From Candidatus Nomurabacteria bacterium (GTDB lineage Bacteria > Patescibacteriota > Minisyncoccia > Phycocordibacterales > UBA918): a stretch of DNA of 64,000 nucleotides. The DNA lies in NCBI GenBank assembly GCA_020632035.1, contig JACKGG010000004.1, forward strand, positions 3,575 to 67,574. The letters are read 5' to 3'. Under the pieces are notes generated by a model. It saw only the letters and a program-made list of their open reading frames with translations. It did no database searches and was not told the origin of the DNA. The translations under genes were made by a program, and so were the position numbers. Shown here one piece after another: positions 1 through 64,000 of the stretch (within the stretch, counting starts at the first letter, position 1; the number at the start of each line of letters is the position of its first letter).

Positions 1-221
1 AGACGCCTTTTAGCGTTAAGGAAATCTGCTTTTGCTCGCTGGGAATCTTCAAGGATCCCACGTTTCTCTTCCTCGCAACATTCAAGCTTCTTCCTTAACT
101 GCTTTAGCTTGTCGCCACTCATTTCTTCTAAATCTTCTATTTCTAAGTCTTCAATTTCAGGTTTTTCATCGCTGGTGATGTCTACCTCTACATCTTCATT
201 TTCGTTATCAATATTCACCAT
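1..221 (-). CDS. grpE: nucleotide exchange factor GrpE, 5' portion (gene runs off the window start)
   Basis: Reverse-complement from the ATG at 221..219 translates MVNIDNENEDVEVDITSDEKPEIEDLEIEDLEEMSGDKLKQLRKKLECCEEEKRGILEDSQRAKADFLNAKRRL. The acidic N-terminus followed by a (Q/R)AxADFxNxRKR-type motif is characteristic of GrpE. It is absent from the ORF track because no stop codon lies in the window. Confidence 0.5.
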   Translation of the reverse strand, partial: MVNIDNENEDVEVDITSDEKPEIEDLEIEDLEEMSGDKLKQLRKKLECCEEEKRGILEDSQRAKADFLNAKRR

Positions 222-322
222 ACAGGCAGTATTATAAATGCAAAAAGGTTTGGTGTCAAAAATTTGCTAATTAAATATAATAATACAGATGTTGTTAGCA
301 TCTGTATTAGATAGAAGTATTG

Positions 323-910
323 TTAGTAAATTGCTCTCATCCTGAACAGTAAGGAACTAAATCCTCTGTCGTAAGCAAATATAATAGTCTCGACCTCAAT
401 GTGTTCACTCAAAGCAAAACCGAATAGTGGCCCAGTGCCTATCCATCGTTCTGAATAGATTCCAGTGTATGCAACTTCACTAACCCGGTAGTTCAAGCTG
501 GTTCGGTAAAAGAGTTTGTCACCTCCATGTTCCTCTGGTATATACTCAATATATATGTCGATTGTTGTTTCTTCTCCTTCATAATATAACCATGGGTTTA
601 TCGTTAGCCAACGCTTGTCACTATAGTCTGACTGACCTAATCCTAGACCAAGTTCGAATCCATTCAATATGGTTGTTCCTCCAACTAAATAGTTCCAGAA
701 GTCTTTGTCATAGTAGGAAGAAAAATAAACTCCATTATCGCTATTGTTAGTGTATTGAATTGTCACCTCGTTGGTAAAAAGAGAATCCACACTCGAATTC
801 CTAGACTGGTAGAAACCAATCTGATCTTCGACGTACCAAGGACTATCGTCCTCCGCACTGAAAATAAGTTGAGAAAAAACTAATAAAGAACAAAGTATAA
901 AGAATTGCAT
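323..910 (-). CDS. secreted hypothetical protein with an N-terminal signal peptide, rich in Tyr/Gly/Asn
   Basis: 195-aa ORF. The N-terminus MQFFILCSLLVFSQLIFSAEDD has an n-h-c signal-peptide pattern. No recognisable catalytic motif. Confidence 0.45.
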   Translation of the reverse strand: MQFFILCSLLVFSQLIFSAEDDSPWYVEDQIGFYQSRNSSVDSLFTNEVTIQYTNNSDNGVYFSSYYDKDFWNYLVGGTTILNGFELGLGLGQSDYSDKRWLTINPWLYYEGEETTIDIYIEYIPEEHGGDKLFYRTSLNYRVSEVAYTGIYSERWIGTGPLFGFALSEHIEVETIIFAYDRGFSSLLFRMRAIY

Positions 911-980
911 CTAAGCACCCTCCAATTAATCCAGCCACAACAATACTTTTAATTTTGAATGTGTCAATCAAATAAATAAC

Positions 981-1005
981 AAAAAATCCCCTAAGGGATT
1001 TTTTG
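981..1005 (-). terminator. intrinsic terminator (A-run, hairpin AATCCC-CTA-AGGGATT, T-run) after rpsI; reads in both directions
   Basis: aaaaaatcccctaagggattttttg lies 5 nt after the rpsI stop codon on the minus strand. Confidence 0.55.
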
Positions 1006-1009
1006 AAGC

Positions 1010-1417
1010 TTAACGCTTTGACCAAGCTGGTCGCTTTCGAGCTTTTCGAAGACCGAATTTCTTTCGTTCTACAGAACGTGGGTCTCGCTTAAGGAATCCG
1101 AGGAGCTTAAGTGGACTTCGTCGATCTGCCTTTTCTTTTACTAGAGCTCGAGCAATTCCAAGTCGGATTGCTTCTGCTTGAGAAGAGATACCACCACCGT
1201 ACACTTTTGCTGTGATGCTGTAGTGTTCTATACCAGCGTCTTTTGTATCTAGTACTGAAAGAACGTCTTTTTGGTGTGAAAGATTACCAAAGTATTCATT
1301 CAGTGGCTTACCATTGACTATGACTTCAGTCTTTGAGGCTGGAGTAAGACGTACTCGAGCAGAAGATGTCTTGCGACGTCCAATGCCTTCAACGTAGGTT
1401 GTTTTTGCTGCTGACAT
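1010..1417 (-). CDS. rpsI: 30S ribosomal protein S9
   Basis: YGGGISSQAEAIRLGIARAL and the C-terminal ...RKRPAWSKR are S9 hallmarks. Sits in an rplM-rpsI arrangement. Confidence 0.95.
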   Translation of the reverse strand: MSAAKTTYVEGIGRRKTSSARVRLTPASKTEVIVNGKPLNEYFGNLSHQKDVLSVLDTKDAGIEHYSITAKVYGGGISSQAEAIRLGIARALVKEKADRRSPLKLLGFLKRDPRSVERKKFGLRKARKRPAWSKR

Positions 1418-1421
1418 ACGG

Positions 1422-1787
1422 TTATTCAGTAATTACTAATTTGGCTAGTAGTCGTTTCTTGTGCTTGTTGGTAGGAAGCATTCCTGCCACAGAACGTCTC
1501 ATTACTTCATTGTAACCAAGTCGCTTGGCTAGGTGAATTAGGGTTTCTTCCTTTCGTCCTCCTGGGTATCCAGAGTAGCTTTGGTATATTTCACCTTCTT
1601 TTCTTTCTGGAATATCTAGCTTGCTTACATTTTCGATAGTAACTTGTACATCGGCCATGGTGTGCTTAGCAAAGGTTGGATCATTCTTACCTAGCATTAC
1701 AGAAGCCGCTTCAGTTGCAACTTTTCCAAGTCGCTTTCCAGTCGCGTCGATGGTGTAAGTTTTGTTAGTTGTAGTTTCAGTAGTCAT
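1422..1787 (-). CDS. rplM: 50S ribosomal protein L13
   Basis: N-terminal TYTIDATGKRLGKVATEAASVMLGK is typical of L13. Lies immediately upstream of rpsI. Confidence 0.95.
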   Translation of the reverse strand: MTTETTTNKTYTIDATGKRLGKVATEAASVMLGKNDPTFAKHTMADVQVTIENVSKLDIPERKEGEIYQSYSGYPGGRKEETLIHLAKRLGYNEVMRRSVAGMLPTNKHKKRLLAKLVITE

Positions 1788-1792
1788 AGTAT

Positions 1793-2149
1793 TTATTCAA
1801 CAAAAGCTATAATTGCTTCGTCACGTCCTGGTGAAGTCCGACCTAGTTTCACAACGCGAGTATAACCTCCGTTTCGTTCTACGAACTTTGGGGCGATGTC
1901 TTTAAATAATTTGTTCATAACAACATCAGCCGGCTCACCAAGATTGCTCGCTACCAGCCGTCGTGACTGAATAGTGTCTTTCTTAGCATGAGTTACTAGG
2001 CGTTCGATGTTTGGTTGTAGTTCTTTAGCTTTAGCCAAAGTAGTCTTAATCTGACCATCTCGGATGAGAGACACAGCCAAACCACGTACCAAGGCAGTGC
2101 GCTGGCTTCGTGATCGACTTAGTGTTCTTTTGTTATTTGCGTGTCGCAT
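1793..2149 (-). CDS. rplQ: 50S ribosomal protein L17
   Basis: MRHANNKRTLSRSRSQRTALVRGLAVSLI...GGYTRVVKLG is typical of L17. Lies downstream of rpoA. Confidence 0.95.
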   Translation of the reverse strand: MRHANNKRTLSRSRSQRTALVRGLAVSLIRDGQIKTTLAKAKELQPNIERLVTHAKKDTIQSRRLVASNLGEPADVVMNKLFKDIAPKFVERNGGYTRVVKLGRTSPGRDEAIIAFVE

Positions 2150-2153
2150 AAGC

Positions 2154-3113
2154 TTATTCTTCTAGTCTGAGCTTCATTTTTCCAAGTAGGTCTTGAATTT
2201 CTTCAAATCCTTTTGGTCCAATGCCGTCGAGTGCTAGGATATCATCTTTTTTCTTTCGTACAAGCCCACCAATAGTTCGGATTGATGCTTCTTCTAGTGC
2301 TTGTAGTGTTCGGCTAGTAAGGTCAAGTGCTTCAATTCGTGTTTTTAAGACTTCCTGGTCAGGAGCAGAAGTTTCTTCAGCGGGAGCTTCTTCCACCTTC
2401 GGAGCAGCTTCTTGGTGCTGATCTTGGAATCCAATTACTGCTTTAAGCTGGTGAATCATTATCTCAATAGCTTTCTCAAGAGCTTCGCGGGCAGAGTAAG
2501 TACCATCTGTTTCGATAATAACTCGTAGTCGGTTGTAGTCTGTACGGTCTCCTACACGCATGTTTTCTACTTCGTAGTTAGCGCGTCGGATCGGTGTAAA
2601 TACAGCATCTAGTGCGATAGTTCCGATTTCCATCTTATCTTTTTGATGAACTTCTCGTGGCACGTAACCAAGACCTCTTTCAACTGTCATTTCAATGTTT
2701 AGTTCAGTGCTTTTGTTAGTGATTTCAGCGATGTGTTGATCAGGACTAAGGATTTCAACTTGAGTCGGTGCGTCGATGTCTTTTGCTGTCACAGGACCAG
2801 CCCCCTTCTTTTTCAAAGAGATAGTCATTGGTTCTTCCGAGTGAGTGTTTAGACGAATACGACGTAAGTTCAAGAGGATGGTAATGATGTCTTCTTTTAC
2901 ACCATCAAGGCTTGAGAATTCATGTTCAACCCCGTCTATCTTGACTTGAGTAATCGCAGCTCCCGGAAGAGATGAAAGAATGATCCTACGTAGTGAGTTA
3001 CCTAGAGTATGACCGTAGCCAGGATATAGACCATCGATTTCAAAGATTCCTCGGTTTTCTTCTTCTGAGACTACTCGAGGCTTTGACGGTAGAGTTACAT
3101 TTGTTTCCAACAT
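2154..3113 (-). CDS. rpoA: DNA-directed RNA polymerase alpha subunit
   Basis: GYGHTLGNSLRRIILSSLPGAAI motif. Has an N-terminal dimerisation domain and a C-terminal aCTD-like helix-hairpin-helix region. 319 aa. Confidence 0.95.
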   Translation of the reverse strand: MLETNVTLPSKPRVVSEEENRGIFEIDGLYPGYGHTLGNSLRRIILSSLPGAAITQVKIDGVEHEFSSLDGVKEDIITILLNLRRIRLNTHSEEPMTISLKKKGAGPVTAKDIDAPTQVEILSPDQHIAEITNKSTELNIEMTVERGLGYVPREVHQKDKMEIGTIALDAVFTPIRRANYEVENMRVGDRTDYNRLRVIIETDGTYSAREALEKAIEIMIHQLKAVIGFQDQHQEAAPKVEEAPAEETSAPDQEVLKTRIEALDLTSRTLQALEEASIRTIGGLVRKKKDDILALDGIGPKGFEEIQDLLGKMKLRLEE

Positions 3114-3153
3114 ATTTTTGTTTTTAACTTAAAATTATTTGTAATTCCTAATC

Positions 3154-3765
3154 CTATCTACTGTAGAATTCCATCACCTGTTCAGGATCAAACAGAGTCT
3201 CGGCGGGATTGTATATTGGTAATGCTTTCATTTCTCCTTCCATCTTTTTAACATCAAATGTTACCCAGGCTGGTAGGCCGGCTGTTTCATGTTTTTCCTT
3301 TAAGTCGATAAAAAGTCCTGTTTGACGGCTACCCTCACGGATAGATAATACGTCTCCAACTTTTACCTTGTGTGAAGGAATAGTCATTTTTTTGCCGTTT
3401 ACACAGATGTGTCCGTGTGAAGCAATTTGTCTTGCTAGACGTCGAGTCTTTGCTAGGCCCATTTTGTAGATGACGTTATCTAGACGAGATTCTAGGCGTT
3501 CCATCATTACTGCAACTGGTTGATTGCTCTTTTCTACGGCATCATCGTGATAACGGCGAAGTTGCTTCTCTGAAATTCCGTATGTAAAACGCAACTTCTG
3601 CTTTTCTATAAGCTGACGTTTGTAGTCACTGGCTTGGCCAGGTCGCTTTCCGCGTCGTTGGTTTGCGCTACGTGCTAGAGAAAGTTCGAATTTTTGAGAT
3701 TGTGTTTTCTCAAAGATAGGTGCTCCTAGTCGCTTGGCAATTTTAAATTTTGGTCCAATTTTCAT
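3154..3765 (-). CDS. rpsD: 30S ribosomal protein S4
   Basis: S4 RNA-binding domain (RLDNVIYKMGLAKTRRLARQIASHGHICVNGK). Operon context. Confidence 0.95.
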   Translation of the reverse strand: MKIGPKFKIAKRLGAPIFEKTQSQKFELSLARSANQRRGKRPGQASDYKRQLIEKQKLRFTYGISEKQLRRYHDDAVEKSNQPVAVMMERLESRLDNVIYKMGLAKTRRLARQIASHGHICVNGKKMTIPSHKVKVGDVLSIREGSRQTGLFIDLKEKHETAGLPAWVTFDVKKMEGEMKALPIYNPAETLFDPEQVMEFYSR

Positions 3766-3775
3766 AAGCTAAAAA

Positions 3776-4207
3776 CTATACTCGTCGAGCCTTAGGTGCA
3801 CGAGGGCCATTAAATGGGATTGGGGTTCTGTCAGTTATTCGACTAATACCAATACCCTTTCCTGCAAAAGCACGGAGAGCAGACTCGCGCCCTGCTCCAA
3901 CACCTCGGACTATAACTTCAGCTTCTTTCATGCCCATTTGTTGTGCTTTTTCTCCGATGATTTCTCCTACCTTAGCAGCTGCAAAAGGAGTACTTTTTCG
4001 TGAACCCTTGAAACCAAGAGCACCACTAGAAGCTGCCATCACTGAATTACCCTTGTCATCGCAAAGAGTTACTAGTGTGTTATTGAAGGTTGCCAAAATG
4101 TTAAGTCGGCCTGTTGCTAACTTTCTTTTTGGAATGCGGTTTAGCGCTCGTGATGTACCTGCTACATCTGAGCCACCGCTCTTCTTCATGATACGTTTCT
4201 TACCCAT
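3776..4207 (-). CDS. rpsK: 30S ribosomal protein S11
   Basis: The C-terminal GISRITDRTPIPFNGPRAPKARRV and a KGSRKSTPFAA core are typical of S11. Confidence 0.95.
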   Translation of the reverse strand: MGKKRIMKKSGGSDVAGTSRALNRIPKRKLATGRLNILATFNNTLVTLCDDKGNSVMAASSGALGFKGSRKSTPFAAAKVGEIIGEKAQQMGMKEAEVIVRGVGAGRESALRAFAGKGIGISRITDRTPIPFNGPRAPKARRV

Positions 4208-4236
4208 ATGTCGTTACGTTGAATGAATATTAATAA

Positions 4237-4614
4237 TTAAGTCTTTTCCAGCTTACGACGTCCACTACCCATAGTTTTCTTCGCACCCTTAAGTGTTCGT
4301 GAGTTAGTTTTAGTTCGTTGTCCCCGAGCTGGTAGACGCTTAGCATGACGTGATCCACGGTATGAACCAATGTCTTTTAGGCGCTTAATGTTTCCTGCAA
4401 CTTGTCGCTTAAGTTCACCTTCAATAGTGAAAGCTTCAATTTTTTCGCGGATAGCGTTTTCTTCGTCTGTAGAAAGGTCAGCGGCTTTCTTAGTGTGCTC
4501 GATTTTAAGTTCATCGAGCAAATTCCTAGAACGAGTAGCTCCAATACCGTACACAGAAGTTAGTGCAAAAGATAATTGTTTATCGTCTGGAATTGTAATA
4601 CCTGAAATTCTCAT
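4237..4614 (-). CDS. rpsM: 30S ribosomal protein S13
   Basis: MRISGITIPDDKQLSFALTSVYGIGATRS N-terminus is typical of S13. Confidence 0.95.
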   Translation of the reverse strand: MRISGITIPDDKQLSFALTSVYGIGATRSRNLLDELKIEHTKKAADLSTDEENAIREKIEAFTIEGELKRQVAGNIKRLKDIGSYRGSRHAKRLPARGQRTKTNSRTLKGAKKTMGSGRRKLEKT

Positions 4615-4615
4615 A

Positions 4616-4732
4616 TTAACCTTGTCTTTGTTTATGTCGTGGCTTCTTCTTGTTGATTACGAAGACCACTCCTCGTCGCTTGACGATTTTATCGTCTGGA
4701 CTCATTTTTTTAACTGATGATCGTACTTTCAT
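4616..4732 (-). CDS. rpmJ: 50S ribosomal protein L36 (38 aa; below the ORF-track length cutoff)
   Basis: Reverse-complement of 4732..4616 gives ATG AAA GTA CGA ... = [38 protein letters not shown] with a TAA stop. This matches the canonical MKVRxSVKK...RRxGxxxVIC/NxxxPxHKQRQG L36 pattern. Sits between infA and rpsM as in most bacteria. Confidence 0.85.
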
Positions 4733-4741
4733 AATTATTGT

Positions 4742-4969
4742 TTATAGACGCTTTGTTATCCGCGCTTTTCCTCCATATGGATCGATCACCATGCCGACTT
4801 TGTCGCCGACTAGTACTCGAATCCGGAATCTTCGCATCTTGCCTGCCAAGTATGCGAGAACGGGCTCCGCCTCCCCTTCTACGGTGACACGAAAAAGAGC
4901 ATTGGGTAGAGCTTCCTCTACAATTCCATACACTAAATCGTCCTTGACCGTTGATGTCTCTTGATCCAT
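4742..4969 (-). CDS. infA: translation initiation factor IF-1
   Basis: 75 aa. The S1-like OB-fold sequence GIVEEALPNALFRVTVEGEAEPVLAYLAGKMRRFRIRVLVGDKVGMVIDPYGGKARI matches IF-1. Confidence 0.9.
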   Translation of the reverse strand: MDQETSTVKDDLVYGIVEEALPNALFRVTVEGEAEPVLAYLAGKMRRFRIRVLVGDKVGMVIDPYGGKARITKRL

Positions 4970-5038
4970 TAAACGTGGGTGATACTAACAAATAATAACA
5001 AAACCGTCAACAGACGATCTTGTTATTGTTGTGGACAA

Positions 5039-6364
5039 TTATTCGATATCTTTTAATTCTTCGATAATAATGATTTCTTCAGGGTCTTCAGCAAATGTTC
5101 GCTTCCAAAAAGGAGTGATGTGTACTATGGCTGAGCTGATCCCTGGATAAGCAGTGATAGCGTTATTAATAGCGGTTTTAGGTAGTCCAGCTAGATCATT
5201 AGCTAACTTCTTTGCATCATATTCCCAGATTAGTAGCGGTTTTCCTGTTAGCTTAAATGTTAAAGATGGTTCGTTAGCAATAATACTAGAGCTTGTGGTT
5301 GGTGATGTGTATTGGAAAGTAAGGGCAGTTGTGTCGTCAACTCTAACTGGCCCCCCTTCATATGTCGGTACAGTTTCTTTCGCTAGGAATGAACCAAATT
5401 CTGTTACTTGGAAAAGCGGGACCTGTAGTACAGACTGCTCTTTAATAGTGACTAAGTCTTGGCCGTATTCGACTGCTGGTAGTTGATTGTAGGTTATGGC
5501 TACTGAATCTTTAAAAGCAATAAAATCAGCAGGTTTTTCTGAGTCAATTCGCATTAGAAGATTGTCGCGAAGTTGTATTTGGAGAGCTTGTCTGGCAGTA
5601 CTTAGTTCACTTTCATCGATCTTGAACTGCGGACCACTGTAACCACCAGTAAAGCTCTCTGGATTGCGAGCTGTGATTGATTTGTATAGCTCAGTAAAAC
5701 CATTCTCTTCAAACCCAGGGATAGTGAATGCAGATCCAGCGGGAAGATTGTATTCTTCGCCCGGTTCATCGGCGAATACTTCGGCTTGAATAGTACCAGG
5801 AACGCTAGCGCCTTCTCCATCTTTAACTGCACCTGGAACAACTACAGATTCTTGGATTCTAAAGATTAAACCTCCAGGACCACGAAAACGTGTGTTTTTA
5901 ATTAGTCGCTCAGTCCCTGGTGTTGTTTTAATTATCTCGATCTTTCCTGTTGTTTGCTTTTCAACTTGTATCTGACCGGTTGCTTTCACTTGTGCTTCTC
6001 CAGTTGTTTCTAGGGTCATCACTTCGTAGCTAAGTGCAGCATCTCTTTTGTTGGGATAAGCAACGAATTCGGCACTAATATTTGGTGTACGATGTTCCGG
6101 ATTAATGGTAAGTTCTGTTTTTCCCATCAAGGCGCTAAGTCCGACTGCTCCTCCGACAATAACTATAAACAAGAAAACTGAGACAATTAGTCTGCGACTT
6201 TCTTTATTTGTTCCGTCTTGAATAACGATGCTTGGTATATGCTCACGCTCTGTAATAGCTTGTCTTACCGGAGCTGGCTCGGGAGAAGTACTAGTGGGTC
6301 TTGGTGCTCGCGATTTGCGGGGCTCCGCAGGTCTTATGTCCTGCAAGTTCCATTTTTTTGTCAT
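5039..6364 (-). CDS. membrane-anchored hypothetical protein (Pro-rich cytoplasmic N-terminus, one TM helix, large extracytoplasmic domain)
   Basis: 441 aa. Residues 1-55 are Pro/Arg/Ser-rich. A hydrophobic helix LIVSVFLFIVIVGGAVGLSALMG follows, then a large domain without recognisable motifs. Confidence 0.55.
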   Translation of the reverse strand: MTKKWNLQDIRPAEPRKSRAPRPTSTSPEPAPVRQAITEREHIPSIVIQDGTNKESRRLIVSVFLFIVIVGGAVGLSALMGKTELTINPEHRTPNISAEFVAYPNKRDAALSYEVMTLETTGEAQVKATGQIQVEKQTTGKIEIIKTTPGTERLIKNTRFRGPGGLIFRIQESVVVPGAVKDGEGASVPGTIQAEVFADEPGEEYNLPAGSAFTIPGFEENGFTELYKSITARNPESFTGGYSGPQFKIDESELSTARQALQIQLRDNLLMRIDSEKPADFIAFKDSVAITYNQLPAVEYGQDLVTIKEQSVLQVPLFQVTEFGSFLAKETVPTYEGGPVRVDDTTALTFQYTSPTTSSSIIANEPSLTFKLTGKPLLIWEYDAKKLANDLAGLPKTAINNAITAYPGISSAIVHITPFWKRTFAEDPEEIIIIEELKDIE

Positions 6365-6388
6365 ATGTATATATTACAGTATATAGGC

Positions 6389-7624
6389 TTAAAAGTATTC
6401 GTAGGTATCATATTGGTCTTTATTGTGGAAAAACTGGGCTGACAACAATAAAGCAGTGTCCGGAGGAACATTTTTCTGACTAGAGTTTTCGGTCTGGTCT
6501 TTGTAGCACAAATCTATAATTTTAGAAGAAATAGTAGTGATGATAGGTGAAGTTTTAAGGTTTCTTGTGACTGCCTTACCGATCAGGTCTGTGAACAAAG
6601 GTTCAGATTTAATGTCAGTGTGAAGCGAAATTCTCTTTGGAATAGATAAACTGTCTCCGGTTTCTTTAAATAACTCTGTGATCTTCTCTATGTAAGCTTC
6701 AAAAACTAACTCAACATCAACTTTTTGTTTTTCGTTTAAACTTGCCAAAAAAGCAAAAGGTTTTTCAGTATGTAAATAACCAAATGCCTCATGTAATGGA
6801 ATCTTGACTATTTGAGCGATTTCTCTTGCTAATGAAAATGAACCAAATGGTGTGTGTGTGCAATAAGTAAGAATTCCATCTCGTACAACGCCAATTTCTG
6901 TGGCTTCATAAGTAACATCTACTAGGCAGACATCGTAATTTTGGTTTAGAAGTTCTTTTGTCATCGTGTAAAGCATAAGAATAAAAGACAGTCTTCTGTT
7001 GTCAGCTTTAGCGAAAAGTTTGTCATGGATCTCATCCATGGCGTCTATTAGGTGTTGTTGGGCGACTGCTGTTCCTTGTGAAATTCCGAGGGTGTTAGAG
7101 CGGTTACCTTCTGGTTGGTTAATATGGTATCCGTTTGCAGTTAAATCCATAAGCAGTCTGGTAATAACCTTTAGACCAAGTGCACTTAATACCTCGTCTT
7201 GATTTATGTCATTCTTGATTTTGTCCCCGATCGCACTGTAGAGTTGAGCAATTAGTTCGTTGGTTATTTCAAAGTCATTCTCTTGAGTATAGTTAATAGA
7301 CTTGGTGATAGTGTAAGACCAAGGAGCAGAAATACCACATTGAAACTCGCCTAGCTCAGCCTTACTATCAAAATCGTACAGGTGCTTCCTCCCTTCTGCA
7401 TCTAGTTGCATAGAAGCATTGACCAGAGCGGTCATAATGGCTTTAGCACTTTGCTCCATAGAAGAAATATTTTTCAAAGGAACGTGCTCACGATGTGACC
7501 ATAGAATATCTGGGTGTAGTTTATTAGGGTCAGAATGCACGATAGAAGCTAAGACGCTCCCTGAGCCTATATCAATGATCACTCCGTAGCGAGTTTTTGC
7601 CTTGCTTAGGCCAAATAACGACAT
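6389..7624 (-). CDS. ASKHA-fold (actin/Hsp70/sugar-kinase superfamily) protein; Ppx/GppA- or FtsA/PilM-like, family unresolved
   Basis: N-terminal phosphate-1-like motif YGVIIDIGSGSVLASIV and a later DVCLVDVTYEATEIGVV (phosphate-2-like D-x-G/T-x-TE). 411 aa. The exact family cannot be decided by eye. Confidence 0.4.
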   Translation of the reverse strand: MSLFGLSKAKTRYGVIIDIGSGSVLASIVHSDPNKLHPDILWSHREHVPLKNISSMEQSAKAIMTALVNASMQLDAEGRKHLYDFDSKAELGEFQCGISAPWSYTITKSINYTQENDFEITNELIAQLYSAIGDKIKNDINQDEVLSALGLKVITRLLMDLTANGYHINQPEGNRSNTLGISQGTAVAQQHLIDAMDEIHDKLFAKADNRRLSFILMLYTMTKELLNQNYDVCLVDVTYEATEIGVVRDGILTYCTHTPFGSFSLAREIAQIVKIPLHEAFGYLHTEKPFAFLASLNEKQKVDVELVFEAYIEKITELFKETGDSLSIPKRISLHTDIKSEPLFTDLIGKAVTRNLKTSPIITTISSKIIDLCYKDQTENSSQKNVPPDTALLLSAQFFHNKDQYDTYEYF

Positions 7625-7688
7625 TGATACAGTATAACAGCGTATCTAAATTATGATTAGATTTTCTGTCAGTCTTGAGTGGATAAAA

Positions 7689-9629
7689 CTAGCTTTCAAG
7701 GACAGCCTTAATTCGCCGCACACCGGCAGAAGAAGATTCTTCCTTTTTAATCTTAAATGTACCACTAATGTTTTCCAGTGCTTCTACGTGGGGTCCTCCG
7801 CATAGCTCGCGCGAAAAAACTGTTCCGTCATTGCCTTTTACTGTGTAAACCTTTACTTCGTCAGGATAACGGTCCCAAAAACTGCCCTCCACAGTCGGAT
7901 CCTTCTCTGCTGTGTCCTTGCTCATCATGTCGATAGTAACCTTTCCTCCAGTTTGAATAGCTTTGTTTACCCAGGCTTCGATTTTGTCTAAAGTTTCCCG
8001 TTCGATTTTTTCAGGATGAGTGAAGTCAAAACGAAGGCGTTCCCCGGTGATATTTGAGCCAGCTTGGTGTACATGGTCTCCCAGAAAATGTCTAAGTGCA
8101 GCTAGAAGGAGGTGTGTACTAGTGTGATACTGAACCACTGTTTCAGAGTGATCAGCAAGTCCTCCTTTAAACTTTTGTTCAGCTCCTGCTCGAGACTTTT
8201 CTCGATGTTCCTCCATAAGCTTTTCAAAGCCGTCCTTGTCGACAATTAGTCCTTTCTCTTCAGCAATTTCTTCAGTTAACTCAATCGGAAAACCGTAAGT
8301 AGTAAATAAATCAAAGGCATTCTGAGCACTGATAGCTTTTTTTGTTACGGTTGATTCCTTGTCTAGAACTTTTTTACCGTCCACTATCTTGGTATTTACA
8401 TGAACCTGAAGTGAGATTTTATTAAACTGTTTGAGTCCATTTTCAAGTGTCTTGCGGAATTGCGCCTCTTCTTGAGTAATTGTTTGTTTTATTTCCTCCT
8501 CCTTATCCTTAAGATTTGTGTAATGTCCTTTGTAGGTTTGAATTACAGCTTCTGCGAGGTCAGAAAACATTCCCTCAGGAACTCCAATCATGTCAGCGTA
8601 GCGTACTGCTCTACGAAGTAGCCTCCGTACGAAATAACCTTGTTCAGTATTGCTTGGTAGTATGCCGTCTCCAATCATGAAAGTTGCTCCTCGAACATGA
8701 TCAGTCACAACTCTAAAAGCGACTAGATTATCTTCATATTTCTTTCCAGACAAGGTTTGGATTTTTTCAACCACATTCCAAAGTAAATCAACTTTAAACA
8801 TGTCATTCTCTTCTATTGCCGCTGCTGCGATACGCTCAAGACCTCCACCAAAATCAACGTTTTGCTTTGGTAGTTTTTCAAAGCCGTTTTCTGTCTTGAT
8901 GTATTCCATGAATACAGAATTCCCGATTTCAAGAAAACGTCCGCAGTCGCAGTTTGGGTGGCAGTGTTTACCAAACTTTGTGTCATGTGGAGTACCAAAA
9001 TCATAGAACACCTCACTATCAGGACCTCCTATTTCACCCACTGGCATGTTTTGAATCTTTCCAGCGCGCGTCCACCAGTTCTTACTTGCGTCGTAGTAAA
9101 AGATTCTTTCGCCTTCATTCATTCCCCTTTCACCACCCTCTTCTTCTGAGCCCATTTCAGCCACGCCAGCAGAGATACCTTTCTCAGTGAAGAGTTTCTT
9201 CCATATGTCTACAGCTTCTGTATCTTTGGGAACATTTGCTTTTTCGTCACCAATAAATGTTGTAACGTATATATTTTCTGGATTAAGTCCTACTTCGTCA
9301 GTCAAAAATGAATAGAACCAAGGAAGTTGTTCTTGTTTAAAATAGTCACCCAGTGACCAGTTTCCAAGCATTTCGAAAAAAGTAGTGTGTCGATTATCTC
9401 CCACTTCTTCTATGTCCTCAGCTCGAAAGCACTTCTGTGAGTCAGTTAGCTTGGTGCCCTTTGGGTGGGTTTCTCCCATCAGGTACGGTACAAGTGGCTG
9501 CATACCGCTACCGGTAAAAAGAGTCGTCGGGTCATTTTCTGGTACAAGAGCAGATGACGGAATAACAGCATGGCCGTTTTTGGCCATGAAATCTAGGTAT
9601 TTTTTACGAATGTCGTTGCCTTTGTTCAT
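7689..9629 (-). CDS. alaS: alanine--tRNA ligase, short form (catalytic, tRNA-recognition and editing domains; C-terminal C-Ala domain absent)
   Basis: N-terminus IRKKYLDFMAKNGHAVIPSSALVPENDPTTLFTGSGMQP matches AlaRS motif 1. An editing-domain HxxxH block is present (TSTHLLLAALRHFLGDHVHQAGS). Only 646 aa versus about 870 in typical bacteria. Confidence 0.9.
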   Translation of the reverse strand: MNKGNDIRKKYLDFMAKNGHAVIPSSALVPENDPTTLFTGSGMQPLVPYLMGETHPKGTKLTDSQKCFRAEDIEEVGDNRHTTFFEMLGNWSLGDYFKQEQLPWFYSFLTDEVGLNPENIYVTTFIGDEKANVPKDTEAVDIWKKLFTEKGISAGVAEMGSEEEGGERGMNEGERIFYYDASKNWWTRAGKIQNMPVGEIGGPDSEVFYDFGTPHDTKFGKHCHPNCDCGRFLEIGNSVFMEYIKTENGFEKLPKQNVDFGGGLERIAAAAIEENDMFKVDLLWNVVEKIQTLSGKKYEDNLVAFRVVTDHVRGATFMIGDGILPSNTEQGYFVRRLLRRAVRYADMIGVPEGMFSDLAEAVIQTYKGHYTNLKDKEEEIKQTITQEEAQFRKTLENGLKQFNKISLQVHVNTKIVDGKKVLDKESTVTKKAISAQNAFDLFTTYGFPIELTEEIAEEKGLIVDKDGFEKLMEEHREKSRAGAEQKFKGGLADHSETVVQYHTSTHLLLAALRHFLGDHVHQAGSNITGERLRFDFTHPEKIERETLDKIEAWVNKAIQTGGKVTIDMMSKDTAEKDPTVEGSFWDRYPDEVKVYTVKGNDGTVFSRELCGGPHVEALENISGTFKIKKEESSSAGVRRIKAVLES

Positions 9630-9687
9630 AGATTCAATAATTTACAGTATTGTGAATATAACACAATACTGTAAATCAATGTAGAAG

Positions 9688-9963
9688 TTACTGAGACAGG
9701 ATAGCAGCTGCGTTTAGGGCGCACTCTGAGCCAAAGCAGGTTAGCATTGAAACAAAGTCATAGAAGTAAATTTCCATACCGTAGCCAGCCACGATAAGAA
9801 CTAATCCAGCTATAGTAAGTGAATGTTCAAGCCTAAAGCTTTTGAGGACTAACTTGTCTATTTTGCGTTCGTGAGCGAGCTCTGTATGCGCAATAAGCAC
9901 TCCAACTGCGAGCATTGCTTTGCCGATTGTTCCAACTGTAAGACCCCAAAAAAGTAAATTCAT
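9688..9963 (-). CDS. small hydrophobic membrane protein, hypothetical
   Basis: 91 aa with two or three predicted TM helices, sitting between the M16 peptidase pair and alaS on the same strand. Confidence 0.4.
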   Translation of the reverse strand: MNLLFWGLTVGTIGKAMLAVGVLIAHTELAHERKIDKLVLKSFRLEHSLTIAGLVLIVAGYGMEIYFYDFVSMLTCFGSECALNAAAILSQ

Positions 9964-9976
9964 ATTAGAAACATTA

Positions 9977-11308
9977 TTACACAGACTTAATAAAATCTTT
10001 GATGTTCTTTTGAACAGTTTTAGTTGGTCCCGCGCCCGAGATGGTTAAGTTGTTAGGGTTTAGGTATGTTTTTATTGCTTTATTTACCTCATCAAGAGTT
10101 AGAGAATTGACTCTATTCTTATGTTCCTTCATCTCATCCAACGAAAAACCGTTGTAATGATAAGAGTGAAGATCACTCAACAGTCCACCGATTGAGTCGT
10201 TAAGAAGGACTTGGCTGGTGTTCATAATCGTCTTAAACTTTTCCAGCTCCGCTTTCGTAATACCTTTATTATAGAGTTTTTTGATTTCTCGAAAAGTAGA
10301 TTCAAGTCCTTGTAGTGCCTTGTCTGGCGCGAAGAAAGTGATAATTCTCCAGTAACCCTGCTCTGTTCCAGAAAAGCCTTCTAACTTTGCGTAGATTCCA
10401 TAGGTCAGACCTTCCAATTCTCGAACAGTACTCATAAGTCGTCCCGAAAAGCCTCCCCACCTTCCTAACACTGCTAATCCAAGACTGAGTGGGACGTAAT
10501 CAGGATGATGTAATGTGATTGGTAGTGGAGCACCAATGCTGAAATCGATGTTAGAACGACTAGGTATGTTACTCAAAACCGCCACTTGTTTCGGAGTCTT
10601 TTGTTGATGGATAGAAGTGGTATCCTTGCAAGAAAAATTATTAGTTATTCTCTTCACAGTTTTGTGAAGTTTTTCACATTCAGTTGAGTTGCCGGCGATG
10701 CTACATGTCCAGTTGCGACTAAGAACCTTACTGTGTAGAGCCTTGATGTGTCTAACTTGAGTTGTTTTGACACACTCAATAGTTTCCTCTATTGGGTATG
10801 TGTACTTTCGGTCACTGAATCCATAAATAGTATTAAGTAGATTTTCCTGAGCAATACTCTTTGAGTCTTCTTTTGATTCGATAAGTTCGTTGTGTACAGT
10901 AGTGCGAATTCTTTGTAGTTCGGCTTTCGAAAATAACGGTGAAATCATCATCGCTTCAAAAAGACTCAAAAGCTTTCCAAAATGTTCCTTTCTAGACTTT
11001 AGGGAAAAAGTCACTACTCCGCTTCCAACATTTACGCTTAAAGTTGCGCCTAAAGTATTTACAGCGTTTAGAAATTCCTCTCTTGTGTGCTTATCTGTTC
11101 CAGAAAGTATCGCGTCCCCATACATTAATTGCGCTGACTGATCTGCTACAGTTCTTTCGTCATGAACATCGACTGTAATTAGCGCGCTAACAGTTGGTGT
11201 TTGCTTAGGAATAATAGTTGCTAGTGAGTAGTTCTCAGATTTATTTATGTGGTATTTCATACTAGTTTTTCCCAACAAAGTAGCCAATAGTAAGGTTGTT
11301 TTCTTCAA
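9977..11308 (-). CDS. M16-family (pitrilysin/insulinase-like) peptidase, non-catalytic partner subunit
   Basis: 443 aa. Has the M16 two-domain architecture but no HxxEH motif. Lies immediately downstream of, and overlapping, the catalytic M16 gene, as in typical M16B pairs. Confidence 0.7.
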   Translation of the reverse strand: MKKTTLLLATLLGKTSMKYHINKSENYSLATIIPKQTPTVSALITVDVHDERTVADQSAQLMYGDAILSGTDKHTREEFLNAVNTLGATLSVNVGSGVVTFSLKSRKEHFGKLLSLFEAMMISPLFSKAELQRIRTTVHNELIESKEDSKSIAQENLLNTIYGFSDRKYTYPIEETIECVKTTQVRHIKALHSKVLSRNWTCSIAGNSTECEKLHKTVKRITNNFSCKDTTSIHQQKTPKQVAVLSNIPSRSNIDFSIGAPLPITLHHPDYVPLSLGLAVLGRWGGFSGRLMSTVRELEGLTYGIYAKLEGFSGTEQGYWRIITFFAPDKALQGLESTFREIKKLYNKGITKAELEKFKTIMNTSQVLLNDSIGGLLSDLHSYHYNGFSLDEMKEHKNRVNSLTLDEVNKAIKTYLNPNNLTISGAGPTKTVQKNIKDFIKSV

Positions 11309-12584
11309 AGTTTTTCTTGATAGAGTCCAAAATATCTTTTGTAGTTATAGACTTTAATATTTCAGGTGTTCTCGCATAGACCTCCCATTGTCCAGATGAT
11401 ACGTATTCAGTAAGTTCTTGTGCAATTCGTAATGAATGCTGTCTAGCAAACATTTCGTCTGTTAGAATTCCTGCCTTAGCTTTTTTTAGTAGTGGACTTA
11501 TTGTTTTTGCGTCTAAGGCCTTGAAGCTATTGAGTACTAGACTTTCAATTTCATTGTGAGTTTGACCTTCTGCCAAGGTGACACTAAGTAGTCCGAGGTT
11601 TGTTTCGGAAGTGGGTTCAATTGCTCCGTCAACACTCGATGCCTTGCCTGTGTCGATTAATAAACGATGAAGAATACTTTCCGGACCAGTAGATAGAATA
11701 CCCAACATTATGTTAGTTACGAACCAGTCTTTTGTTGGGAAGCCTTCATGTTTAAAACCGATAGATACGATATTTGTGTTTGACTCTCTTTCGATTGAAA
11801 TTCTACGGACACCTTCTTGTTTCGGTTCCCTGATTGTAAATCTTGGTATAGAAGTGTCAGGGTTTTTGATGTCACCGAATGACTTACGCACTGCTTCAAG
11901 AGCTGTCTTCTTATCAATATCACCAATAACCATCATAACGGCATTGTCAGGTCGGTAATAATTTCGGTAAAACTTTTCCAGCTTATCAGGTGTATAGTCT
12001 TCTATATCTTCTCGATAGCCAATAGTTTCATGTCCATAAGGATGAGAATGAAAGGCGGTGCTACACATCTGGACAGAAAGGGCGAAATGCGGGTCGCCAT
12101 TGTACATGTCAAACTCACTAAGGACATTGCCTTGCTCAGGCTTTAATTCTTTATCATTTAGAATCACACCATTCATTCTCTCTGCTTCAATTTGAAGCGC
12201 TTCGTTCAAAAGCTCCTTAGGGTAGCTGAAGTAGTATGTGGTTCGGTCTTTCCAGGTGTTGGCATTTAAGATGCAACCGGTCTCACGTTCAAACTGCATG
12301 CTTTTACCAGACTTAATTCCCTGCTTTACATCAGTTTCGGTTGGCTTAAACAACATGTGCTCAAGCATGTGTGCGACACCGGTCACTCCCCTTTCTTCAT
12401 CTCTGGCTCCAACTAGATAAGTGACATTAGTTGTAACCACGCCTGTTTCTGGGCGATTGTGATACAAAACACGAAGTCCATTGCTTTTGAGCTGGTACTC
12501 ATCCACCCCACCAGCACTTTTGATAAAGGTGTATCCGGTAACTGATGTTTTGTTTTTTGCTTTAGCTGAGGTTGTCTTTGACAT
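11262..12584 (-). CDS. M16-family zinc metallopeptidase, catalytic subunit (inverted zincin HxxEH)
   Basis: GVAHMLEHMLFKPT contains the HxxEH zinc-binding motif of the M16 family. 440 aa. Confidence 0.85.
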   Translation of the reverse strand: MSKTTSAKAKNKTSVTGYTFIKSAGGVDEYQLKSNGLRVLYHNRPETGVVTTNVTYLVGARDEERGVTGVAHMLEHMLFKPTETDVKQGIKSGKSMQFERETGCILNANTWKDRTTYYFSYPKELLNEALQIEAERMNGVILNDKELKPEQGNVLSEFDMYNGDPHFALSVQMCSTAFHSHPYGHETIGYREDIEDYTPDKLEKFYRNYYRPDNAVMMVIGDIDKKTALEAVRKSFGDIKNPDTSIPRFTIREPKQEGVRRISIERESNTNIVSIGFKHEGFPTKDWFVTNIMLGILSTGPESILHRLLIDTGKASSVDGAIEPTSETNLGLLSVTLAEGQTHNEIESLVLNSFKALDAKTISPLLKKAKAGILTDEMFARQHSLRIAQELTEYVSSGQWEVYARTPEILKSITTKDILDSIKKNFEENNLTIGYFVGKN

Positions 12585-13173
12585 CGAATATAAAATCTTT
12601 ATAGGTTTTAAATGTGTGATTGAACTCGTGTACTATACCATCTGCTAGTCTGCTGTTGATAGCATTTGCGATATTTTGGTATGCTTCTAGCCTATTGTCG
12701 AGGTGTGTACCAAATTCCCTCAAGAACCCGTTGTGGTCATCATAGTAATCCTCTACCATACTTCTAAAGTTGTGAGTTTTGTCGGCTGCGGCAATCATCA
12801 CTGCTTCTATAGGACCTTTACGAAGCTGTTTCGCATAATTTTTTTTGATTTCAAGCCAGGACTGTTTATCTTGGTCGCTGCTTCCTGGTTCAGTTAAAGT
12901 TTGTACGATTAGTGCGACTTTTTCTCCAAAATCCTCGACCAACTCTTCGTAGGTGTAGTCTGTGTCCTCTAAGGTGTCGTGCAGTAACCCAGCTACCAAG
13001 GTATCTTCGTCAGTTGTGTAGTCTCTTAGAATCAGAGTAACAGCCATTAGGTGGGTTAGGTAAGGTAATGGTACCGAACCTTTTCTAAGTTGGTCCTGGT
13101 GAAGTAATGATGCTGCTTTTATGGCTTGTTCAATTTTGTACGAATACATAGAGTTCCAACTATAATACAACAC
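12562..13173 (-). CDS. HD-domain hydrolase of the RelA/SpoT-hydrolase type (small alarmone hydrolase-like, Mesh1-like)
   Basis: IEQAIKAASLLHQDQLRKGSVPLPYLTHLMAVTLILRDYTTDEDTLVAGLLHDTLEDT reproduces the RelA/SpoT HD block (H...HD...ED). No synthetase domain. The likely true start is the internal MYSYKIEQ. Confidence 0.7.
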   Translation of the reverse strand: MLYYSWNSMYSYKIEQAIKAASLLHQDQLRKGSVPLPYLTHLMAVTLILRDYTTDEDTLVAGLLHDTLEDTDYTYEELVEDFGEKVALIVQTLTEPGSSDQDKQSWLEIKKNYAKQLRKGPIEAVMIAAADKTHNFRSMVEDYYDDHNGFLREFGTHLDNRLEAYQNIANAINSRLADGIVHEFNHTFKTYKDFIFDVKDNLS

Positions 13174-13417
13174 CTTCTCTTTTTAATAAAAGCTTTTTTG
13201 CCGTCTCTCCTCCTCGATTGTATCCACCGGGACTGCCATCGCTACGAATAACTCGATGGCAGGGTATAGTTTTGTCGAAATTTTTCGCCATTATATTAGC
13301 GACGGCACGGGCGGCTTTAGGGTGGCCGACTGCGCTGGCCACCTCCATATAGCTACGCACCTCCCCTAGAGGGATTTTTTTAACTACTTCTGTAACTTTA
13401 GTTGTAAAGTTTTTCAT
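13160..13417 (-). CDS. MGMT-family protein: stand-alone DNA-binding/active-site domain of O6-alkylguanine-DNA alkyltransferase
   Basis: 85 aa. VASAVGHPKAARAVANIM...IPCHRVIRSDGSPGGY contains the PCHR active-site cysteine motif and the helix-turn-helix of the Ogt/Ada C-terminal domain. Overlaps the downstream HD gene by 14 nt. Confidence 0.75.
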   Translation of the reverse strand: MKNFTTKVTEVVKKIPLGEVRSYMEVASAVGHPKAARAVANIMAKNFDKTIPCHRVIRSDGSPGGYNRGGETAKKLLLKREGVVL

Positions 13418-13428
13418 GTGAAGTAAGC

Positions 13429-14217
13429 CTATTTAATTTTGTTAGCAAAATGGATTGCTTGCAGTTTCTTTCCTGCTGCTTCCCGATACGGACAAAATTC
13501 ACATGAGTCACCAGATGGTGGCAAGTCTTTTTCATTAAGGCAGGCTTTAATTTCTGCTAGCGTGGAGTTTATCCAGCTGACATCGGCTTCTACCGGTACT
13601 AAGGTTGTCTCAAATATAAGTTTGTCTCCAAACTCCGGTAATGATTTGTCAGCATTTGCATAGACTAAGTACCCGGTTGGTTGGACACTAAAACCATTCA
13701 TCTCTAGTAGCCACTTATAGACCCCAAGCTGGCGTGTGTATTGCTTCTCCCATGGACTATCACCCAGTTTGTCGATCCGCCCTTCTTTTGAGGTTGATTT
13801 ATAATCTACAATGATAAGTGAGCCGTCTGGCGCGACCCAGATGTCATCTACTCCCCCGCTTACGGTCAGACCTGTTGGTTTATGTGTATGTGTAATACCG
13901 ACAAATGGGTCGCGCCAGGTATCCATGTTTTTATGTTCAAAAGGTACAGCGTCAATTTTAAATTTTTTCATTATCGGGTGCGGTTTTTGGGTTTTTCGGT
14001 ATTTATCAAACTCTTTCTTAAACAATTCGTCTACAGCGATGTTTAAATTAAATGATGGAAAACCAGGGCGCTTAGTTCCTAAAACGTTATCAAGATAGAA
14101 ACATCTTGGACACTCAAAAAAGAAGTCGATTTTTGACCTAGATAGTCGCCACTTTTCTCCACCGTAGTTCCACTCAGCTTTTCGATTAGGGTTGTATTTA
14201 TATGTATATTCTGCCAT
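13429..14217 (-). CDS. PD-(D/E)xK nuclease superfamily protein with Cas4/AddB-like cysteine pairs (putative Fe-S cluster)
   Basis: Nuclease core signature ...VDDIWVAPDGSLIIVDYKST (D...D-x-K). An N-terminal CPRC plus a C-terminal CEFCPY match the Cas4-like Cys arrangement. Confidence 0.55.
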   Translation of the reverse strand: MAEYTYKYNPNRKAEWNYGGEKWRLSRSKIDFFFECPRCFYLDNVLGTKRPGFPSFNLNIAVDELFKKEFDKYRKTQKPHPIMKKFKIDAVPFEHKNMDTWRDPFVGITHTHKPTGLTVSGGVDDIWVAPDGSLIIVDYKSTSKEGRIDKLGDSPWEKQYTRQLGVYKWLLEMNGFSVQPTGYLVYANADKSLPEFGDKLIFETTLVPVEADVSWINSTLAEIKACLNEKDLPPSGDSCEFCPYREAAGKKLQAIHFANKIK

Positions 14218-14279
14218 TTGTTTATTATAACATCATGAGTTAAGTGCAAAAAAGAACTGTCGTACAAGCCAGTTCTTTG

Positions 14280-14480
14280 TTAGTCACCCCATTTGTTAGG
14301 GTAGATAATCACATACGTCATCCATCCAAAAACGAATGTGAGCGCTGAGTCGAACAATTTCAGATCGAATGCTTGTCCGAGCTCCTCTACGTTTACGTTG
14401 TATGTCCAAACATTATTGTTAAGGTAAACAAAAATGAAAAACATACATACAATTAAGCTGATCAGGATGCGCATACTCAC
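14280..14480 (-). CDS. small membrane protein, hypothetical
   Basis: 66 aa with one hydrophobic helix ILISLIVCMFFIFVYL. Support is weak. Confidence 0.3.
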   Translation of the reverse strand: MSMRILISLIVCMFFIFVYLNNNVWTYNVNVEELGQAFDLKLFDSALTFVFGWMTYVIIYPNKWGD

Positions 14481-14597
14481 TCCTTTTTATAAGGTCTGTT
14501 TCAAGATTAGTTCTTATTTATATTTGCGTCAAATTAGTTATACATAAGAAAAAGCCCAACTAAAGTGGACTTTTTCGAAATTCTTCAAGTTAGCTAT

Positions 14598-15149
14598 CTA
14601 TTTAGCAGTGAATGTATCGAAGATTTTGTCGATCTGAACATCTCCGGCCAGACTGAAGTCGTAATCACCATCCTCAGTAAAGATTACTACAGCGTATTGT
14701 CGATCTGGTGTTGTGGAACGTTGCAAGATAATTTCGGATGGTACTAGACCGTATGATTCGCTGAATCGAACTACACCAAGAATATAGCCAAGTTTACCAT
14801 CATTGTACTCTCGTACGCCGATCCATCCTTCGCTAACTGGGTATACTGCGCTTTCTAGTTTTACTGAAGCAGATGCTTCCTGGTCCTCTACATTAACTGA
14901 GCCGTCACCAACCTCTAGTACTGGAAGTTCCTTCATAACTTCTTGATCTGTTGTCCCTCCAGTATTGTCTGTGTTTGGTACAGTAACGGTCTCTGATTCC
15001 ACTACTTCTGCTGAACTATCGTCCTTCATGTCTCCATCAGGAGCATTAGCACTAGGGCCAGAAAAAGCCCAAACTAACATTCCGCCGATAAGGAGTCCGA
15101 CTACGAAGGCAACTAATGTCTTCTGTCCGTCTTGTTTTTCTTCTGCCAT
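14598..15149 (-). CDS. membrane-anchored hypothetical protein with an acidic extracytoplasmic domain
   Basis: 183 aa. The N-terminal TM helix LVAFVVGLLIGGMLVWAF is followed by an Asp/Glu/Thr-rich region. Confidence 0.45.
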   Translation of the reverse strand: MAEEKQDGQKTLVAFVVGLLIGGMLVWAFSGPSANAPDGDMKDDSSAEVVESETVTVPNTDNTGGTTDQEVMKELPVLEVGDGSVNVEDQEASASVKLESAVYPVSEGWIGVREYNDGKLGYILGVVRFSESYGLVPSEIILQRSTTPDRQYAVVIFTEDGDYDFSLAGDVQIDKIFDTFTAK

Positions 15150-15245
15150 ACAAAAAGTTTAATGATTTGCTGTAATTAAGTAATGCTGTGAGTATAACAC
15201 AAGGCAAATAGCGCAGTAACATTGACAGAATGACTGTTTTGAATG

Positions 15246-16106
15246 CTATTTTTGACCACAAAGGGCTCGTACTTCTTGCATTAGGGCTTCGTGCTTACGC
15301 TTCGGTAGGTGCAGGTGTCGCAAGACTGCTTCGTGCGCTAGAATATCTCGACAAAGTATAATGTCACGAGCAATCAGTGTTTCAGCTTGTGAAGATGATA
15401 AGTTTTGTAACACTGTAATCGGATAAACAGCCGCTCTTTGTATTCTGTCGTGCAGGTTGTCATTTTTGGGGTAATCCCAGCTAAGCATTTTTAAACCGAC
15501 ACAATTACCATAATCTTGAGCTGTGGTTGTGAACTTGGTATTTGTAATTAACCAAAACTCTTTTATGCCACAAATATCTTCGGAACAAATACTGGCGTCT
15601 CTCAGATCTAAAAGTCGGGCGTAAGAGTACATGGCAACTTGTAAATCAGATTTTACTCCCGGTCTAGAGTGAAATTTGGCTTCACCGACAAAACTATGGT
15701 CTTTTCTATAGGCAGCCAGGTCTATTTCGTGCGGAGCACATTTACCTTGAATAATGATACCAGTCCTTATTTTGTAACCATCAAGTTCGAAAAGTCGACC
15801 TAGAAATTTTTCAAAAGGAAAACCCGTGGGACCGAGGTTAAACAAGGCTCTTCGTAGTGAATATCTGGCTGCAGCTGGTGGTCTGGCGTTTCGCAGCAGG
15901 CTAAAAGCGTGTCGGTAAATTTCTTGTGTTTGCACTCCATCATATAGAGTCTTATTTACTTCTGTGACGATTTCGTTAATTTCGTCTGCACTAGCTCCAG
16001 CACGCCTTAGAGAACGACGTAGCTTTTCTATCTTAAAGAACTCAGCCGTCCCATCGGCCTTAGTAATAGTTATTGGCATTAAGCAAGTATACCACCACCA
16101 ATGCAT
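15246..16106 (-). CDS. ATP-cone domain fused to a restriction-endonuclease-like (Mrr-type PD-(D/E)xK) domain
   Basis: N-terminus ITKADGTAEFFKIEKLRRSLRRAGAS has the ATP-cone pattern seen in NrdR and RNR. The central region HEIDLAAYRKDHSFVGEAKF has the D...E-x-K nuclease signature. The likely start is MPITITK. The 3' end of mnmA overlaps this gene's start by 28 nt. Confidence 0.55.
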   Translation of the reverse strand: MHWWWYTCLMPITITKADGTAEFFKIEKLRRSLRRAGASADEINEIVTEVNKTLYDGVQTQEIYRHAFSLLRNARPPAAARYSLRRALFNLGPTGFPFEKFLGRLFELDGYKIRTGIIIQGKCAPHEIDLAAYRKDHSFVGEAKFHSRPGVKSDLQVAMYSYARLLDLRDASICSEDICGIKEFWLITNTKFTTTAQDYGNCVGLKMLSWDYPKNDNLHDRIQRAAVYPITVLQNLSSSQAETLIARDIILCRDILAHEAVLRHLHLPKRKHEALMQEVRALCGQK

Positions 16107-17182
16107 TGTGATCCTTTGTATAATACACAGGATTGACCAACCACCGCAACTTCAGTTGGTTTTAAAATAGTTAATATCATAGAGTTATTCTTTGCCTCAT
16201 GAGCTACAACTTTAAACGGTGCCTGGCGGTATCTAAATTGTGCTTCGAGAATTTCTCCATCCTTGAGCTGGCTTCTAAGAACAACATTAGAAATCAATAA
16301 ATTATTGCCTGGGTTTGTTTCTGGTTTAGTAGAGTTTACTGTAATAGTGTTAGATTCAATGTCTCTGCTGGAAATGTACATTGCTTCTCTGGCTGTGTCT
16401 TTCGTGTTCAGGGTGAAGCCGTGACGCTGACCAATTGTATAAACCAGTGCTCCTTTATGCTTTCCTACTACTTTCCCAGCTTCATCTAACACATCACCTT
16501 TTTTTAGGTCTATGTAATGGGAAAGAAACTCAGGAATATCAACATGGCCTAGAAAGCAGATCCCTTGACTGTCTTTTTTTATAGCTGTAGGTAAACCTAG
16601 TTTTTCTGCTTCTTTACGGATTTGTGACTTTGGTGTATCGCCAATTGGAAATAGTGTGTAATCAAGCTGATCTTGAGTTAAGGTCCATAAAAAATATGTT
16701 TGGTCTTTGTTACTGTCTACTCCCCGATGCATCTCAGCTTTCGGCACAGGGCCACCCTTTGTAATCTTGTCATTCTCTGTAGTGTTCGTTGGGTTTATGC
16801 GTTGTGCATAGTGACCAGTCGCAATGAAGTCAGCCCCTCTTTCTTTTGCAAAGCGCAAAAAGGCACCAAATTTGACCTCTTTGTTACACATTACGTCTGG
16901 ATTAGGTGTTCGACCTGTTTTGTATTCCTCTATGAAATATTTTGCCACTTCATCGCGGTATTCTGCTTCAGCGTCGCAAGTAAGAAAAGGTATCTCTAAA
17001 TGAGCTGCTACCCGCATGGCGTCCAGCCTCTCTTGTTCCCAGTTGCACACCATAAACTCTGGATGCCAGACTTTGATAAAAACTCCGACTACGTTGTAGC
17101 CGCGCGCCAAAAGGCGCGCGGCCGCCACCGACGAATCCACCCCTCCAGATAACCCAACAAATACTGTTTGTTTCTTTCTCAT
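16079..17182 (-). CDS. mnmA: tRNA-specific 2-thiouridylase MnmA
   Basis: PP-loop VFVGLSGGVDSSVAAARLL. The overall length and central and C-terminal domains match MnmA/TrmU. Confidence 0.9.
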   Translation of the reverse strand: MRKKQTVFVGLSGGVDSSVAAARLLARGYNVVGVFIKVWHPEFMVCNWEQERLDAMRVAAHLEIPFLTCDAEAEYRDEVAKYFIEEYKTGRTPNPDVMCNKEVKFGAFLRFAKERGADFIATGHYAQRINPTNTTENDKITKGGPVPKAEMHRGVDSNKDQTYFLWTLTQDQLDYTLFPIGDTPKSQIRKEAEKLGLPTAIKKDSQGICFLGHVDIPEFLSHYIDLKKGDVLDEAGKVVGKHKGALVYTIGQRHGFTLNTKDTAREAMYISSRDIESNTITVNSTKPETNPGNNLLISNVVLRSQLKDGEILEAQFRYRQAPFKVVAHEAKNNSMILTILKPTEVAVVGQSCVLYKGSQCIGGGILA

Positions 17183-17239
17183 TCGAAGACTCTAGCATAT
17201 TGTTGACAAAAACTAAAACTGTTATACTTTTGTATAAAT

Positions 17240-17596
17240 TTGTTCCATTTAAAAAGGTGCTCAGTATGTCTATCAAAATACACCATGAAAAACATATGCA
17301 AGAGGGGGGAGATCGCCAATCCCTTTAGTGAAGATTTTACAAAAAATGTTGAATCTTTTTCAAATTTGATAAACCTCAACAATTATTTGATTCGACATGT
17401 AGCTTCTGTACCAAAATTGAGAATCGATGGAGTTGTCTATAAAGGAGAAAAGGCTTTGTTCAACCAGTCTTTTTGTTTAGATAAGGAGACACTTCCATAT
17501 TTCAGGGCAATCTTAAAAATAAGCATAAGAAGAATGATTGTCGAGTTGGAAAAAGATGGAATTGTAAATGTAAACATTCCAGAGCTAAAAGATTAA
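17240..17596 (+). CDS. hypothetical protein
   Basis: 118-aa ORF divergent from mnmA, followed by a hairpin terminator. No motif recognised. Confidence 0.35.
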   Translation: MFHLKRCSVCLSKYTMKNICKRGEIANPFSEDFTKNVESFSNLINLNNYLIRHVASVPKLRIDGVVYKGEKALFNQSFCLDKETLPYFRAILKISIRRMIVELEKDGIVNVNIPELKD

Positions 17597-17621
17597 TCGT
17601 GTGAACTTCAGCGGTTACACG

Positions 17622-17648
17622 AGGCGGCACTACGGTGCCGTTTAATTT
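17622..17648 (+). terminator. hairpin (GGCGGCAC-TAC-GGTGCCG) followed by a T-run; overlaps the mltG stop codon
   Basis: Sequence ggcggcactacggtgccgtttaattt lies downstream of the 17240..17596 ORF. Confidence 0.4.
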
Positions 17649-18678
17649 ATCTCAAATACATTTCAATATTTCTTAGGTGCTCTGAATAAGTCTTTGAATA
17701 GTGAAACTCACCATCATCATCAGTTATGTAGTAGAAGTACTCAGATGGAGCAGGTTCTAAGACAGCCATAATTGCATCTAGTCCAGGGTTGCCAATTGGG
17801 GTTGGTGGAAGTCCTGGGTAAAGATACGTATTATACGGAGAATCGATTTCTAGGTCATCCGGAGTGAGTTCGGCCAAAGGTTTGTCGAGAATGTACTCTA
17901 TGGAGGCATCTGCTTGTAGAGCCATGCCGATTTCCATTCTGTTTTGAAGTACGCTAGAAACTAATCTCATTGATTCTGGCGAGTTGGCTTCTCTTTCTAT
18001 GATTGACGCGAGTACGAGTATTTCGTCTAAGGAAAGCTGGTGTGTATTGATCTGATCTGAAAGTTTTTCAATCTCTTCATTGAATGTCTTTGTTAAAAGT
18101 TCAAGTAAGTCTTCCTCATTAAATGTCGCAGGTACGAAATATGTTTCTGGAAATAATTTTCCTTCTAGATCTTGTTCTTTTGCCACTTTAATAAAATCTT
18201 CTGCCGAGAACTCGAATAGTATTTTTTCAGCCCGGCTAGCCAGCTGGGTGAACCGTTCACCTTCGTAATGTGTAAAACGGATCAAATCTGTATCAAAGTC
18301 TCCCTCTGCTAGACGTTTGGCCACTTCCCTAGTGGTGATTGGTGACTCAAAGATATAGGTGCTAGCCTTGATTGTAGTCGGATCATAAAACAAAACCAAC
18401 GTGTAATAGAGTAAGTGCTTGGAGCGAACGACACCGAATGATTCAAGTATTTGTGTTATTTGTCGAACATCAGTACCTTGTTCAATAGTGATTGGTTGAT
18501 TACTCGGAAAATTGTCATTTGGTCGATTGAGGTTTTTTACTTCTAGCCAAACCAGTATGACAATAGTTAAAAAAATAATTGAAATAAATAAGAAAAATTT
18601 TAAAAGCGCTCGCTTACGCGGTTTTCTTGTTTCTACACCATCTTCTAAAGGCGTTGGTATTAATGGTTGGTTGAACAT
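17647..18678 (-). CDS. mltG: endolytic murein transglycosylase MltG (YceG-like)
   Basis: N-terminal TM anchor. The conserved YceG blocks LASIIEREA and SPYNTYLYPGLPPTPIGNPG are present. Confidence 0.85.
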   Translation of the reverse strand: MFNQPLIPTPLEDGVETRKPRKRALLKFFLFISIIFLTIVILVWLEVKNLNRPNDNFPSNQPITIEQGTDVRQITQILESFGVVRSKHLLYYTLVLFYDPTTIKASTYIFESPITTREVAKRLAEGDFDTDLIRFTHYEGERFTQLASRAEKILFEFSAEDFIKVAKEQDLEGKLFPETYFVPATFNEEDLLELLTKTFNEEIEKLSDQINTHQLSLDEILVLASIIEREANSPESMRLVSSVLQNRMEIGMALQADASIEYILDKPLAELTPDDLEIDSPYNTYLYPGLPPTPIGNPGLDAIMAVLEPAPSEYFYYITDDDGEFHYSKTYSEHLRNIEMYLR

Positions 18679-18687
18679 ATGAAAGAT

Positions 18688-20034
18688 CTAAAAGTTTCCA
18701 GTTGGAAGGTTGGCTGGGGCTTCTTTTCTTACTGAGTCAACTCGGGTTAAGTTAGGGGTAACCACAGAAGAGCCTGGTATGTGCCATATAGTAGCTAGTT
18801 CTTCGACTGACATGACCTTAAAATCATCAATGGCTGATAGCTTTTCCTCCTTAATGTAGTAACGAGCTTTGTAGTTTTCTAACTCACGCTTTTTTGCGTT
18901 CAAAACTCTCTGGCCAGTAATGTCTTGAAAAAACATATAATTAAAGTCTGTTCGCCATCTAACTTTAAAAATATTTCTACCAAACATGTCGTACTGGGCA
19001 AATGTTTTCACTAAAGGACTGATCATATCTGAGTCAAATTTGCCAATTTCAGCAATGTACATAGCCCTGATTCCAACTTCATAAGCATATTTGCTAACGT
19101 TTCTTTCTATGGCTGCAATTGTGTCTCTTTCAGACAGAGTAAGGATTGGACGATTGTCAGTTTCCTCAGGGCCAGTTTTATCTTTATCTCTGCCCATTAA
19201 CTCGTTTACTACTTTCTTTGCTGCAGTCTCCCAAGAATCTTTTTCTACTAGTTTACCTTCTTTTAAACCCATTTTTGTGTGAGGCACCATCAAAAACTGT
19301 ATCCAAACTCTTTCGTGCGGTTTAGCCTTGCCTAAATACTCAAGCATGGGAGACATTGGTTCAAATTTTAGTTCTTCTTTTGGTTGTTTATCTAGACCAA
19401 AATCAATATATGTTTTTATCGGGAAAACCTCATCATCTTTTTTGCCCATATGAAAAGACATTATTTCCCATTTTTCTGGATCCCAGGTTACTTCAGCTGT
19501 GTAGTCAACAAGTTCTTCTACTACCTCTATCCCAGGGTATTGAGCATATAACTGAGCCTCAAGTATAGGCTTTACTTTTTTTGTTGGAACATTTGCATAA
19601 AAGCGCACTTCACCCCCAATCGACGCCAGTTCTAGGCTCGAGACTAGTGGATGTTTACCATCTAAATAAGTCTGCATTAAGTTATCACGGCTATTTACAC
19701 TGTGTATTTGAGCTAAGATACTTTCCATCGCTTCAGGGGTCTTTAGAACTTCCTGAGGAAGCTTAATGCGAAGAGTTGTTCGGCCATTTTCATACTTAAA
19801 TTTTTCTTCTACTGACCACATCCACTGCTCAAATGTAATGTAAAAAATAGCTAATGGCAGCCAAATAGGAGACAGCGCCACTGCTATAGTTAGGATTGGT
19901 TTAAAGTTAACCCCAAGAGTTTGGAGCATGAAATACAAAATTGCCAAACCAACAAACATAAAAGCTGGCGGAGCAAACCCAGCAACTAGTGATCTTAGTT
20001 TTTCACCCATAGTGAATATATTGTACACTATCAA
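18688..20034 (-). CDS. hypothetical membrane protein (two N-terminal TM helices plus a large soluble domain)
   Basis: 448 aa. TM helices FAPPAFMFVGLAILYFMLQTL and ILTIAVALSPIWLPLAIFYI. No enzymatic motif recognised. Confidence 0.5.
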   Translation of the reverse strand: MIVYNIFTMGEKLRSLVAGFAPPAFMFVGLAILYFMLQTLGVNFKPILTIAVALSPIWLPLAIFYITFEQWMWSVEEKFKYENGRTTLRIKLPQEVLKTPEAMESILAQIHSVNSRDNLMQTYLDGKHPLVSSLELASIGGEVRFYANVPTKKVKPILEAQLYAQYPGIEVVEELVDYTAEVTWDPEKWEIMSFHMGKKDDEVFPIKTYIDFGLDKQPKEELKFEPMSPMLEYLGKAKPHERVWIQFLMVPHTKMGLKEGKLVEKDSWETAAKKVVNELMGRDKDKTGPEETDNRPILTLSERDTIAAIERNVSKYAYEVGIRAMYIAEIGKFDSDMISPLVKTFAQYDMFGRNIFKVRWRTDFNYMFFQDITGQRVLNAKKRELENYKARYYIKEEKLSAIDDFKVMSVEELATIWHIPGSSVVTPNLTRVDSVRKEAPANLPTGNF

Positions 20035-20079
20035 AAAGCCGACCTGAATGAATGTCCAGGCCGGATTTTTGTATAAGTA

Positions 20080-21105
20080 TTATTCAGACAGAGTGTAAGT
20101 TCCGTTTGAAAGTTTCTTAAATAGATTAGCGTCTTGAAGATTAACCAAGATAGTATTGTCCTTCACGTAACGTTCCTTTCTAACTTTGTCAATTAGTTCT
20201 TCGCGTGATAAAGGACCGTCGTTTGCCAGAATTTCTCGTAGCACATCTTTTACAACTCCAGCAGTGTAACCCCACTCAGTTAGTGCGTATAGACCACGAC
20301 CAACCAAAACAAATCGTGCGTCCTTGATGAGTTCATTGTGTGTAGTGGCAACATGAGCTTTGTGGTCAAACAGCTCATTGATTGTTTTTGCTACTTCACG
20401 AAAGTGCATTGGAGAACCATGGCGCTTAACAGCTAAGTAAGCGTAGTCTCTAATTCCTTTTACTCGGATGTTTGGACTGTCTGCTACTCCCCAGTCACCC
20501 AGCGGATTTCGTCCAATTTGCTTAGAAATCTCTAGCCATCTTTTTAGTACGTCCTCATTGTGGACTTCAGCTAGTTCAGCTAGTTCATTTCTAAAACGAG
20601 AAATTATCTCAGCTTCGCTTACAAGCTCGTCTCTGCCTAGTCCTTTGTGAACGCTGCGCAGAGCTTTTTCTACGTTGTCGGCTACTCGTCTTTCGGTAAA
20701 CCAGCGGTGAGAGTATTGTGGATTTTCTTTGCTCTTGTAGAAAGGATCTCCAACAATTAGTAAGAAATACAAGTGATTCCTTGTGGCCGGATCAGTACTG
20801 AGTTCGTCTAGCAAGACGTGCTCAGCAATAATTCCGCCACCTAGTTGGTCGATAAGTTTCTGCATTTCTACAAATAACTCGTAGTTCTTTTTGTAGACTT
20901 CTGATTTTTGAATTGATTGAATACCATAGTTTTCAATTTGGCGTACTCTTTCGCGAGTTATACCATAAGACTGTCCAATAGCTTCCAGGGTGAAAGAGTC
21001 ACCGTCTTGGCCCAGGCCATATCTTTTTTCAAGCACGTCACGTGCTCGCTCTGGAAGTACTTCCAGCAATGCTTTTGTAATTTGTTTTGGTTTAAATGAA
21101 ATCAT
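20080..21105 (-). CDS. protein with an N-terminal sigma-70 region-4-like HTH and a C-terminal HARE-HTH-like domain
   Basis: FTLEAIGQSYGITRERVRQIENYGIQ is a classical sigma-70 region 4.2 helix-turn-helix. The C-terminal ARFVLVGRGLYALTEWGY resembles the HARE-HTH (RpoE-delta-like) signature. Regions 2 and 3 of sigma-70 are absent. Confidence 0.5.
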   Translation of the reverse strand: MISFKPKQITKALLEVLPERARDVLEKRYGLGQDGDSFTLEAIGQSYGITRERVRQIENYGIQSIQKSEVYKKNYELFVEMQKLIDQLGGGIIAEHVLLDELSTDPATRNHLYFLLIVGDPFYKSKENPQYSHRWFTERRVADNVEKALRSVHKGLGRDELVSEAEIISRFRNELAELAEVHNEDVLKRWLEISKQIGRNPLGDWGVADSPNIRVKGIRDYAYLAVKRHGSPMHFREVAKTINELFDHKAHVATTHNELIKDARFVLVGRGLYALTEWGYTAGVVKDVLREILANDGPLSREELIDKVRKERYVKDNTILVNLQDANLFKKLSNGTYTLSE

Positions 21106-21191
21106 ATAAATATTCGAAGATGGTTGGTTGTCTATTGCTCAATCTTCAATGCGTGGCCAAATTTATAACATATTGGGCTAAATTGGTCAAC

Positions 21192-23681
21192 TTAGTTTAA
21201 CACACTTGTAATAATGTTGAGTATACGTCCCGGTACATAGATCACTTTCTTTATTTCTAAACCATCTATTCTTTCTGATATAGAGTCGTTATGATTCATT
21301 ATTATCATCGCTTCTTCTTCGGTTGCACTCGGACTTAGAGTAATTTCCCCTCGCATCTTTCCATTAATTTGAACTCCGATTGTCACTTGTTCATCTTCTG
21401 TCATTTTCTCATCAAAGGCTGGGAATTCTTCCGTATGGATACTTCCCTCGTTGCCCAAGTCAGCCCAAATTTGCTCTGTTAAGTGTGGTGCAAAAGGGGC
21501 CAATAGTTTAACAAAACTAGCGTAACTCACTGCTTTTAAGCCACTTTTCTCAGCTTTGTTTACAAAGATCATCAAGGCACTAATCGCCGTATTAAACTTA
21601 AAAACTTTTACATCCTCAGCAACTTTTTTGATTGTTTTATGTAAGAGCGCCGTTATCTCTTTGGATTCTTCTTCCTTTATGTGATCAGCTAATCCGTAGG
21701 CTCTCTCTAAGAAACGCTTAAGGCCCGCAATGCCACCCATGTCCCAAGGATAGTTCGCAGCTTCTCCATACGGCCCCATGAAGGCCAGATACATTTTTAC
21801 TGTATCTGAACCAACAAGCTTTACTTGTTCGTCTGGATCAACGATGTTTCCCTTGCTCTTACTCATCTTGTTTCCATCTGGTCCTAGAATGAGACTTCGA
21901 TTAATTCTCCTTTTGTATGGCTCAGAATCATTTACCAAGCCGAGTTTCCCTAGTGCCTTTTGCCAAAAACGTGAATAAAGAAGGTGCATGGTTGTATGTT
22001 CTGGACCACCAAAATACATGTCTACCTGCATCCAATCATCTTGGGCTTTTTTACTCACTAATTCATTATCGTTTTTGTTATCTAAGTAACGAAGAAAGTA
22101 CCACGAAGAATCCACGAATGTGTCCATAGTTTCTACTTCAGGTGTCCAACCTTCTCCAAAAATCTCAATGGTTCGTCTTTTGAGTTCTTCTGACTTCGCC
22201 AAGGGGGCCACTCCGGTCGGAGTAAAGTCTACATCCTCTGGAAGAGTCCAAGGTAGATGTTCTTTTGGTACTGGATGAGCCTCTCCGTCAGGAGAATAAA
22301 CAATTGGAATTGGCACTCCCCAATATCGTTGTCGACCGATAGACCAATCGCGTAAACGATAGGTGTTAGTCATTTCTCCTCCCACTTTTTCAGTAATAGC
22401 TTCTTTAGCTTCTGAAATACTAAGTCCATCAAACTCCGCTGAATTTATTAGCCGTCCTCTGTATTTGTAGAATGTTTGTTTGGACATAATTTTCTCTTGA
22501 ATAAGAGCGAGAAGTTTGTCGTCATCACTAATGTTCACCTTGTTATCGGTTGCCCAATTTTTGACACAGCCCCCTATGTGATCTGGGTAAATTACAGGAG
22601 TAATTTTAATATCAAATTTTTTCGCGAAAGCGAAGTCGCGCTCGTCATGTGCTGGCACTGCCATGATTGCTCCAGTTCCATAACCGGCAAGTACGTAGTC
22701 TGCTATATAGACTGGGATTTCCTTTCCGTTAGCTGGATTAGTGGCTGTAATTCCTTCTAGTTTTACCCCAGTCTTTTCCTTAGTGGCGTCCAGCCTGTCA
22801 CGTTCTGCTTTTTGCTTACTTGTGTCAATGTATGCTTCTACTTCTTCCCAGTTGGTGATTGAGTCTTTGTGCTTTTGTACAAGTTCGTGTTCTGGTGCGA
22901 GTACCATGTAGGTTGCTCCAAAGAGCGTGTCCGGTCGAGTTGTAAACACAGTCACGTCTTCCCCGACAGAAAGGCTAAAGTTTATTTTTGCACCATTGGA
23001 ACGTCCTATCCAATTTCGCTGCGCATCTTTGATATGTTCTGGCCAATCAACACTTTCCAAATCGTCTATCAGAGCATCAGCAAAATCTGTAATCTTTAAC
23101 ATCCATTGAGGCATTTTTCGCTTTTCAATTTTGCTGTCACAACGCTCGCAGGTGTCATCGCTTTGAACTTGTTCGTTAGCAATCACTGTGTTGCACCCTG
23201 GACACCAGTTCACTACACCTTCACCACGATAGGCAATTCCGTTTTTGAAAAACTCACCGAACATCCATTGAGTCCATTTGTAGTAATCTTCATCTGTAGA
23301 AGAGGTAGTTTTGTCCCAAGAGAAAGCGGTTCCCATGCTCGCCATCTGACCTTTCATGTACTCAATGTTACTTTTAGTCCATTCTTTGGGGTTAATTTTT
23401 CGTTTAATAGCTGCATTTTCTGCCGGAAGTCCAAATGCATCGAAGCCCATTGGAAAAAGCACCTGCTTACCGGTCATGCGCCGATATCGTACGTAGATGT
23501 CAGGCACAGCAAATGCATACCAATGACCAATATGAAGATTGCCTGACGGATAGGGCCACTCCACCAATACGTATTCTTTCTCTCTGCTTGGGTCGCGGTC
23601 GCCAACATTGTAGATGGCATTGTCCTGCCACACTTTCTGCCATTTTTTCTCAATCTCAATGTGGTCAAAACGTTTGTTCAT
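21192..23681 (-). CDS. leuS: leucine--tRNA ligase
   Basis: HIGH motif (WPYPSGNLHIGH) and KMSKS motif (KMSKSKGN). 829 aa. A CP1 editing insert is present. Confidence 0.95.
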   Translation of the reverse strand: MNKRFDHIEIEKKWQKVWQDNAIYNVGDRDPSREKEYVLVEWPYPSGNLHIGHWYAFAVPDIYVRYRRMTGKQVLFPMGFDAFGLPAENAAIKRKINPKEWTKSNIEYMKGQMASMGTAFSWDKTTSSTDEDYYKWTQWMFGEFFKNGIAYRGEGVVNWCPGCNTVIANEQVQSDDTCERCDSKIEKRKMPQWMLKITDFADALIDDLESVDWPEHIKDAQRNWIGRSNGAKINFSLSVGEDVTVFTTRPDTLFGATYMVLAPEHELVQKHKDSITNWEEVEAYIDTSKQKAERDRLDATKEKTGVKLEGITATNPANGKEIPVYIADYVLAGYGTGAIMAVPAHDERDFAFAKKFDIKITPVIYPDHIGGCVKNWATDNKVNISDDDKLLALIQEKIMSKQTFYKYRGRLINSAEFDGLSISEAKEAITEKVGGEMTNTYRLRDWSIGRQRYWGVPIPIVYSPDGEAHPVPKEHLPWTLPEDVDFTPTGVAPLAKSEELKRRTIEIFGEGWTPEVETMDTFVDSSWYFLRYLDNKNDNELVSKKAQDDWMQVDMYFGGPEHTTMHLLYSRFWQKALGKLGLVNDSEPYKRRINRSLILGPDGNKMSKSKGNIVDPDEQVKLVGSDTVKMYLAFMGPYGEAANYPWDMGGIAGLKRFLERAYGLADHIKEEESKEITALLHKTIKKVAEDVKVFKFNTAISALMIFVNKAEKSGLKAVSYASFVKLLAPFAPHLTEQIWADLGNEGSIHTEEFPAFDEKMTEDEQVTIGVQINGKMRGEITLSPSATEEEAMIIMNHNDSISERIDGLEIKKVIYVPGRILNIITSVLN

Positions 23682-23832
23682 ATACTACAAATTAATTACC
23701 GCGAATAGTTTCTTATTCTGCCATCCTTACGAAAATAGTCAAAGTATTAAGTTGCACTTTCTCTTTCTTATTGTATTGTTTTGGAAGCAGGATTTTGATC
23801 ATTAATAAGCTTTACAACACTGGAGATGCAAA

Positions 23833-24276
23833 ATGAATACAGTACACGAAAGTGAGCTTGAGTACTTTGTTGATAAGGACAGAGCGACCTGTCACAAGTG
23901 TGGTGGTGTAGAGCCTTCTGTCTTCCCTGCAAATGATATGTGTCAGAAGGAGTACAATAGGATTCAGGCTGAATGGAATGATTGGGTGTTCTTTGCAAGA
24001 AGAAACTTTTTTCATCAATTAATCTCTGTTTCTTGCCTTTCAATTCTTACTTCTGGAGTCGGGACATACTTAATTGCCTATCAGGATTATAGTCCCATTT
24101 TAGAGTTGCCAATCATCTGCTTCCTGTATGTTGTAGTGGCTTTTGTGGCGGTGGCCTTCCTGAACTCTTATCGAAGCCTGTATGACAAGAGAATAGAGAA
24201 GCTTAAGGCTGAGTTCTCGTGTGGCAGTCGTGGCGACAATGTCATTGACAGGATTAAATTGGAGCTAGGTCACTAG
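23833..24276 (+). CDS. hypothetical protein with an N-terminal Cys motif and C-terminal TM helices
   Basis: 147 aa. Contains CHKCGG...C near the N-terminus and two hydrophobic helices. Divergent from leuS. Confidence 0.4.
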   Translation: MNTVHESELEYFVDKDRATCHKCGGVEPSVFPANDMCQKEYNRIQAEWNDWVFFARRNFFHQLISVSCLSILTSGVGTYLIAYQDYSPILELPIICFLYVVVAFVAVAFLNSYRSLYDKRIEKLKAEFSCGSRGDNVIDRIKLELGH

Positions 24277-24342
24277 CAAGGTATTGCAAGCAAAACCGGC
24301 GCAACGCGCCGGTTTTTTCTATACTGGATGCTTGTGAGGTTG

Positions 24343-25242
24343 CTACTGTAAATACTTATCATTGATTTCTCTTTCGAAACACCAGTGTCCAGCTTTGTAA
24401 TCCCAGTTGTTGTTCTTTTCAAGTACGGGATAAGCGTATGAGTTGTTTCGACCTAGGTCGACATCTTTTGCAAAAGTGGCGCAAATTTTGTAAGTCTTCT
24501 CACCAGTTACTTCAAAAGTGTAAGCCTCCCTACCTTCTGGAGCGGTTGGCGCTGTAAACTGACCGTAAATTTCATTAATTGATTCAGGTAGAGAGTTGTT
24601 TGTCCTGTAATAATCTTCAATTCTCCACTGCATGTCTTGCAAGTCTCCTATCATTTGGTTATCGATTTTAATCTCTCTTGCATCTGACGGAGATTGGATT
24701 TGCATAACTCCAAGTCCAACAACGACTAAAGCAATCGCACCAGCAATATAGCCAAACAAAACTGATTTCTTTTCGTTCTGCATCCAATGACCCCTAACGT
24801 CCATTAGATAATACTGGAAGGCTGCGCCAATAATCACTAAAACTGAAAGCGCCTTTAGAATAAATCTAGTTGTAATATCTCCCTCCAAGAAAAACATAAT
24901 TACAGCTACCAAATCTCCTAAAAGTACTGCCCCACCGACCAAGAGTGAAAGGTAGATAAGCCACTTAGTTAGACCAAGGTACGCATGGTCTGACGATTTA
25001 CGTCTATTATTATTTACTGTTCGGGTAAGCCATAAGTAAGTTGGAAAAAATACGACTACCATTGCGATACCAATTTTTATTCCTTCTTCAGCGCGCGATA
25101 TGTCCCATACGTTATCAGCCGCGTCCGGCATAGCCATGTTAATTAGTCCAAAGACTAAGACAATAAAAAAACTTAATGATAAATATAAGCTCGCTAGTGA
25201 GCCGAGTTGAAGCACGAAGTGCTTAGCTGTGTTGTTTTCCAT
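24343..25242 (-). CDS. polytopic membrane protein, hypothetical
   Basis: 299 aa with about six TM helices in the N-terminal two thirds, and a C-terminal soluble domain. Confidence 0.5.
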   Translation of the reverse strand: MENNTAKHFVLQLGSLASLYLSLSFFIVLVFGLINMAMPDAADNVWDISRAEEGIKIGIAMVVVFFPTYLWLTRTVNNNRRKSSDHAYLGLTKWLIYLSLLVGGAVLLGDLVAVIMFFLEGDITTRFILKALSVLVIIGAAFQYYLMDVRGHWMQNEKKSVLFGYIAGAIALVVVGLGVMQIQSPSDAREIKIDNQMIGDLQDMQWRIEDYYRTNNSLPESINEIYGQFTAPTAPEGREAYTFEVTGEKTYKICATFAKDVDLGRNNSYAYPVLEKNNNWDYKAGHWCFEREINDKYLQ

Positions 25243-25322
25243 ATATACTAGTATGTAACAACCTAATGAGAAGTAAAGTTCCAGTAATAAATAAAGGGCG
25301 ACCGAAGTCGCCCTTAAGGTAA

Positions 25323-25763
25323 TCAGGCCATCCGTGGAAACGGCGGACTCATTACATCGGTATTCCTTATGTATACATGACTGAAACCAAACGTAGAAAG
25401 ATAGTATTTTTGTAAATACTCTGCCTCACGGAGACCCGCCATGTACTCAGCCGAACCAACTTTGTAGGTTGGATAATAATCAATGTAACCTTCAATCAGA
25501 CCCTGACAGAATTTTCGATACTTAACAGAGTCCAAAATATGTTTTTCCCATATCTTGCATGCGTTTGTCGTGGGAGAAATAAAATGATTTCGACCGTTTA
25601 TTCTACTACACCAGTGCAAAAGCAAAAAGTGTCTGTATTCATGCTCAGATTCTTTTACTAAGCTTGAGTACCAGTTGCTACTGTTTTGCGCTTGCCTTAT
25701 GTATTCTTCGAAATTTGCCTCCCTAATCATGGCGACAGCTTCAGATTCTGTACGAATAAGCAT
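25323..25763 (-). CDS. hypothetical protein
   Basis: 146-aa ORF with no recognisable motif. Lies immediately downstream (on the minus strand) of the peptide islet. Confidence 0.4.
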   Translation of the reverse strand: MLIRTESEAVAMIREANFEEYIRQAQNSSNWYSSLVKESEHEYRHFLLLHWCSRINGRNHFISPTTNACKIWEKHILDSVKYRKFCQGLIEGYIDYYPTYKVGSAEYMAGLREAEYLQKYYLSTFGFSHVYIRNTDVMSPPFPRMA

Positions 25764-25990
25764 CTAATACCTTCCTCTTGATTTACTTGTAGAACAAAAC
25801 GACGCTGAATATATCACTCTTGGAACTGAAGTCAAATATACTCCCACAGTTTATACTTGTCGTGCAAATATATGTGTGGAGAAAGACGCACTAGAAAACT
25901 CTAAATCAAGCAATTAATACTATGCATAAAATTTTTGACGAATATAATTACCAAATGCAGTCAACTTACTCAGAATAAAAACCTACTTCA

Positions 25991-26016
25991 ATAAAAAAGC
26001 CACCCTTGGGTGGCTA
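25991..26016 (-). terminator. intrinsic terminator for a minus-strand transcript (hairpin AGCCACCC-TTG-GGTGGCT with the T-run on the minus strand)
   Basis: aaaaaagccacccttgggtggct lies about 30 nt past the stop of the 26045..26347 reading frame. Confidence 0.5.
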
Positions 26017-26044
26017 AATTGTGTTGCCTACTAAGGCAACAATG

Positions 26045-26347
26045 TTAGGACCAGGGCCACCATGGCCAGAAATAACGTTGGCTGCCAACTCGCCGGGAGC
26101 AGTCAACAACGGTTTCTCCGCTGCACGCAGAAACCGTTACCTCTGGTTCTGCAGATACAGCCATTTCTTGTGGTGCAGCCACCGCAAGGGAAGAAGCGGC
26201 GACTATACCCACAAGAGAAGCATCATTACTCCTTTCTTTTTCATAATGGCAATCTCCTTGTTGTGCCGTCGAAGGGTTTAGTACTGCACCAGTAGAGACG
26301 ACATCCACAGACACTAAAATTATGTCATCTTTTATAGTGAATTGCAA
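26045..26347 (-). pseudogene. frame-disturbed paralogue of the adjacent secreted-peptide gene; the open frame ends ...SACSGETVVDCSRRVGSQRYFWPWWPWS
   Basis: The 100-codon frame has no ATG (TTG at 26347). A strong SD (AAGGAG) and ATG at 26244 lie in a neighbouring frame and give MKKKGVMMLLLWV-stop. Splicing that frame onto the long one would yield a textbook signal peptide (MKKKGVMMLLL/VGIVAASSLAVAA-PQE...). A third minus-strand frame encodes a Cys-rich string (CFSCGYSRRFFPCGGCTTRNGCICRTRGNGFCVQRRNRC) without a start codon. Confidence 0.3.
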
Positions 26348-26494
26348 GTAACTTTCTTGTATGTTGGAATGAATAGGTTTATTAGGTTAAAACTAAATTA
26401 CCACACTAAGTAACAACGTCTAAACAAAAAACATAAATTTGGATCAAGTATTGCAAATCAAATATAAAGATTAAAACTATCATTACGAAGCGCA

Positions 26495-26521
26495 TAAGAA
26501 AACCACCCGCAAGAGTGGTTA
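26495..26521 (-). terminator. intrinsic terminator for the minus-strand peptide gene (hairpin AACCAC-CCGCAAGA-GTGGTT, minus-strand T-run)
   Basis: Located 28 nt downstream of the stop codon at 26549. Confidence 0.5.
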
Positions 26522-26548
26522 ATGGTGAAAGTTCCCAGAACCCGTAGA

Positions 26549-26752
26549 CTAGAAATTCTGGGGTGTAAGACCCTTTCTAGCTCTTGAGCATACTGCAACA
26601 TCTGGGTTGCAGGCCGGAGGAGGAACCCTGAACGTAATTGGTACTACTTCATCCTCCACCGCTTCTGGAGCGGTAAGGGGGCTGCAAACAAGTAATCCAA
26701 GAAGGAATATAAACCCTAGGATTACAGTACTACTTGCGATTCTTATGAACAT
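26549..26752 (-). CDS. small secreted peptide precursor (signal peptide plus about 40-aa acidic/Pro-rich peptide with one Cys-x6-Cys loop)
   Basis: The ATG at 26752 is preceded by caccAAAGGAGaaaaaac. The product is MFIRIASSTVILGFIFLLGLLVCSPLTA-PEAVEDEVVPITFRVPPPACNPDVAVCSRARKGLTPQNF. It has its own terminator. The ORF-track version is extended to an upstream in-frame Met. Confidence 0.55.
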   Translation of the reverse strand: MFIRIASSTVILGFIFLLGLLVCSPLTAPEAVEDEVVPITFRVPPPACNPDVAVCSRARKGLTPQNF

Positions 26753-26849
26753 GTTTTTTCTCCTTTGGTGACGGCTTTGCCACAGACTTCTGATACTATA
26801 ACACATATCGTTGCTATTTGCAAGCTTATTGTAATATGAAAAATTATTA

Positions 26850-26859
26850 ATGATATAAT
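26850..26859 (+). promoter_or_regulatory. extended -10 promoter element (TGaTATAAT) placed so that transcription would start at or next to the ATG at 26866 (leaderless mRNA)
   Basis: The sequence ttattaaTGaTATAATccctgtATG has a consensus extended -10 ending 7 nt before the start codon, with no SD. Confidence 0.35.
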
Positions 26860-26865
26860 CCCTGT

Positions 26866-27135
26866 ATGAAACAAGAAGATTTTAAAAAAGCGCCAAAGTT
26901 ATTTTGTGAAAGTATTAGTGTAGCCTTTACTCCAGAGTATTTCGTCATGGGACTGACCTCAGGCAATCAAGGCACAATTTACTCACTTACACCGCAACAC
27001 ACCAAAAGACTTCAGCAGTACTTAGCACATCAGGTTGAAGAATTTGAAAGCAAGCACGGCAAAATAGAAGCCAATTGGGATCCAAATATAGTAAGCCCTG
27101 TCCAAAGAGCCAATCCTCCGACTGAGTTGAGTTAA
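26866..27135 (+). CDS. DUF3467-like small protein, hypothetical
   Basis: 89 aa. ISVAFTPEYFVMGLTSGNQ...TKRLQQYLAHQVEEFESKHGKI resembles the DUF3467 small-protein family. Confidence 0.45.
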   Translation: MKQEDFKKAPKLFCESISVAFTPEYFVMGLTSGNQGTIYSLTPQHTKRLQQYLAHQVEEFESKHGKIEANWDPNIVSPVQRANPPTELS

Positions 27136-27158
27136 AAAAATCGCCCTGTTGGGCGATA
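27133..27158 (-). terminator. hairpin terminator (ATCGCCC-TGTT-GGGCGAT) with an A-run on plus and a T-run on minus
   Basis: aaaaaaatcgccctgttgggcgat sits between the convergent 26866..27135 (+) gene and the 27180..27395 (-) ORF. Confidence 0.4.
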
Positions 27159-27179
27159 ATGCGGTCGGTCACTAAGTTA

Positions 27180-27395
27180 CTACCTAGATCTTCGACCGTA
27201 GACGACATCACGTCGTATAAAGTTCATTTTTGAGTACCTATTTATGATTCTTTTTTGGGCCTCTTCATATCGCTTATCACGTTCGTAGCTTGGACCTCTG
27301 CTTATTTTCATTATTGTTTCTGCAGTTTCACAATGAACTTGCGGATTCGTAATAAAAAACACAAGTGTTTCTCGTATAGGGCAATTGAATAACAT
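27180..27395 (-). CDS. small basic hypothetical protein (likely start at the internal MKISRG, about 27311)
   Basis: Downstream of ychF on the same strand. 43-71 aa, Arg/Lys-rich. Support is weak. Confidence 0.3.
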   Translation of the reverse strand: MLFNCPIRETLVFFITNPQVHCETAETIMKISRGPSYERDKRYEEAQKRIINRYSKMNFIRRDVVYGRRSR

Positions 27396-27475
27396 GTTAG
27401 CTACTCCTATGATATGAACACCTTCTTTCTTATATCAAATTATCTTGAAAAAAGAAATACTAATGGACCTAACTT

Positions 27476-28576
27476 TTACGAATGCATGAATTCAATCACG
27501 TCTCCGTCCTTTACTATATATTCCTTTCCTTCTGTTCTGAGCTTTCCTTCATCTCTGGCTTTGGCCTTTGAGCCAGCTTTTACCAAATCTTCAAAAGCTA
27601 CTACTTGAGCGCGGATATATTTTGTTTGAAAGTCTGAGTGAATAGCTGCGCCTGCTTCTGGGCCAGTACTTCCGATTGGAACTGTCCACGCGCGAGTCTC
27701 CTTTTCACCGGTAGTGAAGTAACTCATAAGTCCGAGTCTGTGATAACAAGCCCTAATTAATGTTTCTACCCCACTATCTTGTGCACCATATTCTCGACGA
27801 AACTCTGTTTTTTCCTCATCTCCTAGGTCTCTAAGTTCGTGCTCCATTCCAGCGTCAACTATTACGTATTCTGAATCAGTTTTTTCAAAGAAAGCTAGAA
27901 GTTCTTGCCATCGATCATCATTGTGTTCGTCAAGGTTAAAAGCATCTTGCTTTTTGTTGCAGACATAAAGGAATTGCTTCATGGTCAATAAGTGTAGTCC
28001 TTTTAGAATTTTTTTCTCCTCATCTGTTATACCTAGGCTGTTGGCGAGGTGCCCAGCTTGTAAGTGACTGGCCATCTTTTCAAGTAGTGCTTTCTCTGCA
28101 ACTGCTGCCTTATCGCCTCTTTTCACATCTCGCTCAAGGTTGCTGAGTCTTTTGCTAACCGTTTCTGCATCGGCCATTATTAGTTCTAGATTGATTGTCT
28201 CTATGTCTCCCATCGGATCAACAGAACCAGATACATGATGAATATCACTATCTTCAAAAATTCTTACCACTTCAGCAATCATGTCGGTTTCGCGGATGTT
28301 GGCAAGAAACTTATTGCCAAGACCTTCACCTGCTGATGCGCCTTTTACTAATCCAGCAATATCAACAAACTCAATGATTGCTGGCAGGATTTCTTCAGAG
28401 CCTGATATCTCAGACAAAGTAGCCAATCTGCTATCGGGTACAGCAACCACACCAACCGATGGGTCGATAGTGCAAAATGGGTAATTCTCCATTGGTACAG
28501 AGTTTTTTGTTAGCGCATTAAAAAGCGTCGATTTCCCGACATTTGGCAACCCAACAATTCCGACTGATAGTGACAT
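27476..28576 (-). CDS. ychF: ribosome-binding ATPase YchF (Obg-family GTPase)
   Basis: G1 motif VGIVGLPNVGKSTLFNALT. A C-terminal TGS domain (IHSDFQTKYIRAQVVAFED). 366 aa. Confidence 0.9.
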   Translation of the reverse strand: MSLSVGIVGLPNVGKSTLFNALTKNSVPMENYPFCTIDPSVGVVAVPDSRLATLSEISGSEEILPAIIEFVDIAGLVKGASAGEGLGNKFLANIRETDMIAEVVRIFEDSDIHHVSGSVDPMGDIETINLELIMADAETVSKRLSNLERDVKRGDKAAVAEKALLEKMASHLQAGHLANSLGITDEEKKILKGLHLLTMKQFLYVCNKKQDAFNLDEHNDDRWQELLAFFEKTDSEYVIVDAGMEHELRDLGDEEKTEFRREYGAQDSGVETLIRACYHRLGLMSYFTTGEKETRAWTVPIGSTGPEAGAAIHSDFQTKYIRAQVVAFEDLVKAGSKAKARDEGKLRTEGKEYIVKDGDVIEFMHS

Positions 28577-28645
28577 AATGTGGTTAGAGTACCAGATGTT
28601 TTAATAATGTAAATCAAAACCCTTGTGAACCAGTGGTAAAAGCAG

Positions 28646-28674
28646 TCTGTCCCGAGGTCGGACCTCGGGACAGA
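28646..28674 (-). terminator. 11-bp-stem hairpin (CTGTCCCGAGG-TCGGA-CCTCGGGACAG) between the sppA stop and the ychF start
   Basis: Perfect inverted repeat. Followed on the minus strand by ctgctttta (weak U-tract). Could also act as an attenuator for ychF. Confidence 0.35.
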
Positions 28675-28710
28675 TGAGGTTATATTTGTTGGGAGAATTA
28701 AGTGGGAGTA

Positions 28711-29550
28711 TTAGAAAGGTAACAGACTACTCTCGTACTCGCAGAAAATCACATCTTCTACATTCATGTTAAGGATGTTAGATAGTTCTACTTGGACCTC
28801 TCTTCTGCCGCCAAGTTTATCAACCAGATTATTATCCAAAGCTCTAGTGCCCGGCATAGAAGAACCATCTGCCAGCGCTACAACCTTGTCTCTTTCTAAG
28901 CCACGATAGTCTGATACTAAGTCAATAAAATAATTATGAACGATATCTAAATCTGCTTGAAGTAGTTCCCTTTCTTCATCAGTTATTGGTCGGTTAGGAC
29001 TACCGGTATCTTTAAACTTTCCAGCAGTAAGCTGTACGTAAGTTAGACCCTCTTCTTCATTTTTGCCTGATTCTTCTACGTACGACATATTTACGCCAAT
29101 ACTACCAACATCAGACATTGGCGAAGCAACGAGGTAATCTGTCGCAGCGGCAATCATGTAGGCTCCAGAGGCTCCTTGGTCCCCAATAAGTCCGACTACG
29201 GGCAAGCTTGAAGAACGGAAACGCTCGGCTATACGCTCTGACGCTACTGGCGTGCCACCCGGTGAGTTTATTTCCAGCAAAACACCCTTGACTGCTTCGT
29301 CTTCTTCAACCGAGTCCATGAATGACTCCACTGTGTCGGGAGTAGTGATCAGTTCGAAGTCTCCGATCCCGTGGTAAGGAAGTATCGTCCCTTCAACTGG
29401 AAAGACGGCTACGTTGCAAGTCCCGTCGCTAATACCAGTTTCGGCATCGTACAAAGCTGAAATAGAAATAAATATAAAAACGATAGTAAGGACTACGACT
29501 ATTGAGCGCATTATGGCTCCGGCTGTTTCTCGTAAGAATGATTTTTGCAT
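28711..29550 (-). CDS. sppA: signal peptide peptidase SppA (S49 family), membrane-anchored
   Basis: N-terminal TM helix. The S49 blocks LLEINSPGGTPVASE and GDQGASGAYMIAAATD are present. Confidence 0.8.
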   Translation of the reverse strand: MQKSFLRETAGAIMRSIVVVLTIVFIFISISALYDAETGISDGTCNVAVFPVEGTILPYHGIGDFELITTPDTVESFMDSVEEDEAVKGVLLEINSPGGTPVASERIAERFRSSSLPVVGLIGDQGASGAYMIAAATDYLVASPMSDVGSIGVNMSYVEESGKNEEEGLTYVQLTAGKFKDTGSPNRPITDEERELLQADLDIVHNYFIDLVSDYRGLERDKVVALADGSSMPGTRALDNNLVDKLGGRREVQVELSNILNMNVEDVIFCEYESSLLPF

Positions 29551-29617
29551 TCATGAATAATAACACGGCGAATTTTGATATAGAAAAAGACGCACTACTT
29601 ACATGAAGTAGTGCGTC

Positions 29618-29884
29618 TTATTTGACAACCACCCTAGGTTCATCACATTTCGAATTATATTCGAAACTATCATTAATGAAACCAGAGGAAGTAGTTTTCG
29701 ATCTTGCTTTAGCTTTTATCTCCACCTTGGAGCCAGCTGAACAATTGATAGGCATTTGCCTAGTTAAGTTCATCTGAGCTTTAGCAATCGACTGAGCAAC
29801 ACCAGGAATGTCACTGCTGACATGCCAATCAGTGTAGCTGCAGCCAGCCAAGAGTATCGTAGAGAGTACGACTACTTGGAACAC
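29618..29884 (-). CDS. small lipoprotein, hypothetical
   Basis: Lipobox LLAGC at the end of the signal peptide (MFQVVVLSTILLAGCS). 88 aa. Confidence 0.5.
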   Translation of the reverse strand: MFQVVVLSTILLAGCSYTDWHVSSDIPGVAQSIAKAQMNLTRQMPINCSAGSKVEIKAKARSKTTSSGFINDSFEYNSKCDEPRVVVK

Positions 29885-30186
29885 TTGTGTACCTTTGCGG
29901 CACTAGCATTGTAGTCGTAAGTTACGTTACCGTTTTTATCACGCAGTTCTGCAGAACTGGTGATTGTTGGGTCCTGTACAGTTGCCGGTGTGCCGTTGGT
30001 TGAACCACAACCGTTGATATCCATGGCAGAGCCAAGGATAGTTGAAGCGGCCGGTCCAAACTGAGCACCGCGTGAAGTTGCAGAAGCCAACGTTGGAGCA
30101 TCAGCTCTTTCGTCGATTCCTGCAGACATCATGCAACCCTGGAGTGAAGCCAAGCAAGTAACAACTAGCATTATTTTAATGTTCAT
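29872..30186 (-). CDS. small lipoprotein, hypothetical (Gly/Ala/Ser/Thr-rich)
   Basis: Signal peptide with lipobox LQGC (MLVVTCLASLQGCMM). 104 aa. The ATG is preceded by GGAGGG. Confidence 0.5.
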   Translation of the reverse strand: MNIKIMLVVTCLASLQGCMMSAGIDERADAPTLASATSRGAQFGPAASTILGSAMDINGCGSTNGTPATVQDPTITSSAELRDKNGNVTYDYNASAAKVHKCSK

Positions 30187-30305
30187 TTCAATGCCCTCCG
30201 GGGCTATGAATTCGAGAGAGCGAATGCCCTCCTCACCAACTTATATTATACACAAAACTAGTAAAAAGTCAAGCTGGCAGGTTACTTTAGTAGCTTTAAA
30301 TAGCT

Positions 30306-30887
30306 TTATCTTGCTGCTTTACCGAGAGCTTGTACTTCTTTCATCCATTTTGCTCGGACTGAATCGTCTACCCTTTCGCAGGGACCGAAGCTAGATACTT
30401 GAGTTTTAAGGCCAGCGAATTCGAGAATTCCGTACTGGATTTCGTTGGTGTAGTCACCAAATTGCCACCAGGTTTTGAATGGACTATGGGAGCCTGACAA
30501 GATAAACACTCTAGCGGTCTTCCCTTTTAAGTGTTTCTCAATTTTTTTAGTCTGCTTATTGAAGTTGAAAGCAAAACCAGGAAGCCAGATTCGGTCGAAA
30601 AGACCTTTAAGTAAAGCAGGCATGGTACACCACCAGTTTGGGTAGCCAATAACTAAGTGATCACATTCGGTAACTGCTTGTTGGAAAGTTATTAGGTCAG
30701 GTTCTAGTTGTTGAATTTCTTTGTACCCCTTGTGTAGTATCGGGTCAAAGTTCATTTCGCCTAGGTTAAAGCGACGCACTTCATGTCCAGCATCTTCGGC
30801 AGCTGTTTGGTATTGGTCAAGTACTCCTCCAGTAAATGAGTCTGCATCTGGGTGACCACAAAGGATGACAATTTTTTTAGTATTCAT
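30306..30887 (-). CDS. flavodoxin-like-fold NAD(P)H-dependent oxidoreductase (Flavodoxin_2 / NAD(P)H:quinone oxidoreductase family)
   Basis: KIVILCGHPDADSFTGGVLDQYQTAAEDAGHEVRRFNL matches the N-terminal FMN-binding block of the MdaB/KefF/NQO-type flavodoxin-like proteins. Confidence 0.65.
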   Translation of the reverse strand: MNTKKIVILCGHPDADSFTGGVLDQYQTAAEDAGHEVRRFNLGEMNFDPILHKGYKEIQQLEPDLITFQQAVTECDHLVIGYPNWWCTMPALLKGLFDRIWLPGFAFNFNKQTKKIEKHLKGKTARVFILSGSHSPFKTWWQFGDYTNEIQYGILEFAGLKTQVSSFGPCERVDDSVRAKWMKEVQALGKAAR

Positions 30888-30906
30888 ATAAGACTATTGT
30901 ATAGGA

Positions 30907-30935
30907 AACAGGCGCGCCCTACGGGCGCGCCTGTT
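30907..30935 (-). terminator. 13-bp GC-rich perfect hairpin (AACAGGCGCGCCC-TAC-GGGCGCGCCTGTT) immediately after the stop of the 30941..31186 gene
   Basis: A perfect inverted repeat in an AT-rich intergenic region. The right arm is part of a 16-bp direct repeat (see findings). Confidence 0.45.
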
Positions 30936-30940
30936 GATAC

Positions 30941-31186
30941 TTAGATTCTCTTCTGAGAGAAAACCCCCTTTCCTTTAAGAATGAAAACTGTAAATAATAT
31001 TGCGATAGTTAACGGGATCATTGTTGAGGCTACTAGCGGAAACACCACAAGAGGAAACATTATCATAAATACAGCTTCACCTATGTAGCCATCCAGTTGG
31101 GCTACTAACTGAAACCCAATAAACAGTATCCAAATCGTAGTTGGAACCCAAGTTAGTATAAGTAAATATTTTTGCAATTTCGTCAT
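30941..31186 (-). CDS. small integral membrane protein (two TM helices), hypothetical
   Basis: 81 aa: MTKLQKYLLILTWVPTTIWILFIGFQLV...MIMFPLVVFPLVASTMIPLTIAILFTVFIL. Confidence 0.45.
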   Translation of the reverse strand: MTKLQKYLLILTWVPTTIWILFIGFQLVAQLDGYIGEAVFMIMFPLVVFPLVASTMIPLTIAILFTVFILKGKGVFSQKRI

Positions 31187-31249
31187 GTTTATTCATAGTA
31201 TAACGTATATTAATATGACGAAGGCGCGCCTGTTGATATAGTAAGAAGA

Positions 31250-31672
31250 TTATCTTCGAATAGAACCATTTGGATTAAACTGTCCTTGCGCTCCCATTTG
31301 CATCTTCATCAGCTTTTCTTTCATTTCAGGACTCATGACAGCCATGATTTCCTTTTGGTACTTAGGCAGTACCTTAGTGGCTGCTGCCATTTGGTTGTTG
31401 CCGTTGCTTTTAAGTTCAGCTTGCATTTCCTTTGCTATCTTTTCAAACAAGGCTGGGTCTTTGTCCAGCATCTCCATAATCATCTGCTGTTGATCCTCTG
31501 GCACATTCTTCATTTGCGATTGAAGTACTTTCTTCATCGCGAAATTTTTCATTTTTCCAAACATATGCGCAAGATTGTACCATACTGTGCGTAAGATGTT
31601 TAAGTTGGAGAAAAACCTTTTATCTATGGACAAATTAGTATTTTTATGGTAGATTGCGCGGATTAAAAACAA
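31250..31672 (-). CDS. methionine/lysine/glutamine-rich hypothetical protein (likely start at internal MFGKMK/MKNF, about 31552-31564)
   Basis: Low-complexity Met-rich sequence (…QQQMIMEMLDK…EIMAVMSPEMKEKLMKMQMGAQGQ). Divergent from the RND operon. Confidence 0.35.
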   Translation of the reverse strand: MFLIRAIYHKNTNLSIDKRFFSNLNILRTVWYNLAHMFGKMKNFAMKKVLQSQMKNVPEDQQQMIMEMLDKDPALFEKIAKEMQAELKSNGNNQMAAATKVLPKYQKEIMAVMSPEMKEKLMKMQMGAQGQFNPNGSIRR

Positions 31673-31681
31673 ATTGAATTT

Positions 31682-33220
31682 ATGAATATTAACGAAAGAA
31701 TTAAGTTAAAATTAGAGCAGAAGTCAGTCCAAGGAGGAATCGTTGTAGTTTTAGTTATTATTGGTGTTATTTTTTATACAAGTAATTCAACTCCTGCAAC
31801 CCTAGAAGACAATTTTAAGAAGACAGTGGTCAAAGTGACTACTCCAAAAGACTATGTTGGCGAGCAGTCTCTCTCATTCATAGGAAATGTACGTGCCTTT
31901 ACTGAAGCAGAAATCACCCCAGAGCGCGCTGGTCGCGTAACAGCGGTTAATGTCTCGCTAGGTCAACAAGTATCGGCTGGAACCATTTTGGCTTCTTTAG
32001 AAAACGCCTCTGAAAGAGCTTCTGTCTTACAAGCTGAAGGTTCGTACGATGCAGCTGTTGCAAACGCAGCTCAAAGTAACGTGAGTGTAGATCAAGCAAA
32101 AAATGCTCTTACTACTAGTCAAAATTCCATTGTTTCTACACTAAGATCTGCTTATAACACAACAAATGGAACCATTGTAAATTCAATCGATACTTTTTTT
32201 AGTAATCCTAACGGTCAAGTGCCAGGTCTTAAGATTAGTGGACGAGGATACACGTCTCAACTTAATTCTGAAAGAATCGAATTTCAAACTATTCTTCCGG
32301 CTTGGCAAACTAGAGTAAATACAGTTTCAATTGTCTCAGATTTAAACGCAGAGTTAGACTACGCCAGTTTAAATGTTCAAAAAACAATTGATGTTATTGA
32401 TATTTTTATTGCTATTTTTAACCAGCAAGATAGCTCTAGTAGTTATACAGACTCCGAGCTGGTAAGTTTTAGTGAGACTTTTACAGGTTTACGCTCTACT
32501 TTGATTGGAGTTCAATCAAGTATTGACGCTAGTAAGACTAGTCTATCTTCAGCTCTTGATGCACTTAAGAAAGCTGAATTAGCTTCAGAAGGTGGTGTGG
32601 CTTCACTGTCTGACGCACAAGTAAAACAAGCGCTTGGTTCCCTAAGAGCAGCTCAAGCTAACTTAGAGAAAACAATTCTCCGAACTCCGATTAGTGGAAC
32701 AGTCAACTCACTTTCGATTCGGACTGGCGATTTTATAAGTGCCTTCACTCCCGTCGGAATCGTTGCTAATAATAGTGCTTTTGAAATCGTCACTTACATT
32801 AGTGATTCAGAAGTAGATTTGCTTAATGAAGGTGATATTGTTTTGATCGAAGGTCAAATCGAGGGTGTGGTAACAAAAATCGCTCCAGCAGTGGATACTG
32901 TCACTAAAAAAACTGAAGTTCGTATTGCCACTGAAAGCAAAGATATAGTGAATGGTGACACGGTCAGGATCACCAAGGAGATAGCGCCCGACAACGTTTC
33001 AGATTCTAGTATAGAAATCCCATTAACTGCTGTTAAGTTCGAACGAGAGAATGGTTCTATATTTGTAATAGAAAATAATTTGCTTGTTGCAAAATCTGTG
33101 GTACTAGGTGCAATTCAAGGAGGTGCCGTTAAAGTTCTGGAGGGCATAACAGCCAATGAAGAGTTTGTTATTGACGCTAGAGGCTTAGTAGTCGGAGAAG
33201 AGGTAGAAGTACAAAATTAA
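31682..33220 (+). CDS. RND efflux periplasmic adaptor / membrane fusion protein (HlyD family) with a long coiled-coil hairpin
   Basis: N-terminal TM anchor and an extended Ala/Ser/Gln-rich helical region. The beta-barrel block LEKTILRTPISGTVNSLSIRTGDFI is present. Immediately followed (2-nt gap) by the RND permease. Confidence 0.8.
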   Translation: MNINERIKLKLEQKSVQGGIVVVLVIIGVIFYTSNSTPATLEDNFKKTVVKVTTPKDYVGEQSLSFIGNVRAFTEAEITPERAGRVTAVNVSLGQQVSAGTILASLENASERASVLQAEGSYDAAVANAAQSNVSVDQAKNALTTSQNSIVSTLRSAYNTTNGTIVNSIDTFFSNPNGQVPGLKISGRGYTSQLNSERIEFQTILPAWQTRVNTVSIVSDLNAELDYASLNVQKTIDVIDIFIAIFNQQDSSSSYTDSELVSFSETFTGLRSTLIGVQSSIDASKTSLSSALDALKKAELASEGGVASLSDAQVKQALGSLRAAQANLEKTILRTPISGTVNSLSIRTGDFISAFTPVGIVANNSAFEIVTYISDSEVDLLNEGDIVLIEGQIEGVVTKIAPAVDTVTKKTEVRIATESKDIVNGDTVRITKEIAPDNVSDSSIEIPLTAVKFERENGSIFVIENNLLVAKSVVLGAIQGGAVKVLEGITANEEFVIDARGLVVGEEVEVQN

Positions 33221-33221
33221 T

Positions 33222-36200
33222 ATGTGGGAATTTTTTATTAAAAATAGCAAGTTTGCTTACTTGTTTCTGATTGCACTGATTTGTACTGGTACCTACAGCT
33301 TAGTGTCCATCCCTAAGGAGTCAGCTCCTGAAGTGGTTATACCAGTTGGAGTTGTTTCAGTTGCACTACCAGGTGCTCCGGCAGCTGATGTTGAATCACT
33401 AATTACAAATGAGATAGAGCGAGGTCTAGCCAGCTTAGAGAACGTCAAACAAATTACCTCTACTTCCCGTGAAAGCTTTTCTAGTATCGTAATTGAGTTT
33501 GATGCAAACGCTGATTTGAATGAATCAATTCTAGATCTAAAAGATCAAGTAGACAAAATCAAACCTAATTTGCCAGATGATGCAGAAGATCCTGTCGTAT
33601 CAGAGGTGAACTTTGTCGATCAACCGATCATGACCATCGCTATGTCTGGTGATTTACCTGATTTTACCCTGACCGAGCTATCGAGTGACGTAGAAAAGAA
33701 AATTGAGTCTGTTACTGGGGTATCGAGAGTAGAGATAAGTGGAGTAAGAGATCGCGAAGTAACAATTATTCTTGACCAGCAATCTCTACAAAGATTTCAG
33801 ATTTCTATTAATGAAGTGACGAATGCAATCAGAAATGCCAACCTGACCTTTCCTATTGGCCAAATAGTAAACGATGGTGTTGCTTACAATGTGGCCTTTG
33901 AAGGCGATATAACTGACAGTTCGCAAATCAGGAACATTGCTGTTGTTAGTCGTGGTGGTCAACCAGTCTACATAGGAGACATTGCAACTATTGAAGATGG
34001 CTTAGCCCCTGCTAGTTCACTTTCAAGATTGAGTGTTGGTGGTGAACCGTCGCTGAACTCTGTTTCATTCAATGTGTACAAACAATCAGGTGGAGATATA
34101 ACAACTATTACGGCCGCTGTTAACAGCTTGATGGAAGAACTAAAGAAGCCTGATCAAATTTTATCAGGAATAACCACCGTAACAATCCTTGACGCTGGCG
34201 CTGATATAAAACGAGATTTGATCAGACTTTCTTCCTCAGGACTACAAACAGTTGTGTTGGTTGTTGTGCTCTTAATCTTTTCTATTGGCTGGCGCGAAGC
34301 GTTGCTAGCTGGTACAGCTATCCCGCTCTCATTTTTGTTTGGATTCATTGGGCTATACCTTTCTGGTAACACTATAAACTTCCTTAGTCTTTTTTCACTA
34401 ATTCTTGGAATTGGTATTTTGGTCGATTCTGCAATTGTAATGATTGAGGGTATTAACAGAAAAATGAAAGACAACCCAGAAATTAACAAACGAGACGCTG
34501 CTATTTTCACAATTAGAGAATTCTCAACACCGCTTATCTCAGGCACACTTACGACTGTAGCTATGTTTGTTGGCCTCTTTATTGTCTCTGGAGTAACCGG
34601 GCAGTTTATTGCAAGTATTCCTTTCACGCTGATCTTCCTCTTGTTCGCTTCTTTATTTGTCTCTTTAGCTATATTGCCACTAATCGCTTCGACTTTTCTA
34701 CATCGAAAAAATGCTACTCAATTTGAAGCTAGACAAATTGCTTACGCTCACAAATTAGAAAGTTTGTATCGTAACAAACTAGAAAATTATGTTGGTAACA
34801 AAGAAAAGGAAAATAAGTTCCTATCTTTAATTTTCTCATTACTAGTATTTTCTATTTTCTTGCCAGTAAATGTATATGCTGGAATCATTGCAAGTCCGCT
34901 CACCTATTTTGTGTCTCTGAAGTCGTACTCAATCCAAAGTAAACGTGGCTGGAGTGATCTGAAACGTAAGCTTGCCTGGCTACCAATGACAATAGCTACA
35001 ATAGTAATTTCAGTTGTTCTGGCTGGAGCGATTTTACCATCACTCAGTTTAGTTAAGGTCATATTCTTTGATCAAAGTGACATCGACTACATTATTGTAG
35101 AGGTCGAAAAACCAGAAGGTACTGTAAAAAACGTGACTGATATAGCAGTACGTAGGGTTGAAGAGGTTTTGTATGGTGAACTAGATATAGATTCGTTTTC
35201 AACAACTGTTGGAAGTGGTAATCAGTTTGGTTCTGGAGGCACCGGAGAGAAACTTGCCAACATCTTTGTCAACCTAGACAAGAAGCGAGATCGTACCAGT
35301 ACAGAGATCGTCGATGATCTACGAAAGAAAATGGACCAACTTAACGACCTGAAAATAACTGTGAACCAACCAAGTGATGGTCCACCTACAGGAGCTGCCA
35401 TTATCGTAAAATTCTTGGGTGAAGATTTAACTGAAATAACTAATTTAGCAAACGAGTCTGCCCAGATATTCAAATCCTTGCCAAACACAGTAAACGTTGA
35501 AACTAGTACTAATAATAACAGTACTGAGTTTGTAATGGAGCTAGATAGGGACAAAACGGCCGCCCTAGGCCTCAGTCCTTTTGCGGTATCCCAAGTGGCT
35601 AGAACTGCTTTGTATGGGACTAAGGCAACTTCTCTAACCACATTGGACCAAGACATTGATGTGGTCGTAAAATTGAATCTAGACAGCCGCGAGGGAGCAA
35701 CTAGCGCTACGACAAATATCACAACAATTAATGCGCTTAGTGAAATTTTAATTCCGACAGTATCTGGAAATATCCCTCTCTCAAGTTTGGTGACTATTTC
35801 ACTACGTGAGTCTAGTTCAATGATTTCTCATGAAGATGGTAAGCGAGTAGTATCCGTGACTGCCGATATTGGCGAAGGTGGTAATGCACGTGAAATCCAA
35901 GCTGAAGGTATTTCTAGAATTGAAGCTGAACTTGATATCCCAGATGGTGTGATTATTAGTACCGGTGGAGGTGAAACCGATGACTCAAACAAGGCTTTCA
36001 TGGAAATGTTCCTCGCTCTCATTGTTGGTATTGGGTTAATGGTAGCAATTTTGACCCTACAGTTTAATTCATACCTACACATGCGTTATGTGCTATCTAT
36101 CCTTCCTTACTCTTTGATTGGAATCATGTTTGGGTTGGCAATAACGCAAAATACCCTCTCCTTCCCTTCAATGATGGGATTCATAGCTCTGTCTGGAATT

Positions 36201-36494
36201 GTAGTTAATAACTCGATTCTGCTGATAGATATGATGAACCAAATGCGAAAAAATAATCCTGCAAAAGATATACGAGAAGTTGTTTTAGACGCTGCTTCAA
36301 ATCGTTTGCGTCCAATTCTTCTAACTACCATCACTACTGTGATCGGTATGATCCCGCTGACTTACGCTGGAGACCTTTGGTCACCACTGGCTTACGCCGT
36401 GATGTTTGGCCTAGTATTCTCAGTGGTAATTACTCTAGTGTTGATACCAATTACCTACAGTAGAAACCCAGGCGATTTACCAAACGGTAAATAA
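33222..36494 (+). CDS. RND-superfamily efflux transporter permease (AcrB/HAE-type, 12 TM helices with two large periplasmic loops)
   Basis: 1090 aa. Two repeats each have a TM1 then large loop then TM2-6 topology. Conserved TM4-like charged residues. Co-transcribed with the adaptor. No outer-membrane factor gene lies adjacent. Confidence 0.85.
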   Translation: MWEFFIKNSKFAYLFLIALICTGTYSLVSIPKESAPEVVIPVGVVSVALPGAPAADVESLITNEIERGLASLENVKQITSTSRESFSSIVIEFDANADLNESILDLKDQVDKIKPNLPDDAEDPVVSEVNFVDQPIMTIAMSGDLPDFTLTELSSDVEKKIESVTGVSRVEISGVRDREVTIILDQQSLQRFQISINEVTNAIRNANLTFPIGQIVNDGVAYNVAFEGDITDSSQIRNIAVVSRGGQPVYIGDIATIEDGLAPASSLSRLSVGGEPSLNSVSFNVYKQSGGDITTITAAVNSLMEELKKPDQILSGITTVTILDAGADIKRDLIRLSSSGLQTVVLVVVLLIFSIGWREALLAGTAIPLSFLFGFIGLYLSGNTINFLSLFSLILGIGILVDSAIVMIEGINRKMKDNPEINKRDAAIFTIREFSTPLISGTLTTVAMFVGLFIVSGVTGQFIASIPFTLIFLLFASLFVSLAILPLIASTFLHRKNATQFEARQIAYAHKLESLYRNKLENYVGNKEKENKFLSLIFSLLVFSIFLPVNVYAGIIASPLTYFVSLKSYSIQSKRGWSDLKRKLAWLPMTIATIVISVVLAGAILPSLSLVKVIFFDQSDIDYIIVEVEKPEGTVKNVTDIAVRRVEEVLYGELDIDSFSTTVGSGNQFGSGGTGEKLANIFVNLDKKRDRTSTEIVDDLRKKMDQLNDLKITVNQPSDGPPTGAAIIVKFLGEDLTEITNLANESAQIFKSLPNTVNVETSTNNNSTEFVMELDRDKTAALGLSPFAVSQVARTALYGTKATSLTTLDQDIDVVVKLNLDSREGATSATTNITTINALSEILIPTVSGNIPLSSLVTISLRESSSMISHEDGKRVVSVTADIGEGGNAREIQAEGISRIEAELDIPDGVIISTGGGETDDSNKAFMEMFLALIVGIGLMVAILTLQFNSYLHMRYVLSILPYSLIGIMFGLAITQNTLSFPSMMGFIALSGIVVNNSILLIDMMNQMRKNNPAKDIREVVLDAASNRLRPILLTTITTVIGMIPLTYAGDLWSPLAYAVMFGLVFSVVITLVLIPITYSRNPGDLPNGK

Positions 36495-36527
36495 CAAAAA
36501 AGCACCTCAATGAGGTGCTTTTTTTGA
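36495..36527. terminator. bidirectional intrinsic terminator (A-run, AGCACCTCA-A-TGAGGTGCT, T-run) between the convergent RND permease and the 36528..37040 gene
   Basis: acaaaaaagcacctcaatgaggtgctttttttg lies directly after the permease stop. Confidence 0.6.
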
Positions 36528-37040
36528 CTAGACTTTTTTCTTTGGTTTAAGTGAGGCCATAATACCGTTAACAATCCCTACTGCCAGTATTAGCCATGTT
36601 ATGTAGCTCATTAGAAATTCCCCAAAAGTGAAACCAGTTTGGCCCAGAATTTCAATGCCCGCTAAAGTACCAAGAGCATACCAACTTCCTGCTTGCAAAG
36701 CTGGTCCAAAAGTGCTCGGCATCAAGTGAGCAGTCATTAGCATAGAGTTAATAAATAATATAAGGATTACGAATAGCTCACTCCAAGTAAAGCCCGAGAG
36801 ATGTTCCAACCCTGAAACGCTTCCTTCTAAAGCAGTCAATACTACAGTGGTAACCAGAATTAACACCATTGCTACTCTTAGTACCTTATACACGACACCC
36901 ATCATTCGCCTCTCTGTTTCATCTATCTTGCCGTCGGCTATGGCAACAAAGAAGTTCACAATGGCTAAGGTAGAAGAACCAACCCCAAGTGAAACACTAA
37001 TAGTTTGTAAAATTGTCACTACTGTAATTAATATTGTCAT
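36528..37040 (-). CDS. polytopic membrane protein, hypothetical
   Basis: 170 aa with about five hydrophobic helices. Confidence 0.45.
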   Translation of the reverse strand: MTILITVVTILQTISVSLGVGSSTLAIVNFFVAIADGKIDETERRMMGVVYKVLRVAMVLILVTTVVLTALEGSVSGLEHLSGFTWSELFVILILFINSMLMTAHLMPSTFGPALQAGSWYALGTLAGIEILGQTGFTFGEFLMSYITWLILAVGIVNGIMASLKPKKKV

Positions 37041-37125
37041 ATAGTAAATAATAGCAAATAAAACGAAGAAGATAAGAAGAGTTGTGAATTTACATATAAC
37101 AACATACAGTTTATGCTGTTAGGCA

Positions 37126-37824
37126 ATGAAAAAATACAAACACTTATTTTTTGATATGGATCAAACAGTTGCTCCAGCAAGACAGCCTATTTTGTCTGAA
37201 ATGTACGAACTGCTTGATTCACTTCCACACGATATCATTATTGTTTCTGGACAAGAGGTAGACAAAATACTGTGGCAAAGCAATAACCTGCCTGCCTACA
37301 CATTAGGTCAAAACGGAAATCACGCTAAAGATTTACAACGTGAAGAAATCTGGAATATTCCACTAGATGAAGCTCACCGTCAAGAAATACTTGCACACAT
37401 AGAAGCTATAACAAAAATTCTCGACCACGAATTAAATCATGATTGGAATCCAATAGAAGACAGGGGTGCGCAGATTACTTTTAGCCCTATCGGAAACACA
37501 GCCCCAGTTGAACACAAAAAATCATACGACCCCGACAGAAAAAAGCGCGAATTTCTAATGCAACAAGTTCCGTTCGAATCAAAGGAACTAGTGGTTAAAA
37601 TTGGTGGCTCTACCAGCCTAGACTATATTCATAAAGACAGACATAAAGGAACAAATGTACAAAAACTTATAGACCATATGGGATGGAACAAAGAAGAATG
37701 TATTTACTTTGGCGATGGACTTTACCCGGGAGGTAATGACGAAGCTGTAATCGGTGTTATCGAAACAGTACCGGTTGACGACCATAACGATACATACAAG
37801 AAGCTTCAAGAAATGCTTGGATAA
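37126..37824 (+). CDS. HAD-superfamily hydrolase, subfamily IIB-like (phosphomannomutase/sugar-phosphatase-like)
   Basis: Motif I FFDMDQTV (DxDxT). Motif III/IV KIGGSTSLD...YFGDGLYPGGNDEAV. 232 aa. Confidence 0.65.
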   Translation: MKKYKHLFFDMDQTVAPARQPILSEMYELLDSLPHDIIIVSGQEVDKILWQSNNLPAYTLGQNGNHAKDLQREEIWNIPLDEAHRQEILAHIEAITKILDHELNHDWNPIEDRGAQITFSPIGNTAPVEHKKSYDPDRKKREFLMQQVPFESKELVVKIGGSTSLDYIHKDRHKGTNVQKLIDHMGWNKEECIYFGDGLYPGGNDEAVIGVIETVPVDDHNDTYKKLQEMLG

Positions 37825-37839
37825 ATTAATCATCCAAAA

Positions 37840-37870
37840 CAAAAACAGCACTTAGTGCTGTTTTGTTTTA
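37840..37870. terminator. bidirectional intrinsic terminator (CAGCAC-TTAG-GTGCTG flanked by an A-run and TTTTGTTTT)
   Basis: Lies downstream of the HAD gene on the plus strand and downstream of tRNA-Ala(GGC) on the minus strand. Confidence 0.55.
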
Positions 37871-37873
37871 TAG

Positions 37874-37946
37874 TGGACTCTAGCGGACTTGAACCGCTCG
37901 CCTCTTCCATGCCATGGAAGCGCTCTACCGGATGAGCTAAGAGCCC
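37874..37946 (-). tRNA. tRNA-Ala (anticodon GGC), 73 nt, CCA not encoded
   Basis: The reverse complement folds into a cloverleaf. Acceptor stem GGGCTCT/AGAGTCC includes the G3:U70 AlaRS identity pair. D stem GCTC/GAGC. Anticodon stem CTTCC/GGAAG with loop ATGGCAT. T stem AGCGG/CCGCT with loop TTCAAGT. Discriminator A. Confidence 0.75.
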
Positions 37947-37967
37947 GGTGATCGAGATTTTAGCATA

Positions 37968-37998
37968 AAGAAAAACAGCGCGCATGTGCTGTTTTTCT
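37968..37998. terminator. A-run/hairpin/T-run element (CAGCGC-GCAT-GTGCTG) with the same flanks (aaaaac...ttttcttaatgtgg) as the terminator inside each 201-bp unit
   Basis: agaaaaacagcgcgcatgtgctgtttttcttaatgtgg immediately precedes (in plus coordinates) the first tRNA 3'-end copy. Confidence 0.45.
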
Positions 37999-38006
37999 TA
38001 ATGTGG

Positions 38007-38408
38007 TGGACTCGACAGGACTTGGTCACCTTCGTTAAGTACTTTATTCGCTAACGCTCAAAAGATACTAAACTACGCGACCCCGCCGTTCACATCGTCC
38101 TCACTTCGTTCCGGGCGATATGTTCACTCTTTTCAAGTCCTGACGAAAGCTAACGCTTTCTTCTCGTCCACACATAACAAAAACCGCTCACGCGGTTTTC
38201 TTATGTGTGGACTCGACAGGACTTGGTCACCTTCGTTAAGTACTTTATTCGCTAACGCTCAAAAGATACTAAACTACGCGACCCCGCCGTTCACATCGTC
38301 CTCACTTCGTTCCGGGCGATATGTTCACTCTTTTCAAGTCCTGACGAAAGCTAACGCTTTCTTCTCGTCCACACATAACAAAAACCGCTCACGCGGTTTT
38401 CTTATGTG
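38007..38408. repeat. two perfectly identical 201-bp tandem units, each carrying a copy of the tRNA-Ala(UGC) T-loop/3' end and an A-run/hairpin/T-run terminator (ACCGC-TCAC-GCGGT); followed by a degenerate third copy at 38409..38477
   Basis: Positions 38007-38207 and 38208-38408 read identically by eye. In minus-strand orientation each unit ends ...CAAGT-CCTGT-CGAGTCC-A followed by CCA (unit 1, 38004-38006) or CAC (unit 2). This is the exact complement of the 5' acceptor strand GGGCTCG of the truncated tRNA at 38478..38537. The third copy ends CCTGTCCA (a 7-nt deletion removes the acceptor strand). Confidence 0.85.
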
Positions 38409-38477
38409 GACAGGATTCACCTTCGTCAGTACCTTCGTTAAAGATACTTTTCAACTACGCGATCGCTAACGCCTTCA

Positions 38478-38537
38478 ACTTGAACCCGCTACCTCCTCAG
38501 TGCAAATGAGGCGCTCTACCAGATGAGCTACGAGCCC
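38478..38537 (-). tRNA. tRNA-Ala (anticodon UGC), nucleotides 1-60 only (5' acceptor strand through T-loop); the matching 3' segment is displaced into the tandem repeats, so this is a probable disrupted gene
   Basis: Reverse complement: GGGCTCG-TA-GCTC-ATCTGGTA-GAGC-G-CCTCA-TTTGCAC-TGAGG-AGGTA-GCGGG-TTCAAGT. After that the sequence diverges (TGAAGGCG...) instead of giving the 3' T-stem strand. Valid 3' partners (CCTGT-CGAGTCC-A, with two G:U pairs in the T stem and G3:U70) occur at 38008..38024 and 38209..38225. Confidence 0.55.
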
Positions 38538-38569
38538 AGAATAAATTCTTGTGGGCAATTTTAAACTTT

Positions 38570-38648
38570 CCACTTCTCATTTGTCATGTGCAAATGGTTC
38601 AATTGTCTCCGAGACAATCTTACCCCTATCAGATGAGCCACGAGCTAA
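38570..38648 (-). pseudogene. decayed tRNA-Ala-like remnant
   Basis: The reverse complement contains TAGCTCGTGGCTCATCTGATAGGGG (compare GGGCTCGTAGCTCATCTGGTAGAGC of the neighbouring tRNA) and CATTTGCAC (anticodon-loop sequence with TGC). These are interrupted by a perfect 8-bp hairpin ATTGTCTC-GGA-GACAAT, and there is no T arm. Confidence 0.3.
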
Positions 38649-38792
38649 ACCAGGAAAATTAAAATTTATTTTTATTTACTCCGAGTGTAGGGCTAGAAAG
38701 CTTTGCTTACGAGCCCTTTGTTTTTGACTTCTATTATGAAGTGCGGACATAATAATAGCCAAAGGCTTTAAAGTCAAGGTAATTTATAAGTT

Positions 38793-39755
38793 TTATACTG
38801 TTGCTGTTTCAACTAAGTGGCTAATCAAATCTGAGAAATTGATACCAACTGATGACGCTGCTTTAGGAAAGTTTGAATGTGGTGTAAGACCTGGTAAAGT
38901 ATTGATTTCAAGGAAATATACATCTCCATCTTTGACAATAAAATCACTTCTTGAGTACTGATCACAGCCTATTTCCTTGTGGACAGTCGCCGCCGCTTCT
39001 GACAGTAGGGCTTTTTCGTGATAAGAAAACCGGCCAGGGCATAGAAGCTTTGTTGTTCCGTTGTACTTATTTTCGTTTGAATAAAAGGTATCAGACCTAG
39101 GAGGGACGATTTCAATCACAGGTAGAGGGTACATTTCCATATTGCGGAAGTTATTTAAGATTCCTACAGTTGCTTCTTTTCCTCTTATGTACTCCTCAAC
39201 CATTACATGTTCATACATTTCTAGTAGCTCTGTTAAAGCAGTTTTTAAAGTTTCTTCAGTTGGTGTGTACCTAGCCCCGATTGATGAACCTCCAAGTATT
39301 GGTTTCACGAACAACTCACTTCCGACTTCAGAAAATATAAGTTTGATCTCTTCATCTAGAGTATCAATTTCTGCTCGACTGACTCTTCTATGTCGAGGCA
39401 TTTTTAAACCAATTGATCGTAAAGTTTGTTTAGTCAGTTCTTTATTAAAAGCGATCGCTGAGGGCATGGCTCGACTACCAGTAAATGGGACGTTTTTGCG
39501 CTGTAGGATACGTTGTACTTGCCCGTCTTCACCGTATGCGCCATGGAGAGCCAAGAAAACAACATCTGTGGTGTCTAATAGTGTTTCTGGATCCTTCACA
39601 AAGCCATCGTGTAGCCACTCTCCTTTACGGCTTACGACAATGTCTTTGGTTATATAATCAAGACCTCTCATGACCTCAAGAACAGCCTGTCCGGTACGCA
39701 TGGAGACATCGTATTCTTGGCTTGGGCCACCTCTAAGTACCGCTACTCTTTTCAT
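38793..39755 (-). CDS. ddl: D-alanine--D-alanine ligase
   Basis: N-terminus MKRVAVLRGGPSQEYDVSMRTGQAVLEV. ATP-grasp fold. 320 aa. Confidence 0.85.
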   Translation of the reverse strand: MKRVAVLRGGPSQEYDVSMRTGQAVLEVMRGLDYITKDIVVSRKGEWLHDGFVKDPETLLDTTDVVFLALHGAYGEDGQVQRILQRKNVPFTGSRAMPSAIAFNKELTKQTLRSIGLKMPRHRRVSRAEIDTLDEEIKLIFSEVGSELFVKPILGGSSIGARYTPTEETLKTALTELLEMYEHVMVEEYIRGKEATVGILNNFRNMEMYPLPVIEIVPPRSDTFYSNENKYNGTTKLLCPGRFSYHEKALLSEAAATVHKEIGCDQYSRSDFIVKDGDVYFLEINTLPGLTPHSNFPKAASSVGINFSDLISHLVETATV

Positions 39756-39770
39756 ATATAATCAAGTATA

Positions 39771-40673
39771 TCATTGTAGGGGTTCCTTTTTGTGGATAAC
39801 ATTTTGTCCATAAACTCCTTCAAGTAAATCTAAGTCTTTCTCGCTCGATATCAGGAGGTGGTTATTATACTCAACCATTTTAGTTAGCATGTCGTAAGCT
39901 TGGTCCTTACCAATTATCTGTGAGTGAAATGAGCGGAGAGCCTCAAAATCTTTTATGAAGCAATGACCACCAGCGCCCCTTTTGACTCCTTCTTTCTCTT
40001 TGGCATGTCCACTGTAGTGCAGCACTTCAGTATGACTTTTGCCTATTCTTTCGTCATTTATCATTGCGTCACGAATCAGTTCCCAGTCCGCTCCAGCAGT
40101 AGTGGCGATATCATGGAAAGCATTCATCATTAAGACTTTTGCATAAAGAAAGCAATTACCAAAATACTTTGTCATTTCAGCTTCTAGAGCTGGAACTATT
40201 ACTTGGTACTTGGCTTTGGGCAATATAGCCATTACTTGCTCTGCTCGAGTGTGATATTCATTTGAGCTTTCTGGAATACCAATTATGTTCCTGTCAGGAA
40301 ATGAAGCATCGTAAGCAGCACTTGCTTCACGCAAAAATTCTGGACTGTGCATTACGTATAACTTAGGAAACTGTTCTTGCAGTTGTTTGGTAACGCCAGG
40401 AAGGATGGTTGACTTAACTATTACAGTGGACCCATCTGCCACATTAGACAGAGCATTTTTAACTGGCTCGTAGCTAAAGCCCTTGGCAGTAGTTGGGGTC
40501 GGTACTGCGACAAAGACGATCTTGCAATCCTTTATCTTGTCTTTATTTTGTACATAGGGTTCTTCTAGTGAGTAACGCACTACTGAATAAGCTCTATTCT
40601 CAAAGTCATCAGCATAATGCTTACCGATCCAACCTTGTCCAATAAATCCAATTTTAATATTTTCTGTAATCAT
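39771..40673 (-). CDS. UDP-glucose/GDP-mannose dehydrogenase-family protein, short (C-terminal UDP-sugar-binding domain largely missing)
   Basis: N-terminal Rossmann motif KIGFIGQGWIGKHYADDF. Catalytic-cysteine block GAGGHCFIKD. Only 300 aa versus about 400-440 for typical family members. Confidence 0.65.
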   Translation of the reverse strand: MITENIKIGFIGQGWIGKHYADDFENRAYSVVRYSLEEPYVQNKDKIKDCKIVFVAVPTPTTAKGFSYEPVKNALSNVADGSTVIVKSTILPGVTKQLQEQFPKLYVMHSPEFLREASAAYDASFPDRNIIGIPESSNEYHTRAEQVMAILPKAKYQVIVPALEAEMTKYFGNCFLYAKVLMMNAFHDIATTAGADWELIRDAMINDERIGKSHTEVLHYSGHAKEKEGVKRGAGGHCFIKDFEALRSFHSQIIGKDQAYDMLTKMVEYNNHLLISSEKDLDLLEGVYGQNVIHKKEPLQ

Positions 40674-40705
40674 ATAGTCCTGTAACCCTTGTAATTGCTT
40701 GTAAG

Positions 40706-42010
40706 TTATGATTTTAACCTGCTGGATCGCTTTTGTCTGTGGTACAAAATTGCAAACCGGTGTGCTTCTGCGTTCGCTAGTAAAATTGAATTTTTATGTT
40801 CCTCAACCATTTTCTTTTGTCCTATAATTCTAATTGGCTTGTGCCTACTATTTTTTACAACACCAACTACCGGGATCACTAGTCCTTTAGATTTAAAAAC
40901 TCGTTCTACTACATTTTTCTGAGCAGTTGACCCGTCTACCGCAGTTAACTGCGGTAGAGGCCAGTCTTTGTGCTCCAATCGTCTAAGAATCACCTCTTTT
41001 AATGCTCCTGTGTCATTAGCTTTAGTTAAGCTGTTAATTTTGAACTTTCGATAATCTGATTTTAACGGCTCGCCACCCTCAACTACCGTCATAACTCCGA
41101 CCATATCGTCGCCCTGCAGGTGTGCAATATCGTAAGCTTCAATACGGATTCTTTTTTCATCACGATAAATTCTAGACTCATCCTTTATTAAGGCAACGTC
41201 CTGAATATGCTTCAAAGCAAATATTCTTTTCTTTAAAGAATTCGCTTCTTCAAATTTTTGATCTTTTGCTGATTTCAGCATCTCACGCTCAAGTTCTTTT
41301 ATAATCTCTTTTTTTCTTCCTTCAAAGAACAACCGTATGTGACGAATCGTTTTAGCGTACTCTTGCTTGGATTGTTTATTTGGGTACAGTCCAATTTGTC
41401 GGTTAAAATCAATCTTACCCTTTGCTAGTTTGCTTCTTTCTTTTCCAAGAACAGTACTTGTATCATAAAACTGAAAAATTCGTCTGACAATTTTGAGTGC
41501 CTCTTTAAATAGCATTCCGTTTGGAAAGGGTCCAAATTCATATTTTATTTCGTCTTTAGTGAATTGTTCAGTAAGATCTTTCCCTCGGACAACCAAAACA
41601 CGAGGAAAGTCTTCATTTGTAATTACAAGATGATTGTAACTTTTATCATCCTTACTGCGTGTATTGTAAAAAGGTTTATGAGTTCGAATAAGATTCGTCT
41701 CTAATATTAGCGCCTCTAGTACGCTGTCTGTCTCTGTAAACTCTACGGACACAGCTTCTTTAACCATTTTCTCTATTAACAATGAGCGCTTATCGACTAA
41801 ATCTTCTGTGAAATAGCTTCTCACCCTGTTTTTTAGTGAGGTCGCTTTGCCAATATAAAGGATTTTTTTTCGTGAACCCAAAAAGAAATACACCCCGGGA
41901 CTATTAGGTAATTTAGTATTTTTGAGGTCTATTTGCTTCATGTATTTAACTTTAATGGCAAATGTGTGGATATGCAACAAAACTAAATTTACAATAAGTG
42001 CTATCATCAA
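40706..42010 (-). CDS. uvrC: excinuclease ABC subunit C, short form (GIY-YIG plus RNase-H-like endonuclease domains; C-terminal (HhH)2 domain absent); likely start at internal MKQIDLKN (about 41941)
   Basis: GIY-YIG block PGVYFFLGSRKKILYIGKATSLKNRVRSYF. The downstream RIEAYDIAHLQGDDMVGVMTVVEGGEPLKSDYRKFKI matches the UvrC 3'-incision domain. 411-434 aa versus about 600. Confidence 0.75.
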   Translation of the reverse strand: MMIALIVNLVLLHIHTFAIKVKYMKQIDLKNTKLPNSPGVYFFLGSRKKILYIGKATSLKNRVRSYFTEDLVDKRSLLIEKMVKEAVSVEFTETDSVLEALILETNLIRTHKPFYNTRSKDDKSYNHLVITNEDFPRVLVVRGKDLTEQFTKDEIKYEFGPFPNGMLFKEALKIVRRIFQFYDTSTVLGKERSKLAKGKIDFNRQIGLYPNKQSKQEYAKTIRHIRLFFEGRKKEIIKELEREMLKSAKDQKFEEANSLKKRIFALKHIQDVALIKDESRIYRDEKRIRIEAYDIAHLQGDDMVGVMTVVEGGEPLKSDYRKFKINSLTKANDTGALKEVILRRLEHKDWPLPQLTAVDGSTAQKNVVERVFKSKGLVIPVVGVVKNSRHKPIRIIGQKKMVEEHKNSILLANAEAHRFAILYHRQKRSSRLKS

Positions 42011-42071
42011 TTTTTAGGAGGTCTAACAATTAGACTACTGTACATTAAAACTTTTTGGGGAGGGCTGTAAA

Positions 42072-42401
42072 TTGAAAGCTAAAAAGAAATCTGTTAAAAG
42101 AGCTGATCCGGAATATCGAGAGTTACAAAGGTATCTCTTAAGACTTTACCGAAAATCACCCGATTTGTACCACGCAAATCAGCAAAATTTCAGTAAGGGC
42201 CCTTGGGGCCATTTGTTTCAAAAGTTTTGCGAGAAAACAGTAAACTCAACGAAATCCGTGGAGTACATTGTTCCGGAGCTGAATAATAAGCAATGGGACG
42301 AACTACTGTTTAAACAAGGAGCTTTTGAAGCAAACAGGCGCGTCTGCAAAATCATAAAACGCTTCCCAAATATTCTTGCCCGTAAGGCGGCGGCTGCGTA
42401 G
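42072..42401 (+). CDS. small basic hypothetical protein
   Basis: 109 aa. Lys/Arg-rich N-terminus. Sits between the convergently oriented uvrC and uvrA genes. Confidence 0.35.
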   Translation: MKAKKKSVKRADPEYRELQRYLLRLYRKSPDLYHANQQNFSKGPWGHLFQKFCEKTVNSTKSVEYIVPELNNKQWDELLFKQGAFEANRRVCKIIKRFPNILARKAAAA

Positions 42402-42421
42402 CAGCCGTTTTACTTTTCGCT

Positions 42422-45067
42422 TTACAGCATCTTTTTCAAATACTGACCGGTGTAAGACTTTGGATTGTCAGCTACTTGTTCTGGTGTGCCTTTAGCGACT
42501 ATCTGACCACCTTTTGCTCCGCCTTCTGGGCCAATATCAATAATATAATCCGCACTTTTAACTAAATCTAGATTATGTTCAATCACCATAACAGTGTTGC
42601 CTTTGTCGACAAGTCTTTGCAAAATTTCAATTAGTTTTTTAACGTCTTCGTAGTGCAATCCTATAGTTGGCTCGTCTAAGAGATAGATAGTTTTTTGGGT
42701 ATGCTGTCTATATAACTCGGATGCTATTTTTACTCTTTGCGCTTCTCCCCCAGACAAAGTAGTAGCACTTTGTCCAAGTTCCAAATAACCTAAACCAACC
42801 TCAACTAATGAATTTAAGCGCTCTTCTATAGCTGGAATATCTTTAAAAAACGTTAAAGCATCTTCCACTGTCATATGTAGGACTTCGTAGATATTTTTCT
42901 TTCTGAAATAGATTTCAAGTGTTTCCTTGGTAAACCTAGTTCCGTCACAGACATCACAAGTAACATACACAGTTGGGAGAAAGTGCATTTCTACGGCAAT
43001 TACTCCATTACCCTGACACGCTTCACAACGCCCACCTTTAACATTAAAGCTAAACCTGCCAGCTTTCCAACCTCTCGCCCGGGCTTCACTTGTAGCAGCG
43101 AACAGATCGCGTATATGAGTAAAGGCGCCAGTGTAAGTGGCTGGGTTACTTCTTGGAGTTCTACCAATTGGTGACTGGTCGATCAATACTGAGCGCCCCA
43201 GGTACTCAGTACCAGTAAAACTAGCACAATTGTGAGTCTTAGCGCTACGAAAACGCTTTTCTAATCTAGCTTTGAGGTTTCTGTCCACAATCTCGTACAT
43301 AAAGGTAGACTTACCAGAACCTGAGACGCCAGTTACACAAACTAGTCGACCAAGCGGTATGTCTACATTCATATTTTTAATATTAAAGGCTTGTCCTCCT
43401 TTGATTTGAATTTTGCCCTTTTCTGAACTTCTTCTTTTTGGAACAGCTATCACTTTGTCACCTCTTAGGTAGTCCAGTGTTACGGAACCAGAAGCATTCT
43501 TTTTGTCTGCCATTAGCTTCTCTAAGTAGTCCGCTACAATCACCTCTCCACCGTGCACACCGGCTCCAGGTCCAATGTCTACTAGGTAGTCAGAAGCGCG
43601 AATAGTGTCTTCGTCGTGCTCTACCACAATGATAGTATTGCCCAGATCTCGTAGCTCTTTTAAAGTTTTTATCAATTTATCGTTGTCTCTTTGGTGCAAG
43701 CCTATGGTTGGCTCGTCTAGCACGTAAAGAGCCCCTACTAACCCGGAACCAAGTTGAGAAGCTAGTCTAATTCGCTGAGCTTCTCCACCTGACAAAGTAT
43801 TAGCACGTCTGTTTAGGGTTAAGTATTCAATACCGACGTCCATCATAAAATCTAATCTCTCAATAACTTCACGCAAGGCCGGCCAAGCAATTTCTTCATC
43901 TTTCTTGTTTAGCTTTAGGTTATTTATAAAGTCTACGGCTTCTTTGACAGTTTGGTTAGTAAAGTCAACGATGTTCATGCCGAGTGACTTTTTACCATCT
44001 CCACCAAGAAATACCCGCAGCGCTTCTGGCCTTAAACGAGCCCCTTTACAGGCTGGACATTCGTCCGATTGGAAAATGCCAATTACTCCTAGCCCGTTAC
44101 ACTCTGGGCAAGCGCCATATGGTGAGTTGAAAGAAAAAAGTCTTGGTTCTACCTCAGGGAAAGAGGATCCATCGACTGGGCAAATGAATTTAGCCGACAT
44201 TGTCCTTTCAGTTCCGTCTGGGCTTTCTATTTTAACTAAACCATTGGCCGTAGTTAAGGCCAGTTCTACCGCCTCGGAAAGACGTTCCCTTGAACTTTTA
44301 GGGTCGTCAGTAAACTCACTCACATATATTTCATCAACCAATACATCTATGTCGTGTCGTTTAGTCTTGCTCAGCACTATCTTGTCTCTCAGTTGCTTTA
44401 TTTCTCCATCTATCTTGACTGTCTCATACCCCTTACTGAGCAAATCATATAACATTTGGTAATATTCCCCCTTTCTACCTACTACTACTGGAGCAAAGAT
44501 TGCCACTCTACCCTTAGTAACTTCTATACCCATTACTTTTTGAGACTGGTTTTTAGTAGCTGTTCTTACTTCTCTGTCTTCTATCGACTTAAGTACTATT
44601 CTGAGAATTTCATCTTGAGAAAGCTTTTGGATTGGCACGTCTGTGTCAATACAGTACGGTTGGCCTACGCGTGCATAGACAATACGCAAGTAATCGTAGA
44701 TTTCCGTAATAGTAGCAACAGTAGATCGTGGATTACGAGAGGCAGATTTCTGGTCAATTGAAATGGCTGGAGAGAGTCCAGAGATTTCATCAACGTCGGG
44801 CTTCTGCATTTTGTTTAAAAATTGTCTTGCATAAGGTGAAAGAGACTCGACATAACGTCTTTGACCTTCTGCAAAAATGGTATCAAATGCCAGAGAAGAT
44901 TTACCTGATCCAGATGGACCAGTAATAGCAATCATACTGCCTCGTGGCATCTCGACATTAATATTCTTTAAATTATGAGTACGTGCTCCGCGAACAACAA
45001 TCTTACTAGATTCTGATTTAGCAGGCTCTTCCCACTTCGTCCGTGTTTTCTTTTTTGGTGTTGCCAT
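42422..45067 (-). CDS. uvrA: excinuclease ABC subunit A
   Basis: Two ABC ATPase modules. N-terminal Walker A ITGPSGSGKSSLAFDTIFAEGQRRYVESLS. Zinc-finger Cys clusters. LSGGE signatures. 881 aa. Confidence 0.95.
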   Translation of the reverse strand: MATPKKKTRTKWEEPAKSESSKIVVRGARTHNLKNINVEMPRGSMIAITGPSGSGKSSLAFDTIFAEGQRRYVESLSPYARQFLNKMQKPDVDEISGLSPAISIDQKSASRNPRSTVATITEIYDYLRIVYARVGQPYCIDTDVPIQKLSQDEILRIVLKSIEDREVRTATKNQSQKVMGIEVTKGRVAIFAPVVVGRKGEYYQMLYDLLSKGYETVKIDGEIKQLRDKIVLSKTKRHDIDVLVDEIYVSEFTDDPKSSRERLSEAVELALTTANGLVKIESPDGTERTMSAKFICPVDGSSFPEVEPRLFSFNSPYGACPECNGLGVIGIFQSDECPACKGARLRPEALRVFLGGDGKKSLGMNIVDFTNQTVKEAVDFINNLKLNKKDEEIAWPALREVIERLDFMMDVGIEYLTLNRRANTLSGGEAQRIRLASQLGSGLVGALYVLDEPTIGLHQRDNDKLIKTLKELRDLGNTIIVVEHDEDTIRASDYLVDIGPGAGVHGGEVIVADYLEKLMADKKNASGSVTLDYLRGDKVIAVPKRRSSEKGKIQIKGGQAFNIKNMNVDIPLGRLVCVTGVSGSGKSTFMYEIVDRNLKARLEKRFRSAKTHNCASFTGTEYLGRSVLIDQSPIGRTPRSNPATYTGAFTHIRDLFAATSEARARGWKAGRFSFNVKGGRCEACQGNGVIAVEMHFLPTVYVTCDVCDGTRFTKETLEIYFRKKNIYEVLHMTVEDALTFFKDIPAIEERLNSLVEVGLGYLELGQSATTLSGGEAQRVKIASELYRQHTQKTIYLLDEPTIGLHYEDVKKLIEILQRLVDKGNTVMVIEHNLDLVKSADYIIDIGPEGGAKGGQIVAKGTPEQVADNPKSYTGQYLKKML

Positions 45068-45134
45068 GTAGTATTGCCATCATTTGGAGATGATGGTTGT
45101 GGCTCAATTATACTTACTATCAAAACAAAGGCAA

Positions 45135-46490
45135 TTACTCGAGTTTTTTACTTGTATCAAACTTAATAATTATGTGTGTACCAACCCCTTTGATTGATTC
45201 AACTTCGATTAAGCCTCCCAAAAGATCTATTAGCTGTTTGGTGATCCACATGCCAAGACCCGTGCCAGTAACCGCAGATTCGTCTACCCCGCCCACTCTA
45301 GTAAATGGAACAAAAAGATCTTTCTGGTCAGTAGCACTAATGCCCATACCAGTATCTTTAACTACTATAGTTATAGAATCCTTTGTTTCTTTAGCTTCAA
45401 TTGTGACAGTACCAGAGCCAGTGTACTTGATAGCATTAGTTACAATGTTTATTAGTATTTGCTTTAGCCTATTAGCGTCAGTTACTAAGTAAATTGGTTC
45501 TTCTTTTGTGTTTAATACTAACTCTAAATTCTTTTTGTGTGCTAAGGATTGTAGATCAGTAGAAACTTGATTTAATATTAAATTGAGGTTTATTTTCGCT
45601 AGTTCAACTTTAAGCTTTCCAGATTGGAGTCTAGCCACTTCTAAAAAATCATTGACTAAAAATACCATTTGTTCTGTGGCTGTGTGGATATTTTTTATGT
45701 ATCGAATATCTTCTTGTGTTAGTGATTTTGATTCATTTAGAAAGCTTGCGTAGCCTTTAATAACTGTAAGTGGAGTTCTAAACTCATGAGCAATCATGTT
45801 TGTAAAATTGTCCCTTTGTGCAAGTTGAGTTGTCAAAACCTTGTATTTCTTATACCAATCAGTCTGTCTATTAAGCCAGTATGCTAGAGCTATTAAAAAA
45901 AGAAAAATTGCACTAAGGCCAAGGTATGATTGTTGTTTCCTAGACAGCATTACTGAGTCAATATAAGAAAAATCGTGCTCAGTAAAAATGTAACGTTTTT
46001 CTCCTTTTACTTCTACTGTGCTTAAAACTTGCCAGATTCGTTTTCCATCTATCACAAGTTTGTATATATAAACACCTTCTGAAGCGTTTGGTGGGAGGTT
46101 TCGATAGAGTTGGTCTGACTTTTCAGTTAAATTCAAATAAGCATTTTCAGAGTCAAATATGATTAAATATTTATTATCTACTTCACTAATAATTCTTGTT
46201 TTTGTAATATCTTGATTATCTTTCTTAAGTTTAGCAACAACTTGTTTAAGAACAGTACTTGAGCTTACTCTAGTCATAGTGGCTATCGTGGCAATAGAGT
46301 CATGAATTGATGAGATTCTTTGCTTTTCAGAAGTTTCAATGTTCGTAGTTGCTGTTACAAAGAAGTTGTGTGTTAACCAAGCAAAAAGCAGTGGAAACAC
46401 AAAGACTAAAATACCCACAAGAACCATTTTTGAGTTAGCGCGCATGACTTTTAGTCCGTTTTCTAGCAAGACAAGAAGTTCAGATATCAT
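45135..46490 (-). CDS. sensor histidine kinase (two TM helices with a periplasmic sensor, then HisKA and HATPase_c)
   Basis: H-box NMIAHEFRTPLTVIKGY. N, G1 and G2 boxes (NIVTNAIKYT, VKDTGMGI, GTGLGMWI). Confidence 0.85.
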   Translation of the reverse strand: MISELLVLLENGLKVMRANSKMVLVGILVFVFPLLFAWLTHNFFVTATTNIETSEKQRISSIHDSIATIATMTRVSSSTVLKQVVAKLKKDNQDITKTRIISEVDNKYLIIFDSENAYLNLTEKSDQLYRNLPPNASEGVYIYKLVIDGKRIWQVLSTVEVKGEKRYIFTEHDFSYIDSVMLSRKQQSYLGLSAIFLFLIALAYWLNRQTDWYKKYKVLTTQLAQRDNFTNMIAHEFRTPLTVIKGYASFLNESKSLTQEDIRYIKNIHTATEQMVFLVNDFLEVARLQSGKLKVELAKINLNLILNQVSTDLQSLAHKKNLELVLNTKEEPIYLVTDANRLKQILINIVTNAIKYTGSGTVTIEAKETKDSITIVVKDTGMGISATDQKDLFVPFTRVGGVDESAVTGTGLGMWITKQLIDLLGGLIEVESIKGVGTHIIIKFDTSKKLE

Positions 46491-46493
46491 AAG

Positions 46494-48899
46494 CTAGAAA
46501 CTAGGTTCAGTGGTGGCTCCTCCTTTAACAGTCTTTGCTTCAGTGGCTATGATGACATCCTCTTTTGTTTTTAATCCCATTCCAAGCATAAGTAAAATAA
46601 TACCGAGTGAAAGAACAGCCAGGCCAAATACCACATTATAAGAACTTGTGGTTACCGGCGTAATATCACTAGTGACCATACTTGTTTCCCTTTTGTCTAT
46701 TGGAGTAAAAGCTTGTGCTTCTTTTACGAAAGAAAAAGGTTCACTTTGTGCAATGATAGAACCAGTATTATCTGTTATGGCCACATAAACATCATGTCGA
46801 CCATCTTCCAGTTCCTTGTCATAGGTATAAACGAACGAACCGTCAGCGTCTGTTTTGATAGTTACAACAGTTGGAGAGCTAAATATATAAAGATTTACAA
46901 AACTTAAAGGTAAAGCCGTTCCATAAATTTCTGATTTAACTTTTGATTGCACTTCAACGGTTTCGTCTTTATAGACTAAAGGAATAACTGAATCAATCCT
47001 GAGTACATCCTTTCTAATTAATAGCTTCGTATCTTTAGGTGATTCAAATTCCAGCACTGCTTCTGACTGTCCATTGTTTGGATCAAAACCTTGGATAATC
47101 TCTACTCCATCATTGAAACCGTCGTTGTCAGTGTCAACAAGATTTGGATTAGTTTTATATATATATATTTCATCAAAATCAGATACACCATCTCCATCTA
47201 TGTCTCTGGCAGATTCCCCATTTGATTTTGCTTTTCTAATATCTTCAAAAATATTAATTTTTGCTTTTAACAAATCTAAGTACATCTCAATTTCTTGATC
47301 GATGTCGTCAGCTAGATCTTTGAGCTGAGCGTTTTGTAAAGTAGTATTTACTAGAGAACTACGAAAGTCATTAAGGTTGCCCTCAGCAGTAAAAATAAGT
47401 ATTTTATCTCCAGATTGTTTTGCTACTGAATACTTAGCCAATAAATCATTAAGAGCTAAATGGTTGTCTTCTATTAGCTCTGCCGTTACAGCCATTACAT
47501 CTCTTTCGCTTGAATTAAGTGACAGCGCTTTATCGCTAAATGGAAGAAACTCTCTTGTCGCATCTTCAACTTGAACAACTTTTTCATTATTATTAGTTAT
47601 ATTCGTAACTGATGTTTCCAATAGCTTTGGATTTTTAATAGAAACTTTAATAGGTTTTGTTTCATATAGTTCAGCGCCATACTTTACTTTGGCATAAAAC
47701 TCGTACTCATTATCTGGAATGTTTACAGTATCAACGACAAAAATCCACTGGTTCGGTCTTTGTGTTGCGATCGTTACAAATGTATAGTTTAAGGAGTTGA
47801 GAGGTCTAGAATAAAGCTCAGCGTAACTTACACCCGAAGGGACGTTTAGCTCCAAATTTACAGGTCCAGACAAAAAGCGTGCCTTTGGTTTAGTGATGTA
47901 AAAATTATTTTTAGTCTCATGCGCTTCTGGTTTTTCAGTTTCAATGTCTTCTGGGATACTTGGTTCTGGATCAAATGAAAGTGAGTTATTTAGATCAGAC
48001 TGTGGATCATTATCGTATGTAACTGAATCGCCTACTATGACCACTTCTGTTGTCGTAGCAAGATCTTTAGTGTTGCTTACAGTGGAAATGACTGATGTGT
48101 TTTCAAGGCTAGTTTCGTCAATTACCATTTCATTTGAATCTAAAACCGTCTCTTTGATAATATCAACGTCTAACTCAATTCGTTGATTGAAAACAGTCTC
48201 AGCTTCTTTTGAGCCAATAAAAAATTCTCTTGAAGTAATCCCTGTTTTTCCAGTTTTATCATCTGGTTCGAAGGCAATTTTTAAATAATAATAACCCGAC
48301 TCAAGACTATCAGGAATCTTTACTTGGTACTTATTTTCCAACAAAGGTTTTAGATCAATGGCTATAGCATTAGTGCCATTGAGTGGTTTTACAAAAGCTC
48401 TAACCTTACTAGCATTTGTAACAGTAAAATTAACCTCAAAAGTACCTACTATGTTGTTTGGAATATTTGTTAAAATATCTGCATTTGCAGATCCTGCTAC
48501 TGTGTTTGTATTAACAATATCATCAGTAGTGCCAATCAACTCAGCTTTTAGTTGACCGTTATTATATTGAGAACTAAAGATTTCTGATAAAGCCAGAGTA
48601 GATCCAACCAAAATAAAACAAATCGCAGAAACATAGGCAACTAAGTAAACTGATTTTTGAATATAAATATCTAGTTCCTGTCTAACAACTTCAGACTTAT
48701 CAATAGCCCTTAAGCTCATGTTGGTCGGTAACCTAACTGCCGCAATCTGCTTAGGTTTTTTTTTCTTAGACTTATCAGCTTTTGAACTTGTTTTAGCTTT
48801 TGGCTTTGGTAATGGTTTTTTCTTTAAAACACGCTTAACTGGTACCTTTGGTTTGGGAGAAGTTTTCTTTACTATTTTTTGAGCTTTTTCCTTCGGCAT
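46494..48899 (-). CDS. large cell-surface protein with a Lys/Pro-rich cytoplasmic N-terminus, a TM anchor, Asp-rich calcium-binding-type repeats (DxDGDGxxD / DTDNDGxxD) and a C-terminal TM segment
   Basis: 801 aa. ARDIDGDGVSDFDEIYIYKTNPNLVDTDNDGFNDGVEII resembles thrombospondin-type-3/dockerin-like Ca-binding loops. Lies between the histidine kinase and the response regulator. Confidence 0.5.
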   Translation of the reverse strand: MPKEKAQKIVKKTSPKPKVPVKRVLKKKPLPKPKAKTSSKADKSKKKKPKQIAAVRLPTNMSLRAIDKSEVVRQELDIYIQKSVYLVAYVSAICFILVGSTLALSEIFSSQYNNGQLKAELIGTTDDIVNTNTVAGSANADILTNIPNNIVGTFEVNFTVTNASKVRAFVKPLNGTNAIAIDLKPLLENKYQVKIPDSLESGYYYLKIAFEPDDKTGKTGITSREFFIGSKEAETVFNQRIELDVDIIKETVLDSNEMVIDETSLENTSVISTVSNTKDLATTTEVVIVGDSVTYDNDPQSDLNNSLSFDPEPSIPEDIETEKPEAHETKNNFYITKPKARFLSGPVNLELNVPSGVSYAELYSRPLNSLNYTFVTIATQRPNQWIFVVDTVNIPDNEYEFYAKVKYGAELYETKPIKVSIKNPKLLETSVTNITNNNEKVVQVEDATREFLPFSDKALSLNSSERDVMAVTAELIEDNHLALNDLLAKYSVAKQSGDKILIFTAEGNLNDFRSSLVNTTLQNAQLKDLADDIDQEIEMYLDLLKAKINIFEDIRKAKSNGESARDIDGDGVSDFDEIYIYKTNPNLVDTDNDGFNDGVEIIQGFDPNNGQSEAVLEFESPKDTKLLIRKDVLRIDSVIPLVYKDETVEVQSKVKSEIYGTALPLSFVNLYIFSSPTVVTIKTDADGSFVYTYDKELEDGRHDVYVAITDNTGSIIAQSEPFSFVKEAQAFTPIDKRETSMVTSDITPVTTSSYNVVFGLAVLSLGIILLMLGMGLKTKEDVIIATEAKTVKGGATTEPSF

Positions 48900-48917
48900 G
48901 ATTAATCTAAAGTGAGA

Positions 48918-49724
48918 TTACTTGTTCACTAGTTTTTCAATAACCCCTATTAGCTCAGACAAATCAGTCATCGCTTTCACAAAGAATTCGTTAGCACCAA
49001 GTTCTTTTGCCTTTTTTCTGTCTTCGGCACCATCTCTATTAGAGAAAATTATAACAGGAATTTTACGCAACTCATCACTTGATTTTATTTCCTCCAAGAC
49101 TTCAAAACCAGTCCTGCCAGGCAACATTATATCAAGTATAATTATATTTGGTTTAAACTGCTTGATTACTGGCACAATATCTTTGCCGTCGTTACTAAAC
49201 TCATAAGGAAAAAGTGACTTATCAAAACGTAGTGATAGTAAGTTGCGCAATAAAGGATCATCTTCAACTACAAAAACTTTTATTCCTTTAGTAGTGACTT
49301 CTACTGCACTAGAGGTAATATCAATTGAGGAACTTCCAAAAAAAACGCTGTCCTCGCTAAATATAGCTTCGATTTTTTGCAAGACTGAGTTTGTTGATTC
49401 TCCGACTGTTATGTAATCAGCTGCACCTTCTGATAATGCAGACTGAATCTCTTCAGTAGTATTGTTGACTAAAGTAAAAACAGGAACTAAGGAGGCTAAA
49501 TTGCTACCATCTAACAGTTTTTTTATTTCAGGACAAATTCTTCCATCATGAGTATGGTCAAAGATTATTAAGTCGATGGGCTTACCCTTATTTTTCTCCT
49601 TAAAACCTAGACAACTAGAATCAATAACATTTACGCCCAAAGTTTTTAGTTTGTTTCTTAATGACTCTAGCTCAGCAGTTCCATCGCTTACCAGAAAAAC
49701 TTGTTTATTAATAAAAACAGACAT
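48918..49724 (-). CDS. response regulator with two receiver (REC) domains and no output domain
   Basis: The C-terminal REC is canonical (VFVVEDDPLLRNLL...IILDIMLPGRTGFEVLEEIK...KAKELGANEFFVK). The N-terminal domain is REC-like but degenerate. Confidence 0.7.
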   Translation of the reverse strand: MSVFINKQVFLVSDGTAELESLRNKLKTLGVNVIDSSCLGFKEKNKGKPIDLIIFDHTHDGRICPEIKKLLDGSNLASLVPVFTLVNNTTEEIQSALSEGAADYITVGESTNSVLQKIEAIFSEDSVFFGSSSIDITSSAVEVTTKGIKVFVVEDDPLLRNLLSLRFDKSLFPYEFSNDGKDIVPVIKQFKPNIIILDIMLPGRTGFEVLEEIKSSDELRKIPVIIFSNRDGAEDRKKAKELGANEFFVKAMTDLSELIGVIEKLVNK

Positions 49725-49777
49725 TACTTTAATATTAACACTTATTTTTTGCTAAAACTGACCTTAACTCACAACAT

Positions 49778-51820
49778 TCAAGAAGCTATAGATTCGAAGT
49801 ATTTAATTTCATCTCGTATTAAGGCTGCTGTCTCAAAATCAAGCACTGAAACGGCTTCTTCTATTTGTCTTTTTTTCTCTTTCATAACTTTTTTTGGATT
49901 TTTCTTGTATAGTTCAACATCAATTTTTAGCAGTGTTTCTACAGTGGCGTCGTGCTCAGTCCTCATTTGGTCTGCAATGGACTTAATTTCTTTTATGATT
50001 GTTTTAGGTGTTATATTATGCTTCTGATTATAGGCTAGTTGCTTGTCTCGTCGTCGGTTAGTTTCACCTATAGCGTACTCTAGTGCTGCTGTAATCTCAT
50101 CGGCATATAAAATTACCCGCCCATTAATATTTCGAGCTGCTCGACCAATGGTTTGAATCAGAGCAGTTTCACTTCTTAAAAATCCAGCTTTATCTGCATC
50201 TAAAATTGCCACCAACTCAACTTCTGGTAGGTCTAGTCCTTCCCGCAACAAGTTAACTCCTACTAAACAGTCAAATTTACCTTTTCTAAAGTCAGTCAGA
50301 ATTTCAATTCTTTCCATCGTGTCAACATCGCTGTGTATATACTTAGTGTTAAGCTTCTTTTCATTAAGAAAATCAGTTAAGTCTTCTGCCATTTTTTTTG
50401 TAAGAGTCGTCACAAGTACTCTTGCTCCACCCTTGATAATTTTCTCAGCCTCTTCAATAAAATCTTTGATCTGTCCAGGATAACTGCCTTCTTGAACTAT
50501 TGGGCGCACATCTATTTCAGGGTCGATAAGTCCAGTTGGCCTAATAACCTGCTCTACAGGTTTTAGACCATTTTCTTTTAGTTTTTCGTACTCATGCTTC
50601 CCAGGTGTAGCAGTAGTATAAATACGATTACCTAATCGTTCGTCTATTTCACTATACATAAGAGGCCTGTTGTCTACAGCAGAAGGAAGACGAAAGCCAA
50701 ATTCGACTAAGCTGTTTTTTCGTGATCTATCACCGGCATACATTCCATTTAGTTGAGGAATGGTAACATGAGACTCGTCAATAATAGTCAAGAAATCAGG
50801 AGAGCCATCTTCCTTGTGAGGAAAGTAAGACAGTAAAGTATATGGTGCTTCGCCAGGTTTTCGTCTATCAAAATGTCTTGAGTAGTTTTCTATTCCATTG
50901 CAGTACCCCACTTCGCGCATTAGGGCCAGGTCATGCTGAGTTCTTCTACGTAGACGTTCTGCTTCTAGTAACTTGCCTTCTTTTTTAAATTTGGCCAACT
51001 GTTCTTTAAGCTCTTGTTGGATATCTTCAATTGCTAACTTTCTTTCCTCCTCAGGAGTAACAAAATGTTTAGCTGGAAATAAGTAAAACTCATCAGGCGT
51101 AGCAACGATCTCCCTAGTTATTTCGTCTATTTTTGTAATTGCTGACAGGTAATTATTGTTAAAACTTAGTCTGTAAATAGCTCGCTCATTAGTAGGCATT
51201 ATATCTATTGTGTTTCCAACCGCTCGAAAACTAGCTGGAGTAAGGTCTGCGTTAGTACGATCAAATTGCATATCAACCAAAGTTCGAAGCATAGTCCCTC
51301 GATTAGCTTCACTACCGACAGCGAGCTTAACTAGCTTACTTTTATACTGTTCTGGAGAACCAAGACCATAAATACAAGAAACTGAGGCAACAATAATAAC
51401 ATCACTTCTAGTTAAGAGTGCCTGAGTAGAAGCATGCCTTAGCCGATCAATTTCTTCATTTATTTGTGCCTCCTTTTCAATGTAAGTGTCACTGGTAGAC
51501 ATGTATGCTTCAGGCTGATAATAATCATAGTAAGAAACAAAATAATGAACGGCATTGTTGGGAAAAAAATCACGGTATTCTTGAGCTAACTGAGCTGCTA
51601 GTGTTTTGTTGTGAGCTATTACTAAGGTAGGCTTTTGTATTTGTTGTATCACGTTAGCTGCAGTGAATGTCTTACCAGAACCGGTTACACCCAAAAGAGT
51701 CTGGTACTTCTGACCAGATTTTATGCCTGCCACTAGGGCTTTAATAGCTTGGGGCTGGTCTCCAGCTGGAGTTTTGTCAGTAGATATCTCGAACTTCATG
51801 TTGCTACTATACCCTGCCAC
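49778..51820 (-). CDS. uvrB: excinuclease ABC subunit B
   Basis: Walker A LLGVTGSGKTFTAANVI. Helicase motifs. A C-terminal UVR domain (DFETAALIRDEIKYF). Confidence 0.95.
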   Translation of the reverse strand: MAGYSSNMKFEISTDKTPAGDQPQAIKALVAGIKSGQKYQTLLGVTGSGKTFTAANVIQQIQKPTLVIAHNKTLAAQLAQEYRDFFPNNAVHYFVSYYDYYQPEAYMSTSDTYIEKEAQINEEIDRLRHASTQALLTRSDVIIVASVSCIYGLGSPEQYKSKLVKLAVGSEANRGTMLRTLVDMQFDRTNADLTPASFRAVGNTIDIMPTNERAIYRLSFNNNYLSAITKIDEITREIVATPDEFYLFPAKHFVTPEEERKLAIEDIQQELKEQLAKFKKEGKLLEAERLRRRTQHDLALMREVGYCNGIENYSRHFDRRKPGEAPYTLLSYFPHKEDGSPDFLTIIDESHVTIPQLNGMYAGDRSRKNSLVEFGFRLPSAVDNRPLMYSEIDERLGNRIYTTATPGKHEYEKLKENGLKPVEQVIRPTGLIDPEIDVRPIVQEGSYPGQIKDFIEEAEKIIKGGARVLVTTLTKKMAEDLTDFLNEKKLNTKYIHSDVDTMERIEILTDFRKGKFDCLVGVNLLREGLDLPEVELVAILDADKAGFLRSETALIQTIGRAARNINGRVILYADEITAALEYAIGETNRRRDKQLAYNQKHNITPKTIIKEIKSIADQMRTEHDATVETLLKIDVELYKKNPKKVMKEKKRQIEEAVSVLDFETAALIRDEIKYFESIAS

Positions 51821-51851
51821 TATAAATAAAAAAAGCTGGTTAGCTATATTC

Positions 51852-53054
51852 CTAGCTTAACAAAATATCCTCCCTTAGTTTTCTTGTAAAGTTAACAATG
51901 TAATAGAGGTTGTGTAGTGATGCAAGATGCGGGCCCAGCATTTCTCCGGCTCGAAATAAGTGTGCCAGGTAAGCTTTTGTGTAGTTTGTACAAACGTAGC
52001 AATCGCAAGACTCATCTGGTTTTGAAAAATCTCTCTGAAACTTAGTATTTAAAAGATTAATCCTTCTATGTCCTTCATTGGTCATTTCATAAATAGTACC
52101 GGTTCTAGCTATTCTGGTTGGTGCGACACAGTCGAAGGTATCGCAACCAAGAGAAACACCCTCAACAATGTCTTCAGGCTCCCCAATTCCCAACAAGTGT
52201 CGCGGTTTATCTTCAGGTAATATCTGGTTAACAACTTTGACCGCTTCTCCCAAATCATTCTTACTAAATGAGCCACCAATGCCATATCCATCAAAATCCA
52301 TACCGCTTAGGACCTTGGCACTTTCTGCTCGCAAATCGAGATGACGACCTCCCTGGACAACTCCGTAGAGACCCTGCTTTTTTAAAGCTTGGTAATTTTG
52401 TTTATGAGCCATAATACTGCGTTTGGCCCACCGGTGTGTTCTATCCATGGCTTCTTTTTGGTATTGTTTATCTGCTGTCGGGCTAGTGCACTCATCGAAA
52501 GCGATGATTATATCTGCTCCAATATTATGTTGAATATCAATTGAGCGTTCAGCAGTAAAACGATGCATTGATCCATCTAAGTGTGATGTGAAGGTGACAC
52601 CTTCCTCATCAATTACACATAACTTTCCATGATTTTCTGCTAGTTTTTTTGAGTATACGTTTAACCCGGCTTTGTCACTGACTTCTTTTACCTCACTTGA
52701 AGCAAATTTAGTTACTCCTTTTCCGAAAGCGGCGCCTAATGAAAAGACCTGAAAACCACCGCTATCAGTAATAGTCGGCAAGTTCCAATTAGAAAATTCG
52801 TGTAGCCCTCCAGCATCTTTTACCACTTCATCACCTGGTTGAAGGAACAGATGATATGTGTTTGCAAGCACCACCTGACTTCCTACGTAGTCTCGCAGAT
52901 CTTCTGTTTTCAAACTTTTAACTGTTCCTTTTGTACCTACAACTACAAAAGCTGGTGTCTCAATATCACCATGCGGAGTGTGAATGACTCCAGCCCGAGC
53001 AAGTGTGCCGGGCTGTCGCTTTAATATCTTAAATGTTACAGGAGAATCGGACAT
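51852..53054 (-). CDS. tgt: queuine tRNA-ribosyltransferase
   Basis: VVLANTYHLFLQPGDEVV block. Zn-binding CDCYVC...H near the C-terminus. 400 aa. Confidence 0.9.
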   Translation of the reverse strand: MSDSPVTFKILKRQPGTLARAGVIHTPHGDIETPAFVVVGTKGTVKSLKTEDLRDYVGSQVVLANTYHLFLQPGDEVVKDAGGLHEFSNWNLPTITDSGGFQVFSLGAAFGKGVTKFASSEVKEVSDKAGLNVYSKKLAENHGKLCVIDEEGVTFTSHLDGSMHRFTAERSIDIQHNIGADIIIAFDECTSPTADKQYQKEAMDRTHRWAKRSIMAHKQNYQALKKQGLYGVVQGGRHLDLRAESAKVLSGMDFDGYGIGGSFSKNDLGEAVKVVNQILPEDKPRHLLGIGEPEDIVEGVSLGCDTFDCVAPTRIARTGTIYEMTNEGHRRINLLNTKFQRDFSKPDESCDCYVCTNYTKAYLAHLFRAGEMLGPHLASLHNLYYIVNFTRKLREDILLS

Positions 53055-53606
53055 CTACTTGATTTCCATCAGTTCAATTACAAAAACTAAAGTTGCGTTA
53101 CCAGGGATCGGGCCAATTCCTTGTTCACCGTAAGCCATGTCTGGAGGGATAACAAGTACTCTTTCTCCACCCACCTTCATACCGATAAGACCTTCTTCCC
53201 AGCCTTCGATTACCATTCCTTTTCCTACTCTGAATTCAAATGGTGCTCCTCGCTTGTGAGAATTATCAAATTCTTCACCGTTTTGCAACGTTCCAACGTA
53301 GTGCACTACAACCAGATCATTTTCCTTAACTTCTTCTCCTGTTCCTAATTTTATATCATCAATTACCATACGATTGAATTCCCCGTCACTATTAACTGCT
53401 TGTAAGTATTGGCTTGCTCTCTCTTGTGAAGCTTCTTGTCCGTCGCTAACTATTACTACAGCAGGTTCGATTGCTTTAACCGCTGTTGCAGACTGTCCAA
53501 CCTTTCCGTTTTGGAAAAGTGTAGACTCTACTTGAACCAGATATATAGCCAGTGCCATTAAAGAAACGCTGATTCCTGCTCCAACTAATTCAAATTTATT
53601 AAACAT
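53055..53606 (-). CDS. FKBP-type peptidyl-prolyl cis-trans isomerase, membrane-anchored or secreted
   Basis: C-terminal FKBP domain GMVIEGWEEGLIGMKVGGERVLVIPPDMAYGEQG...ATLVFVIELMEI. N-terminal hydrophobic segment. Confidence 0.85.
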   Translation of the reverse strand: MFNKFELVGAGISVSLMALAIYLVQVESTLFQNGKVGQSATAVKAIEPAVVIVSDGQEASQERASQYLQAVNSDGEFNRMVIDDIKLGTGEEVKENDLVVVHYVGTLQNGEEFDNSHKRGAPFEFRVGKGMVIEGWEEGLIGMKVGGERVLVIPPDMAYGEQGIGPIPGNATLVFVIELMEIK

Positions 53607-53658
53607 AGTTATGTAATAATAGTTATTTTTTTTAAGATTGATAGTTTACAGCACAACA

Positions 53659-54084
53659 TTATAGTGAGCTAGTAAATGATATTGTTTCTGATGAATGAAA
53701 CGGTCCGACTTGAGAAAAATACATGTAAACCATAGTGGCAGAAAAAGCGAGTAAAATTGACATCACCGCCACTAAAATACGCTCAAATATACTATTACTT
53801 CTAGCCTTAGCTCTTACATCCACTGTATCTTTAATTGAAACATCGATTCCTAACAATTTTGATATTTCGTTTGGTTTAAGGCTTTCGTCTGTTCGAAACA
53901 CTTTATGTAAACCGTCTACTCTTTTCTCTTTAGTATTGACGTCTTCACGTAAAACCATAATAGCCGTATCGACTTCTTCTTCTTTAAATCTGGCGCTCAA
54001 CAAAACTGTACGAATTATTTCGTCTGGTGATGTGGGACTAACCCCATTGATCCTTAAAAGCTTTTCTATGTGTTCTCGGTTCAT
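53659..54084 (-). CDS. hypothetical protein with a C-terminal TM helix
   Basis: 141 aa. Hydrophobic C-terminus ILVAVMSILLAFSATMVYMYF. Confidence 0.4.
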   Translation of the reverse strand: MNREHIEKLLRINGVSPTSPDEIIRTVLLSARFKEEEVDTAIMVLREDVNTKEKRVDGLHKVFRTDESLKPNEISKLLGIDVSIKDTVDVRAKARSNSIFERILVAVMSILLAFSATMVYMYFSQVGPFHSSETISFTSSL

Positions 54085-55151
54085 TATATATCTACACCAA
54101 TGTCTACTACTGACTCTTCCTTGACTACGTACTGATCATAAATTTCTAGTAATACTACGAAGAGAGTAATTATAACAGGTCCAATGACAAAACCGATAGG
54201 GCCCATAAGAGAAATACCACCAAGCACAGAGATCAAAATAATAAACGGATGAAGGTTGTTACCACGACTAATCAAATAAGGACCCAAGAAGTTATCCACC
54301 AGACCAACAATCAACATTGACCATACAAGCAAACCAACCGCACTAAATAGTTCGTTGGTAGCAAACAAATATACTACAGCAGGAGCCGTCACTATCGTGG
54401 TACCAATTCCTGGTATCAAGGCTCCCAATGAGGCTAAAGAACCCCATAAAATAGCTCTTTCAATACCGAAGATTGTAAATCCAATAGCAACTAGCGATCC
54501 TTGTATAATTGCCACCAGCACTGTACCCGTCGCAACTGCTCGAACTGCTCTCGCTAAGCGGTTGAGGATAATTCTGTCTTCGTCATCTGGTAAAGGGCTA
54601 ACTTTAATTACTAACTGAAGTAACTCATTCCCATCTCTAAAGAAATAAAAGCAACCAATTAGTGAAATGAAGAAAATAAATAGAGTCGAAAGTGTTCCAG
54701 CAAAAATTGCCCCTAAATTACCAGTCAACCACTCAGCGCTATTTCGTAGCTGGGTTGCGAGATCAATACTGAACCCAGGAATCAGAGACTGGATAGTTGA
54801 TTCGATGTTTGAAATTTGAGTTTGTATCCCACCCGTGCCAGCGTCTAGCTCTTGGTAAAAAGTTACAATTTCATGTACTACCAAAGATGACATCAGCACT
54901 AAAGGCATGATAATGACAGTCAGTACTACCAAAGTGGCGGCTAGGGCTGCAATGGATTTATTTCGTCTTAGGACCACTTTCCTAAGCCACAAATAGAGGG
55001 GGTGACAAATGGTCACTATTATTACTGAAAGAGCTAGTGCGGTAAGAAAAGGAGACATAATTAGCCAAACCATATAACCGGCCAAAAGCAGTAGGCCAAA
55101 AAAGAAAACGTACTCTATAATTCTTCCTAATTTCATGTACTTAGTATACAT
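54084..55151 (-). CDS. AI-2E family transporter (UPF0118/PerM-like) membrane protein
   Basis: 355 aa with about eight TM helices and Gly-rich helices characteristic of UPF0118 proteins. Confidence 0.65.
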   Translation of the reverse strand: MYTKYMKLGRIIEYVFFFGLLLLAGYMVWLIMSPFLTALALSVIIVTICHPLYLWLRKVVLRRNKSIAALAATLVVLTVIIMPLVLMSSLVVHEIVTFYQELDAGTGGIQTQISNIESTIQSLIPGFSIDLATQLRNSAEWLTGNLGAIFAGTLSTLFIFFISLIGCFYFFRDGNELLQLVIKVSPLPDDEDRIILNRLARAVRAVATGTVLVAIIQGSLVAIGFTIFGIERAILWGSLASLGALIPGIGTTIVTAPAVVYLFATNELFSAVGLLVWSMLIVGLVDNFLGPYLISRGNNLHPFIILISVLGGISLMGPIGFVIGPVIITLFVVLLEIYDQYVVKEESVVDIGVDI

Positions 55152-55167
55152 TACTAATTACCACATT

Positions 55168-55195
55168 CAAAAAGGGGACACAGTGTCCCCTTTTA
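55168..55195. terminator. bidirectional intrinsic terminator (A-run, GGGGACAC-A-GTGTCCCC, T-run)
   Basis: caaaaaggggacacagtgtccccttttat. The most probable 3' end of the 55475..64000 minus-strand operon. Confidence 0.5.
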
Positions 55196-55474
55196 TCAAA
55201 GCTCATTCTTTAGTTGTATTTGTGACACAACGGCCGCTGTTTCAATGAACCTGAATGATTCTCGAGCTGCGTCGTCTAGTGCTACAAATGCACTTGAAAA
55301 AAACTTTGATAGTCCCCATATAATTATGAGGATGCCAATGGCTTTGCGCATAACTATTATATTACAACTGAAACTTCTCTTCGAGAGAAGTCCAAATAAA
55401 ATGGATCAGTCGCAGAGCCAGGTTGAACTAACTGTTTTTATTATACTTTACTTTTTCAGGAAGTAAAGGGTAGG

Positions 55475-56038
55475 TTATATGGCGAGTGCTTGATTGACTA
55501 ACTTTCTTAACTTAGAAGCAGAGATGCTCCCACGTTCATGATGAAATACGTTTCCCTCTCTATCATAAATGACAGTTTCAGGCATGTTGTAGCCTTCGAT
55601 TCTTTTATAAAACCTATCATCGTGATCAAGTATAAAAGTTATTTCTTTGCTAATTTTATAAGTTTCGATGAATGAGATTGCTGTGTTTGCTGGTTCTGAT
55701 CTGTTAATAGCCAGAAATTTTACTTCATTATCTCTAAACTCTGCCGACATTTTTGCAATAGTGGCAAGCTCAGTCACTGAAGCGGGGCTCCAACTAGCCC
55801 AAGAGTTTACCACTATTACCTGACCAATATAGTCTGAAAGAAGAATTATGTTTCCCTCCAAGTCAGTATAAGGTGTGCCACCTGCATCAACTGACAGGGC
55901 ACTTTGTGCTGGGGTTAATATAGTGTTATTAATATTGTTTTTGCTTACTACCAAGTATGTGTAAAAACCAGCTATCAATACAATAGCTAAAAGAACTAAT
56001 AGTGGTATATAGAATTCTCTTAAAAATTTTACGTTCAT
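55475..56038 (-). CDS. membrane-anchored thioredoxin-fold (TlpA/ResA/redoxin-like) protein with the CxxC active site replaced by SxxS
   Basis: N-terminal TM helix. GQVIVVNSWASWSPASVTEL corresponds to the W-C-x-x-C redoxin motif but with both cysteines replaced by serine. Confidence 0.5.
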   Translation of the reverse strand: MNVKFLREFYIPLLVLLAIVLIAGFYTYLVVSKNNINNTILTPAQSALSVDAGGTPYTDLEGNIILLSDYIGQVIVVNSWASWSPASVTELATIAKMSAEFRDNEVKFLAINRSEPANTAISFIETYKISKEITFILDHDDRFYKRIEGYNMPETVIYDREGNVFHHERGSISASKLRKLVNQALAI

Positions 56039-56556
56039 CCCTTAATAAAAATTTCAAAATCTTCTGGCACCTCACCCTCACCCGCCGGAATTAAATTTAG
56101 TTGCACTGGGCGACCCATAAAGGTTGCGAAAAAAGTGGCCTTTTCTGATGCTTTAGCTTCTGCCTTAAATCTTTGCGCCGTTGGTATTTGTGGACACTCA
56201 TCTGAATTGTTGATAACTGAAAAAGATAGCTCGATTTGTTCTGGAAAAGATTCACGAACTAGTGGCTCTACTTCTAAAAGGTCACAAGGAGTTTTAAAGC
56301 TTATTTCCCCCACCAGGGTGTGCTCACCACCAATAAAGTAATGTTTTGCATCAATACGAGTAATATCGGCGTAGGGGTCTTCTGCTACAACTTCAAGTGA
56401 TTCATTTTGTGTTTCCTCTTGTAGTTCATTATTCTTCATTTGCGCAAAAATGAACATGCCGAGGATAAGAAGTGCAAATAAAACTATTACTAAGATGATA
56501 GATTTCTGACTCATATAATGTTTGTTACGAGTAAACTTAATTTCATTGTACAACAT
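56035..56556 (-). CDS. membrane-anchored hypothetical protein
   Basis: 173 aa. N-terminal TM helix (IILVIVLFALLILGMFIF). Gene ends overlap with both neighbours. Confidence 0.4.
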   Translation of the reverse strand: MLYNEIKFTRNKHYMSQKSIILVIVLFALLILGMFIFAQMKNNELQEETQNESLEVVAEDPYADITRIDAKHYFIGGEHTLVGEISFKTPCDLLEVEPLVRESFPEQIELSFSVINNSDECPQIPTAQRFKAEAKASEKATFFATFMGRPVQLNLIPAGEGEVPEDFEIFIKG

Positions 56557-58210
56557 TTTTCAAATCTTGGCCCACATAGATTGTAATTGGTGTCTCAATA
56601 TTGTCTTGGCCATCAAATGAAGACAGAAGCGCACCTTGCATTTTTTCACTGAGTTGTAGAGCAAAATCTACTAAATCTGAACGGTACACAATTACAGTGT
56701 TCTTTTCAGAACTATTAAATTCATTCTCAATGCCAACTACATCGTAACTAGCTGACTCTAGAAATACCCGTAAATTCGCTCCTAAACCAGAAACTCCACT
56801 TCGGTTAACAATGGCTATCTTAGGCAATGAATTGTCAATATTAGTACTAAGATCTTCCCCTTTTTCTTCAATAATTTCTTGATACTTTAGCTCCTCAGAG
56901 GATATGTTAACAGCGTCACCTAGACCCTCCATTTTAATGTTGAAGGCTCGATCAGATACAGTTGCTGAGCGAACGTACAAGGTAAGAATTAGTATAAATA
57001 TCAAAGCCAAAAGGAGAAAACTAAAAAATACACGATACGAGCTTAAAAAGTTAAGTAGTACAGAAACTTTATTTCCGATTCCTTCATTACTACCCCACCT
57101 TTCTCTTAGGTCCAACATACCTTCTTCTAGTGGAGCAACAACGGAAACTCTACGCAAGGATTTAACTGGTAATCCTCCTTTTGAATTGCTAATAGTTGGA
57201 GATAAACCAGCAACCATAAACATACGTCTAATATAAATTTTAATACCCAGTGTAAACAAGTATATTAGTAAAGATATTACAAAAAACACAGTTAGTAAAA
57301 TTTTCCAAGGGATTACCCAAAAAGAAATTTCACTTGATGCTGATTTTCTACCGTCTTGACCATAAGCGAGTGTGGCAACTGCTGTGTAACGACCGATATC
57401 TGACAAAGACCACTCCCCTGTCCATGTGAAGGAATAGTTTCTTACGCTTTGCGGTAATACATTTCCATACAAAGACGTTCTATTAATGGGTATGCTGCCA
57501 CGATCCTGACCCCACATGTTTTTTATTACTATTTCACCCTGAGGTAAAACATGGACGTTTCCAGAATTTTCAAACCTAAGTTCAAACGTTGCTTGTGGTT
57601 GTTCTAGGACGCTTTTTGTTGTTCTAAAAGATCTTATATTGCCAGATTCAGTTATATCACCTGTTACTCTTAAAAACATCAAAGTAGTGACGATTTGTGA
57701 AGTTACAACTTTATTTTGAACACTCTTTTCCGGTGGCTTTGTACCTATTAGTAACGCAGCGAAGTGACCTCCTGGAGGTGCATTTTCAGGCACCAGCACA
57801 GAAAAGGGTATTTCAAGTGTTTCTTCAGGTGGTATAGTGATTTCGTCTTTTGTTATATCAATCCATTCGGCTATTGTCTGACCTTCAGCTTCTTCATCAA
57901 CAATGGGAATAAACTTACCCTGGCCACTTTCACCCTGTGGGGCAAAGTTAACTACATTTGCATAGACTTTTATTTCATACGGGTTTGGATTTATGACCCT
58001 CACAAAACTTGTCCACTCTTGGCTAGGGTTTGCCGACATGTCAAAAATAGTTGGTGACACGCTCAATGACAAAGCACCTTGTGCATAACTTTGTAATGGC
58101 AAAAATAAACCAAACAAAATAAAACTGATTGTCAATAAAATTCTATTTTTTTGTATTTTTAAGGTCAATATCATGATCTTGTGGTTTAGGGTCGTGACCT
58201 TCTTTGACAT
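56543..58210 (-). CDS. cell-surface protein of DUF916/DUF3324-like architecture (signal peptide, Ig-like domains, TM helix) with a C-terminal LytR_C-like domain
   Basis: Signal peptide ending PLQSYAQG. Then SLSVSPTIFDM...YEIKVYANVVNF. A TM helix ILLTVFFVISLLIYLFTLGI. The C-terminal KIAIVNRSGVSGLGANLRVFLESASYDVVGIENEFNSSEKNTVIVYRSDL resembles the LytR_C (LytR/CpsA/Psr C-terminal) fold. Confidence 0.45.
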   Translation of the reverse strand: MSKKVTTLNHKIMILTLKIQKNRILLTISFILFGLFLPLQSYAQGALSLSVSPTIFDMSANPSQEWTSFVRVINPNPYEIKVYANVVNFAPQGESGQGKFIPIVDEEAEGQTIAEWIDITKDEITIPPEETLEIPFSVLVPENAPPGGHFAALLIGTKPPEKSVQNKVVTSQIVTTLMFLRVTGDITESGNIRSFRTTKSVLEQPQATFELRFENSGNVHVLPQGEIVIKNMWGQDRGSIPINRTSLYGNVLPQSVRNYSFTWTGEWSLSDIGRYTAVATLAYGQDGRKSASSEISFWVIPWKILLTVFFVISLLIYLFTLGIKIYIRRMFMVAGLSPTISNSKGGLPVKSLRRVSVVAPLEEGMLDLRERWGSNEGIGNKVSVLLNFLSSYRVFFSFLLLALIFILILTLYVRSATVSDRAFNIKMEGLGDAVNISSEELKYQEIIEEKGEDLSTNIDNSLPKIAIVNRSGVSGLGANLRVFLESASYDVVGIENEFNSSEKNTVIVYRSDLVDFALQLSEKMQGALLSSFDGQDNIETPITIYVGQDLKNVVQ

Positions 58211-59168
58211 ACATGGTCACCAGGTCGCTCTCTTCATCACTATAAGGCGCATTATGAAAAGCTTTTTTAAATAGTAAAACTATAAAAATAGTACTAATTA
58301 ATATAGCGAAAAATAATATTGCTAACAAATTTATAGGCATGATAAAAAACGAGGTCGAATCAAACAGTGAAGCTGTTTGATTTTTTCCATATTTTAGAGA
58401 AAGGTTTGCTTTAAATCTACCCAATGTTCCGTCGACAGGAACTATACTTTTGATTGTTACTGTCTTACCTGGAGGAATCTCTATTCCTTCAGTGTTGAAA
58501 AAAAGAGAGTCTACCTCTGCCCCTTTAGAATCGTAAAAAACAATTTCCCCCTTAGGAGCAGAAGTAGTATCACCAGTATTCTCAATTACAACACTTATCT
58601 CCTTCTTAGCTTCGTTAGTTATGAACCTATTTATGAAAAAGCCAGAGACCTTCATACTGTCACTGCTTTTATCGGCAACAGTGAGTTTGACTATAACTCC
58701 GTCTGCTTCACCAGCTAGAGCAATAGATTCTGCCTTTGGTCTATTGGGAGCCGGTACAAAACCAACAAAAACATGATATTCCCCTGGTTTTGCATATGGA
58801 TTTATTCTAAAAGTTAAAGGAACATCTGTTTTGCTGTTTGGTTCAATTTCTATCCTCCCTCGAGACACCTCAACCCAACTTGTGACTGTATTTGTGCGAT
58901 CAGTCATAATGGGCGAAACGAATTGTTTTATCACACCCTCTTTATCTACAGAGATCTCATTAACTGTCGCATAGACTACTAATTTCGTGATCGGACTATC
59001 ATTTGTCAGTTGCACAGTCTCAGTAACAGTTTCTCTTGGCTCGACAACCCGGTCAATCAAAAAAGGCCGGACGGTATACGAAGAAGCCATTACTGGTAGA
59101 GCTTGAGCTAGCAATAAAAAAATGGCTACAAGTATGGTATACACGTTCAATTTCATATTTCTAATCAT
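58143..59168 (-). CDS. cell-surface protein of DUF916/DUF3324-like architecture (signal peptide, two beta-rich domains, C-terminal TM helix and short cytoplasmic tail); paralogue of the 56543..58210 product
   Basis: Signal peptide ...LPVMASS. Then SYTVRPFLIDR...KLVVYATVNEIS. A TM helix NLLAILFFAILISTIFIVLLF. Same domain order as the downstream gene. Confidence 0.45.
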   Translation of the reverse strand: MIRNMKLNVYTILVAIFLLLAQALPVMASSYTVRPFLIDRVVEPRETVTETVQLTNDSPITKLVVYATVNEISVDKEGVIKQFVSPIMTDRTNTVTSWVEVSRGRIEIEPNSKTDVPLTFRINPYAKPGEYHVFVGFVPAPNRPKAESIALAGEADGVIVKLTVADKSSDSMKVSGFFINRFITNEAKKEISVVIENTGDTTSAPKGEIVFYDSKGAEVDSLFFNTEGIEIPPGKTVTIKSIVPVDGTLGRFKANLSLKYGKNQTASLFDSTSFFIMPINLLAILFFAILISTIFIVLLFKKAFHNAPYSDEESDLVTMYVKEGHDPKPQDHDIDLKNTKK

Positions 59169-59173
59169 AACAT

Positions 59174-62100
59174 TTAATATACTGGAACTGCTATATAGGT
59201 GATACTAGTCTCATACTGTCCAGCCGGCTGCAGACCTCGTACTTTCATTCGGTAAATAATACTCTGTGTGTCGACCGTAGCAATAGAGCTATACATGACT
59301 TCATCTAGCGAAGTATTTAAAGGAGCATAAGAATCTATAGGGGCAAACCTTCCTGAACCTCCTTCTAGGGTTGCGTCTGTTGTATGGTACCCAAAACAGC
59401 TGTCAGCTGATACTAAACAGGCAGAAGACCAGCCTAGTGGCACTGAGTTTGAACTAGTTATCGGTTCGATTTGATTACCGTAAGTGTCTGTCAATTGTTG
59501 GTCAGCATACTTAAACACTTGATACCCTTCAATTGCATTAGTATCCACTGTTATCTGTTGTGCCACTTCCACATCTGTATCTAACGGCAGTGAACCGAAG
59601 TTGATTGTGGTTGGAGTTGAGGTTGCATCTGTGGTTATTCCCGCAATTGTTGTGCCGGCATCTACACCATCGATAGTAAATATAAGTGAGGCACTTTCTC
59701 CCACCAGACTAGGATTAGTGGTACTTGCTAGTACAATTTCATCATTGGCTAAGTCGTACAAGCGGAAGAAATAAACTCGACCATAATTTCTATCAACATT
59801 TGTATATGTTAGTGAGAACTCGTATTCAGTATTATCATTGGCTGCATGAGTAAAACCATTGTAGTAGACAGAGCTCTCAGTGTGCGTTCCGCACCCTGCA
59901 CCAACCCCAGCCACACAGTTGTCAGAATCTGATAAAACAGCAGAATCTACAACCTGATTATCTAAACCGGCGGCGTCGTAGTAACACCACACAGAAGAGG
60001 CAGTGCAAGTGGAAGTAGCTACAACATCTTGAGCATCACTGTAATCAGCTTCTTCTGCAAACTGAAGTTTAAATCTAGCGTTTACTTGTGGTAGATTTTT
60101 TATTTCATCAAGTGTAACTCTGAGTTTCACTGCGTTACCTTTTAAGACGTTGGTTGGGGAAGTATTCTCTGCAGCAAAAGCTGTGGTAGGCGTTTCGTTG
60201 GTCTCGTCGTCATACCAGCGCCAACTTGTAACAACTGGGGTATATCCTTCAGTACGAATTTCAGGATAGTATAAGTATCCGTTTAAGTCTGAGTCATCTG
60301 AATTTACCATTCTAAAACAGTAAGTAGTTCGTTGTAATGCTCCATTTTGTTCAATATTCCAGTCGTACTCTATATTCTCTCCATCATATGTTGGAAAAGA
60401 ATTAGCTAAAGCTGGGCTCGTCTCTGAGTAAACACCGGCTCTATCAGAAATAGAGATCAACAAATCCCCTCCTGTTGGAGGATTGCCAGACAAGTTAGTT
60501 CCATCAGCCGCACCTGGTGCATCATATCCACGCCAAATATTTCCACTACCTGGGGCTCCGACATCATTCCAGACACTTACTGCAGAACAGGTTGTTACTT
60601 TTACTCCATATTGTAACTTGGTTTGTAATAGACCAGCAGGCAGAGTGGCATTGGAAATTTTTGCAGACATTCTGATTCTGATATTTTGGTTTTCAGCTAG
60701 TGGTTCATCCAAGGCACCGATAGATGTATTTTCGCCGAGATCTGTGAGGCCAGCCGGCCATGGATCGGTCGGTAAAATGTCATCATTATCAACATAAAAT
60801 CTGTAGTAGTTTTGACGAACAGCCAAGTCTGCTGCGGGCCATTGAACAATTTCTGTTCTGTATCTTAAAGTGTTTCCTGAATCACTACGCCAAATTTGAT
60901 ACGAGGAAGTTGAGACGATAGAGGCTCCAACAATCATTCTTGGTGTATTGTTACTAATTCTATCGATTGATGTGGTAATAAAGATAGAAGCGTTATTTTC
61001 TGCATTTATGTTTGTCGGTATATTGACAGAAAGTGTAAATGGCTCAGCTCCTCCAATTGTATTACCATTGCTTCTTTGGACGTTCATTTCACCAGTGCCA
61101 GTTTGTAAGTTTTCAATTACCCAAGCCACTGCAACATGATTTATGCCGATAGTGGTAGCATTACTGTCAAGTAAAAATGAGACTGCTCCAATACTAGAGA
61201 GCCAAACTTCATGACCAAAATCAGCTAGATTAATTCCAGAATCATAGCGCTTTTGGGCATGAATGAATGTCCGAGCCAGGCTGTTTACTGCAGTGATACT
61301 CTCTGTTTCAGTCACACCGGCTGCACTGAAACTATGTTCAGTTCTTTGCACTCTCCAGTTAAGACCAGTAAACTCAACAACAGCATAACTTACCTCTCCG
61401 GTGTTTCCGCCATTAGCACCACGCTCAAAGACAGGCTTATCGGTACTAGCAGACCAAGAAGCAGTGGATTGGTGAGCAAATGATTCTGATCTATTACCAC
61501 CAGTATGTAACTGCCCTGTTACAAACACAACAATGTCATTGTCATCACTGACATTAGAAGCAACTGAGCCTGTAGCTACATTTTGAGTGCTACCATAGCT
61601 AATCACAGATTGGTCTCTCACAATAATCTCATTGTCGCCGCCTGTAGGACCAATATATTCGACAATTTCCCAAGCGACATAAGTTTCATTAATTGAATCA
61701 GAGTCTCGAGCAATGGTGAAACTAGTTTCAATATTTCCTGGATTAGAAATATACGCAGTATAGTCATCAGCATTTTGGTTACCACCAAGTGTGGTTTTAC
61801 CTGCTCCGGTAAAGTGAGAATTTGTAATTCGAACAAAGGCACTAGTTGAGGCACTGGGCGCATCATAATCGACCCCGGCAACTAAAGTCACTCCGGTACC
61901 TGTAACAGTGGTTGTCGCTCGCTGAATCTTAAAGTCACGCAATTCTTCAATGGTTATTTCTGCATATTGTTCATACTGAAGTAATGGATTGCCATTTTGA
62001 GTAACTCTAAAACAATAAGTTGTTGCGTATGGCGTGTCATTTGTCGTTGTTATACTGTACTCTAAATCTGTATACTCAGTTTCATTTAGGCTTGTAGTGG

Positions 62101-64000
62101 CAGAAAAAGACTCCGTATCCCTTACTCCTCCATTTGAGCCAAGGAAAAATGAATTCGAGTTTGTTAATCCGCCATCTGCTTCAGGTATATCAGTCGATGT
62201 CTCCCCATTTGTCAGGAAGGGTGAATCATACATACTCCAGGCAACTCCCCCACTATCGGCGTCAGTCCACACCGTAACCGCTTCACAGGTTGAAGATTTT
62301 ACTCCGTACTCAAGCCCATATCGATGTGGGACTGAAGTCGTTGAACCTTGATTAGACAAACCTATACGAAGCCTAATCGGTGAGTTTTTTCCGAAATCAT
62401 CTAACAAAGTATCTTCAGACCCCGCTGTGGCAGAAGTAGCACCAGTTTCGGTACCGTCGTCATTGCGCCAGTGGTAATGAGTTTGAGTAACTATTCCTCC
62501 GGCTAAAGTAGTTGAGCCTGTTATGTCAAGAGCCGTGAGAGGAGCCACACTTCCCCCGCCTGAAACCAAAACATCATTAGAACCAGAGTTAATAGTTACA
62601 TCCAGAGTCTCTCCGTTACGGGCCTCTTCTGTTACGTCTAGCACCGTGTACACACACATAGCTTGAGTGGTTGTGATAGCAACAGATCCAGTGAAGTTGG
62701 CTGATCCATCTGCTGAACTGAAAGAGCTCGACGCTGTGCCAAATTGTGCCTCACCTCCATCGTAAGAAACATCATCACAGCTATAAGGTGCAGTGGTATC
62801 TAGGTCATAGAAAAGTCTTATGTTTTGCACACCAAGAGCACCATCGACAGTTCCATTTTCTGAAATAGTGATACTAGTTACATTACGAGATGAGGCATTC
62901 TCTGTGATAGAAAAAGCACCACCGATATAAAAATCATTAGTTGGAATATCAACTATTGATATTTGTGTGCTAGTAGCCCTAACTCTTACGTCGGCTGCAA
63001 TTGTTGCTTTCGGGTAGGCACTATAGGCCGGAAGCTTTTCACTATTATTAGTTAGTCTAAAGCAATAAGTATTTCCTTCAGTTGCTGACGTAGAAGCGAC
63101 GATAGAAAACTCCACTTCTACCCAATTCGTAGGTAATAAGGTTAGAGAACCTAAGGTAGAAGATGTGTCTTTCTGACCACCATTAGGTGTGAGCAGTACA
63201 GTATTCTCGTTGGTGACTCCACCAATTCCATTTCCAATATCTGTAGTATCATCTTCATCTGTAATAAAAGTAGAATCATACAAATTCCAGTCATCATCTG
63301 TGGCTCCTACATCAGTCCAGCCATCAGCATCTTCACATGTTGATGTGTTAAGAGCATACTCCAGCCTAAGACTGGTTGGTAAAGATGAAGTGGAGCCTTC
63401 ATTTGAAACACCAAGCCGTAGTCTTATGGGAGATTCTTGTTGCAGGGCTGTTAAGTCTGTATCTTCGTTACCACTGGTTCTTGAAGTTGCAGAAGTCTCA
63501 TTGCCGTCATCGTTTCTCCAATGATAGTGGGTTTGGGTTAAATCTGAGTCAAGAATTGTCGTGTCTCCTGAAATAGCTTGAGCAGCAGCTGGAATGGCTG
63601 TCACACCGCCAGAAACAATCACATCTGTAGTCGGATCAGAAATTTCAATGTTTATTATACTACTATCTACTGCTGCTTTTAAAACATCTAAAACCACATA
63701 AACACACATAGCCTGGGTTGGAGAAATTCCAACTGACCCAGTAAAGGCAGACGTGCCATCACTACCTGAAAAACCATTTGTGTCTGTGGTGCCAAACTGA
63801 GACTCGACTCCTCCGTACGACTCACTAGCACAATCATACGGAGCACTGGTATCAAGATCATACAACAGCCTTATATTATTTAAATTGGTTGAAGCGTCGA
63901 CTGTTCCGTTTTCTGATATCACTATACTTGTCACATTTCGCGAAACTGATTCTTCTGTAATGGCAAAATTACCTCCAATATAAAAATCAGTAGTACTGGC
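59174..64000 (-). CDS. giant repetitive surface protein, 3' portion (frame open to the window end; over 1600 aa) with about 310-aa tandem repeats containing a THYHWRNDDG(N/T)E motif
   Basis: Two near-identical repeat units (…ITISENGTVDGALGVQNIRLFYDLDTTAPYSCDD…TQAMCVYTVLDV…TQTHYHWRNDDGTETGATS…) plus further degenerate copies. The ORF-track start at 63934 is a GTG inside a repeat. The same frame stays open through 64000 (…DFYIGGNFAITEESVSRNVTSIVIS). Confidence 0.7.
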   Translation of the reverse strand, partial: ASTTDFYIGGNFAITEESVSRNVTSIVISENGTVDASTNLNNIRLLYDLDTSAPYDCASESYGGVESQFGTTDTNGFSGSDGTSAFTGSVGISPTQAMCVYVVLDVLKAAVDSSIINIEISDPTTDVIVSGGVTAIPAAAQAISGDTTILDSDLTQTHYHWRNDDGNETSATSRTSGNEDTDLTALQQESPIRLRLGVSNEGSTSSLPTSLRLEYALNTSTCEDADGWTDVGATDDDWNLYDSTFITDEDDTTDIGNGIGGVTNENTVLLTPNGGQKDTSSTLGSLTLLPTNWVEVEFSIVASTSATEGNTYCFRLTNNSEKLPAYSAYPKATIAADVRVRATSTQISIVDIPTNDFYIGGAFSITENASSRNVTSITISENGTVDGALGVQNIRLFYDLDTTAPYSCDDVSYDGGEAQFGTASSSFSSADGSANFTGSVAITTTQAMCVYTVLDVTEEARNGETLDVTINSGSNDVLVSGGGSVAPLTALDITGSTTLAGGIVTQTHYHWRNDDGTETGATSATAGSEDTLLDDFGKNSPIRLRIGLSNQGSTTSVPHRYGLEYGVKSSTCEAVTVWTDADSGGVAWSMYDSPFLTNGETSTDIPEADGGLTNSNSFFLGSNGGVRDTESFSATTSLNETEYTDLEYSITTTNDTPYATTYCFRVTQNGNPLLQYEQYAEITIEELRDFKIQRATTTVTGTGVTLVAGVDYDAPSASTSAFVRITNSHFTGAGKTTLGGNQNADDYTAYISNPGNIETSFTIARDSDSINETYVAWEIVEYIGPTGGDNEIIVRDQSVISYGSTQNVATGSVASNVSDDNDIVVFVTGQLHTGGNRSESFAHQSTASWSASTDKPVFERGANGGNTGEVSYAVVEFTGLNWRVQRTEHSFSAAGVTETESITAVNSLARTFIHAQKRYDSGINLADFGHEVWLSSIGAVSFLLDSNATTIGINHVAVAWVIENLQTGTGEMNVQRSNGNTIGGAEPFTLSVNIPTNINAENNASIFITTSIDRISNNTPRMIVGASIVSTSSYQIWRSDSGNTLRYRTEIVQWPAADLAVRQNYYRFYVDNDDILPTDPWPAGLTDLGENTSIGALDEPLAENQNIRIRMSAKISNATLPAGLLQTKLQYGVKVTTCSAVSVWNDVGAPGSGNIWRGYDAPGAADGTNLSGNPPTGGDLLISISDRAGVYSETSPALANSFPTYDGENIEYDWNIEQNGALQRTTYCFRMVNSDDSDLNGYLYYPEIRTEGYTPVVTSWRWYDDETNETPTTAFAAENTSPTNVLKGNAVKLRVTLDEIKNLPQVNARFKLQFAEEADYSDAQDVVATSTCTASSVWCYYDAAGLDNQVVDSAVLSDSDNCVAGVGAGCGTHTESSVYYNGFTHAANDNTEYEFSLTYTNVDRNYGRVYFFRLYDLANDEIVLASTTNPSLVGESASLIFTIDGVDAGTTIAGITTDATSTPTTINFGSLPLDTDVEVAQQITVDTNAIEGYQVFKYADQQLTDTYGNQIEPITSSNSVPLGWSSACLVSADSCFGYHTTDATLEGGSGRFAPIDSYAPLNTSLDEVMYSSIATVDTQSIIYRMKVRGLQPAGQYETSITYIAVPVY

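What the first reader, a model, noticed from the sequence alone, without database searches (positions are those of the whole stretch)
15246..16106. ATP-cone sensor fused to an Mrr-type restriction-endonuclease fold, translationally coupled to mnmA
The N-terminal 90 aa have the ATP-cone pattern (…TKADGTAEFFKIEKLRRSLRRAG…) that in NrdR and ribonucleotide reductases binds ATP/dATP allosterically. The remainder carries a PD-(D/E)xK core (HEIDLAAYRK…GEAKF). A nucleotide-gated DNase is a plausible but, to my knowledge, uncharacterised defence or genome-maintenance effector. Its start codon lies inside the last 28 nt of mnmA, so the two are co-expressed.
Basis: inference. Interest (0 to 1): 0.6.

Follow-up and report, generated by a model that had tools for sequence, protein, structure and literature searches.

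The report
ATP-cone-gated nuclease, conserved housekeeping gene
The gene is real and encodes a nucleotide-sensing (ATP-cone) domain fused to an intact restriction-enzyme-type nuclease. It belongs to a large, already catalogued but never tested family. In this organism it behaves like a slowly evolving core gene co-transcribed with mnmA, not like an anti-phage defence gene.

Summary
Observation confirmed. On the minus strand, 15246-16079 encodes a 277-aa protein.

The protein has three parts:
- an ATP-cone (Pfam 35 bits, above cut-off; fold matches NrdR and NrdA);
- a PD-(D/E)xK nuclease of the Mrr/AF1548 clade, with E90, D120, E133 and K135 invariant in 54 diverse relatives;
- an AF1548-type C-terminal helical domain (PDB 1Y88, E=3e-31).

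Its ATG shares one base with the mnmA stop (TAATG). mnmA lies directly upstream in 67 of 69 related Patescibacteria loci.

The defence reading is not supported. There is no PADLOC hit and no viral relative, and the neighbours are housekeeping genes. The gene is more conserved than mnmA in 41 of 44 syntenic loci.

In Bacteroidota and Acidobacteriota, orthologues sit with beta-CASP RNase, tandem Usp genes, PPK2, MgtC, a P-type ATPase, and AMP-phosphorylase-like and Prs-like genes.

Best reading: an adenine-nucleotide-gated nuclease for cell-intrinsic nucleic-acid turnover tied to energy or nucleotide status. The domain architecture is already in databases ("ATP cone domain-containing protein", "restriction endonuclease"); I found no experimental study. 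Moderately interesting.

The parts
15246..16079 (-). CDS of the ATP-cone nuclease (277 aa, stop codon included). The 286-aa ORF reaching 16106 is the longest ORF, not the likely gene.
   Evidence: 100% identical to the 277-aa public protein P0001, and homologues are about 277 aa.
15822..16070 (-). ATP-cone domain (residues about 4-86): beta-hairpin plus four helices. Residues I5, K7, E13, K19 and Y73 align with NrdR V51, K53, E59, K65 and F127.
   Evidence: Pfam 35.1 bits, above the 25.8 cut-off. Foldseek matches NrdR/NrdA. Family profile against E. coli NrdR, E=0.002, alignment shown. NrdR contact residues from PMC12176259. Conservation counts.
15810..15836 (-). Invariant linker/first-helix motif LGPTGFPFE (residues 82-90), ending in catalytic-helix residue E90.
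   Evidence: G83, G86, F89 and E90 are invariant in 54 diverse relatives. This motif was the search pattern that retrieved 597 metagenome relatives.
15474..15815 (-). PD-(D/E)xK nuclease core (residues about 89-202) of the Mrr_cat/AF1548 clade. Catalytic codons: D120 = 15720-15722, E133 = 15681-15683, K135 = 15675-15677.
   Evidence: 1Y88 at E=3e-31. Foldseek matches 1Y88, MspJI, AspBHI and Can2. E90, E118, D120, E133 and K135 are each 54/54. Codons read.
15261..15425 (-). AF1548-like C-terminal helical domain (residues 219-273); presumed nucleic-acid-binding.
   Evidence: PF22357 36.3 bits, above the 23.9 cut-off. A profile of this domain hits only 1Y88 in the PDB, E=2e-12.
16079..17182 (-). 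mnmA (tRNA 2-thiouridine(34) synthase), the upstream gene. Its TAA stop shares base 16079 with the nuclease ATG.
   Evidence: NCBIfam MnmA 376 bits, above the 284 cut-off. mnmA lies immediately upstream in 67/69 related loci. Overlap in 31 of 77 loci and a gap of 0-30 nt in 17.
14598..15149 (-). Downstream 183-aa membrane-anchored acidic protein of unknown family; probably the third gene of the transcription unit.
   Evidence: No family hit. Immediately downstream in 52/67 related loci. No terminator-like site lies between it and the nuclease.
17334..17363 (-). Best promoter-like site upstream of mnmA (10/12 match). Consensus match only.
   Evidence: The number of such sites in the region is not above the shuffle expectation.
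14548..14576 (-). Terminator-like hairpin plus T-run, just after the 183-aa gene. Consensus match only.

Best explanation
The gene encodes a three-domain enzyme. An N-terminal ATP-cone binds adenine nucleotides. A catalytically intact PD-(D/E)xK nuclease of the Mrr/AF1548 clade cuts nucleic acid. An AF1548-type helical C-domain probably holds the substrate.

By analogy with RNR and NrdR, I infer that nucleotide loading of the ATP-cone (ATP/ADP, possibly dATP) changes oligomeric state or domain packing and so switches the nuclease on or off.

In this Patescibacteria genome it is a vertically inherited, strongly constrained core gene. It is transcribed and translationally coupled with mnmA, in an mnmA - nuclease - small membrane protein unit.

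Its role is most likely cell-intrinsic nucleic-acid turnover or processing tuned to the cell's nucleotide or energy status (nucleotide recycling or stress response). It is unlikely to be restriction of foreign DNA.

Shown: the domains, the catalytic and ligand-site residues, the coupling to mnmA, the conservation and the gene neighbourhoods.
Inferred: nucleotide binding, gating, the substrate (RNA or DNA) and the physiological role.
For: Domains and folds.

Active site: E90, D120, E133 and K135 are 54/54 across about 35-70%-identical relatives. They equal the predicted catalytic triad of AF1548.

Ligand site: family positions 5 (V/I, 53/54), K7 (54/54), E13 (39/54) and K19 (52/54) align with E. 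coli NrdR V51, K53, E59 and K65. Mutations of the corresponding S. coelicolor NrdR residues reduce nucleotide binding (PMC12176259). Y73 (53/54) aligns with NrdR F127. In NrdR, nucleotide combinations switch oligomers and activity.

Core-gene behaviour: full synteny in close relatives. The gene is more conserved than mnmA in 41/44 loci and than mltG in 44/44. mnmA is directly upstream in 67/69 loci, with stop/start overlap in 31/77.

Links to nucleotide and energy genes in other phyla:
- beta-CASP RNase (aCPSF1/Cas14-like) immediately downstream in 48/69 loci, and Usp immediately upstream in 41/69;
- PPK2, MgtC, a Ca/Mg-type P-type ATPase, and an archaeal-type nucleoside/AMP-phosphorylase-like gene plus a Prs-like gene in Cyclobacterium, Saprospiraceae, Sediminibacterium and Aridibacter;
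- MgtC also sits downstream in distant Patescibacteria.
Against: - No biochemical data exist for any family member.
- The window protein itself is below the Mrr_cat gathering score.
- E13 is replaced in 15/54 relatives, and the NrdR Y131 equivalent is not conserved. dATP sensing is therefore uncertain, and the ligand could be another nucleotide.
- The beta-CASP/Usp/PPK2 partners are absent from this 64-kb window, so the role is transferred from about 40%-identical orthologues.
- The Patescibacteria neighbours PDDEXK_1 and ATL fit a DNA-repair role equally well.
- Conserved synteny in small Patescibacteria genomes may not imply a functional link to mnmA.
- Some non-Patescibacteria copies lie in apparently mobile metal-resistance islands.
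Confidence: 0.42

Rival explanations
1. DNA repair/recombination nuclease. A structure-specific endonuclease (resolvase- or flap-like) acts on chromosomal DNA, and the ATP-cone couples its activity to dATP/ATP pools, i.e. to replication status.
For: In Patescibacteria the conserved downstream block is a PDDEXK_1/Cas4-like nuclease plus an ATL-type alkyl-DNA-binding protein. Some sources name relatives 'Holliday junction resolvase'. Two of 54 relatives weakly hit the Hjc Pfam model. A nuclease plus a helical C-domain resembles the layout of structure-specific nucleases (inference).
Against: In other phyla the tightest partner is an RNA-type beta-CASP enzyme (aCPSF1/Cas14-like, not the ligase-associated DNA exonuclease). 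The wider partners are energy and nucleotide genes, not rec/ruv/uvr genes. No repair gene overlaps or is translationally coupled to it.
Confidence: 0.25
2. Anti-phage or anti-plasmid effector. A type IV/Mrr-like nuclease is unleashed when infection perturbs ATP/dATP pools.
For: The catalytic domain belongs to the Mrr_cat clade and resembles MspJI/AspBHI and the ligand-gated defence nucleases Can2/Cdn1. A Planctomycetota homologue lies next to an SNF2-NOV_C helicase. Several Bacteroidota copies lie in islands that look horizontally transferred.
Against: No PADLOC match. No relative among viral contigs, and no full-length viral structural match. Neighbours in the window are LeuRS, a sigma-like protein, MltG, MnmA, ATL, HD_4 and M16 peptidases. 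Strict synteny across 62-84%-identical relatives, and slower evolution than mnmA, are the opposite of typical defence-gene dynamics. There is no methyltransferase or Mrr_N-type DNA-recognition domain.
Confidence: 0.12
3. The ATP-cone is a degenerate structural or oligomerisation module that no longer binds nucleotides, so the nuclease is constitutive or regulated otherwise. Alternatively, the protein is a non-catalytic nucleic-acid-binding regulator.
For: The second residue of the K-R motif typical of RNR cones is Ala/Ser. E13 varies in 15/54. The sequence match to solved ATP-cones is weak (E=0.002-0.1).
Against: E. coli NrdR, which has solved ATP/dATP complexes, also has Ser at that position. 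K7, K19, Y73 and K/R76 are near-invariant. All catalytic residues are invariant, which argues against a non-catalytic role.
Confidence: 0.1

Closest known systems
AF1548 of Archaeoglobus fulgidus (PDB 1Y88; Pfam Mrr_cat + AF1548-like_C), a structural-genomics protein of unknown function
   Same: Residues 92-275 align at E=3e-31 and 32% identity, with TM 0.78 to the chain. Same D...ExK triad (D38/E51/K53 in AF1548), same C-terminal helical domain, and three of the four conserved cysteines.
   Different: AF1548 has no ATP-cone, and its function was never determined. It was only predicted to be a hydrolase/REase (PMC1821046, PMC1874628).
NrdR and the N-terminal ATP-cones of ribonucleotide reductases (NrdA, NrdD)
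   Same: Same sensor fold (Foldseek probability 1.0, rmsd about 2 A over about 81 residues for 7p37/9gex). The NrdR residues V51, K53, E59 and K65 are conserved. The likely logic is the same: adenine-nucleotide loading changes quaternary structure and output.
   Different: The output domain is a nuclease, not a Zn-ribbon DNA binder or a reductase. There is no genomic link to nrd genes. The NrdR outer-site Tyr131 equivalent is not conserved, so ATP/dATP discrimination may differ.
Mrr and modification-dependent type IV restriction enzymes (Mrr, MspJI, AspBHI)
   Same: Catalytic domain of the same PD-(D/E)xK clade (Steczkiewicz group 50: Mrr_cat/COG1787/1y88). Structural matches to MspJI and AspBHI.
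   Different: It lacks the N-terminal modified-DNA-reading domain (Mrr_N or SRA-like); an ATP-cone sits there instead. It behaves as a conserved syntenic core gene, not a patchy defence gene.
Ligand-gated PD-(D/E)xK nucleases of CRISPR/CBASS signalling (Can2, Card1, Cdn1; VC1899-like)
   Same: A small-nucleotide sensor domain fused N-terminally to a restriction-fold nuclease. Structural matches at E about 1e-3. The concept of a nucleotide-switched nuclease.
   Different: The sensor is an ATP-cone rather than CARF/SAVED. The presumed ligand is a primary metabolite (ATP/ADP/dATP), not a dedicated second messenger. No cyclase or CRISPR genes are nearby.

Membership tests
ATP-cone (Pfam PF03477) | Sequence match above the curated gathering score | tested here: met
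   35.1 bits against a cut-off of 25.8. 47 of 54 family representatives match at E<=1e-3.
ATP-cone (Pfam PF03477) | Fold: N-terminal beta-hairpin capping a four-helix bundle | tested here: met
   The model has E4-6, E12-14, H17-26, H31-42, H51-65 and H67-80. Foldseek probability 1.0 to NrdR and NrdA cones.
ATP-cone (Pfam PF03477) | Conserved nucleotide-contact residues (NrdR V51, K53, E59, K65) | tested here: met
   I5, K7, E13 and K19 are present in the window protein. Family counts are 53/54 (V/I), 54/54, 39/54 and 52/54. The outer-site Tyr131 equivalent is not conserved.
ATP-cone (Pfam PF03477) | Actual binding of ATP/dATP and an allosteric effect | not testable with these tools
   Needs ITC/DSF and activity assays.
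Mrr_cat / PD-(D/E)xK restriction-endonuclease fold (PF04471) | Sequence match above the gathering score | tested here: not met
   14.8 bits against a cut-off of 21 for the window protein. 48/54 relatives match at E<=1e-3, and many carry precomputed PF04471 hits.
Mrr_cat / PD-(D/E)xK restriction-endonuclease fold (PF04471) | Catalytic E...D...(D/E)xK residues on the alpha-beta-beta-beta-alpha-beta core | tested here: met
   E90, D120, E133 and K135 are invariant. The structural match to 1Y88, MspJI and AspBHI supports the fold.
Type IV (Mrr-like) modification-dependent restriction enzyme | N-terminal modified-DNA recognition domain (Mrr_N winged helix or SRA-like) | tested here: not met
   The N-terminus is an ATP-cone. 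No Mrr_N hit at E<=1.
AF1548-like proteins (PDB 1Y88; PF22357 C-domain) | Nuclease core plus AF1548-like C-terminal helical domain | tested here: met
   phmmer E=3.1e-31 over residues 92-275. PF22357 at 36.3 bits, above the 23.9 cut-off. The C-domain profile hits 1Y88 at E=2e-12.
Known anti-phage defence systems (PADLOC-DB v2) | Match to a defence-protein model, or residence in a defence island | tested here: not met
   0 PADLOC hits at E<=1. Neighbours are housekeeping genes. No viral relatives.
NrdR-type regulators / RNR subunits | ATP-cone joined to a Zn-ribbon or an RNR catalytic/radical domain; nrd gene context | tested here: not met
   NCBIfam NrdR 14 bits against a cut-off of 125, and NrdA 16 bits against 965. 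All relatives carry the nuclease instead.
CARF/SAVED ligand-gated nucleases (Can2/Card1) | CARF or SAVED sensor domain and an associated cyclic-oligonucleotide synthase | tested here: not met
   Only the nuclease domain aligns structurally (TMq about 0.3). One of 54 relatives weakly hits Card1_endonuc. No cyclase or cas genes in any locus.

The most novel reading that the evidence does not exclude
The family is an energy-charge or adenylate-pool-gated nuclease. When ATP falls (or the ATP/ADP/dATP balance shifts), it starts breakdown of cellular or imported RNA/DNA to feed nucleotide salvage. In Bacteroidota and Acidobacteriota it would work with the beta-CASP RNase, the AMP-phosphorylase-like and Prs-like enzymes and PPK2. 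In Patescibacteria it would be a core housekeeping switch for organisms that depend on nucleic-acid salvage. It would then be the first ATP-cone shown to control anything other than deoxyribonucleotide synthesis.
Probability: 0.22. Interest if true: 0.7.

Novelty: new variant of a known kind. Interest (0 to 1): 0.45.

Why it matters
In the literature I could search, ATP-cones have been studied only as regulators of ribonucleotide reductases and of their repressor NrdR. Here the same sensor sits on an intact nuclease, in a family with several hundred 50%-identity clusters spread over at least five phyla.

In Paceibacteria-type Patescibacteria the gene is kept under tighter constraint than the tRNA-modification gene it is coupled to. 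In other phyla it is wired to RNA degradation, polyphosphate and nucleotide-salvage genes.

If nucleotide gating is real, the family extends ATP-cone allostery to nucleic-acid degradation. It would also give a simple, testable link between energy or nucleotide status and nucleic-acid turnover in bacteria with minimal genomes.

If gating is not real, this remains an ordinary, already catalogued hypothetical nuclease.

Tried and rejected
- PADLOC scan: no hit.
- Viral contig scan with the family's most conserved motif: 4 pattern matches, none a relative. The BFVD fold search gave only single-domain matches.
- Literature searches for ATP-cone with restriction endonuclease, Mrr, nuclease, Usp or endonuclease: nothing on this architecture. 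One search failed on syntax.
- Profile of the C-terminal domain against PDB sequences: only 1Y88, so my impression that it is helix-hairpin-helix-like stays untested.
- Rfam scan of 12-20 kb: no RNA element, including the 464-nt gap upstream of mnmA.
- tblastn of beta-CASP, MgtC, PPK2, the AMP-phosphorylase-like gene, Prs, Usp and AAA_28 against the window: none present, only the PDDEXK_1 gene. The partners seen in Bacteroidota therefore cannot be claimed for this locus.
- The 286-aa start was rejected in favour of the 277-aa start.
- Promoter and terminator hits are consensus matches, with counts near the shuffle expectation. They are used only as a tentative operon sketch.
Full report
**1. 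What is in the sequence**

The ORF lies on the minus strand, 15246..16106 (286 aa from the first ATG).

The minus-strand sequence at the 5' end reads ATG CAT TGG TGG TGG TAT ACT TGC TTA ATG CCA. The upstream gene ends ...GGT ATA CTT GCT TAA in another frame. The second ATG (base 16079) therefore shares its A with the TAA stop of the upstream gene (TAATG).

The public protein that is 100% identical (P0001, 277 aa, named 'ATPase', Candidatus Nomurabacteria/Kaiserbacteria) starts at that second ATG. So do essentially all homologues. I take 15246..16079 as the gene.

The upstream gene (16079..17182) is mnmA: NCBIfam MnmA 376 bits against a cut-off of 284, with all three MnmA Pfam domains.

**2. 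Domains**

- Pfam puts an ATP-cone at the N-terminus (35.1 bits, cut-off 25.8) and an AF1548-like_C domain at the C-terminus (36.3 bits, cut-off 23.9).
- Mrr_cat scores only 14.8 bits, below its cut-off of 21.
- Residues 92-275 match the crystallised A. fulgidus protein AF1548 (PDB 1Y88) at E=3.1e-31.
- Of 54 diverse family representatives, 48 hit Mrr_cat, 47 hit ATP-cone and 35 hit AF1548-like_C at E<=1e-3.
- Steczkiewicz et al. place 1y88 in the Mrr_cat/COG1787 group of PD-(D/E)xK enzymes (PMC3424549).
- An AlphaFold2 model (pLDDT 84.6, pTM 0.71) matches 1Y88 (E=1.7e-14, TM 0.78 to the target). Its nuclease domain matches MspJI, AspBHI, Can2, Cdn1 and VC1899. Its N-terminal domain matches NrdR and NrdA (probability 1.0; about 2 A over about 81 residues for 7p37 and 9gex).

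A third domain should be added.

**3. Are the functional residues intact?**

I aligned 54 representatives at 35-71% identity to the window protein and counted residues.

Nuclease site:
- E90, E118, D120, E133, K135, R155, D158, T179 and N180 are each 54/54.
- D120/E133/K135 align with D51/E64/K66 of the 1Y88 chain. Allowing for the 13-residue numbering offset, these are the D38/E51/K53 predicted as catalytic in two independent papers (PMC1821046; PMC1874628).

ATP-cone site:
- A family profile of the domain finds E. coli NrdR at E=0.002.
- The printed alignment pairs family positions 5, 7, 13 and 19 with NrdR V51, K53, E59 and K65.
- Rozman Grinberg et al. report that mutating the corresponding S. 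coelicolor NrdR residues reduces nucleotide binding and alters oligomeric state. They also report that K53 bridges the inner ATP and the outer dATP (PMC12176259).
- Family counts: V/I 53/54, K 54/54, E 39/54, K 52/54.
- Y73 (53/54) aligns with NrdR F127, the residue that excludes ATP from the outer site. The equivalent of NrdR Y131 is not conserved.
- The Ala/Ser after K7 replaces the Arg seen in RNR cones, but E. coli NrdR has Ser at this position.

I conclude, by inference, that adenine-nucleotide binding at the inner site is likely. Whether dATP is discriminated remains open.

**4. Size and spread of the family**

- An exhaustive HMMER search of 1.84 billion cluster representatives gave 1205 hits at E<=1e-3 and 433 at E<=1e-30. 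Almost all of the best 150 are about 270-295 aa and cover the whole query.
- Named members come from Patescibacteria (Nomura-, Kaiser-, Pace-, Taylor- and Amesbacteria), many Bacteroidota, Balneolaceae/Rhodohalobacter, Planctomycetota and Acidobacteriota.
- Sources call them 'ATP cone domain-containing protein', 'restriction endonuclease', 'ATPase' or 'Holliday junction resolvase'. Precomputed Pfam hits are PF03477 + PF04471 (+ PF22357).
- The architecture is therefore already catalogued. I found no paper that studies it.

**5. Context in the window and in close relatives**

Neighbours on the same strand are:
- LeuRS;
- a Sigma70_r4/HARE-HTH protein;
- an unassigned 448-aa protein;
- MltG (YceG);
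- MnmA;
- the nuclease;
- an unassigned 183-aa membrane-anchored protein;
- a PDDEXK_1/Cas4-like nuclease;
- an ATL-type DNA_binding_1 protein;
- an HD_4 protein;
- two M16 peptidases.

None is a defence gene, and PADLOC finds nothing.

In 37 species-level relatives at 62-84% identity, the whole block is syntenic.

I analysed 169 loci from genome and metagenome scans:
- mnmA is immediately upstream on the same strand in 67 of 69 evaluable loci of the window's class.
- The stop and start overlap (TAATG, TAGTG or TGATG) in 31 of 77 loci, and the gap is 0-30 nt in a further 17.
- The mnmA link persists down to 42-47% identity, where other neighbours have changed.

In 44 loci that carry all the genes, mean identity to the window is 69.6% for the nuclease, 61.9% for MnmA and 56.0% for MltG. 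The nuclease beats MnmA in 41 of 44 loci. That is strong purifying selection on a vertically inherited gene.

A tentative operon sketch, based on consensus matches only, is:
- a promoter-like site at 17363-17334;
- then mnmA, the nuclease and the 183-aa gene;
- then a terminator-like hairpin at 14576-14548.

**6. Context in other phyla**

In the Bacteroidota-class loci:
- the gene is followed immediately by a beta-CASP metallo-beta-lactamase with an RMMBL domain in 48 of 69 loci;
- it is preceded by a universal-stress-protein gene in 41 of 69 loci;
- there are typically 3-5 tandem double-Usp genes behind a response-regulator/cNMP/Crp regulator.

NCBIfam relates the beta-CASP partner to aCPSF1 and Cas14-type ribonucleases rather than to the ligase-associated DNA exonuclease.

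Other orders and phyla show further linked genes:
- Cyclobacterium, Saprospiraceae, Flavobacterium and Sediminibacterium: a Ca/Mg-type P-type ATPase (11-nt overlap with the nuclease gene), MgtC, PPK2, and an archaeal-type 'thymidine'/AMP-phosphorylase-like enzyme with a PRK07199-type ribose-phosphate diphosphokinase.
- Aridibacter (Acidobacteriota): the same phosphorylase/Prs pair follows the gene.

MgtC also follows the gene in several distant Patescibacteria, in the slot that the 183-aa protein occupies in the window's lineage. Some of these clusters lie inside metal-resistance islands with identical gene order in three families, which suggests horizontal transfer.

The only defence-like neighbour seen is an SNF2-NOV_C helicase in a Planctomycetota contig.

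No relative exists in 2.9 million viral contigs. No viral predicted structure matches both domains.

**7. Interpretation**

Molecular level. The most economical reading is a nuclease whose activity or assembly is set by adenine nucleotides bound to the ATP-cone. The precedent is NrdR, where nucleotide combinations decide between DNA-binding tetramers and inactive filaments (PMC12176259), and the RNRs. This step is inferred, not shown.

Physiological level. The conserved partners outside Patescibacteria are RNA degradation, polyphosphate-driven nucleotide phosphorylation, nucleoside/AMP phosphorolysis, PRPP synthesis, Usp, MgtC and a cation ATPase. These point to nucleotide and energy homeostasis under stress. 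The core-gene behaviour in Patescibacteria points to a housekeeping role. I put this at about 0.4.

Rivals. The main rival is a DNA repair or recombination nuclease tuned to dNTP status. The PDDEXK_1 and ATL neighbours in Patescibacteria support it (about 0.25). The defence reading is weak (about 0.12). A degenerate ATP-cone or a non-catalytic protein is unlikely given the invariant residues (about 0.1).

Limit of the inference. The beta-CASP/Usp/PPK2 partners are not in this window. The transfer of role from about 40%-identical orthologues is itself an inference.

**8. Comparison with known families, and novelty**

The protein is a member of the ATP-cone family and of the AF1548-like/Mrr_cat nuclease clade. 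It is not a type IV restriction enzyme, because it has no modified-DNA reader. It is not an NrdR or RNR protein. It is not a CARF or SAVED nuclease, although it may work like one: a sensor domain gating a restriction-fold nuclease.

The gene itself is one more member of a catalogued family. The family as a whole is an unstudied variant of two known themes, ATP-cone allostery and ligand-gated nucleases.

Interest is moderate. The architecture is not a discovery. Three things about it are new, coherent and directly testable:
- its core-gene status in Patescibacteria;
- its tight coupling to mnmA;
- its recurrent partnership with RNA-degradation and nucleotide-salvage genes.

**9. Open points**

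- Four conserved cysteines (C114 53/54, C193 53/54, C243 46/54, C274 43/54) suggest a metal or redox site that I could not examine.
- The reason for the mnmA linkage is unexplained.
- The substrate (RNA or DNA) is unknown.

Noticed in passing
window 14598-15149 (-): A 183-aa protein with one N-terminal transmembrane helix, an acidic low-complexity stretch and a C-terminal domain. It has no Pfam or NCBIfam hit. It lies immediately downstream of the nuclease in 52/67 related loci. In more distant Patescibacteria the same slot is occupied by MgtC (L052, L085/86, L125, L131, L156, L158).
   Followed up: partly
window 12562-14217 (-): A conserved block of a PDDEXK_1/Cas4-like nuclease (13429-14217), an ATL-type DNA_binding_1 protein (13160-13417) and an HD_4 protein (12562-13173), with overlapping gene ends. 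The PDDEXK_1 protein is even more conserved than the ATP-cone nuclease (72.6% against 69.6% mean identity).
   Followed up: partly
ATP-cone nuclease residues C114, C193, C243, C274 (window 15738-15740, 15501-15503, 15351-15353, 15258-15260): Four cysteines are conserved across the family (53/54, 53/54, 46/54, 43/54). AF1548 keeps the first three. They could form a metal, disulphide or redox site.
   Followed up: no
L060, L069, L072, L149: Aequorivita-type loci carry two diverged paralogues of the ATP-cone nuclease (about 50% and about 80% identity to the Aequorivita seed), flanking the beta-CASP gene in opposite orientation.
   Followed up: no
L083, L087, L089 (also L171): Saprospiraceae, Flavobacterium and Sediminibacterium share the same order: ACR_tran, ACR_tran, P-type ATPase, nuclease, (MgtC, PPK2), beta-CASP, AAA_28. 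The block lies inside HMBD/CusB/DUF3347/DUF305 metal-resistance genes. This looks like a horizontally moving stress island. The Aridibacter copy also sits among copper-resistance genes.
   Followed up: partly
L081/L082 and L171: The Cyclobacterium and Aridibacter loci also hold a Peptidase_M50-CBS protein, PFOR, PEP-utilising enzyme fragments and SHOCT proteins. From my own recollection, the gene set resembles actinobacterial hypoxia/dormancy regulons; I did not test this.
   Followed up: no
L170 8001-12978: A Planctomycetota homologue lies upstream of a 1194-aa SNF2/ResIII helicase with a NOV_C domain. This is the only defence-like neighbourhood seen. Some cluster members there are 462-522 aa, with an N-terminal extension.
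   Followed up: no
L040, L046, L051, L079 (about 4520-4924 in L079): A small 134-aa ORF (cluster C11) sits between the Usp genes and the nuclease in four Flavobacteriaceae loci. It has no significant Pfam hit. Its sequence reminded me of eRF1/baeRF-like proteins, which I did not test.
   Followed up: no
window 17183-17646: The 464-nt gap between mltG and mnmA contains no Rfam match. It holds the best promoter-like site (17363-17334, minus strand) and a hairpin next to the mltG stop (17622-17643).
   Followed up: partly
window 20080-21105 (-) and 18688-20034 (-): A 341-aa protein combines Sigma70_r4 with a HARE-HTH domain. Next to it is a 448-aa membrane protein without any family hit, which is conserved upstream of mltG in all close relatives.
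   Followed up: no

What the first reader, a model, noticed from the sequence alone, without database searches (positions are those of the whole stretch)
26021..26347. GC-rich islet with a frame-disturbed paralogue ending in the indolicidin-like motif FWPWWPW, plus a latent Cys-rich frame and a 10-bp perfect hairpin
About 300 bp are much more GC-rich than their surroundings, and all three minus-strand frames are partly open. Frame A ends ...AVAAPQEMAVSAEPEVTVSACSGETVVDCSRRVGSQRYFWPWWPWS. It has an acidic pro-region and a Cys-x6-Cys pair like the downstream peptide, so the two are paralogues. WPWWPW is the hexamer core of the bovine antimicrobial peptide indolicidin (ILPWKWPWWPWRR). The only good translation start (AAGGAG, 9 nt, ATG at 26244) is in frame B and gives MKKKGVMMLLLWV-stop. 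Joined to frame A by a -1 shift, it would create a perfect signal peptide. Frame C encodes a start-less string of 39 aa with nine cysteines. A 10-bp perfect stem (AACGGTTTCT...AGAAACCGTT, 26108..26138) lies inside. A minus-strand terminator follows at 25991..26016. This is either a recently inactivated or error-containing secreted-peptide gene, a recoding event, or a structured RNA.
Basis: partly seen in the sequence, partly recalled or inferred. Interest (0 to 1): 0.65.

Follow-up and report, generated by a model that had tools for sequence, protein, structure and literature searches.

The report
Frameshifted allele of a secreted-peptide gene
This is a real but broken gene: in this strain of a tiny uncultured (Patescibacteria) bacterium one missing G cuts off a 66-residue secreted peptide with a tryptophan/proline-rich tail, while other public samples of the same species carry the intact gene.

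Summary
On the minus strand, 26347..25992 is a self-contained unit: promoter-like site, AAGGAG, ATG 26244, terminator. It is the most GC-rich 200 nt of the window. The ATG frame stops after 13 codons, and the -1 frame runs on to ...YFWPWWPWS.

Two public contigs of the same species (ENA ERZ27309186, Logan SRR6747738) carry one extra G between 26216 and 26215.

The window and two further assemblies share the 1-nt deletion. It is linked to a SNP and does not lie in a homopolymer. It is therefore a real null allele present in natural populations, not an assembly error, not recoding, and not primarily an ncRNA.

The gene and its intact neighbour (26752..26549) sit in a ~1 kb cassette that the nearest sequenced species lacks. 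Both peptides are orphans among billions of proteins. The two units share a promoter and 5'-end module.

The mRNA is predicted to be unusually structured (z about -5.5), with SD and AUG paired to the WPWWPW codons.

Function is inferred only: a Sec-exported, disulfide-looped propeptide with a cationic Trp/Pro tail that acts on membranes. The indolicidin match is a resemblance, not homology.

The parts
26319..26347 (-). Promoter-like site of unit 2: TTGCAA, 17 nt, CATAAT with TG upstream
   Evidence: 9 of 12 matches, extended -10. It has the same architecture as the unit 1 promoter.
26305..26312 (-). GTCTGTGG 8-mer at the predicted transcript 5' end, shared with unit 1 (26787..26780)
   Evidence: there are only 4 copies on both strands of the window. 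Two of them sit at the same offset (6-7 nt) after the two promoter-like -10 boxes.
26254..26259 (-). Shine-Dalgarno AAGGAG, 9 nt before the ATG
   Evidence: AAGGAG-N5-10-ATG occurs 5 times in the window, and 3 of these are in the two peptide units. Most genes of this genome have no SD.
26203..26244 (-). Truncated reading frame of this strain: ATG 26244, 13 codons (MKKKGVMMLLLWV), TAG 26205..26203
26215..26216 (-). Site of the 1-nt deletion. Intact alleles read ...ATGCTTCTGCTTGTG...; the window reads ...ATGCTTCT-CTTGTG...
   Evidence: The extra G is present in L083 (ENA ERZ27309186) and L086 (Logan SRR6747738). It is absent in the window, L001 (JGI 3300010350) and L084 (Logan SRR776449).
26045..26215 (-). 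Rest of the peptide gene, now out of frame with the ATG: rest of the signal peptide (from Val12), acidic stretch, Cys41 (26125..26123), Cys49 (26101..26099), RRVGSQRY, FWPWWPWS, stop TAA 26047..26045
   Evidence: On L086 it is called as part of a 66-aa gene.
26051..26068 (-). Codons for WPWWPW. In the predicted fold, 26064..26056 pair with the start region 26250..26242. SD bases 26258..26255 pair with 26050..26047, outside this feature.
   Evidence: pair probabilities 0.82-0.86. for the indolicidin sequence ILPWKWPWWPWRR.
26108..26138 (-). 10-bp perfect hairpin over the Cys-loop codons, part of a multi-branched mRNA fold
26022..26041 (-). 8-bp hairpin between the stop codon and the terminator
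   Evidence: pair probability 0.96.
25992..26015 (-). Intrinsic terminator: AGCCACC CAAG GGTGGCT plus a T-run
26498..26823 (-). Unit 1, the intact sister gene. Promoter-like site 26823..26795; GTCTGTGG 26787..26780; AAGGAG 26765..26760; 67-aa ORF 26752..26549 (MFIRIASS...ACNPDVAVCSRARKGLTPQNF); terminator 26520..26501
   Evidence: It is identical in L082, L083 and L086.
25860..26845 (-). Cassette of about 1 kb holding both units, absent from the nearest sequenced species (L002). Boundaries are approximate.
   Evidence: There is no similar DNA in the plasmid or phage collections.

Best explanation
The region is a small stand-alone gene on the minus strand for a 66-residue secreted peptide precursor. 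In the strain of this window the gene carries a genuine 1-nt deletion: a G is lost between 26216 and 26215, in codon 10. Translation from the only good start (AAGGAG, 9 nt, ATG 26244) therefore stops after 13 codons, and the peptide is not made.

Shown: the intact allele exists in other natural populations of the same species. It encodes MKKKGVMMLLLVGIVAASSLAVA|APQEMAVSAEPEVTVSACSGETVVDCSRRVGSQRYFWPWWPWS.

Inferred from the sequence:
- The first ~23 residues are a Sec signal peptide (KKK, a 17-residue hydrophobic core, AVA cleavage motif).
- The exported 43-residue product has an acidic front half and one disulfide loop (Cys41-Cys49).
- Its cationic Trp/Pro-rich tail (SRRVGSQRYFWPWWPWS, +3, four Trp) would lodge in membrane interfaces.
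- It would then act on other cells (competitors or the host of this episymbiont-type bacterium), in the manner of Trp-rich antimicrobial peptides.

The gene and an intact sister gene 0.5 kb upstream form a ~1 kb lineage-specific cassette. They share a promoter/5'-end module and strong SD sites in a genome that otherwise rarely uses SD.

The mRNA is predicted to fold tightly, with SD and AUG paired to the 3' end of the ORF. This suggests that translation is held back. The high GC content, the open off-frames, the Cys-rich frame C and the hairpin are by-products of this Ala/Val/Pro/Trp-rich, structured coding sequence.
For: 1. Intact allele. L086 carries a called 66-aa gene with exactly the joined sequence. 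L083 has the same extra G.

2. The deletion is real.
- It is shared by the window, L001 and L084, which are separate assemblies with private differences at 26291, 25599 and 25332.
- The intact allele is linked to C at 25950.
- The context CTTCT(G)CTT is not a homopolymer.

3. Gene signals. Promoter-like site and terminator; AAGGAG plus ATG.

4. Sister unit. It has the same layout and shares CTTGCAA-N13-TGN-NATANT-N6/7-GTCTGTGG. The peptide alignment after the signal peptide beats shuffles: global p 0.0055, local p 0.03.

5. Cassette. It is absent in the closest species, L002 (YchF 95% identical). The site is hypervariable across 80 related genomes.

6. RNA fold.
- MFE is -128.8 kcal/mol with z -5.55. 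The SD-to-stop segment has z -6.1.
- The region ranks 4th of 256 minus-strand windows.
- The intact allele folds equally well.
- The fold is still more stable than 97.5% of synonymous-codon permutations.

7. WPWWPW equals residues 6-11 of indolicidin.
Against: - No outgroup carries the cassette. That the intact form is ancestral rests on coding logic only (SD, ATG and signal peptide in one frame; the sister gene has the same design).
- The deletion allele is the more frequent one among the assemblies found (3 of 5). It could therefore be tolerated, or even favoured.
- No homologue exists anywhere else, so function cannot be transferred from a known family. The signal-peptide call is by inspection; no predictor was available.
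- There is no adjacent immunity, transporter or processing gene.
- Codon-usage scoring did not favour the true frame in the first 13 codons, and the peptide part is atypical for host genes.
- The RNA fold is a prediction with no covariation support.
Confidence: 0.8

Rival explanations
1. Assembly or sequencing error: the genome really has the G, and the gene is intact in this organism too.
For: Single-base indels are the commonest assembly error. L001 also shows a 1-nt indel in the neighbouring gene g146, so indels do occur among these contigs.
Against: - The same deletion occurs in three separately assembled datasets: the window, JGI 3300010350 and SRR776449.
- Those contigs carry their own private SNPs.
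- The two alleles are linked to different bases at 25950.
- The site is not a homopolymer.
Confidence: 0.04
2. The deletion allele still yields peptide by non-standard decoding. One route is a -1 slip at G-AAA-AAG (codons 2-3), helped by the SD 11 nt upstream. It would give MKKERSNDASLVGIVAASSLAVAA.... The other is termination-reinitiation at the frame-A GTG (26213), 8 nt before the TAG.
For: - AAA-AAG is a known slip-prone pair, and the SD spacing resembles the dnaX arrangement (established knowledge).
- Frame A scores as coding through 26244..26206 (p about 0.014).
- Frame A stays open for 100 codons.
- The deletion allele is common (3 of 5 assemblies).
Against: - The intact allele shows that the normal gene needs no shift.
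- G-AAA-AAG is not a canonical X-XXY-YYZ heptamer.
- The next helix starts only 3 nt downstream and is weak.
- There is no slippery motif between the deletion and the stop.
- The deletion is too recent for an open frame A to carry any information.
- The reinitiation product would lack the charged n-region.
Confidence: 0.07
3. The unit is primarily a structured non-coding RNA (or a type I toxin-like, RNA-controlled locus), and the ORF is secondary.
For: - z is -5.5 to -6.1, placing the region in the top 1.5% of windows.
- The fold is stronger on the minus strand than on the plus strand (-4.1 against -2.6).
- SD and AUG are sequestered by the 3' end in unit 2. The SD is also paired to a 3' segment in unit 1.
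- The indel does not change the fold.
Against: - A clean 66-aa ORF with SD, ATG and a signal-peptide-like N-terminus exists in the intact allele.
- Much of the stability follows from the peptide and codon composition: z is only -2.5 against synonymous permutations.
- No Rfam family matches.
- No antisense promoter/terminator pair was found.
- No diverged copies are available for covariation analysis.
- The peptides have long hydrophilic tails and an AXA site, unlike most type I toxins.
Confidence: 0.07
4. The real product is the long frame-A protein (89 aa from GTG 26314, as called by JGI, or 100 aa from TTG 26347).
For: - Frame A is open over 100 codons.
- The upstream 34 codons score like genes (12.3; 9.5% of non-gene open windows do as well).
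- The one SNP in L001 (26291) is synonymous in this frame.
- Most genes here lack SD, so a missing SD is not an objection.
Against: - The promoter-like site overlaps these codons and puts the transcript start at about 26312. GTG lies only 4 nt after the -10 box, whereas leaderless genes here have 6-7 nt and ATG.
- In the intact allele the upstream frame-A stretch is out of frame with the peptide.
- phmmer against 1.84 billion proteins found only the self hit and a spurious repeat protein.
Confidence: 0.02

Closest known systems
Indolicidin (bovine cathelicidin-derived peptide ILPWKWPWWPWRR-NH2) and other Trp/Pro-rich antimicrobial peptides such as tritrpticin
   Same: The hexamer WPWWPW is identical. 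The Trp/Pro-rich segment lies at the C-terminus of a precursor that has a signal peptide and a more acidic pro-part. Arginines lie next to the Trp cluster.
   Different: There is no cathelin domain and no Pfam match at all. The origin is bacterial (Patescibacteria). The arginines precede the Trp block rather than follow it. There is no C-terminal Gly for amidation. A disulfide loop lies upstream. The similarity is one hexamer whose codons are also predicted to pair with the start region of the mRNA, so this is resemblance or convergence, not homology.
Sec-dependent (signal-peptide) unmodified bacteriocins of Gram-positive bacteria, e.g. enterocin P type (from general knowledge)
   Same: It is a small stand-alone gene with its own promoter and terminator, a classical N-terminal signal peptide with an AXA site, a small cationic/aromatic mature part with one disulfide, and a lineage-specific, patchy distribution.
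   Different: No sequence similarity exists. There is no YGNGV box. No immunity gene lies next to it. An acidic pro-like stretch follows the signal peptide. Activity is untested.
Type I toxin mRNAs with fold-back inhibition (hok/sok type; from general knowledge)
   Same: It is a short ORF with a hydrophobic N-terminus in a highly structured transcript, where the SD and start are paired with the 3' end. There are tandem copies in an intergenic region.
   Different: No antisense RNA signals were found. The peptide has a cleavable-looking signal and a 43-residue hydrophilic part. No homology exists.
Ordinary strain-level frameshift pseudogene (null allele)
   Same: A single-base deletion truncates the ORF, and intact alleles are present in conspecific populations.
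   Different: Nothing is different. This part is ordinary.

Membership tests
Frameshift null allele (pseudogene) of a protein-coding gene | An intact, single-frame version of the same gene exists in close relatives | tested here: met
   L083 and L086 are otherwise identical in the unit 2 region shown; each differs from the window only by the extra G and one SNP at 25950. Both have an uninterrupted 66-aa ORF.
Frameshift null allele (pseudogene) of a protein-coding gene | The disruption is a real mutation rather than an assembly error | tested here: met
   Three independent assemblies share the deletion. It is linked to a SNP at 25950 and is not in a homopolymer. Read-level data were not available.
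Programmed -1 ribosomal frameshift | The two-frame arrangement is conserved in relatives | tested here: not met
   Conspecific contigs L083 and L086 encode the product in one frame.
Programmed -1 ribosomal frameshift | Slippery X-XXY-YYZ heptamer in the overlap, with a stimulatory structure 5-9 nt downstream | tested here: not met
   The overlap 26216..26205 reads CUU CUC UUG UGG GUA UAG, which has no heptamer. The only slip-prone site is G-AAA-AAG at codons 2-3, with a weak helix 3 nt downstream.
Cathelicidin / indolicidin | Cathelin-like pro-domain in the precursor | tested here: not met
   A Pfam scan of the frame-A product found no family. phmmer found no relatives.
Cathelicidin / indolicidin | Trp/Pro-rich cationic C-terminal peptide (WPWWPW core) | tested here: met
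   FWPWWPWS is preceded by RRVGSQRY. The indolicidin sequence is from PMC4457802.
Sec-dependent bacteriocin-like peptide | N-terminal Sec signal peptide (positive n-region, hydrophobic core, AXA site) | tested here: met
   By inspection of the intact allele: MKKKG / VMMLLLVGIVAASSL / AVA-A. No dedicated predictor was available.
Sec-dependent bacteriocin-like peptide | Adjacent immunity gene | tested here: not met
   The cassette holds only the two peptide units. The neighbour g146 is also present in L002, which lacks the peptides.
Sec-dependent bacteriocin-like peptide | Antimicrobial activity of the mature peptide | not testable with these tools
   This needs synthetic peptide assays.
Type I toxin-antitoxin | Antisense or overlapping small RNA gene | tested here: not met
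   There is no convincing plus-strand promoter and terminator pair over the unit.
Type I toxin-antitoxin | Highly structured toxin mRNA with a sequestered ribosome-binding site | tested here: met
   z is -5.5, and SD/AUG have unpaired probabilities mostly below 0.15. This is a prediction only.
Known structured RNA family (Rfam) | Match to a covariance model at or near its gathering score | tested here: not met
   Searches gave only sub-threshold chance hits on the terminator hairpins.

The most novel reading that the evidence does not exclude
The cassette encodes a bacterial counterpart, arrived at independently, of the cathelicidin design: signal peptide, anionic pro-part and a Trp/Pro-rich cationic warhead. 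An ultra-small Patescibacteria cell would use it against competitors or on its host's membrane. Expression would be held in check by a fold-back mRNA, and on/off alleles would be kept in natural populations because the peptide is costly or self-toxic.
Probability: 0.15. Interest if true: 0.6.

Novelty: new member of a known kind. Interest (0 to 1): 0.35.

Why it matters
The frame puzzle has an ordinary answer: one lost base, with the intact allele still circulating in other populations. What remains of interest is modest but concrete.

- The pair of orphan peptide genes is lineage-specific and SD-led, in a Patescibacteria genome whose other genes look mostly leaderless.
- One of the two genes carries an exact indolicidin core hexamer.
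- Both genes sit on tightly folded mRNAs.

Secreted effectors of these episymbiotic bacteria are almost unknown, and a 17- to 43-residue peptide is cheap to synthesise and test. The natural null and intact alleles offer a ready-made comparison. The case is also a caution for gene callers: the public JGI annotation turned the broken gene into an 89-aa artefact ORF (P0001).

Tried and rejected
1. Lost A in the run ATGAAAAAG. Codon-usage scoring favoured frame A over frame B for 26244..26206 (p about 0.014). That led me to suspect a lost A or a -1 slip there, giving MKKERSND.... The intact allele shows the lesion is a missing G at 26216/26215, so this idea is rejected.

2. Homologue searches for both peptides. 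The 5.8-billion-protein word search found only self hits, P0001 and P0002. phmmer against 1.84 billion representatives found the self hit plus P0003, a 3073-aa repeat protein. Its score comes from five weak repeats (single-pair BLAST E about 1e-4). I judged it spurious.

3. Orthologous loci. Eighty related genomes were fetched through YchF. None has the peptides, and the nearest (L002) lacks the whole cassette.

4. Metagenome scans. Exact-protein look-up of g146 succeeded instead.

5. Mobile-element origin. There is no similar DNA in plasmids or phages and no relative in viral contigs. No terminal repeats or target duplications flank the cassette.

6. Known families. Pfam found nothing for either peptide or for g146. 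Rfam found nothing.

7. Sample origin. A literature search for the sample accessions gave only unrelated partial-string hits.

8. Frame C (8 Cys in 39 aa). It has no start codon, no SD and a very poor codon score. It is rejected as a by-product.

Full report
**What is in the sequence**

On the minus strand, 26347..25992 has the layout of a small independent gene.
- A promoter-like site lies at 26347..26319: TTGCAA, 17 nt, CATAAT, with an upstream TG.
- The only strong ribosome-binding site is AAGGAG (26259..26254), 9 nt before ATG 26244.
- An intrinsic terminator lies at 26015..25998, followed by a T-run.

The ATG frame reads MKKKGVMMLLLWV and stops at TAG 26205..26203. The -1 frame is open from 26347 to 26045 and ends ...SACSGETVVDCSRRVGSQRYFWPWWPWS.

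The 200 nt from 26001 are 55% GC. That is the maximum of the whole window, which has mean 40% and sd 4.4%. The 10-bp hairpin at 26108..26138 is real.

- Frame C has 8 cysteines, not 9.
- This peptide has C-x7-C. The neighbour has C-x6-C.
- The neighbour lies upstream on the coding strand.

**Where the window comes from**

The YchF gene of the window found 80 related loci. All are Patescibacteria (Paceibacteria/Parcubacteria MAGs). The best is JACKGI010000002.1, 'Candidatus Nomurabacteria' HK-STAS-PATE-30, at 95% protein identity.

The gene order YchF, g89 (weak, sub-threshold DUF3467 match), g299 (DUF5671), LeuRS is conserved. The gap between g89 and g299 is hypervariable. It carries different cargo in different genomes: HIT-like, nuclease-like and HD proteins, and ~330-aa acidic secreted proteins.

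In the closest species, L002, g89 and g146 are about 40 bp apart. In the window, about 1 kb lies between them (approximately 26845..25860). So the finding and its neighbour form a lineage-specific cassette.

**The decisive result**

Exact-sequence look-ups of neighbouring proteins retrieved further public contigs of the same species, all at least 99.8% identical. Five sequences cover the shift region.
- Three have the window's sequence ...ATGCTTCT-CTTGTGGGT...: the window, L001 (JGI 3300010350) and L084 (Logan SRR776449).
- Two read ...ATGCTTCTGCTTGTGGGT...: L083 (ENA ERZ27309186) and L086 (Logan SRR6747738).

With the extra G, the ATG at 26244 opens one uninterrupted 66-codon frame: MKKKGVMMLLLVGIVAASSLAVAAPQEMAVSAEPEVTVSACSGETVVDCSRRVGSQRYFWPWWPWS. 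It is called as a 66-aa gene on L086.

Several facts show that the deletion is a real allele.
- The intact allele is linked to C at 25950, where the window has T.
- The deletion-type contigs carry private differences at 26291, 25599 and 25332.
- The context is not a homopolymer.

The missing G is therefore a real allele present in natural populations, not an assembly error. The 89-aa protein P0001 in the public collection is the gene caller's response to the broken frame.

**What this excludes**

- Recoding is not needed. The normal gene is in one frame. Between the deletion and the stop there is no slippery heptamer.
- The only slip-prone site is G-AAA-AAG at codons 2-3, with the SD 11 nt upstream. 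A low-level -1 slip there cannot be excluded but has no support.
- I had first favoured a lost A in that run, because codon statistics preferred frame A for the first 13 codons. The intact allele refutes that.
- The long frame-A ORF from GTG 26314 or TTG 26347 overlaps the promoter-like site. It does not fit the leaderless pattern of this genome, which is TATAAT, 6-7 nt, ATG.

**The sister gene and paralogy**

Unit 1 has the same layout.
- Promoter-like site: 26823..26795.
- AAGGAG: 26765..26760.
- ORF: 26752..26549, 67 aa, MFIRIASSTVILGFIFLLGLLVCSPLTAPEAVEDEVVPITFRVPPPACNPDVAVCSRARKGLTPQNF.
- Terminator: 26520..26501.

It is intact in all contigs.

BLASTP between the two peptides is not significant (E 0.31). 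The parts after the signal peptide do align better than shuffles (global p 0.0055). Shared motifs are AP[EQ], E.EV and AC-x6/7-CSR.

More telling, both units share CTTGCAA-N13-TGN-NATANT, then 6-7 nt, then GTCTGTGG. That 8-mer occurs only four times on both strands of the window. Common origin is therefore likely.

Both units use AAGGAG. Only 8 of 44 genes in the window have any SD-like 4-mer, and many look leaderless. Both peptide ORFs have atypical codon usage for the host. This fits, but does not prove, acquisition from elsewhere.

No related DNA or protein was found in any of these sources:
- plasmids, phages and viral contigs;
- 5.8 billion clustered proteins;
- 1.84 billion representatives.

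**RNA structure**

The predicted transcript 26312..25995 folds to -128.8 kcal/mol, with z -5.55 against dinucleotide shuffles.
- The SD-to-stop segment has z -6.1. For the 268-nt segment 26312..26045 the minus strand has z -4.1 and the plus strand only -2.6.
- In a scan of 256 minus-strand windows, this region ranks fourth.
- In the fold, the SD bases (26258..26255) pair with 26050..26047. GCCAUUAUG (26250..26242) pairs with CAUGGUGGC (26064..26056), which are the WPWWPW codons. Pair probabilities are 0.82-0.86.
- The intact allele folds equally well. Permuting synonymous codons while keeping the peptide leaves the native sequence more stable than 97.5% of permutations (z -2.5).

So much of the stability follows from the peptide's composition, but some excess remains.

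Unit 1 is less structured (z -2.1). Its SD is also predicted to pair with a segment between the stop codon and the terminator.

I read this as an mRNA feature that holds back translation. It is prediction only, because no diverged copies exist for covariation analysis. No Rfam family matches, and no antisense promoter/terminator pair was seen.

**Most likely mechanism**

Shown:
- Gene signals are present.
- The intact allele exists.
- This strain carries a truncating deletion.

Inferred:
- The precursor is exported by Sec: MKKKG, a 17-residue hydrophobic core, and AVA-A.
- The 43-residue product has four Glu and one Asp in front, and a Cys41-Cys49 loop.
- It ends in the tail SRRVGSQRYFWPWWPWS (+3, four Trp, two Pro).

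Trp-rich cationic tails partition into membrane interfaces. WPWWPW is the core of indolicidin, ILPWKWPWWPWRR (PMC4457802). A membrane-active secreted peptide is the best guess, at perhaps 30%. It would be directed at competitors or at the host cell of this episymbiont-type bacterium. In the window's strain it is not made.

**Comparison with known systems**

- It is not a cathelicidin. There is no cathelin domain and no Pfam hit.
- It resembles Sec-dependent bacteriocins in design, but lacks similarity to them and lacks an immunity gene.
- It shares the fold-back mRNA idea with type I toxins, but lacks an antisense RNA.
- It fully meets the definition of a frameshift null allele.

**Verdict**

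The frame disturbance itself is ordinary. The orphan peptide pair, the exact indolicidin hexamer and the structured mRNAs are mildly interesting and cheaply testable. Interest 0.35; new member of a known kind.

Noticed in passing
window 38006..38407 (minus-strand context 37873..38537): A 201-nt unit is duplicated in perfect tandem (100% identical). Each copy holds a long terminator-like hairpin. The repeat lies between tRNA-Ala(GGC) at 37873..37946 and an odd tRNA-like match at 38481..38537 (57 nt, 35 bits), which ARAGORN does not call. The region gives extreme fold z-scores (-10.8, -8.1). No Rfam family matches at E<=0.1. It could be a repeated element downstream of a degenerate tRNA, or an assembly artefact.
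   Followed up: partly
window 9501..9716, minus strand: An intergenic stretch between ORFs 7689..9629 and 9977..11308 has a very stable predicted fold (z -7.5, second most extreme of 256 windows). There is no Rfam match at E<=0.1. It may be an unannotated structured RNA or leader.
   Followed up: partly
whole window (gene starts listed): Only 8 of 44 genes have any SD-like 4-mer upstream. Many have a TATAAT-like hexamer 6-7 nt before the ATG (for example 26866, 13429..14217, 6389..7624, 5039..6364), which suggests widespread leaderless mRNAs in this Patescibacteria genome. AAGGAG-N5-10-ATG occurs 5 times on both strands, 3 of them in the two peptide units. One more is at 14474 (minus), in the gap between ORFs 13429..14217 and 14598..15149, and was not examined.
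   Followed up: partly
window 25243..26865 and loci L002-L081 (gap between the g89 and g299 homologues): The divergent intergenic site between the small g89 gene (weak DUF3467 match) and the DUF5671 membrane protein ranges from about 60 bp to 2.6 kb across 80 related genomes. It holds different cargo in different genomes: HIT-like, endonuclease/exonuclease/phosphatase-like and HD-domain proteins. In several genomes it holds ~320-366-aa acidic secreted proteins that begin with a signal peptide and a CSxxG[YF]xxSxGxC loop. It looks like an insertion hot spot.
   Followed up: partly
L001 position ~957 = window 25599: The JGI contig Ga0116244_10260056 lacks one A of an AAA run inside g146. This splits that 146-aa gene into two called ORFs, whereas the window, L002 and four other contigs have it intact. 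It is a second single-base indel difference within 1.2 kb of the same population.
   Followed up: no
window 26606..26612 / 26593..26599 and 26108..26138: In both peptide units the codons of the Cys loop form a strong local hairpin: CUGCAAC/GUUGCAG in unit 1 and GGUUUCU/AGAAACC in unit 2, with pair probabilities above 0.9. The stem sequences are unrelated. With only two sequences, this cannot be told apart from coincidence.
   Followed up: no

Follow-up and report, generated by a model that had tools for sequence, protein, structure and literature searches.

A candidate strain-specific orphan gene for a small, putatively membrane-anchored peptide in a Candidatus Nomurabacteria bacterium

Introduction

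Small single-pass membrane proteins, including peptides held in the membrane by a signal anchor that is never cleaved, constitute an established general class in bacteria. Other short bacterial peptides are secreted through the Sec pathway; enterocin P and lactococcin 972, for instance, are bacteriocins that carry a Sec signal and have no double-glycine leader. Among host-defence peptides built around a single disulfide loop, thanatin possesses a C-x6-C ring; such peptides are eukaryotic and strongly cationic.

Herein, we describe an ORF of 67 codons, termed pep1, within a 64,000-nt stretch of DNA from a Candidatus Nomurabacteria bacterium (Patescibacteriota), hereafter referred to as the window. 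With respect to the first of the above classes, pep1 is similar in its length (67 aa), in its one hydrophobic N-terminal helix after a positive start, in its short polar tail, and in its free-standing gene; it has no sequence relationship to any small membrane protein described to date. In common with Sec-dependent secreted peptides and class II bacteriocins, pep1 has a Sec-type signal, a short tail region, and possibly a single disulfide, but it differs from them in that Pro occupies position +1 of the sole plausible cleavage site, the mature region is acidic to neutral overall, and both an immunity gene and homology are lacking. It also has the C-x6-C ring size of thanatin, with a basic stretch next to the loop; however, pep1 is bacterial, not cationic, and derived from a different precursor, with the resemblance being one of ring size only. 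pep1, an orphan, falls into the broad category of small hypothetical proteins that bear a signal or an anchor.

Results

All of the parts of a self-contained unit, i.e., a promoter-like site, a Shine-Dalgarno (SD) sequence, the ORF, and a terminator, were located for pep1 on the minus strand (Table 1), in agreement with an earlier note on this DNA that had described an intact gene with its own signals. The AAAGGAG motif proposed therein to lie at ideal spacing before the start codon is present, as is the hairpin plus T-run placed 28 nt past the stop codon; the latter reads AACCACTC-TTGC-GGGTGGTT followed by TTCTTAT (26520..26501). Terminator-like sites number 7 in 2.4 kb versus 1.8 ± 1.1 in shuffled sequences. 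For promoter-like sites, the corresponding values are 10 in 2.4 kb and 6.0 ± 2.6, meaning that the promoter match of pep1 is at chance level. The available ORF call for this locus is longer (85 aa), begins at ATG 26806, and is stored as such in public databases (P0001). As this ATG lies upstream of the −10 box and is not preceded by an SD sequence, the earlier view of the call as over-extended at its N-terminus is reasonable. The spacing of the putative Cys-x6-Cys loop was likewise confirmed, with Cys48 encoded at 26611..26609 and Cys55 at 26590..26588; a third Cys residue (Cys23) falls within the hydrophobic segment.

Table 1. Coordinates of the pep1 unit, the second unit, and the DNA insert that carries them (window numbering)
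Feature	Position	Strand	Details or basis
pep1 ORF, 67 codons	26549..26752 (including stop)	-	ATG 26752..26750, TAG 26551..26549; product MFIRIASSTVILGFIFLLGLLVCSPLTAPEAVEDEVVPITFRVPPPACNPDVAVCSRARKGLTPQNF
pep1 Shine-Dalgarno AAAGGAG	26766..26760	-	7-nt spacer to the ATG
pep1 codons 1-28	26669..26752	-	MFIR, hydrophobic core of 18-20 residues, CSPLTA; signal peptide or signal anchor
pep1 Cys48-x6-Cys55 (ACNPDVAVCSR)	26588..26611	-	Candidate disulfide loop, read from sequence
pep1 intrinsic-terminator-like hairpin	26492..26520	-	8 pairs (4 G-C), loop of 4, T-rich tail
pep1 promoter-like TTGCAA-17-TATAGT, extended -10 TG	26823..26795	-	Consensus match only; predicted start near 26788
Strain-specific DNA (about 980 nt) with pep1 and second unit	25857..26838	.	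blastn and junction alignment versus L001
Second unit	25995..26347	-	Promoter-like site, SD, broken frame, terminator, stable RNA fold
Second-unit promoter-like TTGCAA-17-CATAAT with TG	26347..26319	-	Consensus match
Second-unit SD AAGGAG	26259..26254	-	9 nt before ATG 26244
Second-unit first frame	ATG 26244, stop 26205..26203	-	Sequence: MKKKGVMMLLLWV, then stop
Second-unit -1 frame	Stop 26047..26045	-	Sequence: VGIVAASSLAVAAPQEMAVSAEPEVTVSACSGETVVDCSRRVGSQRYFWPWWPWS, then stop
Second-unit strong terminator	26015..25998	-	Terminator scan

The pep1 unit resides on strain-specific DNA inserted in the divergent gap between the gene for a DUF3467 protein (26866..27135, plus strand) and that for a 146-aa protein (25323..25763, minus strand). 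This insert is missing from the closest relative, a 'Candidatus Nomurabacteria' MAG (L001), which is collinear with the window at 90–93% DNA identity on either side and whose positions 8061 and 8090 align with 26854 and 25838 of the window, respectively. The YchF protein is 95% identical in this MAG and 73–87% identical in 79 other Patescibacteria/Paceibacteria genomes. Immediate neighbours of pep1 encode YchF, the DUF3467 protein, the 146-aa unknown protein, a DUF5671 protein, and an SppA-like S49 peptidase, with LeuRS, MnmA, YceG, a sigma factor, and an HlyD/AcrB pair encoded farther out. The neighbours are housekeeping or conserved unknown genes, and the earlier statement that no processing or transport genes adjoin pep1 holds; the nearest transporter (the HlyD/AcrB pair), at a distance of about 5 kb, is shared with the insert-less L001.

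Of 80 relatives (L001–L080), most have 60–100 nt between the DUF3467 and DUF5671 genes, and the others have 0.3–2.6 kb of unrelated cargo there; the corresponding window intervals are 26854..27135 and 24343..25242. This cargo encodes HIT-like, endonuclease/exonuclease/phosphatase-like, HD-domain, or GIY-YIG-like proteins, or a very acidic secreted protein of ~320 aa; given such differences between relatives, the DUF3467–DUF5671 gap is an insertion hot spot. The ~320-aa proteins (in L002, L003, L004, L052, and L059) occupy the same position as pep1 and have both a signal peptide and, right after it, a Cys loop (A-C-S-x10-11-C); unlike pep1, they are about 320 aa long and very acidic. Derivation of the pep1 insert from a decayed gene of this type was considered and rejected, as neither tblastn nor an HMM of the five proteins against the six frames revealed any residual similarity.

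With respect to the origin of the insert, blastn against phage and plasmid collections gave no match, nor did PHROG and PADLOC searches for a phage or defence provenance, and no other copy was detected in the window or in the 80 related loci. A mobile-element identity was rejected. The sole candidate for terminal repeats, an inverted pair of 14 nt (86%) close to the insert ends, does not exceed chance level, and target duplication is absent from the junction alignment against L001. The pep1 DNA recurs at 100% identity in contig L081 of SRR7638766, an independent Logan assembly, which counts in favour of the gene, and a JGI metagenome contig (L082) matches the window at 99.8% identity from the last pep1 bases into the 146-aa gene.

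The absence of the insert from L001 would be expected were pep1 a spurious or relic ORF, i.e., were the insert recently acquired or decaying, the frame devoid of a functional product, and any transcript non-coding or junk. We regard this alternative as unlikely, albeit far from negligible, and the ORF statistics bear on it in both directions. Across the whole window, AGGAG is positioned 4–10 nt upstream of 4 of 393 ATGs with at least 60 open codons, near the 2.3 expected and in line with a chance ORF, and the GC-richer stretch harbouring pep1 (0.46–0.50 vs. about 0.40) would contain fewer chance stops. In the gaps between long genes, 3 of 36 ATG-ORFs (at least 50 open codons) display the same arrangement, versus an expectation of about 0.2 derived from the AGGAG motif frequency. 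Of 444 ATG-ORFs, 18 passed a test for a signal-like N-terminus that was written after the sequence had been seen (a positive start, then 15 uncharged residues with a mean Kyte-Doolittle value of at least 2.0), and almost all of the 18 are starts or internal Met residues of real long genes; the best 15-residue window of pep1 has a mean of 2.87. As chance ORFs in the window seldom have either the SD sequence or the signal-like N-terminus, pep1 is more likely than not to be a real gene, and the conjunction of a strong, ideally spaced SD, such an N-terminus, an otherwise empty gap, and a nearby terminator is difficult to attribute to chance. Moreover, GC content falls to 28% beyond the terminator, and this drop, together with the closeness of the terminator, argues against pep1 being the head of a longer broken gene. 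On balance, pep1 is probably a real translated gene.

Codon usage weighs against this conclusion. When scored with a 3-periodic Markov model for which 40 host genes served as the training set, pep1 reached −0.10 per codon (true-gene windows, 0.17 ± 0.06; shadow ORFs, which are chance ORFs in the other frames of real genes, −0.15 ± 0.10). It thus sits under all 231 true-gene windows and within the shadow-ORF distribution, as a spurious ORF would, and one frame antisense to pep1 scores higher still (−0.03). Other accessory genes of this region also score low (−0.02 to −0.03), indicating that the test separates non-core genes poorly. The initiation signal is itself atypical; only about 1 in 5 confident genes in the window has any SD-like motif, with most leaders being AT-rich, and since about four in five have none, the strong SD of pep1 is atypical of this host, possibly as a sign of foreign DNA.

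Three ATG-initiated ORFs of 64–71 aa in the window are led by AGGAG (starts at 26752, 27395, and 14474), and all are intergenic and either orphan or fast-evolving. Besides pep1, these are orf71 (27180..27395), which has a 27%-identical homologue at the matching position in L001, and orf64 (14280..14474), for which the only database match was itself. The diverged homologue of orf71 reveals that small SD-led ORFs can be real as well as fast-evolving.

Searches for pep1 relatives recovered only pep1 itself in a word-indexed search of 5.8 billion clusters, and only itself plus P0002 in an exhaustive HMMER search of 1.84 billion representatives; the latter hit, to a 1538-aa repeat protein, was rejected as an artefact of a score summed over four weak repeats. 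Over the exhaustive searches as a whole (about 15 billion proteins), pep1 was the sole match. No matches were obtained (i) in back-translated scans of metagenome and viral contigs, (ii) by tblastn against the 80 related loci, or (iii) in Pfam, NCBIfam, PHROGs, and PADLOC. A lack of homologues with a conserved Cys pair had been named in the earlier note, alongside a lack of transcription, as counting against the gene; in the databases searched there was no such homologue, nor any homologue at all. Self-matches of this kind favour a spurious ORF, and with no homologues there is neither a conservation signal nor a dN/dS value for pep1.

For the pep1 product, AlphaFold2 in single-sequence mode predicts a helix across residues 2–23 (pLDDT 85–91), with the remainder disordered. 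The description of its N-terminus as a "textbook" signal peptide stands in part. The n/h/c layout is Sec-like, with MFIR followed by IASSTVILGFIFLLGLLV and with small or aliphatic residues at −3 and −1 (L26-T27-A28), and the predicted helix covers the expected segment. The cleavage site does not conform; in LTA↓PEA, Pro29 directly follows Ala28, and the alternative sites fail as well, with Pro at +1 in VCS↓P and Pro at −3 in PEA↓V. According to PMC10269814, which refers to Barkocy-Gallagher & Bassford 1992 and to Nilsson & von Heijne 1992, signal peptidase I needs a P1' residue other than Pro. Nor is a lipobox ([LVI][ASTVI][GAS]C) present, as pep1 reads L-L-V-C23, in which Val at −1 is disallowed; by contrast, the ORF at 29872..30186 reads L-Q-G-C, with Gly as the required small residue at −1. 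Pro29 at +1 thus renders the free 39-aa mature peptide proposed earlier doubtful and a membrane-anchored peptide more likely. As judged from its sequence, the most likely fate of pep1 would be that of an uncleaved signal anchor with the N-terminus inside and about 40 residues outside.

Release of the 39-mer, with a bacteriocin or signalling role, would require either that the host peptidase accept Pro at +1 or that a different protease carry out the cut. In such a scenario, a Sec-exported precursor would be cut after Ala28 to give a soluble 39-residue disulfide-loop signal or bacteriocin-like toxin, as might be suggested by the Sec-like n, h, and c regions (including L-T-A at −3 to −1), by the free-standing nature of the unit, and by the Cys-x6-Cys loop with the basic tail after it. 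We nonetheless deem it improbable. In addition to the block to signal peptidase I imposed by Pro at +1, the region after Ala28 has an acidic, proline-rich first half before A-C-NPDVAV-C-S-R-A-R-K. With 5 acidic and 4 basic residues, the predicted 39-mer has a net charge near −1 and, unlike cationic antimicrobial peptides, is not cationic. Neither a double-glycine leader nor a YGNGV box occurs in the 67 aa; no immunity, ABC-transporter, or modification genes were found near pep1; and the family and homologue searches above yielded neither a database match nor a relative that keeps the Cys pair. No finding supports the bacteriocin-like or signalling function put forward earlier.

About 200 nt downstream of pep1, on the same strand, the insert contains a second unit (pep2) with a GC content of 0.55 versus about 0.40. 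The pep2 frame is broken. Its −1 frame encodes the rest of a signal peptide and then ACSGETVVDCSRR...WPWWPWS; if joined, the two frames would specify a second signal-peptide protein with A-C-x7-C-S-R. Codons 2–3 read G_AAA_AAG at 26242..26236, which resembles the classical −1 slippery heptamer A_AAA_AAG, and WPWWPW in the tail is the core motif of indolicidin. As the frame break is also found in the independent JGI contig L082, it is not an assembly error. The broken pep2 frame hints that the insert may be decaying and, being present in two independent assemblies, adds to the case for pep1 as a spurious or relic ORF.

The second unit is further distinguished by its predicted RNA fold. Over 321 nt, folding energy was −130.2 kcal/mol, compared to −101.4 ± 4.9 kcal/mol for shuffled sequences (z = −5.9), while a 223-nt core, whose closing helix takes up the SD and ATG of the unit itself, gave z = −5.0. 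The opposite strand is less stable (z = −4.0), and this stretch ranked top among 240 windows folded across 12 kb. The pep1 mRNA was also considered as a structured RNA and rejected, its z-score being only −1.8. No credible Rfam family was detected in 25700..27500, using either gathering thresholds or E ≤ 5. The second unit is a candidate new structured RNA or very structured mRNA; more broadly, it could represent a pseudogene, a gene whose expression depends on frameshifting, or a structured RNA. Structured yet frame-broken, it is a more unusual object than pep1.

Any kinship between the two units is suggestive but not significant on present similarity. The full-length pep1/pep2 alignment is better than those of shuffled sequences (p = 0.002), driven by the hydrophobic segments, whereas for the mature parts alone p = 0.08. 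The motif AC-x6-7-CSR, which was defined post hoc, occurs three times in 1.84 million six-frame residues, with two of the occurrences on the insert. A metagenome scan with pep2 recovered nothing, and as the known JGI contig was missed too, this is a weak negative.

Two further readings take the units together. In one, the pair would form a module akin to type I toxin–antitoxin systems, with pep1 as a membrane-damaging toxin and the downstream RNA as either its regulator or a second, self-repressed toxin mRNA. The small size and one hydrophobic helix of pep1, the strong fold of the adjoining 320-nt stretch with its SD and ATG buried in the closing helix, and the presence of both units on one strain-specific insert would suit such a module. 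We consider it highly improbable, however, since (i) there is no meaningful complementarity between the two transcripts, with the best match being 12 nt within the promoter of the second unit and hence outside its transcript, (ii) the units are on the same strand and do not overlap, (iii) pep1, at 67 aa and with a polar tail of 40 residues, does not resemble typical type I toxins, and (iv) no opposite-strand promoter-like site lies inside the pep1 unit.

In the other reading, which we would call distinctly improbable, the insert is an undescribed two-unit accessory module, with the pair supplying strain-specific surface peptides for an episymbiotic lifestyle. As a part of this scheme, pep1 and pep2 would be tandem, distantly related genes sharing the order TTGCAA-17-nATAnT with TG, AAGGAG, signal peptide, acidic linker, A-C-x6/7-C-S-R, basic or Trp-rich tail, and terminator. 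As a further part, pep2 would be made only through −1 frameshifting at G_AAA_AAG within the stable fold, or else would have turned into a structured regulatory RNA.

Discussion

Our preferred interpretation, in which confidence and doubt are about evenly matched, is that pep1 is a genuine strain-specific orphan gene for a small membrane-inserted peptide that is most likely anchored and not released. We infer its expression, membrane insertion, topology, non-cleavage, disulfide, and surface role along the following lines. Transcription from its own sigma-70-like promoter would produce a monocistronic mRNA of roughly 290 nt that ends at the hairpin and T-run, and translation would start from the AAAGGAG site. 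Residues 1–23, positive and then hydrophobic, would engage the Sec/YidC machinery and span the membrane with the N-terminus inside. Because the sole AXA-like site (L-T-A, residues 26–28) precedes Pro29, signal peptidase I probably could not cut, leaving a type-II signal-anchored protein. A disordered tail of about 40 residues, acidic and proline-rich and then basic, would thus be exposed outside the cell, where Cys48 and Cys55 could close an 8-residue ring. As it is carried on ~1 kb of accessory DNA in a hot spot where related Patescibacteria have different cargo, pep1 is best viewed as belonging to a set of small envelope or surface proteins that turn over quickly in this lineage.

If real, pep1 adds one more strain-specific small envelope peptide to the repertoire of an ultra-small, host-dependent bacterium, and it would exemplify the way in which small exported proteins are swapped between close relatives at intergenic hot spots of Patescibacteria; the small exported proteins of such hot spots are candidates for host recognition. 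Taken by itself, pep1 opens no question of long standing. In practice, it is of use for testing how small orphan genes are called, and it cautions that a textbook-looking signal peptide may hide a Pro residue at +1 that alters the predicted product.

Elsewhere in the window, the interval between a flavodoxin-like gene and the SppA gene (29601..30317; 4384..5063 in L001) contains different small lipoprotein-like ORFs in the two genomes, i.e., one of 104 aa with LQGC in the window versus two in L001, of 99 and 125 aa, with LSGC and CGGC. The DNA of the interval is unalignable between the window and L001, while its flanks are 70–82% identical; the differing ORFs thus indicate turnover of small exported proteins. 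The hairpin ATCGCCC-AACA-GGGCGAT with T-runs (27140..27157), which separates the DUF3467 gene (plus strand) from the convergent orf71 (minus strand), is probably a bidirectional terminator. Lastly, an Rfam call for a second tRNA, of only 57 nt (38481..38537, minus strand), scored 35.2 bits, above the gathering score, and was not reported by ARAGORN; located about 500 nt from tRNA-Ala (37873..37946), it may represent a truncated or unusual tRNA.
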